From: Lama guanicoe
Lineage: Eukaryota
Assembly: GCA_013239625.1 (NCBI GenBank)
Contig: MU053304.1
Span: 3,100,001 to 3,128,569 of the forward strand
Length of the DNA: 28,569 nucleotides
Reading direction: 5' to 3'
Shown here: one piece after another, positions 1 to 28,569 of the stretch
How the letters are laid out: each line of letters opens with the position of its first letter
Position numbering within the stretch: the stretch's first letter is position 1
The notes under the pieces: generated by a model
What the model was told of the DNA's origin: nothing
Database searches by the model: none
The model's input: only the letters and a program-made list of their open reading frames with translations
Position numbers and translations under genes: made by a program

Positions 1-300
1 GCACATTAATAATTTTTCTGAAATAAAAATGCCCTGGAAATACCTGTGTGCTTGAAATCTAACCTTGAGGTTTCAGTCACAGGTGAAATCTAGCTATGTG
101 GCCCTGACCAAGTGACGAGTTATGACCCTCAAATCACAGAAAGGACAGGGGGACCAAAGGCTGGACACGGACAGTCAGGACACGTGTCTAGACCTGACTG
201 GGGATGCCCGAAGCCTCGCCTGCATTGCTAAGACCGCTGGCGTTTTGATCCCAGCCGTCGCCTACATCAAAGAAGCAATAAAGGCAAAACCATGAAAACC

Positions 301-400
301 TTCATTCACTCACTCACTCACTCACTTACTCACTCAGTAAAGCCTTGTTGGGCCTGTTGACCACGTTCCCCAGGCCCAGGACGGCTCTGGGAATACGGCA
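301..400 (-). repeat. (TCAC)n tract, probably an L2 3' tail
   Basis: ttcattcactcactcactca... followed by a degenerate L2-end-like sequence. Confidence 0.5.
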
Positions 401-466
401 TTACCAGCCACGGTGACGCATTCATCCAACCGCAAACCAGTCTCCAGAGAGACAGTGAACACCCGC

Positions 467-922
467 TGTGTCAGTTTCCTATTGCTGCTGTAATAGGTCA
501 GCACACAATGTGTGGCTTAAAACACAAATTTATTGTCTGACAGTCCTTGAGCTGGAAAGCCTCATTGGGTCCCACTGGGAGAAGATCCAGGGGACAGCAG
601 GTCACGTCTCCTGAGGCTCTAGGAGGAGCTGTTTCCTTGCCTCTTCCAGCTTCTAGAGGCGGCCTGCATTTCTTGACTTGGAACCCATGTCTGGCAATTG
701 CCTCGCTCTGATCCCCGCTTTTGTTGTCACATCTTCACTGACTACCCCCTTCTCCCTCCCTCTTAGAAGAACTTGTAGTTATGTTGGGCCTAGTCAGATG
801 TTCCAAGATTCTTTCCGTCTCAAAATCTTTCACTTAATCACACCTGTGAAGTCCATATTCAGAGGTTCTGGGGATTAGGAAGAGCACATCTTGGTTGGGG
901 GGGGCATTATTCTGCCAGCTAC
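467..922 (-). mobile_element. MLT1 (MLT1D-like) ERVL-MaLR solo LTR
   Basis: Diagnostic segments agtttcctattgctgctgtaa, ggcttaaaacacaaatttatt, ttgcctcttccagcttctagaggc, ggggcattattctgcc. Confidence 0.8.
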
Positions 923-1034
923 CCCCACCCAATGCACAACACATACCAGCTACCGTAGAAGACCCAAAATAGTTAGGGCCATGATCTGTAGAAAATTCCT
1001 GCAGGATGAGAAATGTCTTCATCCTTCCCTGAAC

Positions 1035-1153
1035 ATGCAGATTCCTGGGCCTTAAGTCTTGAGCAGAACCCGTGAGTCTTCATTTTAACTACACTCTAAA
1101 GCGATTCCAAGGCAAAAGAGCAGTGGACCACGCCTGAGGACCACTACCCTAGA
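1035..1153. mobile_element. MER5-like hAT-Charlie fragment
   Basis: gcagattcctgggcc...cattttaac...tgaggaccactaccctaga. Confidence 0.5.
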
Positions 1154-2229
1154 TCTTAACAAATGCAGTGAAATAGTCCGTAGAATTGAATCTAGTGGAT
1201 TCGCTAGATTTAAATCTCTGAGGAGCTTCTTTTATGGGAATTTATATTACTGCAGTTTAATATAAACAAAAGCCATCTAACTGATCTACTCTGAATGCAA
1301 TATTAGTTTATCTTTAAGGGTATAGACTAATTTACTTACGGCTGTGAAAGAATGTGTTTAAAGCTTAAAGAGATCTATAAACATGAAGCGTTACCTGGCT
1401 GCACTGCGAGCAACTATACATAGATTACAGGGCATCTTCTTAAAACCAAGGTCACAGAGTTGAAAATAAACCCTTTGTCACTGTTCTAAATTTAAGCCTA
1501 AGACAATGTTTAAGCAATTTGGATTCTACAAACAAAAAATAAGTTTTCCAGGACCAACAGTCTTTCCAACATTTTACTAGTTAAGGGACGCATATTCTCC
1601 TATTACTTGAAATAGGTAAACCAGCAGCTATGCCCTTTCTACAGCTAATACGGGAAATACCATATTAAGAAGGAAACAGATTTCTTGAATATGTATAAGC
1701 ACATCTGACTGTCCTCTATGACTGGATTACTGCATTCTGTTGATTCTTATTTTGTAGTTGGCATTATTCCTTTGATAACTATGTAGGTTTAAAAAGCTAA
1801 AGCTCTAATCTGTTCTTAGAAACAATGATCAGTACATACATGTAAACTAAAAAAATGTGCCGTATATACTGTATATATGTATTTACATGCAATATAATAT
1901 GTATCAGCAATCAAACTATAATAATTCTACCTAATAAAACTGAAAGTGGAAAAAAAAGAAGGAGACAGGTTATAGAACAAAGAATAATGTTATCACTTCA
2001 TGAGTTTTGCTTAATTCTCTCCACTCAAATTCCAATCATAATAGGAGAGGGAATTACTGAGATAACTCAAAGCTATATGATATGGCTTTGGGGAGACTCT
2101 TCTTAAGGACACAGACACCACCAGAGCCACATTGGTGATGCCAGTATAGTGTTTTTGTTGGCAACCTCTGCTCAGTAAAAAGTCCAAGTTTCTTTTTCTT
2201 TTAAGGGCAGTTCCTAGTAGAATCTATAC

Positions 2230-2560
2230 GTCCATACGTTCAAGGACCTGCATTGCAGCACTGTTTATATTAATTTTAAAAACTGCATACAACCCAAATG
2301 TCCATTAATGGTGACAAAGTTAAAATTTCATGGTTAATTTACAAGATGGAAAGCTTTGCAAGAATTTCTAAAAGATACGGATAGACCAGAGAGATGCCAT
2401 GTGGCACTAACAAGTGAAAAAAGCAAGTTGCACAAAAGCATATACAACATGGTCTCGTGTGGCAAATATTAACTGTACACTAGTATATGTGTACAAAGAA
2501 GCTGTGAGAATAGCCACCAAATAGAGAAGTGGCTATGTTTATTCAGATGAGAATGCCAGG
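2230..2560 (+). mobile_element. Ancient L1 (L1ME-like) 3' fragment
   Basis: cattgcagcactgtttat...caacccaaatgtccattaat...aagtgaaaaaagcaagttgca. Confidence 0.6.
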
Positions 2561-2961
2561 GCACTTTTGCTTGTCGACTTTGTCCAGACTGGACAGTCTC
2601 CTTTTGTCTCAGAAAATTAACATATGCTGAGAAAGAGTGGTGGATGGACAGATGTGTGCCTTCTGTGAGAAGCTGCATTGCCTTGTGGTCCATCTCAGTA
2701 CAAAATCAGTTATCAGGGAGAAAAAAGACCATATGAATTGTCAATTTATACTGAAACAGAAAAAAAAAATCTTCAATGCAACCTCTTAGCAAAGTTTAAA
2801 GTGGTAAATGAATTCTAGAAGCTCAAGAAAAATATCCTAAACATCTTTATCCTTCCAACTTTCCAGTGCCCTTTATACCCCAGTGTGGCCAAACGTCTCC
2901 TCTCTCCCCATGCTCTCAAAACTACCCCCAAATTCCCAAAGAACTCGGGCCTGACTCCTAC

Positions 2962-3084
2962 TGTCAGGAACTGCCTCTTTTCTCTCCTCATCGAATCCTT
3001 CTTGGCCTCCAAATGTAAATTGATTCTGTCTTTCAGAACATCTTTCAGCTCTTCGCTCTCAGAACTGGCAAGTAAACTCAACAA
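2962..3084 (-). CDS. Candidate internal coding exon (123 bp, phase 0-0) of an unidentified gene or pseudogene
   Basis: Acceptor tcctccattctgcaccatAG, donor GTAGGA. Only one frame is open: LLSLLASSESEELKDVLKDRINLHLEAKKDSMRREKRQFLT. Protein not recognised. Confidence 0.3.
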
Positions 3085-5445
3085 CTATGGTGCAGAATGG
3101 AGGACATGCCTATTTACCTAAGCTTTTACCTATGTAACATGTGTTGCATCGGATCCAAGATACTGTGCACACATGTATGTAGCCATGACGAGCCCACGTC
3201 ATTCGTTTTACCTAGAAATAAGTAGGATGCAAACGACTCAGTGCAAGAAAAGAAAACAAAGGGTCTTCTACGCTATTTGTTAATGTTTGATTTTAAATAC
3301 ACACAGAAACACACATTAGAACGTAGTCAACAAAACACCTCATGTTCTTTGGAAGACAAAGAACAGTAGCTATCAACTGTGTTAAGCATTCAAGAATCGA
3401 TTTTCTCCCTTGTAAAAACAGACACTGGGGAAATGGCCATAAAGATGCTTTACAGCCAATTATTAAACTTTGCCTTTTCCTGGTCCGGTGCACTTTACTC
3501 TCTTGTGCTATGTGCCAAAGAACCAGCACGGAAATGTTGGATGATTACCTAGCGCACCATTAACCCTTATTTTGCATAATTATTATTCAAGCAAATTAAC
3601 ATTCTTTGTGCTATCTATGAAGCCAGATTTCTTAGACCAGAACTCGTGCAGGACATCACAAAAGTGCTCCAGTCCTAACTAGTAACCATAGCTGATGTTC
3701 CTTCAAAGTTAAAATGTTCCCAGTTAAAAGCAAAATATGAAATGAAACTGTATCTGGGAGCCGTCACCTTTAAAGCAGTCGCACAGCTTTTAGTAACTGA
3801 CCTCTGCCATCAAATAGTTTCTGCACTTAGGTTTTGGGAGAGAAAGGGAACATGTGAGTCCCTGAGTGCAGGTGAAAGCATGGGCTCTTCCCCCACCACC
3901 CACTCTTTCATCACCAGCAACCCAAGGCACAGAGTGGGGACAGGGGTGAGGACACCAAGACCAGCCATGATCCTCCTCACCAATGGCTCAGGCTAACTCC
4001 TCAAAAATCCCTGTCTGGCTGGACATCAGCCAACTGCCCCTCATACATTAGCATCAGCGGGATATAATACAACAGCCTTGGACCTCCTATGCACACGGAG
4101 GTATCCACATCCCACACTAAAGAGAGCTGTCTATGGAAGTTGCTAACTGTCTTCACCTGTCAATTTGCATTCTGGATTAGTGTTCACTGAATCCCAAACA
4201 TGCCAAGGAATGTTGTTCTGATTAAAGTCTTAGCCAAAAAATGTCCAGTGAAATGAAAGTTGTCTATGGAATGGAGAACATGCGTTGACAATGTGGTTGT
4301 AAAGATATACAAGTAATAAGCCATTTTGTTAAGTTATAAAACTTTATTTTTATTACAAAAAAGCCACTAGAAAAATTATTTTTGTCTAGTAGAAATTTTA
4401 AAAGAAAAAGTGTTTTTCTAACACCGTGTTCTTTTCTTTGTTAGTCACGTGCCACTTTATCCAATAAGAAATTTTTTTTCCAAGTGCAGAAATAAGAATG
4501 AAGAAATAACAAGGAGAGAAAAGATAGAGTGAAGTCAGGAGTGAGTTTCCTACAGAAAGAAAGATGCTGGGAGGTCTTAATAAGGGGTCTCAAAATTCCA
4601 GTTTGATATCTGCAAAAGCAGTACTTACGCAAACAATTATAAGAAAACTTTAAGGAGATGTAATTTGGATTTTTGAGGAAGGTCATAGGTTGGGAAGAAA
4701 ACAAACAGATATAGTTAAACCTCCAACTGGATCTCAGAACCAGACGTTATAGTATGTCTTGGATGAATTCGGCCAATTCATTTTTCTCAAAGTCTTTGTT
4801 AGCAAGTAGATCTTTGAGGGATGGCAAAGTGGTACAGGAAAAGAAGAATTCCAAAATATGTGAAAAAGATGTCTACATTTTAGGAGAATAATTAACACAG
4901 ATCGTTGAAAACACAACTTATCTGAATGTCTACAAATCAGGTATGACGGTGAACATTTACCTCTGGAAACAAGGAAAGCTGGTCATTAATCATTGACGGT
5001 GCAGTGAAGTTCATCCCCTCCCATCTCACCCACCTCTCTTTAACATGATGCACAATTTACTGATTTGAAGTCCATTTTTTCACTATGCATCAAAATAAAA
5101 TAGGTGGAAGTTTGATGATAGAGAAAAATGTTTCATAAAGCATGCCCTTTTCCTACAGGAAAAAACAGCTCTGGATGGATCAGCAGAAACCAATCAGAGA
5201 AGCTGAACTCTGGGAAGCAACAGCAGAGAAAAGCACATGACAGACACTTTTCTTGGCTGACATGCTGACGGCTTTTATTGGTTGATTATTTCCTTGTTGG
5301 CTTATTTATATTCCACTTTATTTCACAAAAAAGCTGAGATGGCTTTCAAAAGATCCATGGAAAGATAAAGGGTTGAAAAAGTAACGACGAAGGGGAAGTA
5401 CAGGTATGTAAACCAAAGTTAAGAGGAGATTAATACAGAGAAATA

Positions 5446-5630
5446 AAATAAACCACAAAGTCCTACTGTACAGCACAGGGAACTATATTCAGTATCTTAC
5501 AGTAGCCTATGATGAATAAGAATATGAAAAGGAATATATATATATATATATATATGTATTACTGAATCACTATGCTGTACACCAGAAATTAACACAACCT
5601 TATAAACCAACTATACTTCATTAACAAAAA
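5446..5630 (+). mobile_element. 5'-truncated L1 3' end with 14-bp TSD
   Basis: cctactgtacagcacagggaactatattc...ctatacttca plus A-tail; flanked by aatacagagaaata (5432-5445) and aatacaaagaaata (5631-5644). Confidence 0.85.
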
Positions 5631-5759
5631 AATACAAAGAAATACACATTATTCAGTTCTACTCACACCAGAGTTGACAAAAAGTTGACTCTAGGCTTCC
5701 TTCCAATCAAAGGCAGGCAGAGAGAGTTTTGAGACCTACTTAACAGTGTTCCCTTAGCA

Positions 5760-6245
5760 TTTTTGTTAATTTTGATTGAAACGTAGTCCATTTACAATGT
5801 TGTGTCAATTTCTACTGTACAGCACTTCAGTCATATAGGAGCATACATGTATTCGTTTTCATATTCTTTTCACCATAACTTACTACAAGATATTGAATAT
5901 AGTTCCCTATGCTATAGAGTATAAACTTGTTTATCTATTTTATATATAGTAGTTAGTATCTACAAATCTCGAACTTCCAAATTATCCCTTCCTACCCCCT
6001 TCCCCACTGGTAACCATAAGTTTGTTTTCTATGTCTGTGGGTCTGATTCTGTTTTATAAGTAAGTTCATTTGTCTTTTTTTTTTCCGATTCCACATATAA
6101 GTGATACATGGTTTTTTTTTTTCTCTTTCTGGCTTACTTCACTTAGAATGACAATCTCCAGGTCCAGCCATGATGCTGCAAATGGCATTATTTTATTCTT
6201 TTTATGGCTGAGTAGTATTCCATTGTATAAATATACCACAACTTC
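5760..6245 (-). mobile_element. L1 3' end (ORF2 C-terminal remnant plus 3'UTR)
   Basis: ORF 6066-6278(-) carries IMPFAASWLDLEIVILSEVSQKEK, the L1 ORF2 C-terminus; typical L1 3'UTR follows. Confidence 0.9.
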
Positions 6246-6399
6246 AGGCATACAAGACCTTAGAAGTTTTGTCACCAAAAGAAAAAAAAGTCAATAGTGA
6301 AAATATTCTTGGAGGAATTATTCAAATAAGAAGAGGAAAAGCTTGAGGAGAATTATGACACATCCAAGATAACATTGTGAGAAATGAAGTAGTTGGAGG

Positions 6400-6565
6400 T
6401 GAGAGGCAAAATATAGAATAGTGGTCAAGAAGGGTCACTGATGTCTGGCTGCCTGGTTCAAACACTGGTTCTACCAGCTGTGAGATGTGTGACTGTGCGA
6501 AAGTTACAGAACAGCTTCGTGTCTCAGTTTTCTCCTCTGCAGAAAAAAAGTTATTGTGAGTTGAT
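6400..6565 (+). mobile_element. MIR SINE
   Basis: Core motif tgtgactgtgcgaaagttac...gtgtctcagttttctcctctg. Confidence 0.65.
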
Positions 6566-6574
6566 CAAGCCAAA

Positions 6575-6865
6575 ACCTTCAGAGTCATTCTTAACTTTTC
6601 TTTACTCTCACACCTAAATCCAGCTTCAGAAAATCTTGTCTATATTGTCAAATTCTATTCAAAAGCTGTCCATTTCTATTCTTTGTTGTCTCTCCCCCTT
6701 CATCTCTCACCAGGAGTATTACAGAAGCCTCCCAACCAGTCCCTCTGTTTCTCCACTTGGTCCTGATCTACCTACCACAGAACCTCTGCAACAAAGTGTC
6801 CTGGGTGATCATTCTAAAGCATAAATCATAACACTTAATCCTCTGCTCAAACTCCTACAGAGTAG
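6575..6865 (+). mobile_element. L2 LINE fragment
   Basis: gagtcattcttaac...catctctcacc...agcctcccaaccagtcc...ctctgctcaaactcc. Confidence 0.6.
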
Positions 6866-6887
6866 TGATCCAAGTCCTTACAAGACA

Positions 6888-7035
6888 GGAAGGAAGGATG
6901 GAAGGAAGGAAGGAAGGAAGGAAGGAAGGAAGGAAGGAAGGAAGGAAGGAAGGAAGGAAAGAAAGAAAAGAAAGAAAAGGAAGGAAGGAAGGAAGGAAGG
7001 AAGGAAGGAAGGAAGGAAGGAAGGAAGGAAGAAAA
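6888..7035 (+). repeat. (GAAG)n compound microsatellite with a central (GAAA) interruption
   Basis: Directly visible, ~150 bp purine tract. Confidence 0.97.
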
Positions 7036-7084
7036 GCGAGCAAGATTGATTCAACTGCAGGCAGAGGTAGACAGCTTTAATAAT

Positions 7085-8510
7085 TACTGTTTTATAGATA
7101 ATTTTGTTTCATATGTAACCAAACTCATTCATCTTTCCCCAGATAATTTTGAAACAAATCTCAATCATTTACATCATATCATTTCACTAGAAGTCATTCT
7201 AAAATTATTCTGTTCAGAAGCTCTAAAAAATAAGAAGCCTTTTTAAACTAACTGATCACACCAAAATACATACAGGTAGTTGGTTGGTTTGAATCAGAAC
7301 CCAAACAAGATCATACATTGCAACTGGTCAATATATGGCCCAAAATATTTTTAAAATTATAGCCACTCCCCATTCTATTTTGTTTTCCTTGTAATTATTT
7401 GTTGGAGACAGCAGGTTGCCTGTATTGTGCAGTTCCCTACAGTCTGGATTTTTAATTATTCTGTCTTCATGGTGTTAGCTTGCTCTCTTGTGCCCTGTAT
7501 CTCCTAAAAATTGATAATTAGATTTTGTTCTTGATCAAATTTAGGTTCCACATTTTCAGTAAGGATGTCACAAGAGGTTTGTGCACCTCATCAGGCAGTA
7601 CATACTATATGATTTTCTCACATCTTCCAAAGTATGACCAATAGGTTGTTTTTGTTTTGTGTAACTCTCATTGTGAACTCATAGGTTTAAAGATAGTGAA
7701 TATTTCAATTCTTTGCCATCACGTTCTTACTGAGACTCAAATTGTCTTCTATTTGGTCAGTGGGAACATCTATCAGTTGGTTCCTAAGTCCTCTTAACAG
7801 CCCTGATTCTTCTTAGTGGCAAATGGTGTGCAGATTTTTGCCCTGTTAGTATCCATTGCTAGTAGGCTGATCACTGTTTCTAGATCTTTTCAGTGGACAG
7901 AGTGGAAATTTAAAATACACCATGAGCTCTTACAGATCCTCTCATTCAAAATCAAGACTACAAAGATTTTACCAACTGTACTTAACTGGCCCCTGAATAC
8001 TCTTTCTTCTGGGCCAAAAGTTGCATTTACCAATTAACGGCAACGTAAGTACTCATTTGTTTTATCCCATAGCACATGCACAACCGTCTCAGGCTAACAA
8101 TACCAAACCACCACCAAAAACTCGACCACCGAACACCAGTTGTGTTGGGTTTGGTCATTCCTTTGTCCTTAGAGTACATTTCACAAGAGATGTACAAGTC
8201 AAATTACTGCCCTTTAAAGTCACTTGAAACAGTTCCTGTGTGGTGATACCGCCCACTTAGTTCACATTTAAGTTCATCTGTTTCATTTTATTTTCAAGTT
8301 TTAGGGATTTTCGAATGTTAACTGTGTTGAATAATTATGTAAAATATTCACATGGTCCCAAAGTCAAGCGCACAAAACAAAATATGTTCAGAAAAGTGCA
8401 ATTTCTGTTCCTTCTTACTATTGGAAATCAATTTTTTAGCTTTTTTAAAATTTACTTTGCATTTTTTGAAAGTTATCAACAAATACACACACATTTTCGA
8501 ACACCCCTTT
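7085..8510 (-). mobile_element. Old L1MC-like 3' region
   Basis: gtttgaatcagaacccaaacaag, acagtctggattt, gctcaaattgtc-like and ttggtcagtgggaac segments typical of L1MC4/5 3' ends; boundaries approximate. Confidence 0.5.
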
Positions 8511-8539
8511 CTTAGGTAAACCTACCAAATCCTTGAAAA

Positions 8540-9030
8540 CACTTAATTCCTTACTCATAAAGTTGTGTTAGAAAAAATAGAGGAAAAAAAAAGTGAAAGC
8601 TGCCCAGATCATTTTATGAAACAAGTGTAATACTGATTTCAAACTAAAAATCATACCAGAAAAGACATGTGTGAAAAGAATGGGACATTTCACTTATAAA
8701 ATTGACACTTCGGTAGACTGAAGGAGAAAATTGAAGACTACCTCAACTTAATGCAGAAAAAACACCTCATAAAATCTGAAACCTATTCACGGCTTTTCAA
8801 AAGACTGTCTCTCAGCCACCTTGAAACGTCCAGGTGACCTACAACAAACATCATTTATACTTAATGAAGACACTTGAGCTGTATTCCAGCTACTGTCAGA
8901 AACAAGACAAGGATACCTAGAAACATTAACAGAATCAGCTGATAAATCACGAGAACTAATACGAGCACTCAGAAAGGCAACCAGATGTAGCACTAAACGG
9001 AAGCCATCAATAGCAATTTTTTATATATCG
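8540..9030 (+). mobile_element. Highly decayed L1 ORF2 fragments
   Basis: tcattttatgaaacaagtgtaatactgat, atgcagaaaaa...ataaaat, gaaacaagacaaggatacc, gaactaata; no open frame. Confidence 0.55.
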
Positions 9031-9078
9031 CTCTTAAAGGCAGGCGACTTAACCCCTGTATTAATTTTAATTAATAAC

Positions 9079-9522
9079 TGTTAATTTCCTAGGATGGCTG
9101 CAACAAAGTACCATTAACTGGGTGAGTGAAAGCAACAGAAACGTATTGTCTCACGGTTCTGGAGGCCAGAAGTCTGAAACCAAGGTTCCCTCTGAAACTT
9201 GCCAGGGAATCCTTCCCTGCGTCTTCCTACCTTCTGGTGGTTTTCTGGCAATCTCTGGCATCCTTGGCCTTGAAGCTGCATACCTCCCGTCTCTGCCGTG
9301 GTTGTCACATGGTGTCTCCCTGTGTGTGTCTTCACGTGGGCATCTTCTTATAAGGACACCAGTCATGTTGAATTAGGGGCTCACCTTACTCCGGTATGAC
9401 CTCATCTTAACTGATTACTGCAATGACCCTATTTCCAAATAAGGATAATATTCTTAGGTCCTGAGGCTTAGAACTTCAACATAGGAATTTTTTTGAGGGG
9501 GGAGGACACCATTAGGCCCACA
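9079..9522 (-). mobile_element. MLT1C-like solo LTR
   Basis: ctcacggttctggaggccagaagtctgaa...cttataaggacaccagtcat...atgacctcatcttaact...ccctatttccaaataagg. Confidence 0.85.
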
Positions 9523-9904
9523 ATCCCCCTCATCTGCAGCGGGATGCAGCTAGTGCCCTGAGAGTGGGCCAAGGCGAGGCTCCAGGTAAGAGACACGCGC
9601 GAGCCCTGTACTGCAGCGCACCACGAGAGGCGGAGGCAGCCTTTCACATGGACTGCGTAGGCTTGGTGATGGCAGAAAGCATATTCCAGGTGGAGAAACT
9701 AGCATCAAAGTCTTGACATCAGAAATGGTGGAAGAATGTGTGTGAGTTAATGCAAGCACAGTGTGAATGAAGGGAAATAGGAAAAAAAAAGTTCAGAAAA
9801 ACAACTCTGGGGAGGGTCTTGAAGGCATTGGTACTTGAGTGATTAGCAATCCAACTCCTAATCCAATCTCCACAGACATCCAGCTACTCATTCTTTTTTT
9901 TTTT

Positions 9905-10345
9905 CACTCTAATGGTTTGTATTGAGTGACCACCCTAAGCTATTGCTTGTCCTGGTGACGTAGCACTAAACCAGACCTTCATGATATGTGCACTAAATAT
10001 GGAAGGAAACAGATCATAAAAGACAGATTCATGTAATTTCAGTATATGAAAAATGCTATGAGGACAGTAAAACAGGACAAGGGCAAAAGGTATCTCTAAG
10101 GAAGTAGCTTTCGACCGAAGGACAACAAGAAGCCGGAAGTGCAAAAACCTGGGGAAAGTGTGTTCCAAGCAGATGGAGCCATAGATGCAAAAGCGCTGAG
10201 GCAGGCAGATTAATGAACAGACTGCCGGGAGCCCAGGGTGAGGGTGAGCACTGGACACTGGAAGTCAAGGACCAGATCAAACAGGGATGTGGTAAGAAGC
10301 CTTCAACTGATAGTGATTTTTAAAACAGAAAGGATAACATTCAAT
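9905..10345 (-). mobile_element. L2 fragment
   Basis: tattgagtgaccac..., aaatgctatgagga, gtgttccaagcagatggag...tgcaaaagcgctgaggcagg. Confidence 0.55.
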
Positions 10346-10899
10346 CCACATTGCTCATGTCAAAGTTTGAGGGGTGTGTAAAAATTGAATAATGTCACCA
10401 AATAATGTCAACAAAGCTGCCGGGTGTGGTGCCCAGAAGAGATCTGACACTCGCTTGCACCTTTTTGGAGCAGCATCCTTAATCTCACTGCTATACTGGA
10501 AGAAAAAAAAAAAAAGATATGTTCCTGGTGCAAACATCTGTGTTTAAATGACAAAAGGCAGTCTTATTCTGTAAGGACAGGAACGGGACTGACATCTTGC
10601 TTCAAACTTCATAAAACTCCTCTACTGAGTTGAATTTTTCAAAGCATTTGTTCATATGCTATCTATGCCATTTTTTTTTAAGTGTGGCAAAGATGACAAC
10701 AGCTCATTTTAACCAGCTTTTCAGAGACAGCATCGATTTTCAGTTCCTTAGCTGGAAACTCCTCCCAGGCAGGCCTCCCTGAGGTTACACTCACAACACT
10801 CTGTTCAGATTTGGGGTGTTCCTGAGTCTCCTTAATCATACATTCCCAGGCAGTTTCTTGGGTTGGATTATTTCTTCATGTACTGACATCATTATAACT

Positions 10900-11715
10900 T
10901 TTTTTTCCTCTGAAAAAAATGGTGCAAAAATTCAAATATACAAAAATAGACAAACGGTGGAAAGTAAATTTCCCTCTCTTTCCTGTTCTTCAGCTCCCCC
11001 TCAATTCCCCTCCCTTGTCATTACCTTGAGTATCTTTCTAAAGGTATTCTGTGAGTGTATAGACACATACGATAGCAGAGTTTACTATTCTGTTCCTCAC
11101 TTTGATTTTCCTTTCTTTTCCTTTTCTAAAATTTATTTATTTATTTATTCATTCATTCACTCATTCTGGAGTCTAGTCAATTACAACGTGTCAACATCTG
11201 GTGTATAGCATAATGTTTCACTCATACATATGCATACGTATACTTGCTTTCATATTCCTTTTTATTATGGGTTACTACGAGATATTGACTATAGTTCCCT
11301 ATGCTATACAGAAGAAGTTTATTTTTTAATCTATTTTTTACATAGTAGTTAGTATTTTCACATCTCGAACTCCCAATTTATCCCTTCCCACTCCCTTTTC
11401 CCCCAGTAACCATAAGTTTGTTTTCTATGTCTGTGAGTCTGTTTCTGTTTTATAGATAAGTTCATTAGTGTCTTTTTTCTTTTCTTTGATTTTCTCATTG
11501 AAATTATCTGAAAGCACTACATAGGCAGCTGCTTCATTTTTGCTCATTGCTGCGTTTTATTCTTTGTCATCTGTATACTATAACTTGACTAAATAAATCT
11601 TCCTTGAATGGGTCTTTAAATGTTTCCAATTTTTTCCTACTACAAATAATGCAACAAATATCCTGGTACACACATCATTTTGCCCCTATAGGAGTATATC
11701 ACAGGATATGTAAAT
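10900..11715 (-). mobile_element. Ancient L1ME-like fragment interrupted by a younger L1
   Basis: gtttccaatttttt...tacaaataatgc...atatcctggtacaca; the old element continues on both sides of 11111-11483. Confidence 0.55.
11111..11483 (-). mobile_element. Young L1 3' end with 11-bp TSD
   Basis: Similar to 5760-6085; flanked by ctttgattttc at 11100-11110 and 11484-11494; A-tail decayed to (TTTA)/(TTCA) repeats. Confidence 0.85.
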
Positions 11716-11836
11716 TATATTTGAAATCTTTCTAATTTTATTCTTAGAAGTTAATTTTGATTCTAGTTCGGGCTCCCTTAATACTATGTGTTCAGTTCAA
11801 ACTACTCCACCTTTGTGGATTTACAGTATGAAAATG

Positions 11837-12210
11837 TGTTATGAGCCGAATTGTGTCCCCTCAAAATTCACATGTTGAAGGTTTCATCTCCAGTGTGACT
11901 GTATTTGGAGATAAGACCCTTTTGGAAGTAATCAAGGATAAATGAGGTCATGAGAGTGGGGCTCTGATTCACTATTACAGATGTCCTTATAAGAAGAGAA
12001 AGAGACACCAGGGATGTTAGCACATGGCAAAAAGGCCATATAGAGACACAGCAGGAAGACAGCCAGCCTTCTGCAAGCCAAGGAGAGAGGCCTCGGGAGA
12101 AGCCAAGCCTCCCATGACCCTGATCTTGAACTTCCAGCCAAATAAATCTCTGTTGTTTAAGTCATCCATTCTGTGGCATTTTTTTATGGCGTCCGGAGGA
12201 AAGTAAAGCA
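11837..12210 (+). mobile_element. MLT1B-like solo LTR
   Basis: tgttatgagccgaattgtgtcccctcaaaattca...gtccttataagaagag...aataaatctctgttgtttaag. Confidence 0.85.
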
Positions 12211-12649
12211 GTTGCTGCCTTGACAGATGACGCTCTTAGAGAAAGTCAGTTAAGAAATCATTTAGTATGTTACACTATATTTCTTAGTAATTTACCCTTG
12301 AAATTTGTCTAATACACAAACTAAATATTAAAATACTTTTTTCTTGATCACTGGAAGTTTAGTTCAGATTCATATGATTTCAGTTTAATTAATCTAACAA
12401 ATATTCAAAAAAAAAACAATTATTACTTGCATCAGTTGAAATTGGAGGATAGAATGAAGACACAGTCTTACCAAGGTCTAAAGACACTCTCATGTATCAC
12501 AGACTAAGACAGAAAGTCGGTAAGGCTCTGTTTTAACTTCAGAAAGCTTTAAGGAAGTTAGTCTTTTTACCTCTAATAGCAAAGAAAGCCAGGACTCAGG
12601 TCCAAAGAGAGATCAAGGTAAACCAACTTTCACCTTTCCAACATGTAAG

Positions 12650-12695
12650 GTGTATGTGTATATATATATATTATATACACATACATATATATATG
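12650..12695. repeat. (TA)n-rich microsatellite
   Basis: Directly visible. Confidence 0.8.
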
Positions 12696-13204
12696 CATGT
12701 ACTCATCTAACAGCATTTATTAGCAAACTATAGTATGTGCCAAGCCCTGTGACCAACAACGTATGTTCAGGATCTGCAATCTGAATCCAATGCTATTCTT
12801 AGCAATCAAGGCAAAAGATCACGATTAGGTAAGCAGACCAAAACAGCAATTTTTCTCAAGCCTGGACACTTTTAGGTTAGCCAGTATAGCAAATCAGGCA
12901 GGTCTGCTTCTTCTCAAAATACTCATGCCACTGGAATAGAATAAATCATGATGAATAGGATCAGAGTGATTTATGAGAGAATTTAATGTGGAATTTATTG
13001 GACCACTCGTTTAAGTTATCGACTCCCTTCACTTCTACATCTTACAGAGTGAAACAAACAACCTCAAAGGACATGCTCAGCTCCTCACCTAATTGTTGTC
13101 CATATCGAATAGAGATTTTTGAATAGACTACCATACACAGTGCTCCAAATCCCTCAGAAAAGAATAGAGGTCACTATATGCCATCACTGTTCCATCACTC
13201 TGCC

Positions 13205-13573
13205 AGTCAGAAGATTGGGCTGCCATTGCGTAATACCACAGACTGTGTGGCTCACACATCAGAAATGGACTTCCTCACCGTTCTGGTGGCTGGAAGTCTG
13301 AGATCAGGGTGCCAACGTGGCTGAGTTCTGGTGACGACTCTCGTCCTGGTTTGTAGATGGCCACTTTCTCACTGTGTCTTCACATGGCAGAGAGAGAGCT
13401 CTGCTGTCACTTCCTCTTCCTCTTCCTCTTCCTGAAAGGAAACTGACCTCATCCATCATGAAGCCCACACCTTCAGGACCTCATCTAAACACGGTTAACT
13501 CCCAAAGGCCCCATCACATTGGGGGTTAGGACTTCAACACATGAGTTTGGGGGAGACAGTTCAGTCCACAGCA
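13205..13573 (-). mobile_element. MLT1A0-like solo LTR
   Basis: ggctggaagtctgagatcagggtgcca...cttcacatggcagagagagag...atcacattgggggttaggacttcaaca. Confidence 0.85.
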
Positions 13574-13794
13574 ATCACCACTGTTACCTTGCTTATCTTG
13601 TAACTGCAGACGTTGCTCTCACTTAATGGGTTTTGTATTTGCCCACAGATACACTTGCTGTTCCCACTCTGCCATTGTTCCTGGTCCTGATTGCTTGTCC
13701 TAGGATTACGGGCATAGCTTTAGTCCTCCCCATGAACCAATTAACTCTGCAAGTTGCTGCACAAGTGTCCCAGCTCAAAAACCTTCACTGGCAT

Positions 13795-13980
13795 TGCTGC
13801 ACATCAGAGCTCCAGCAGCGGCAGCTGTGTGCTTTAAGCAACTTATTTAACCTCTCTGTGTAGTTTTCCTATCTGTGCAATGGGCATAATAATAATGCCT
13901 CTATTAAAAGATGTGCATTCTTAGAAGAATGCCTGACTTTTAAGGGCAACATGAATGTTAGCTGTTGCTATCATTATAAG
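13795..13980 (+). mobile_element. MIR SINE
   Basis: gctgtgtgctttaagcaacttatttaacctctctgtg...ttcctatctgt. Confidence 0.65.
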
Positions 13981-14462
13981 TGCTTGATCTAGTCTTTTTT
14001 TTAGTGCTTACTTCTAATTATTTACATTGGTATAATCTGCACTTAGGTCCAACTCACAGTTTACTAGTTCCCATATGTGTCCTGAACTTTCCTATCCCTC
14101 ATTTTTCCGCCCTACTTCTTAGAATATCTGCCTTCAACCATCTCCACTAGTCAAAACCTTACTAATTTTTCAACACACCTCTCAAACTGTCATCTCTTTC
14201 TTAAAGCTCCTCCAAGCTGTACACCCATTTCCCATCCACCTGTGTGGACTCCCTCCTGCCCTGACACATCACATCTCCACCTTTTGGCTTCTTTATAATT
14301 ATTTTGTTTGTGTTCATGGTTATTTGTGTCTAACTAGATCATACATCACAGTAGGGCATAATTATTTCTGTATCTTTGTCAGTTCCAGCCCATGGAGAAC
14401 CATAATTAATGCTAGTTTAATAAAAAAAAAACTAAGAATAAAACAAGCGAAACTGTTCAGAA

Positions 14463-14481
14463 TTTATTTTTGCATTTTATT
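14463..14481 (-). terminator. Tandem polyadenylation signals of gene 1
   Basis: AATAAA on the minus strand at 14476-14481 and 14463-14468, followed by a U-rich downstream tract (14421-14455); implied 3'UTR ~0.4 kb. Confidence 0.7.
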
Positions 14482-14852
14482 AAGAAATTTTTAGAACACC
14501 ACATAGAAATATCTCTACGGCCATGGACAGGACAGATCATTTATAGGAAAGACAAGAAGACAATGCATAGACAGAAAAGAAATTAAGGAAAAAGTGAAAA
14601 TCATTACCTCATTTTTCTGAGCTCAATAGTCAGGATGTTTGCCATCTTCTTTTCTTCATGGATGACGTTGAATAAAATAGCCATCGATGTACCTTAGAAA
14701 TGGAAATAGTCACTTAAATTCACAGCATGAGAACCAAAGAGGGAAGTGCAATGAAGCCCAGGTGACAGGGAGACAGCAGGGAAGACACAGAGGGATGGAG
14801 GGAAACGTCAGCGTTGGGAGCAGATTTCCCAGTAGAACCTGCAGACCGCCCC

Positions 14853-15179
14853 CTAGTGGCAGCACTGCCTCTTGCAGCACCTCTGCTGACAGCAGCCCTT
14901 CCCGCAGCCGCAGCCGCAGTCACACGAGTGGCGGCGGCAGGTGCGGCGGTAGCAGCAGACCACGGGGGTGTTGCAGCAGCAGCCGCAGCAGCCCCCACAG
15001 CAGCCGCAGCAGGAGCCGCCCCGGGAGCACCTGTACGAGGTGCAGCTGTCACAGCCGCCACAGCCACCGCCGCAGCCACCGCAGCCGCAGCCACCACCGC
15101 AGCCACCACAACCGCAGCCACCACCGCAGCCACCACAACCGCAGCCACCACCGCAGCCACCACAACCACAGCAGCCCAT
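14853..15179 (-). CDS. SCYGR: Small cysteine- and glycine-repeat-containing protein (SCYGR/KRTAP28-like keratin-associated protein), gene 1, 108 aa, intronless
   Basis: ORF MGCCGCGGCGGGC...NTPVVCCYRRTC...CGCGKGCCQQRCCKRQCCH; 39 Cys and 37 Gly of 108 aa. The MGCCGC start, TPVxCCxRRTC core and CGKGCCQQ tail match the SCYGR family as I recall it. Kozak cACCATGG, TATA-like box upstream, AATAAA pair downstream. Paralog number cannot be assigned. Confidence 0.9.
   Translation of the reverse strand: MGCCGCGGCGGGCGCGGCGGGCGCGGCGGGCGCGGCGGGCGGCDSCTSYRCSRGGSCCGCCGGCCGCCCNTPVVCCYRRTCRRHSCDCGCGCGKGCCQQRCCKRQCCH
15060..15167 (-). repeat. Coding 27-bp minisatellite, 4 units, encoding GCGGCGGGC
   Basis: Units 15141-15167, 15114-15140 and 15087-15113 are identical; unit 15060-15086 differs at 4 positions. 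Confidence 0.9.
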
Positions 15180-15265
15180 GGTGTCAGTAGAGAGGACTCA
15201 GGAGAGGGGAGGACGGAGACTCAGGAGGTGAGGAGGGTCTGATGCCGCCTTCTGCCCCAGGGGCC

Positions 15266-15273
15266 CTTAAATA
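15266..15273 (-). promoter_or_regulatory. TATA-like box (TATTTAAG) of gene 1; predicted TSS ~15243
   Basis: Lies 30 nt upstream of the GCATCAGAC initiator-like motif shared by all three copies. Confidence 0.75.
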
Positions 15274-15638
15274 CTGTCCCTCCTCTGCTGTAGCCCAATT
15301 GCCACGGAAGGATCTCACAGGACCTTCTATTTACTTCCTTCTTGAGAACCTTGAAATAACTTCCTATTTTTAGCAGAGCATCCTCCTTTGGGAACCTGGA
15401 GTTCTCTATTATGAATGATATACTTGTGTGTCATATCTTTAGTCCAGAACTAGGAAAGTGAAGGCTGAAGTGTAGGGAAGAGAAGGTCTCAGGGGCTCAG
15501 GATGTTGCCTGTATCTCAGACATGACCATGGTAGACGTTTCCTGGGTCTCTGGGCACTCAGCAGGGTTTCTGCATGGTGCTGGGCACCTGGAACGGAGAG
15601 CAGGGAGAGACCGGACAGCCTCGGGGTCAGGGAGAAAT

Positions 15639-15648
15639 AGATCAAAGG
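15639..15648 (+). promoter_or_regulatory. Candidate TCF/LEF1 binding site AGATCAAAGG
   Basis: Exact match to the optimal TCF/LEF consensus, between the divergent TSSs and ~400 bp upstream of gene 1. Confidence 0.5.
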
Positions 15649-16524
15649 AGGACATTTTCAGGCTTTCTTCTCTGGCTTTCAAAAGCCTAACTTATCAAGG
15701 AGATGCCAGTTGTCAACCAGGGACACCAAAGCCTTGGGAGCAGCACAGAGCCAGCAAAGCTGGGGCTTCTCCCCTCCAGAAGCTGCAGAGGGTGTCCCCA
15801 GGGGGACTGTGGGGTGGTCCCTCCTTGGGAGCTGTCTGGAGCTCCTGGCCTAGCCTGGCAGGCCTAAATTCTCAAGACAGTCAAGCAAGAACATATCCCT
15901 GTGGACCACTATTCACACCTGCGGGCTACCCGGGGCACAAAGAGGCATAATGACAGGTAGAGTCAGCCAAATGGAGACCAATCATTTCAAATAAACATTC
16001 CCCCTTAGCCATGGTCAGCCTGAAACATTAGTCTTGCCCATGGAGGCACGAGAGAAGGCCAGCCACCAGATGAAGTCTGTCTTGTTTTTGTTTACCAGTT
16101 ATTTAACAGACAAACAACAAACAGGAACTTCACTCTTGGCCGATAATTTAGGGGAAGTTACACAAAATTATATTTTTATCATTTGACATCACACAAATGT
16201 ATTCTATTTTTGTCCATGTTAATGATGAAGAAATTCTTCTTGTGAACAAAGTATTTCGGGGAGCCAGGGAAAGCAGAACTGAATTTAAAGGAGAGATGAA
16301 AAGCACATGTGGGGATGTCTGCTCTTTCCATTTGGGTTCCTGCTCTTTATTTATTCTTCCAAAAAGTTTCTATAACTTGGCGTGAATAATGAATACCAGT
16401 AGAGAGAAAAACAACCTTTTTTCTACCTAGCGATGCCTAAGAAGTGGACGTAGAAACAGGACTTTTACCTGGCTCTAGGTTTAGACTTTCATGGTTACAA
16501 GTAACTGAAGATTATTCTTAAATG

Positions 16525-16635
16525 TTGTAGGCATTTATTTAAACCAACAGCTGGCTAGTGAGCACTTACATCAGGCCAGGCACTATTCTAGACCCCGGGG
16601 CAAAACAGACATACACACTTACATTCTCATGGACA
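16525..16635 (-). mobile_element. L2 3' end fragment between the divergent genes
   Basis: tgagcacttacatcaggccaggcactattctag...attctcatgga. Confidence 0.5.
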
Positions 16636-16805
16636 CAAAGCTCTCAGAAGTGTGTTCTAACGCAAATATAGGTTTAAGAGACAGGATTTAGCACTATCAG
16701 CTGGCCAACAAGGAAGGACGTAAGAGGCCTCGTGAGATCGTTTATGGGAAGCGGGATAAACAACAAGGCACAGGCTGGGTCTCCAGGCTCAGCTCCTGAA
16801 GATGG

Positions 16806-16813
16806 TATATAAG
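16806..16813 (+). promoter_or_regulatory. TATA box (TATATAAG) of gene 2; predicted TSS ~16837
   Basis: Canonical TATA 31 nt before the A of gcATCAGAC and 95 nt before the ATG. Confidence 0.85.
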
Positions 16814-16900
16814 GGCGCCCCCTGGCAGAGGGCAGCATCAGACGTCCCTCACCTCCTGAGTCTCCGTCCTCCCCTCTCCTGAGTCCTCTCTGCTGACACT

Positions 16901-17194
16901 ATGGGCTGCTGTGGTTGTGGTGGCTGCGGTGGTGGCTGCGGCTGCGGTGGCTGCGGTGGTGGCTGTGGTGGCTGTGGTGGCTGTGACAGCTGCACCTCGT
17001 ACAGGTGCTCCCGGGGCGGCTCCTGCTGCGGCTGCTGTGGGGGCTGCTGCGGCTGCTGCTGCAACACCCCCGTGGTCTGCTGCTACCGCCGCACCTGCCG
17101 CCGCTACTCGTGTGACTGCGGCTGCGGGAAGGGCTACTGTCAGCAGAAGTGCTGCTGTCAGCAGAGGTGCTGCAAGAGGCAGTGCTGCCACTAG
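16901..17194 (+). CDS. SCYGR: SCYGR/KRTAP28-like keratin-associated protein, gene 2, 97 aa, intronless
   Basis: ORF MGCCGCGGCGGGCGCGG...NTPVVCCYRRTCRRYSCDCGCGKGYCQQKCCCQQRCCKRQCCH; 35 Cys and 26 Gly of 97 aa. Context ACTATGG, TATATAA at 16806, AATAAA at 17621. Confidence 0.9.
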   Translation: MGCCGCGGCGGGCGCGGCGGGCGGCGGCDSCTSYRCSRGGSCCGCCGGCCGCCCNTPVVCCYRRTCRRYSCDCGCGKGYCQQKCCCQQRCCKRQCCH

Positions 17195-17620
17195 GTCGCT
17201 GGCCTGGCCCCGTCCTGCCCAGGAGCCAGGAGGCCACACTCTCTTCTGCTGGTAAGACTGCTTTGCCCCCTTCCATCCGCTCCTTTCCCCTAACCCTCCT
17301 GTCACCGGCTTTTCCTCTCGGGCCTCCTGGGTCTTGTGCTTTGTCCTTCGGAGATCTTCCTTTGCCCACCCTCAGTGCAGATTCACCCAAACCACGCAAC
17401 ACCGTGTGCAACAAATACGCAACAAGGGACTGATGCTAAAAGATCACGGGGCAAAGCCAGGGCGCACGAGAGCCCTAATTTATGAATTAATCCTAGTTCA
17501 TATGCTGTTTGGCTTACTCTTTTATAAAGATTCAGGCCTGGATTTTGGTCGTTTTGGAGTTTTCTGCCTGTGCACAGTCTTTCCTACTGCTCTGTCTACA
17601 TTTGCTACTTCCCATTGCTC

Positions 17621-17626
17621 AATAAA
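17621..17626 (+). terminator. Polyadenylation signal of gene 2
   Basis: AATAAA followed by GU-rich TGCGTGTTTTGTC...TTTGTT at 17661-17685; implied 3'UTR ~0.45 kb. Confidence 0.75.
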
Positions 17627-18394
17627 ATGACTTAATCCACAATCACATCTCTTCATTAGCTGCGTGTTTTGTCAGTTCCTTTGTTAGTAGGGCGACCTCA
17701 GCACTGCGAATCCAGTTCTGGCCCTCCCCTCCCCCATCCCCCTGCAGCCGACCCCAGGGTGGGACCCTCTTCCAGAGCCCTTTATCCAAGGGGTGCACAG
17801 CCCCCTTTGCTGCTGCCCTGGGGGGTCTCCGTACTCACTCTCCCAAGGATTTTCCGGGGGAGGGATTGGTGATGGTGGTGGGTCTTTGTTTCTTTTGTAA
17901 AACCTAAGAACTGAAAAATGGGCCCTACAGGAAAGCAGAACGCCCGCAGCCCCTGTCCTGTGGTGCCCGGTGGTTTCCAAGGAGACCGGGAAGCGCCGGC
18001 CAGGGCGGCGAGCCTGAGCGCCGTGGATGATTCTGCGAGGCTCTCGTTGTCGCTGGAGTCCGTGGCCTTGCCTCCCACGGCTGTGTATTTTCTCTCTGCT
18101 TCTGTCAATTTTGTGCAATAAACCCACTGAGCAGACCTTGGGGAGGGGAGACCTACGCTGCCCAGCTGCTGATGGGGGCTTTGTTCAATTCGGCAGGCAG
18201 GAATGGGAGCTCCACTGTGCTGTCCGGGCCAAGCCCTAGTTTCCAGCCCAGCCCCCAGCAGGCAGCAGGGGCTCCTCTCCTTTGCCCACTGCTCCGCTCC
18301 CCAGTCCATTCAGAAAAGAAGGGGTGAGTGGTGAGCTCGCCTGGACCCCTCCTTCCACACATGGCTACTTCGGTGCCAGCTCTTCCAGGGGAGC

Positions 18395-18495
18395 TGTATT
18401 AGACCCACTTCACAGGTGAAGAGACTGAGGAGAGGGCAGTTAAGAAACTCACCCGAAGAAATCCAACTGGTAAATCCTGATTTAATCCCAGGTTG
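18395..18495 (-). mobile_element. MIR fragment
   Basis: cccacttcacaggtgaagagactgagg...gttaagaaactcaccc. Confidence 0.6.
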
Positions 18496-19119
18496 ACACC
18501 AAACCTGACATTCCTTTTCCAACACCATATTGATTCTAGAAGTCTGGACTCGTTTCCTCGTTCATTTCCTCTTTTCCCTTTTTATAATCTCCCTAAGTTC
18601 ATGCACACAAGGCTGTTATCTGGTTGTTCCTCACAAGGCCAGGTGGTCCTTGAAGCCTGTTTCCTGGAGGAGAGCCTCACTGCAGCTGGTTCCTCCTCAG
18701 CCTTCCTCAGGGAGACTGCTGGGCTGGGCAAGGGCATGCTCTCTGGTTACCTACCCTGGTGATGGCTACTTTATCACCTCCTACTGATGGGATGCAGTTG
18801 TCTCCTGATGCTTGACGTTGGAAGGACAATGAGTCTCTTAACTGTCTCCAGAAGTGGTCTTCGTTCTGGGTTCCATACTGCATGTGGAGGAGGTGTCCCG
18901 GCACCATCTCTACCTAGGAGATCTGAGTCTTGGGCTGGTAGAATTTGGTTATTTTTAAAGTCTATTTGCTTAGGCTGCTTTTAGAGGTGGCATGGTTTCA
19001 GCTTGAATCCCATCTCCCTACTAATGTCCCACACCTCTACCCCAGGGCGTTCTCTCTCTGTGCTCTTAACTGTTTCTTTAGAATCAGATAACATACCTGC
19101 ATTTTACTATTGTTATGTG

Positions 19120-19205
19120 TGCATTTATATATATATAAAATCTTTATATATAAACATATAATCTATCTATAAACAGATAGGTAGATAGTTAGATAGATAG
19201 ATCGA
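19120..19205. repeat. (TA)n/(GATA)n compound microsatellite
   Basis: Directly visible. Confidence 0.8.
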
Positions 19206-19259
19206 TCTCCTGTTCTGGTCCACTGATGTACCTGTCTGTTCAGACTCTAGAATGAACCT

Positions 19260-19935
19260 CATCTCACTGAGCCCTGTACTGTGCCGGGCACTGTGGATGG
19301 AAGATGGTAAGTGATAGCTCCTGGCTCTGTGGTGCTCACAGTCTGATGGGCGAGGCACACAAGTGAATGATCAGTACTATACAAGGTGAGAGTGTTATGG
19401 CTGAGAGCAGCCCGGGTTTTAGGGAGATGTAAGAAGGTACCTAACTCAGGCTTTGGGTGGGGAGAGAAGGTCATAGAAATCTCCTGGAGATAGTGATACT
19501 TGGACCAAGTCACAAGGATGAAGGGAACCTCTGGGATGAAGGTTTGTCAGGAGACCTGGCCGAGGGGATCTCTTTCAGGCAGAGGCAACTGTGTGTGCAA
19601 AGAGCAGAGGTGAGAGGCAGTGTGACCAGTGGGGAACAGCGGGGTTCAGAGTGACTGGAGAGTTGAGTGTGAGCGTGTAACCTGTGTGAGATGAGGCTGG
19701 AGAGGTGAGCAAAGTCCTGACTGGGAAGGACCTCGTTCTAGTGTTTGGACGATATACTCCACACTATGATGGATTCTTTGAAGGACTTGATGGGGAAGGT
19801 GCTGCCATACTTTGTAGAAAATGTCAGTCTGGCAGCACATGGAGAATGGACTGGAGGGAGGTGAGTCTAAAGGCAGAAAAACAGACAAGAAGCTGCTATC
19901 GTGATCTGGGCTTGAAGTACGGTGCAATGAAGAGG
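19260..19935 (-). mobile_element. L2 LINE 3' part
   Basis: ctgagccctgtactgtgccgggcactgtg...caggcagaggcaac...tgcaaagagcagaggtgaga...tggagaatggactggaggg. Confidence 0.7.
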
Positions 19936-20174
19936 TGTGAGGAGCGTTTGAACGCAGAGTGGGAACTAATCACAAAGCAAGTGGTCTCGAGCAGAACTCA
20001 GGAATGTCGCGACCAGCTTAGACCCGTGGGTGGCTATTAGACCAAGGGTGATCTTACCTGGACACGTGGGGAACAGGGCGAATGGGTCACTGGGTCACCC
20101 ACCGAGACGCTGATGATGAGCGCAGTGGCTGGCGTTGCCAGCGAGCAGCCTCCCGTTTGGTCCTCAGCAGTCTG

Positions 20175-20305
20175 GGAGGAGGTGCTAATATCATCACCCC
20201 ACTGTTTACTTTAGGAGATCAAGGCTGTGAGAGGAAGACTCCTGGGCATCACACGGTGGCAGCAGGATTCAAATCCACTCTGCTGGACCCCAAACCTCAC
20301 TTTCT
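20175..20305 (-). mobile_element. MIR fragment
   Basis: aggtgctaatatcatcacccc...gtggcagcaggattcaaatcc. Confidence 0.55.
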
Positions 20306-20571
20306 TCACTCCCAGACTTGCAGGCTGTAGAGGATGGGTGGGGCTGGGAGGGAGACTTGCCTCTGTGGCCTTTCAGAACGTGATACGTATTCATGGTGGA
20401 GGCCTCCCCAAAATATTTCTTGGTTATAATACAGTTATAGTTGAAAATCTGCCCTGTGGGAAATGGGACTTAAATTCTTTGGATTCTGGTTTAACTGCAT
20501 ATATCTTCCCTCCTGCCATAGCCTTTAACAGGGTGGAGGTAGGGCCATGCTTATATCTGTAGAATCATGGT

Positions 20572-21110
20572 TTGTTTTATTTATTTATTCACTTATTTAT
20601 GTTTAATTTTTAATTGAAGCATAGTTGCTGTACAATATTATATTTGTTACAGGTGTACAACATAGTGATTCCCAATTTTTAAAAGTTATCCCTCCATTTA
20701 TAGTTATTGTAAAATATTGATCTATATTCCCCATGTTGTACAATATATCTTTGTAGGTTATTTTATTCACAATAGTTTGTACCTCTTAATCCCCTACCCC
20801 TGTCCGGTCCCTCTCCTTGTCTCTCCCCAGTAGTAGCCACTAGTTTGTTCTCTGTGAGTCTGCTTCTTTTTTGTTATATTCACTAGTTTGTAGTATTTTT
20901 TAGATTCCACGTATAAGTGATATCATACAATACTTATCTTCCTCTGTCTGACTTATCAGGAAGCAACCTAAGAGTCCATCAACAGATGAATGGATAAAGA
21001 AGATGTGGTATAAATATACAATGGAATACTGCTCAGGCATAAAAAAAGAATCAAATTTGCCATTCACAGCAACGTGGATGGACTTGGAGGACATTATGCT
21101 AAGAGAAATA
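20572..21110 (-). mobile_element. 5'-inverted (twin-primed) L1 insertion
   Basis: 20572-20956 is an L1 3' end on the minus strand; 20957-21110 is the adjacent upstream ORF2 segment on the plus strand; TSD-like aatcatggt (20563-20571) and aaccatggt (21111-21119). Confidence 0.85.
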
Positions 21111-21174
21111 AACCATGGTACTATTGAAATATCCAGTCGGTCCTAAACTGTGTCAAGTTCTTGTAAGTGAGAAG

Positions 21175-21401
21175 CAGAGCTGGGACTAGGGAAGGCTGAA
21201 TCAGGCAAGAGCAGGGTCCACTTCTACCTTTCTGTAAAATTCTGATATCTTGTTCATCATAAATTGTTTTCGCACTGATTTTGATTTTTTTAAAAAAATT
21301 ACATTAAACTTATTTACCTTGATGACTTGAAGGTTTTGGTGCCACCTTAAATTTTGCTCCCTAGGCAAGTGCCTCCTTTACCTCACCCCATTCCTGCCTC
21401 T
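21175..21401. mobile_element. MER96B-like hAT element
   Basis: Imperfect terminal inverted repeats (cagagctgggactaggg / cctcaccccattcctgcctctg) and internal ttttggtgccaccttaaattttgc. Confidence 0.55.
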
Positions 21402-21784
21402 GGAAAGAAGTATTACATGGATCCAAATATTCCCCACCCATCCCACCATTGTTATTTCTATGCAGGTTTAAACAGATTTTCTACATGGAATATTATTCAT
21501 TTGTTGGAAAAAATGACTAGTTCAAATTGGTTACGCTCAGACCATGACCAGGCATGGGTCTAAGGACTGGTGAATAAATAGGAAATTCACCCTCACATTG
21601 GCTGTAAGAACAAACAGATTCTAATGGCAAACGCTCAGAGCAGCGTGTGGCTTGTTAGACGTGGGCAGAGAAGGAAACCGACAAACTTGCGTTGTGTTAC
21701 AGCTCATCACATTGTATCAGGTCAAAAGAAATGTGCTTGTACTCAAAAATCCCTTTCTGACTAATCATTCTGCACCATCCGGAC

Positions 21785-21997
21785 CAGTGTTTGGCCCGTA
21801 TTTCTGTAAAGGACCAGATGGTAAATGTTTTCGACTTCACATCCCACGTGATCGCCATAGCAGCTACTCAGCTCAGCCATTGTAACTTGAGATGACCAGA
21901 GACCACACTTAAATGTATGAGTGGCTTTGTTCCAATAAAACCTTATTTATGAAAACAGGTGGCAGGCCGAAAGCGGGCCTTAGTTTGCTGACCCCTG
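21785..21997 (+). mobile_element. MER58A hAT-Charlie element
   Basis: ttctgtaaaggaccagatggtaaatgtttt...gttccaataaaaccttattta...tagtttgctgacccctg. Confidence 0.85.
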
Positions 21998-22049
21998 ATT
22001 TGGACACTGAACTTTGAAGACACAAAGTGTAGTGTCTGTCGCACTGGGG

Positions 22050-22250
22050 TTGGGAAGGTCAACTCTGAGGTCAGGTTGCTGGACTTGTTTCTTGATTCTC
22101 CAACTTCTTTGGGATCTTAGACAATTAACGTTCCAGTATCATTTTCTTCAACTGTACAATGGCAGTATTAACAGTATATACTTTGGAAGGTTTTTCTCAA
22201 GAATTGAGTCAAATGATACGTGTGAAATATTTAGAATTAAACCTGTAGCT
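22050..22250 (+). mobile_element. MIR SINE
   Basis: ttttcttcaactgtacaatggcag...gaattgagtcaaatgatacgtgtgaaa. Confidence 0.5.
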
Positions 22251-22444
22251 TTATGAGAGCCCAAAAATATTGGTGCAGAGATCCAAAAAAGGGTTAAGCA
22301 TTATGAAGGAAGTACTTGTGATACAGACTTGACTTTCTCTGTGGTTGGGAAAAGCACAGTCTTTGTGCTTGAATGTGCTGGGAGGGCTGATTTGGCAGGA
22401 CCATGCAGGAACCCTTAGTTCCCTCAGGGAGTTCCTCAGGGTTT

Positions 22445-22596
22445 GCTCTTGTTTTTTTGAAGTGTAGTTCATTTACAATCTTAGTTTCAGGTGTACAACA
22501 AAGCAATTCAGTTATACATAGACATACACATACGTACGTATATTTTCTTTTCAGATTCTTTTCCATTACATGTTATTACAAGATATTGAATAGAGT
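22445..22596 (-). mobile_element. Short L1 3' end with probable 9-bp TSD
   Basis: ttgaagtgtagttcatttacaat...ttacaagatattgaata; tcagggttt at 22436-22444 and 22597-22605. Confidence 0.75.
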
Positions 22597-22704
22597 TCAG
22601 GGTTTTAGCTCAGGTCTCGTCTCCCTCTGGAAACTGGGTCCTGTCCCTGTTCTCTCCTGAATAAGTCCTGTATTTTTTCTTACAATGTGTAGCCAGCCTT
22701 GAAA

Positions 22705-22880
22705 TACTAACAATGGCTAACATGCATTGAACATTTATTATGTCCCAAGCTCCATTCTAAGTGTTTTATATGTGTTACCACGTTTATGTTTCACCATAAC
22801 CCTGTGATTTAGGGTTTCTGGGTGCCAAGGTGTTATTATTTTCATCAGGAAACTGAAGTAGAGCAGGACCAGTCACACCC
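22705..22880 (-). mobile_element. MIR SINE
   Basis: aacaatggctaacatgcattgaacatttattatgtcc...ggaaactgaag. Confidence 0.6.
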
Positions 22881-23206
22881 TGGAGGTGGAGGCAGGAGGC
22901 ATCTCAGGTAGGATGACCCCAGACAGCGTCCTCTCACCTTTCACGTCCAGCTTTCCGTTCAAGTCCCAGCCCGAGGTCTGCCTTCTTCACAAAGCCTTTT
23001 CTTTCTTCACTATGTAAGTGGAAGTCATTTGGAACTCTTGGAACTTTTCTAAGTCTTAATATTCACTTGGAACTTAATCAGCCTGTACTTTGAGTCAACT
23101 CTTCCTTTATTGGACTATCAGTTAAACCTTTTTTCTTCCTAATTTGCCCAATTATTTCTGCTCATCTCCCTTATTAGTTTGGAATTACTTAGAAGTACAT
23201 TTCTTT

Positions 23207-23269
23207 TCTTTTTTTAATTGAAGTACAGTCGATTTACAATGTTGTGTTACTTTCTGGGGCACAGTGAAG
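23207..23269 (-). mobile_element. Extremely truncated L1 (~63 bp) with 12-bp TSD
   Basis: T-tract + aattgaagtacagtcgatttacaatgttgtgtt; gtacatttcttt at 23195-23206 and 23270-23281. Confidence 0.8.
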
Positions 23270-24314
23270 GTACATTTCTTTGTATCACCCATGCTGCCTG
23301 GCACGTAACGTGGGTTCGACAAATGTTTGTTGATTTGTTTGCTTTTGCTCAAGTGTTTACCTTTGGAAATAGAACTGGAAGCAGGAAGTTAATTGATAGA
23401 TGTGCTATGCAGTCTCCTATATTTAGATCAGCAACACCTGGTTATTTTTAGCTGGGATGCTTATGTGTCGGAGCCATGCTTTATGCAGGAATTTACTCTA
23501 CTGTCTAATGGGTTGCACATGTGAACGCCCTGTGGGGGTCCCAGTGACCTTCGTTGTACAAGTCGGCTGGTGGGGGTTTGGGATTATGGTCTATCCCCAT
23601 GGAGTAGAGCTGAGCTGATGGCCCCGTAGGTGGATGAATCTGAACACAGATAAACTTTGAATGAGTTTTGATCATTGCCCAATGTTCTTTTTTTTCCTTC
23701 TAATTTTGGTTAAAAAGTTCAAGAAAAGCAAATAACTCGTCAGACAGTATCTGTTTGGGGGTTAGTGTAGTCTTTGGGTAATTACTGGGATTCCTTCATT
23801 CTTTTGCAACGGAAAGTGTTGTCAGGGTTAAATATGATGGTTCAGGATCTATGGATGATCTCAGTTTGCTGTGTCTTTATCTCTTTAAACTCTAGCTGCC
23901 TTTTCTCAGTGTAACCAATCCTTTCCATCACCTCTTTGGCTCCGTGATGTGTCCCTAACAGACACCTGTTTTGTCGCCACGTCCCTCAACTTCTGGTGTT
24001 TCTTCTAGGGCGGTGTACAGAAGCTCTTTGCCCTTTCCTGGATGAAGGAAAGAGAGACAGATAACTTTTTTTGTAATGTAAGTGTTCTCTCATTTTTTTC
24101 ACTCACAAAATATAGGGGAAATGCAGTTATAATGTTCAAGATGAAGAGAAATAATTCAATTTCCTTTTAGACAAAAAGAAACCTTCATTTGTCGCTAATG
24201 CATTCCATATCAGGTCTACCCAGAGCAGATCTTCTGAATGAAGGTGTGTTAATGTCTCTCTCATTTTCTGAATACCTGGTGTGGAAGGTGGCTGCGAGGA
24301 TGAGGGAACATAAC

Positions 24315-25038
24315 ACAGCATTTCTCCACGCTTTTTTCAACTTGGCTTTCCACAAACAACCTTTGAGCACATGTATACATACAGGAATTTGCATTTTAGC
24401 CTAATGGTACGGAGGGCTGGTACAGAAATGGTGAGTGGTAACAAGTATGTGAGGGGAAGTTATAAAGTTGAAGAGCTTATTAAGCCAAAAAAAGTAATTG
24501 GAAAGCCATTTGGGTAATCACAACTTTTAATCAGTTCTACTCCCATGGTGTCGTTTACATTTAGGCAGTGGCTGTCCCAACTTGAACTTTGATTCTGCCG
24601 GTCGGGAGATGCTGACTTGTCTGTGGAGGCTTAGAGAAACGGTGAAGTGGGATTGCCAGGGGTCCCTTAAGATGAAGGCTGAGGAGCATTCTAACGAAAA
24701 CAAAAGCCAGTAAAGTCATTTTAAAGGAATACAGCATTTCTCCATGCTTTTCTCAACTTGGCTTTCCACAAACAACCTGTGAGTACACGTATACCAAAAA
24801 AAGTAATTGGAAAGTCATTTGGGTAATCACAACTTTTAATCAATTCTACTCCCATGATGTCGTTTACACTTAGGCAGTGACTGTCCCAACTTGAACTTTG
24901 ATTCTGCCAGTCGGGAGATGCTGACTTGTCTGTTGAGGCTTAGAGAAATGGTGAAGTGGGATTGCCAGGGGTCCCTTGAGATGAAGACTGAGGAGCATTC
25001 TAACGAAAACAAAAGCCAGTAAAGTCATTTTAAAGGAA
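24315..25038 (+). repeat. Local tandem duplication (copy A 24315-24729, copy B 24731-25038)
   Basis: About 15 mismatches in 308 aligned bp by manual count; 24379-24485 is absent from copy B. Confidence 0.95.
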
Positions 25039-26099
25039 AGGGGTCAGGCAACGAAGTGTGGGTCTGTGACAATGCCCGGTTACTAGCCACCTTTTGAATT
25101 CCAAGCTGTGGACCTATAATAATTGTTTCCCACTATGGACTCGTGACTGAGTCATGCAGAGAAGAGGCAATGAGAAAAATGCCTTGAGAGTCATGGAGAG
25201 TCCAGGGCAGGATTTAGGGACCGTGCAACAGAGTGTGGCATAAAGTGGGGGGAGGACGTTCTCTCCATTGCAGCAGAGTGACATCAGGGGAGGGTGACGT
25301 GGGTACAGATGTGGCCAGGATGTTGGCACTGGCAGAAACTACAACACAGCATGGTAGCTGGGGACAGTGGTGGGCTCCGTTGTGGTACAGCTTTGGCTTA
25401 GGACCTTTAACCAGTACCTGTAGGTGGTAGCACCCACCATGTGCTTTCGTGGTTTTTCCTGCTTATAAACCCTCAGAGCTGCATCACCACTGGCCAGGAA
25501 GACTGCCTGGGGTAGAGAGTGAAGCAAATGGAAGGGTCACTCCACAGGGCAGCTGAGCATTCTGTGTTCCTGAGCACGTGGTTCCCCCGGGAGCCTCGCA
25601 GAGTGATGGTTGTTGGGGCAGGAGGGCTTCGAAGAGGGTGAGAGGATCCGCATGGAACATAATGGTGGATTCATTTCAGCCAACTGATTAGCACATCAAC
25701 AACTGCTTACTGACCCCTTACTAAGTGGCTAAATAACAGATCTAGTAGAAGACTGTTTGCTGCTCTTAATGCGACCCCGTTTCCTCTCCTGCAGGGATGC
25801 TCCCTGGGGAATGCTCTATGCCTGGCTTATCACTCTTTCCCTCCCTCGCTTCCCCAGCCTTTGCCCACTGGGACCCGTACTCGATCTGGCCAAGACTGTT
25901 GCAGACACCTTGTAACTCATCCTCATCTTCAGTCTTACCTTCCCAAGTCCTGGTTCTGCTGTCACTTACCTTCCTGGAGCATGAATCCCAGTTCCTGTTA
26001 CCAAGTTGGGTACCTGGATCCACGGTCACCCGGACCAAGGTGCCAGGGTCCTAGCCCGGGCCGAGACTCCTTGTCTCAGCTGGCGAGGTTTATCTGCTT

Positions 26100-26520
26100 G
26101 GATTCGCACAGGCGCAAATGAAGCCGATGCCGAGGCTGGAACAGCACAAGCTTCAGCCCATGGCCAAAGAACGAAGTGGGAACTTAGTCCACAAATCAAC
26201 TTCTCAGTATTATTTGGGCTGAGACATCATACGAAGGAAGGTAAAGGTGAAAGGGAGGAAACTGAGTAAAAAGAGGGAGAAATATCATGACTTATCTGAG
26301 AATAGGGTGTGGTTTTGACTGGGAACTGAGGCAACGCATTTTTTAGTTCCTGTATGGGCTTTTCCGGTTGTTGTCAAGGCTCCCATCAACTGCCATGGCA
26401 CTGGTGGGTATGTTAGTGTTCCAGTGAGCGTATAATGAGGCTCAAGGTCTCCTGGATGTCAGGTCTTCCGCTGTCTCGGTTGGTTCTGACCAGTTCTTGT
26501 TTTTTCTCTTTGCATTTTCC
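26100..26520 (-). mobile_element. Probable ERV1-class LTR fragment
   Basis: actgccatggcactggtgggtatgtt...gtataatgagg...ggttggttctgaccagtt resembles ERV1 LTRs; family and limits uncertain. Confidence 0.4.
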
Positions 26521-28491
26521 TCCTTCCATAATTGAGCCTGAAACCCGGATAAGAGCAGTTACTTTCCATTCAAGGCAGGGGCAGGAGGTATGATTCTGGG
26601 GCAACAGCTTTGGTAGCATTCCCACTGACTTCCAAACTGCCAAAGCATCTTCAACGTGGTGCCCAAAGATTCCTACCTTTTGATTCCACCTGTGTTCCCA
26701 GGCTCTGCTCTGGCTGTTCTTAGCCTCCCACGCCTCCCCCAAGTCCCATCCTGTAAGTCCCCCCAGTAGGTCTACGGCAGGTGCTGCCTGACCACGCCTC
26801 ACGTTTTCCTGTCTCCAGTCTTTACTGAAGCTCTTACGCAGAAGACCTTCTCTTAGTCTTCCCAATTCCCCTTCTCTCACTTATACTCAAAATCAACCTT
26901 TCTCCCCCCATACCTCTAAGAAAGTCAATTTATAGGGTTATTCTGATTCTTGTCCTGTTGTATTAGAATTTTTTTAACATGCATTTTTTATCAGACTGAG
27001 AGCCTGTGGATTCATCTTGTTTTGTTCTCACAGTGCCCTGCAGAGTGACTTCCTTATAAGACAAGGCTAATTCAAGAGCTATTTATGAAGCTGAATACAT
27101 TGCCCCCTCCTCGGTTTACATGATGGGAAAGGATTAAGGTGCATGAAAGCAGAAGCTCATGTGCCCTTTTAATAAAAACAGACAAATCCTGAAGATGAGA
27201 GTGTTGGGAAGAACCGTATACTGGTTGAAGGCATGAAAGAAATCTTGCTTATGGCATTTTCCAGTACAGTCATTTAAGCAAATTTACTGTCTATCTGTGC
27301 TCTGTTACAGGACAGGAAAACTACCAAAGGAAATCATTACATTCCAAAATTTCAGCCAAAAAGTATCAACAGAAATGAATTGGCTGTTTTACGCAGGGGT
27401 TATCCTAGACGTGTAATGGCTAATGCCAGGTACGTGCAGGTGGGGTTCAGAGAGCTGTGCAGCGGGACCAGAGCACTAAACCACTTTATTCACTTTCTGG
27501 TTTGATAAATATTACACAGAAGTCATCTTCAAGACTTTTTTTTTTTTTAACAGTAACTAAAAACTTACCTGAAGAGAGCCCAGGGCTAAAGGCCAGATCG
27601 TAAGATTATTCCAGGGGAGTTGCAAGCTCCTCCCACTCAGGGTCCTGCAGGGGGCTGGGCGGACACCTGGCTTTCCTCAGCTGTGTGCTGCTCGGGCAGG
27701 CTCAGGGGACCTACCAAGAGCTTTTTTATATTCTGAGAAAGGTCAACAGAACCTGACTGCCTTCACTGCTTACCTCTAACAGGAAAGGGTGGTCTGTGCA
27801 GGGACAGACAATTAAGAGCAACCATTTCAAGTAAGCGTTCCACAGGGGACTGGTCCCTGACCACCCTGGAGACACATGGCTGTTGGAAATGTCTTTAGGT
27901 TGTCCTTTCTTAAGAGGCTGCTGATAGCAGAAGTGTCCTTGAATTTGGCAGGTGGCTTGGGGACGTTCTGTCCAGGATGTGCTTCTATCATCCAGCTCAA
28001 CGCAGAGGATGCTCCAGAGTAGCCCTGATAACACAGTATCCTCTCTCCTCTGAATCAGAGCCCTGACCGACGTGACAGGATGAGGAATTACCCAGGGATG
28101 AAATAACACTTTCCCCTTCGACTTTCAGAATACTCTCCTCTATCTAAAGTGATGTTTCCCAGCTTAGTAAAAGGTTATAAATGGTGTAGGAATGAAAAAA
28201 TCTTTGTCCTGGGCTGAGATGGCTGAGAGATGTAAAAGTGGCCAAGGGAAATTCTGACCCGCTCAGACGCTGACAATCACCAGAAAAGAAAAGGGGGTTA
28301 ATAGTCATTTCCTGTTCTGTTTTAAAGAGGGCTTTAAATAGACAAGTGAGAGCTAAATTTAGCAAATATTTTAAGTGGGAAGGATCCATGAAGGAAGTGC
28401 ACAAAGGCCATGTGAGGTTCTGCTGTGGATACTTGCATCAGCAACAGGGAAGTGGCCTTGAGCCTTAGGCCAATCCTGTGCCCAGAGTTGC

Positions 28492-28499
28492 TATATAAG
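28492..28499 (+). promoter_or_regulatory. TATA box (TATATAAG) of gene 3; predicted TSS ~28523
   Basis: Same motif and spacing as gene 2; a CCAAT also occurs at 28470-28474. Confidence 0.8.
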
Positions 28500-28522
28500 C
28501 CCCCACCCCAGCAGGAGGCGGC

Positions 28523-28569
28523 ATCAGACGTCCCTCACCTCCTGAGTCTCCGTCCTCCCCTCTCCTGAG
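28523..28569 (+). other. 5'UTR of a third SCYGR-like gene, truncated by the window end (ATG expected about 17 nt beyond it)
   Basis: 47 nt identical to 16837-16883 (gene 2 5'UTR), preceded by TATATAA at the same 31-nt spacing. Confidence 0.85.

What the first reader, a model, noticed from the sequence alone, without database searches (positions are those of the whole stretch)
14853..17194. Head-to-head pair of SCYGR/KRTAP28-like ultra-high-sulfur hair protein genes
Seen: two intact intronless genes (~36% Cys) transcribed divergently, TSSs ~1.6 kb apart, each with its own TATA and polyA signal. Known: SCYGR/KRTAP28 is a poorly characterised hair-associated family, and such short low-complexity genes are easily missed by annotation. 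Inference: the shared DSCTSYRCSRGGS and RRHSCD/RRYSCD segments and the GCGGCGGGC unit differ from human SCYGRs as I recall them, so this may be a lineage-specific or unannotated subfamily relevant to fibre traits.
Basis: partly seen in the sequence, partly recalled or inferred. Interest (0 to 1): 0.7.

Follow-up and report, generated by a model that had tools for sequence, protein, structure and literature searches.

The report
Ordinary SCYGR hair-protein gene pair
These are two real, intact copies of a known but little-studied family of tiny cysteine- and glycine-rich mammalian genes thought to help cross-link hair, sitting back to back as they do in many other mammals, so they are ordinary family members rather than a new subfamily.

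Summary
In detail: two intronless ORFs (108 and 97 aa, both 36.1% Cys), divergent, inferred start sites ~1.6 kb apart, each with TATA-like box and AATAAA. Family: SCYGR/KRTAP28. Atlas top clusters are SCYGR (0.96-0.97); the only HMMER hit among 1.84 billion proteins is musk-deer SCYGR1, colinear beyond composition (0 of 2000 shuffles); gene A's core is 48/63 identical to human SCYGR6 (by eye). The novelty case is weak: close head-to-head SCYGR pairs occur in human and 7 of 11 mammals seen; the GCGGCGGGC unit is in 7 of 9 human SCYGRs; near-identical coding regions with unalignable 3' flanks show gene conversion, which by itself yields species-specific cores. What remains: intact, possibly unannotated copies in a probably camelid genome, where a 2014 survey counted no intact alpaca KRTAP28. 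Expression and flanking-gene synteny were not tested. No earlier SCYGR note in this scan.

The parts
14853..15179 (-). Gene A CDS, SCYGR/KRTAP28-type protein, 108 aa: Gly/Cys repeat (res 1-43) plus Cys-rich core
15180..15243 (-). Gene A 5'UTR (start site inferred from TATA spacing)
   Evidence: 56 of 61 nt identical to gene B 5'UTR; start site not measured
15267..15273 (-). Gene A TATA-like box (TATTTAA variant)
15312..15340 (-). Gene A copy of a shared upstream module (AAGGAAG-N7-8-AGGYC-NN-GTGAGRT)
   Evidence: pattern was built from the three copies
14463..14481 (-). Gene A candidate polyadenylation signals (two AATAAA)
   Evidence: not tested against chance
16901..17194 (+). Gene B CDS, SCYGR/KRTAP28-type protein, 97 aa
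16837..16900 (+). Gene B 5'UTR (start site inferred)
16806..16812 (+). Gene B TATA box (TATATAA)
16710..16738 (+). Gene B copy of the shared upstream module
17621..17626 (+). Gene B candidate polyadenylation signal, followed by a GT-rich stretch
16979..17104 (+). 126-nt stretch identical to gene A 15056..14931: core of the homogenised (converted) tract
15274..16805 (.). Divergent intergenic region between the two TATA boxes (candidate shared regulatory region)
   Evidence: direct from sequence; no MRE consensus, LEF1- and HOXC13-like hexamers not above window rate
28391..28569 (+). Third family copy (gene C): upstream module 28391-28418, TATA 28492-28498, 5'UTR cut by window end; CDS outside the window, intactness unknown
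   Evidence: (D9, I7)

Best explanation
The two genes, and a third starting at the window end, are members of the mammalian SCYGR (KRTAP28, KRTAP cluster 4) family. SHOWN here: intact single-exon ORFs, SCYGR homology, and homogenisation of TATA-to-stop regions between copies whose 3' flanks no longer align. INFERRED: the head-to-head pair is an old unit of the cluster kept alike by gene conversion across the inverted repeat, which also drives the species-specific core. INFERRED from family knowledge: each gene is transcribed from its own TATA promoter in differentiating hair-shaft keratinocytes, probably co-regulated through the shared upstream module and the 1.5-kb spacer; the ~10 kDa basic, leucine-free proteins fill the matrix between keratin filaments, the Gly/Cys repeat acting as flexible spacer and the CC-rich core forming disulfide cross-links with keratin head/tail cysteines and other KAPs. 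Membership about 0.95; gene conversion about 0.85; hair-matrix function about 0.8.
For: Atlas: top three clusters SCYGR9-like, 6, 8 at 0.96-0.97, first Pfam-bearing keratin cluster 0.85; repeat-free core of A 0.92 vs 0.84 (same source). HMMER over 1.84 billion: 1 hit, E 5.4e-4, named SCYGR1 of Moschus moschiferus; cores align 37 of 54, 15 non-Cys/Gly identities, z 8-9, 0 of 2000 composition-keeping shuffles reach it. A core vs human SCYGR6 48 of 63, 18 of 31 non-C/G residues (by eye). Composition nearest subfamily 28 for A (4.0 vs 7.4 for KRTAP17). Conversion: 3 synonymous and 1 replacement difference in 83 alignable codons, pS 0.056, 126-nt exact run; 3'UTRs no better than random window controls (39 of 275 reach the score). 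GC3 79-82%. Concerted evolution of high-Cys KRTAPs is published (PMC2528016, PMC4180150). Expression of relatives: SCYGR8 marks hair medulla with KRTAPs in human Visium HD (10.1101/2025.09.09.675235); mouse Krtap28-10 falls with other Krtaps in skin (PMC12661662).
Against: No expression or peptide evidence for these copies was obtained. Flanking-gene synteny could not be tested: no genome held, no convincing Pfam hit in 126 of the window's other stop-free frames of 62 aa or more (2 weak hits below cut-off). Gene B's composition is nearly equidistant from KRTAP28 and KRTAP17 (8.4 vs 8.6). Pfam finds nothing, two word-index searches were blank, BLASTP with composition adjustment did not align B to the musk-deer protein, and the Atlas 'recognition' value (1434) was in the range where high scores are weak evidence. 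Keratin binding has not been shown for any SCYGR in the papers I saw; Wu 2008 says subfamily 28 had no functional or expression data. B-C promoter alignment did not pick the module above controls (47 of 267).
Confidence: 0.82

Rival explanations
1. A distinct, lineage-restricted SCYGR subfamily with a functionally changed core (shorter, proline lost, more Arg), separate from ordinary SCYGR orthologues in the same genome.
For: The segment after the repeat differs from both human and musk deer, which agree with each other in keeping TTCRCY and CCPCC; exact sequences are absent from the collections.
Against: The rest of the core is colinear (48 of 63 with human SCYGR6); within-species homogenisation predicts exactly such shared changes; layout is the conserved one. 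Only two coding copies of this genome were visible.
Confidence: 0.1
2. The pair is a recent inverted duplication of one transcription unit rather than an old pair under conversion.
For: pS only 0.056 between A and B.
Against: Similarity stops at the stop codon and fades above the TATA box; 3'UTRs are unalignable, which a recent duplication including flanks would not give; close divergent pairs exist in human and 7 of 11 mammals seen.
Confidence: 0.1
3. Another Cys/Gly-rich family: KRTAP17, KRTAP5, LCE or metallothionein.
For: Gene B composition close to KRTAP17; Cys content suits all four.
Against: KRTAP17 has at most one copy in all 22 genomes tabulated, here there are three; KRTAP5 averages 19% Ser vs 5% here; no Pfam keratin, LCE or metallothionein match at E<=1; no MRE consensus in the spacer, 0 seen vs 0.6 expected, weak; best hits are SCYGR. 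Multi-exon structure of metallothioneins is recalled.
Confidence: 0.03
4. SCYGR genes, but silent here or acting mainly outside the hair shaft (other keratinised tissue, or metal/thiol binding).
For: No human short-read expression data at annotation; SCYGR10 undetected in GTEx and polymorphic for a stop; A's TATA is a variant.
Against: Both ORFs intact with frame-keeping indels; hair-bulb and skin expression of relatives; bulk atlases under-sample anagen follicles (general knowledge).
Confidence: 0.12

Closest known systems
Human SCYGR1-8 and SCYGR10, chr2:227.39-227.75 Mb (GENCODE; PMC6886504 Supplemental Data S2) = KRTAP subfamily 28 / cluster 4 of Wu 2008 and Khan 2014
   Same: 85-120 aa single-exon genes; MGCCGC start, Gly/Cys repeat, colinear core (TPV-CC-RRTC, GKGCCQQ, terminal QCC); two divergent pairs (SCYGR3/4, 2658 nt; SCYGR6/7, 3578 nt ATG to ATG); a -/+/+ order like SCYGR6/7/8; invariant core within the species.
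   Different: Core segment after the repeat rewritten and 3 residues shorter, CCPCC proline lost, two-residue insertion before H/Y-SC, C-terminal His; pair is tighter (1722 nt). One-to-one orthology cannot be assigned (GENCODE says the same).
Moschus moschiferus SCYGR1 (UniRef100_A0A8C6D1P9, P0001)
   Same: 37 of 54 core residues; shares PVVCC and the two-residue insertion after RRTC.
   Different: Keeps the human-like TTCRCY and CCPCC; shorter repeat and tail.
Ovine/caprine 'KRTAP28-1' (PMC6523819, PMC7074440)
   Same: Name only.
   Different: A high-sulphur gene at the KRTAP25-1 position on sheep/goat chromosome 1 (abstracts); its fibre-diameter associations do not transfer to SCYGR genes.
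KRTAP17-1 and KRTAP5 families
   Same: Ultra-high-sulfur, Gly-rich, intronless.
   Different: KRTAP17 single-copy; KRTAP5 Ser-rich (19%); neither is the best sequence match.

Membership tests
SCYGR/KRTAP28 | Single-exon ORF of about 85-120 aa | tested here: met
   108 and 97 aa uninterrupted; human range 85-120
SCYGR/KRTAP28 | Composition: Cys ~39%, Gly ~34%, Leu ~0, Pro ~2, Ser ~6 | tested here: met
   Nearest of 10 subfamily profiles compared for both genes, clearly for A (4.0), narrowly for B (8.4 vs 8.6)
SCYGR/KRTAP28 | Colinear core homologous to named SCYGR proteins beyond composition | tested here: met
   48 of 63 with human SCYGR6 by eye
SCYGR/KRTAP28 | Multi-copy tandem cluster with mixed orientation | tested here: met
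   Three copies in 14 kb, -/+/+
SCYGR/KRTAP28 | Conserved position near SLC19A3, CCL20, DAW1, SPHKAP | not testable with these tools
   No genome held; no flanking coding exon found in window; neighbourhood as listed for cattle in PMC13185250
KRTAP (functional class) | Expression in hair-shaft keratinocytes, protein in fibre | not tested
   No read or peptide data obtained for these copies; only relatives
KRTAP (functional class) | Disulfide cross-linking to keratin filaments | not testable with these tools
   Family-level model from PMC8657448 and PMC2528016
KRTAP17 | Single copy per genome | tested here: not met
   At most 1 in 22 of 22 genomes; three copies here
KRTAP5 | Ser about 19% | tested here: not met
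   4.6% and 5.2%
Metallothionein / LCE | Match to the family profile | tested here: not met
   0 Pfam families at E<=1 for both proteins; low complexity lowers the power of this test

The most novel reading that the evidence does not exclude
In camelids the whole SCYGR cluster has been overwritten by gene conversion with a lineage-specific, proline-less, Arg-richer core; these intact and so far unannotated genes (a 2014 survey counted no intact alpaca KRTAP28) are co-driven from a shared GGAA-containing promoter module, encode medulla/matrix proteins missing from fibre proteome databases, and their repeat-length variation contributes to fibre medullation or diameter.
Probability: 0.15. Interest if true: 0.5.

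Novelty: new member of a known kind. Interest (0 to 1): 0.2.

Why it matters
As it stands it is an annotation gain: at least two intact SCYGR/KRTAP28 genes and a third copy in a probably camelid genome, with gene-specific peptides and unique 3'UTRs that make expression testable. If the genome is alpaca-type, it corrects the published count of 2 genes, both pseudogenes, taken from a 2.5x assembly (PMC4180150), and weakens that paper's reading of a reduced alpaca repertoire for this subfamily. The family's function is still untested, so any fibre link would be useful to breeders, but nothing here is surprising to a KRTAP specialist.

Tried and rejected
Pfam on both proteins: nothing. Exact look-up of both: absent. 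Word-index homologue searches with gene B whole and core: blank; uninformative, since a true relative is in the same collection. BLASTP with composition adjustment failed on the same pair; replaced by shuffled-control alignment. Own-genome search: none held. Search for flanking coding exons: 126 stop-free frames of 62 aa or more, excluding the two genes and the AAGG repeat, gave 2 weak sub-threshold Pfam hits, rejected as chance; shorter exons were not covered. 3'UTR 'similarity' of 71% in global alignments (z 4.1 and 2.4 vs base shuffles) rejected after the window-control test. LEF1, HOXC13 and MRE consensus scans of the spacer: not above window rate. No structure prediction was run: a lone low-complexity sequence would not give a usable model. 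Papers on camelid KRTAPs read by passage (PMC6598621; 10.1101/2025.08.28.672513) showed no SCYGR/KRTAP28 gene; 10.1101/2020.11.15.383638 and PMC9967486 (one table row) added nothing.

Full report
OBSERVATION. The window holds two uninterrupted ORFs at the stated places: A, 15179..14853 (-), 108 aa, and B, 16901..17194 (+), 97 aa, both 36.1% Cys, with no Leu, 10-11 basic and 2 acidic residues, about 10 kDa, pI 8.3-8.5. Each has a TATA-like box, a shared pyrimidine-rich 5'UTR, a start codon with A at -3 and G at +4, and AATAAA 370-430 nt past the stop. Start sites inferred from TATA spacing lie about 1.6 kb apart. The repeat finder shows a third TATA plus 5'UTR at 28486-28569 (+), cut by the window end; it is 71 of 81 nt identical to B's and 66 of 80 to A's. 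No further MGCCG start occurs in the six frames. So this is a piece of a cluster of at least three, order -/+/+.

FAMILY. Pfam, exact look-up and two word-index searches were blank, as is common for such low-complexity proteins. The ESM Atlas put three SCYGR-named clusters first (0.97, 0.96, 0.96) and the first Pfam keratin cluster at 0.85; the repeat-free core of A gave 0.92 against 0.84. The two count as one source, and the recognition value was low. HMMER over 1.84 billion representatives gave 1 hit (E 5.4e-4), named SCYGR1 of musk deer. Its core aligns with both genes at 37 of 54, and 0 of 2000 composition-keeping shuffles reach the score. Nine human SCYGR sequences were read in Supplemental Data S2 of PMC6886504. 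By eye, A's 65-residue core matches SCYGR6 at 48 of 63 aligned positions, including 18 of its 31 residues that are neither Cys nor Gly. Against 10 of the subfamily composition profiles in Table 2 of PMC2528016, subfamily 28 is nearest for A (4.0, next KRTAP17 at 7.4) and barely nearest for B (8.4 vs 8.6). KRTAP17 is excluded by copy number (at most 1 in 22 genomes), KRTAP5 by serine.

IS THE LAYOUT SPECIAL? No. Human has two divergent pairs among 9 genes (SCYGR3/4, 2658 nt; SCYGR6/7, 3578 nt). I read 90 of the 197 KRTAP28 rows in the supplement of PMC4180150, covering 11 species, three only in part. Divergent pairs within 3.6 kb occur in 7 of 11: gorilla (2667, 2824), orangutan (2614), rabbit (2093, pseudogenes), pig (3152, 2634), horse (2391), panda (1869, 2613), hedgehog (2162). 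Gibbon and bat have pairs at about 4.8-4.9 kb; alpaca and elephant rows are too few. The 1722 nt here is the tightest of these.

IS THE SEQUENCE SPECIAL? Partly, and for a known reason. The GCGGCGGGC unit is in 7 of 9 human proteins, and both genes share their first 14 residues with SCYGR6 and SCYGR8. The segment after the repeat is different: 7 of 12 identical, then 3 residues missing, and the CCPCC proline that human and musk deer keep is Gly. PVVCC and the two-residue insertion after RRTC are shared with musk deer. All 9 human genes share one invariant 36-residue core; A and B share another. Between A and B there are 3 synonymous and 1 replacement difference in 83 alignable codons (pS 0.056), a 126-nt exact run, 56 of 61 in the 5'UTR, whereas the 3'UTRs align no better than random window stretches (39 of 275 controls reach the score). 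If synonymous sites had drifted by an assumed 20-35%, so few changes would have probability 3e-3 to 5e-7 (codon bias would soften this). That is an old pair with homogenised coding regions, the pattern that PMC2528016 and PMC4180150 describe for high-cysteine KRTAPs. Species-specific cores follow from it and do not make a subfamily.

PROMOTERS. A module AAGGAAG-N7-8-AGGYC-NN-GTGAGRT lies 39-74 nt above each of the three TATA boxes and nowhere else in the window. The pattern was built from these copies. Local alignment supports it for A-C (0 of 274 controls) and A-B (2 of 270) but not B-C (47 of 267). It holds a GGAA core (ETS-like, recalled); function is untested.

HOW IT WORKS. [quoted passage not shown] Support from relatives: SCYGR8 with KRTAPs marks the medulla in human hair-bulb spatial data; mouse Krtap28-10 drops with nine other Krtap genes in a skin comparison. 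Against or open: no expression data for these copies; subfamily 28 had no functional data in 2008; no human short-read expression at annotation.

ORGANISM AND ANNOTATION. L1-like 3' ends in the window look camelid-type (recalled, untested), and two unchecked earlier notes on this genome call it alpaca-type or camelid. The region is held at 0.86-0.90 by 15 runs of four coded organisms, so it is not an assembly artefact of one data set, though one holder may be the source. Khan 2014 lists alpaca KRTAP28 as 2 genes, both pseudogenes, from a 2.5x assembly; their lengths, 342 and 231 nt, match neither A (327) nor B (294). Whether current RefSeq or Ensembl annotate A and B I could not check. Searches for 'SCYGR' (14 papers), 'KRTAP28' (30), 'small cysteine and glycine' (9) and numbered KRTAP28 names (4) listed no paper on camelid SCYGR genes; the library lacks most subscription journals, the sequence files of PMC2528016 could not be read, and bioRxiv supplements were closed.

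WHAT I SAW OF EACH PAPER. PMC6886504: passages and supplement rows. PMC4180150: passages, part 1 of section 8, 90 supplement rows. PMC2528016: passages and section 8. PMC8657448, PMC11576641, PMC13204572, PMC6598621, PMC12661662, PMC9967486, PMC13185250 and the three bioRxiv preprints: passages only. PMC6523819, PMC7074440, PMC2745387: search listing with start of abstract.

VERDICT. Real genes, right family, ordinary layout, expected kind of divergence. New members of a known kind; interest 0.2.

Noticed in passing
window 28391-28569 (+): Third SCYGR copy: upstream module, TATA and 5'UTR; coding region lies just beyond the window, about 11.7 kb from gene B's ATG.
   Followed up: partly
window 24312-25038: Recent local duplication: 245-nt pair at 96% (24485/24794) and 67-nt pair at 91% (24312/24728); no Pfam hit above cut-off.
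   Followed up: no
window 14687-15190 (+) and 16899-17276 (-): Antisense frames of 167 and 125 aa over the two genes; shadows of the Gly/Cys codon repeat.
   Followed up: partly
window 15061-15172: Gene A has about four near-perfect 27-nt units, 45 nt more repeat than B: a likely length-polymorphic site.
   Followed up: no
window 6887-7031: AAGG microsatellite, 36.5 units.
   Followed up: no
window 5455-6250, 11200-11480, 20595-21100, 22470-22600: Related interspersed repeats (D5, D8, D10, D13, I10, I16) resembling L1 3' ends of camelid type (recalled).
   Followed up: no
window 151-450, 17851-18150, 19951-20250: Small CpG-richer patches (o/e 0.56-0.66) with no coding match found.
   Followed up: partly
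Human NCL lies a few Mb distal to the SCYGR cluster (recalled); if that locus sits at NCL it would support synteny and mean the window runs opposite to the human orientation.
   Followed up: no
literature: Name clash: ovine/caprine KRTAP28-1 is not a SCYGR gene. Also, PMC4180150 Table 1 counts both alpaca KRTAP28 genes as pseudogenes while its supplement labels neither with 'p'.
   Followed up: partly
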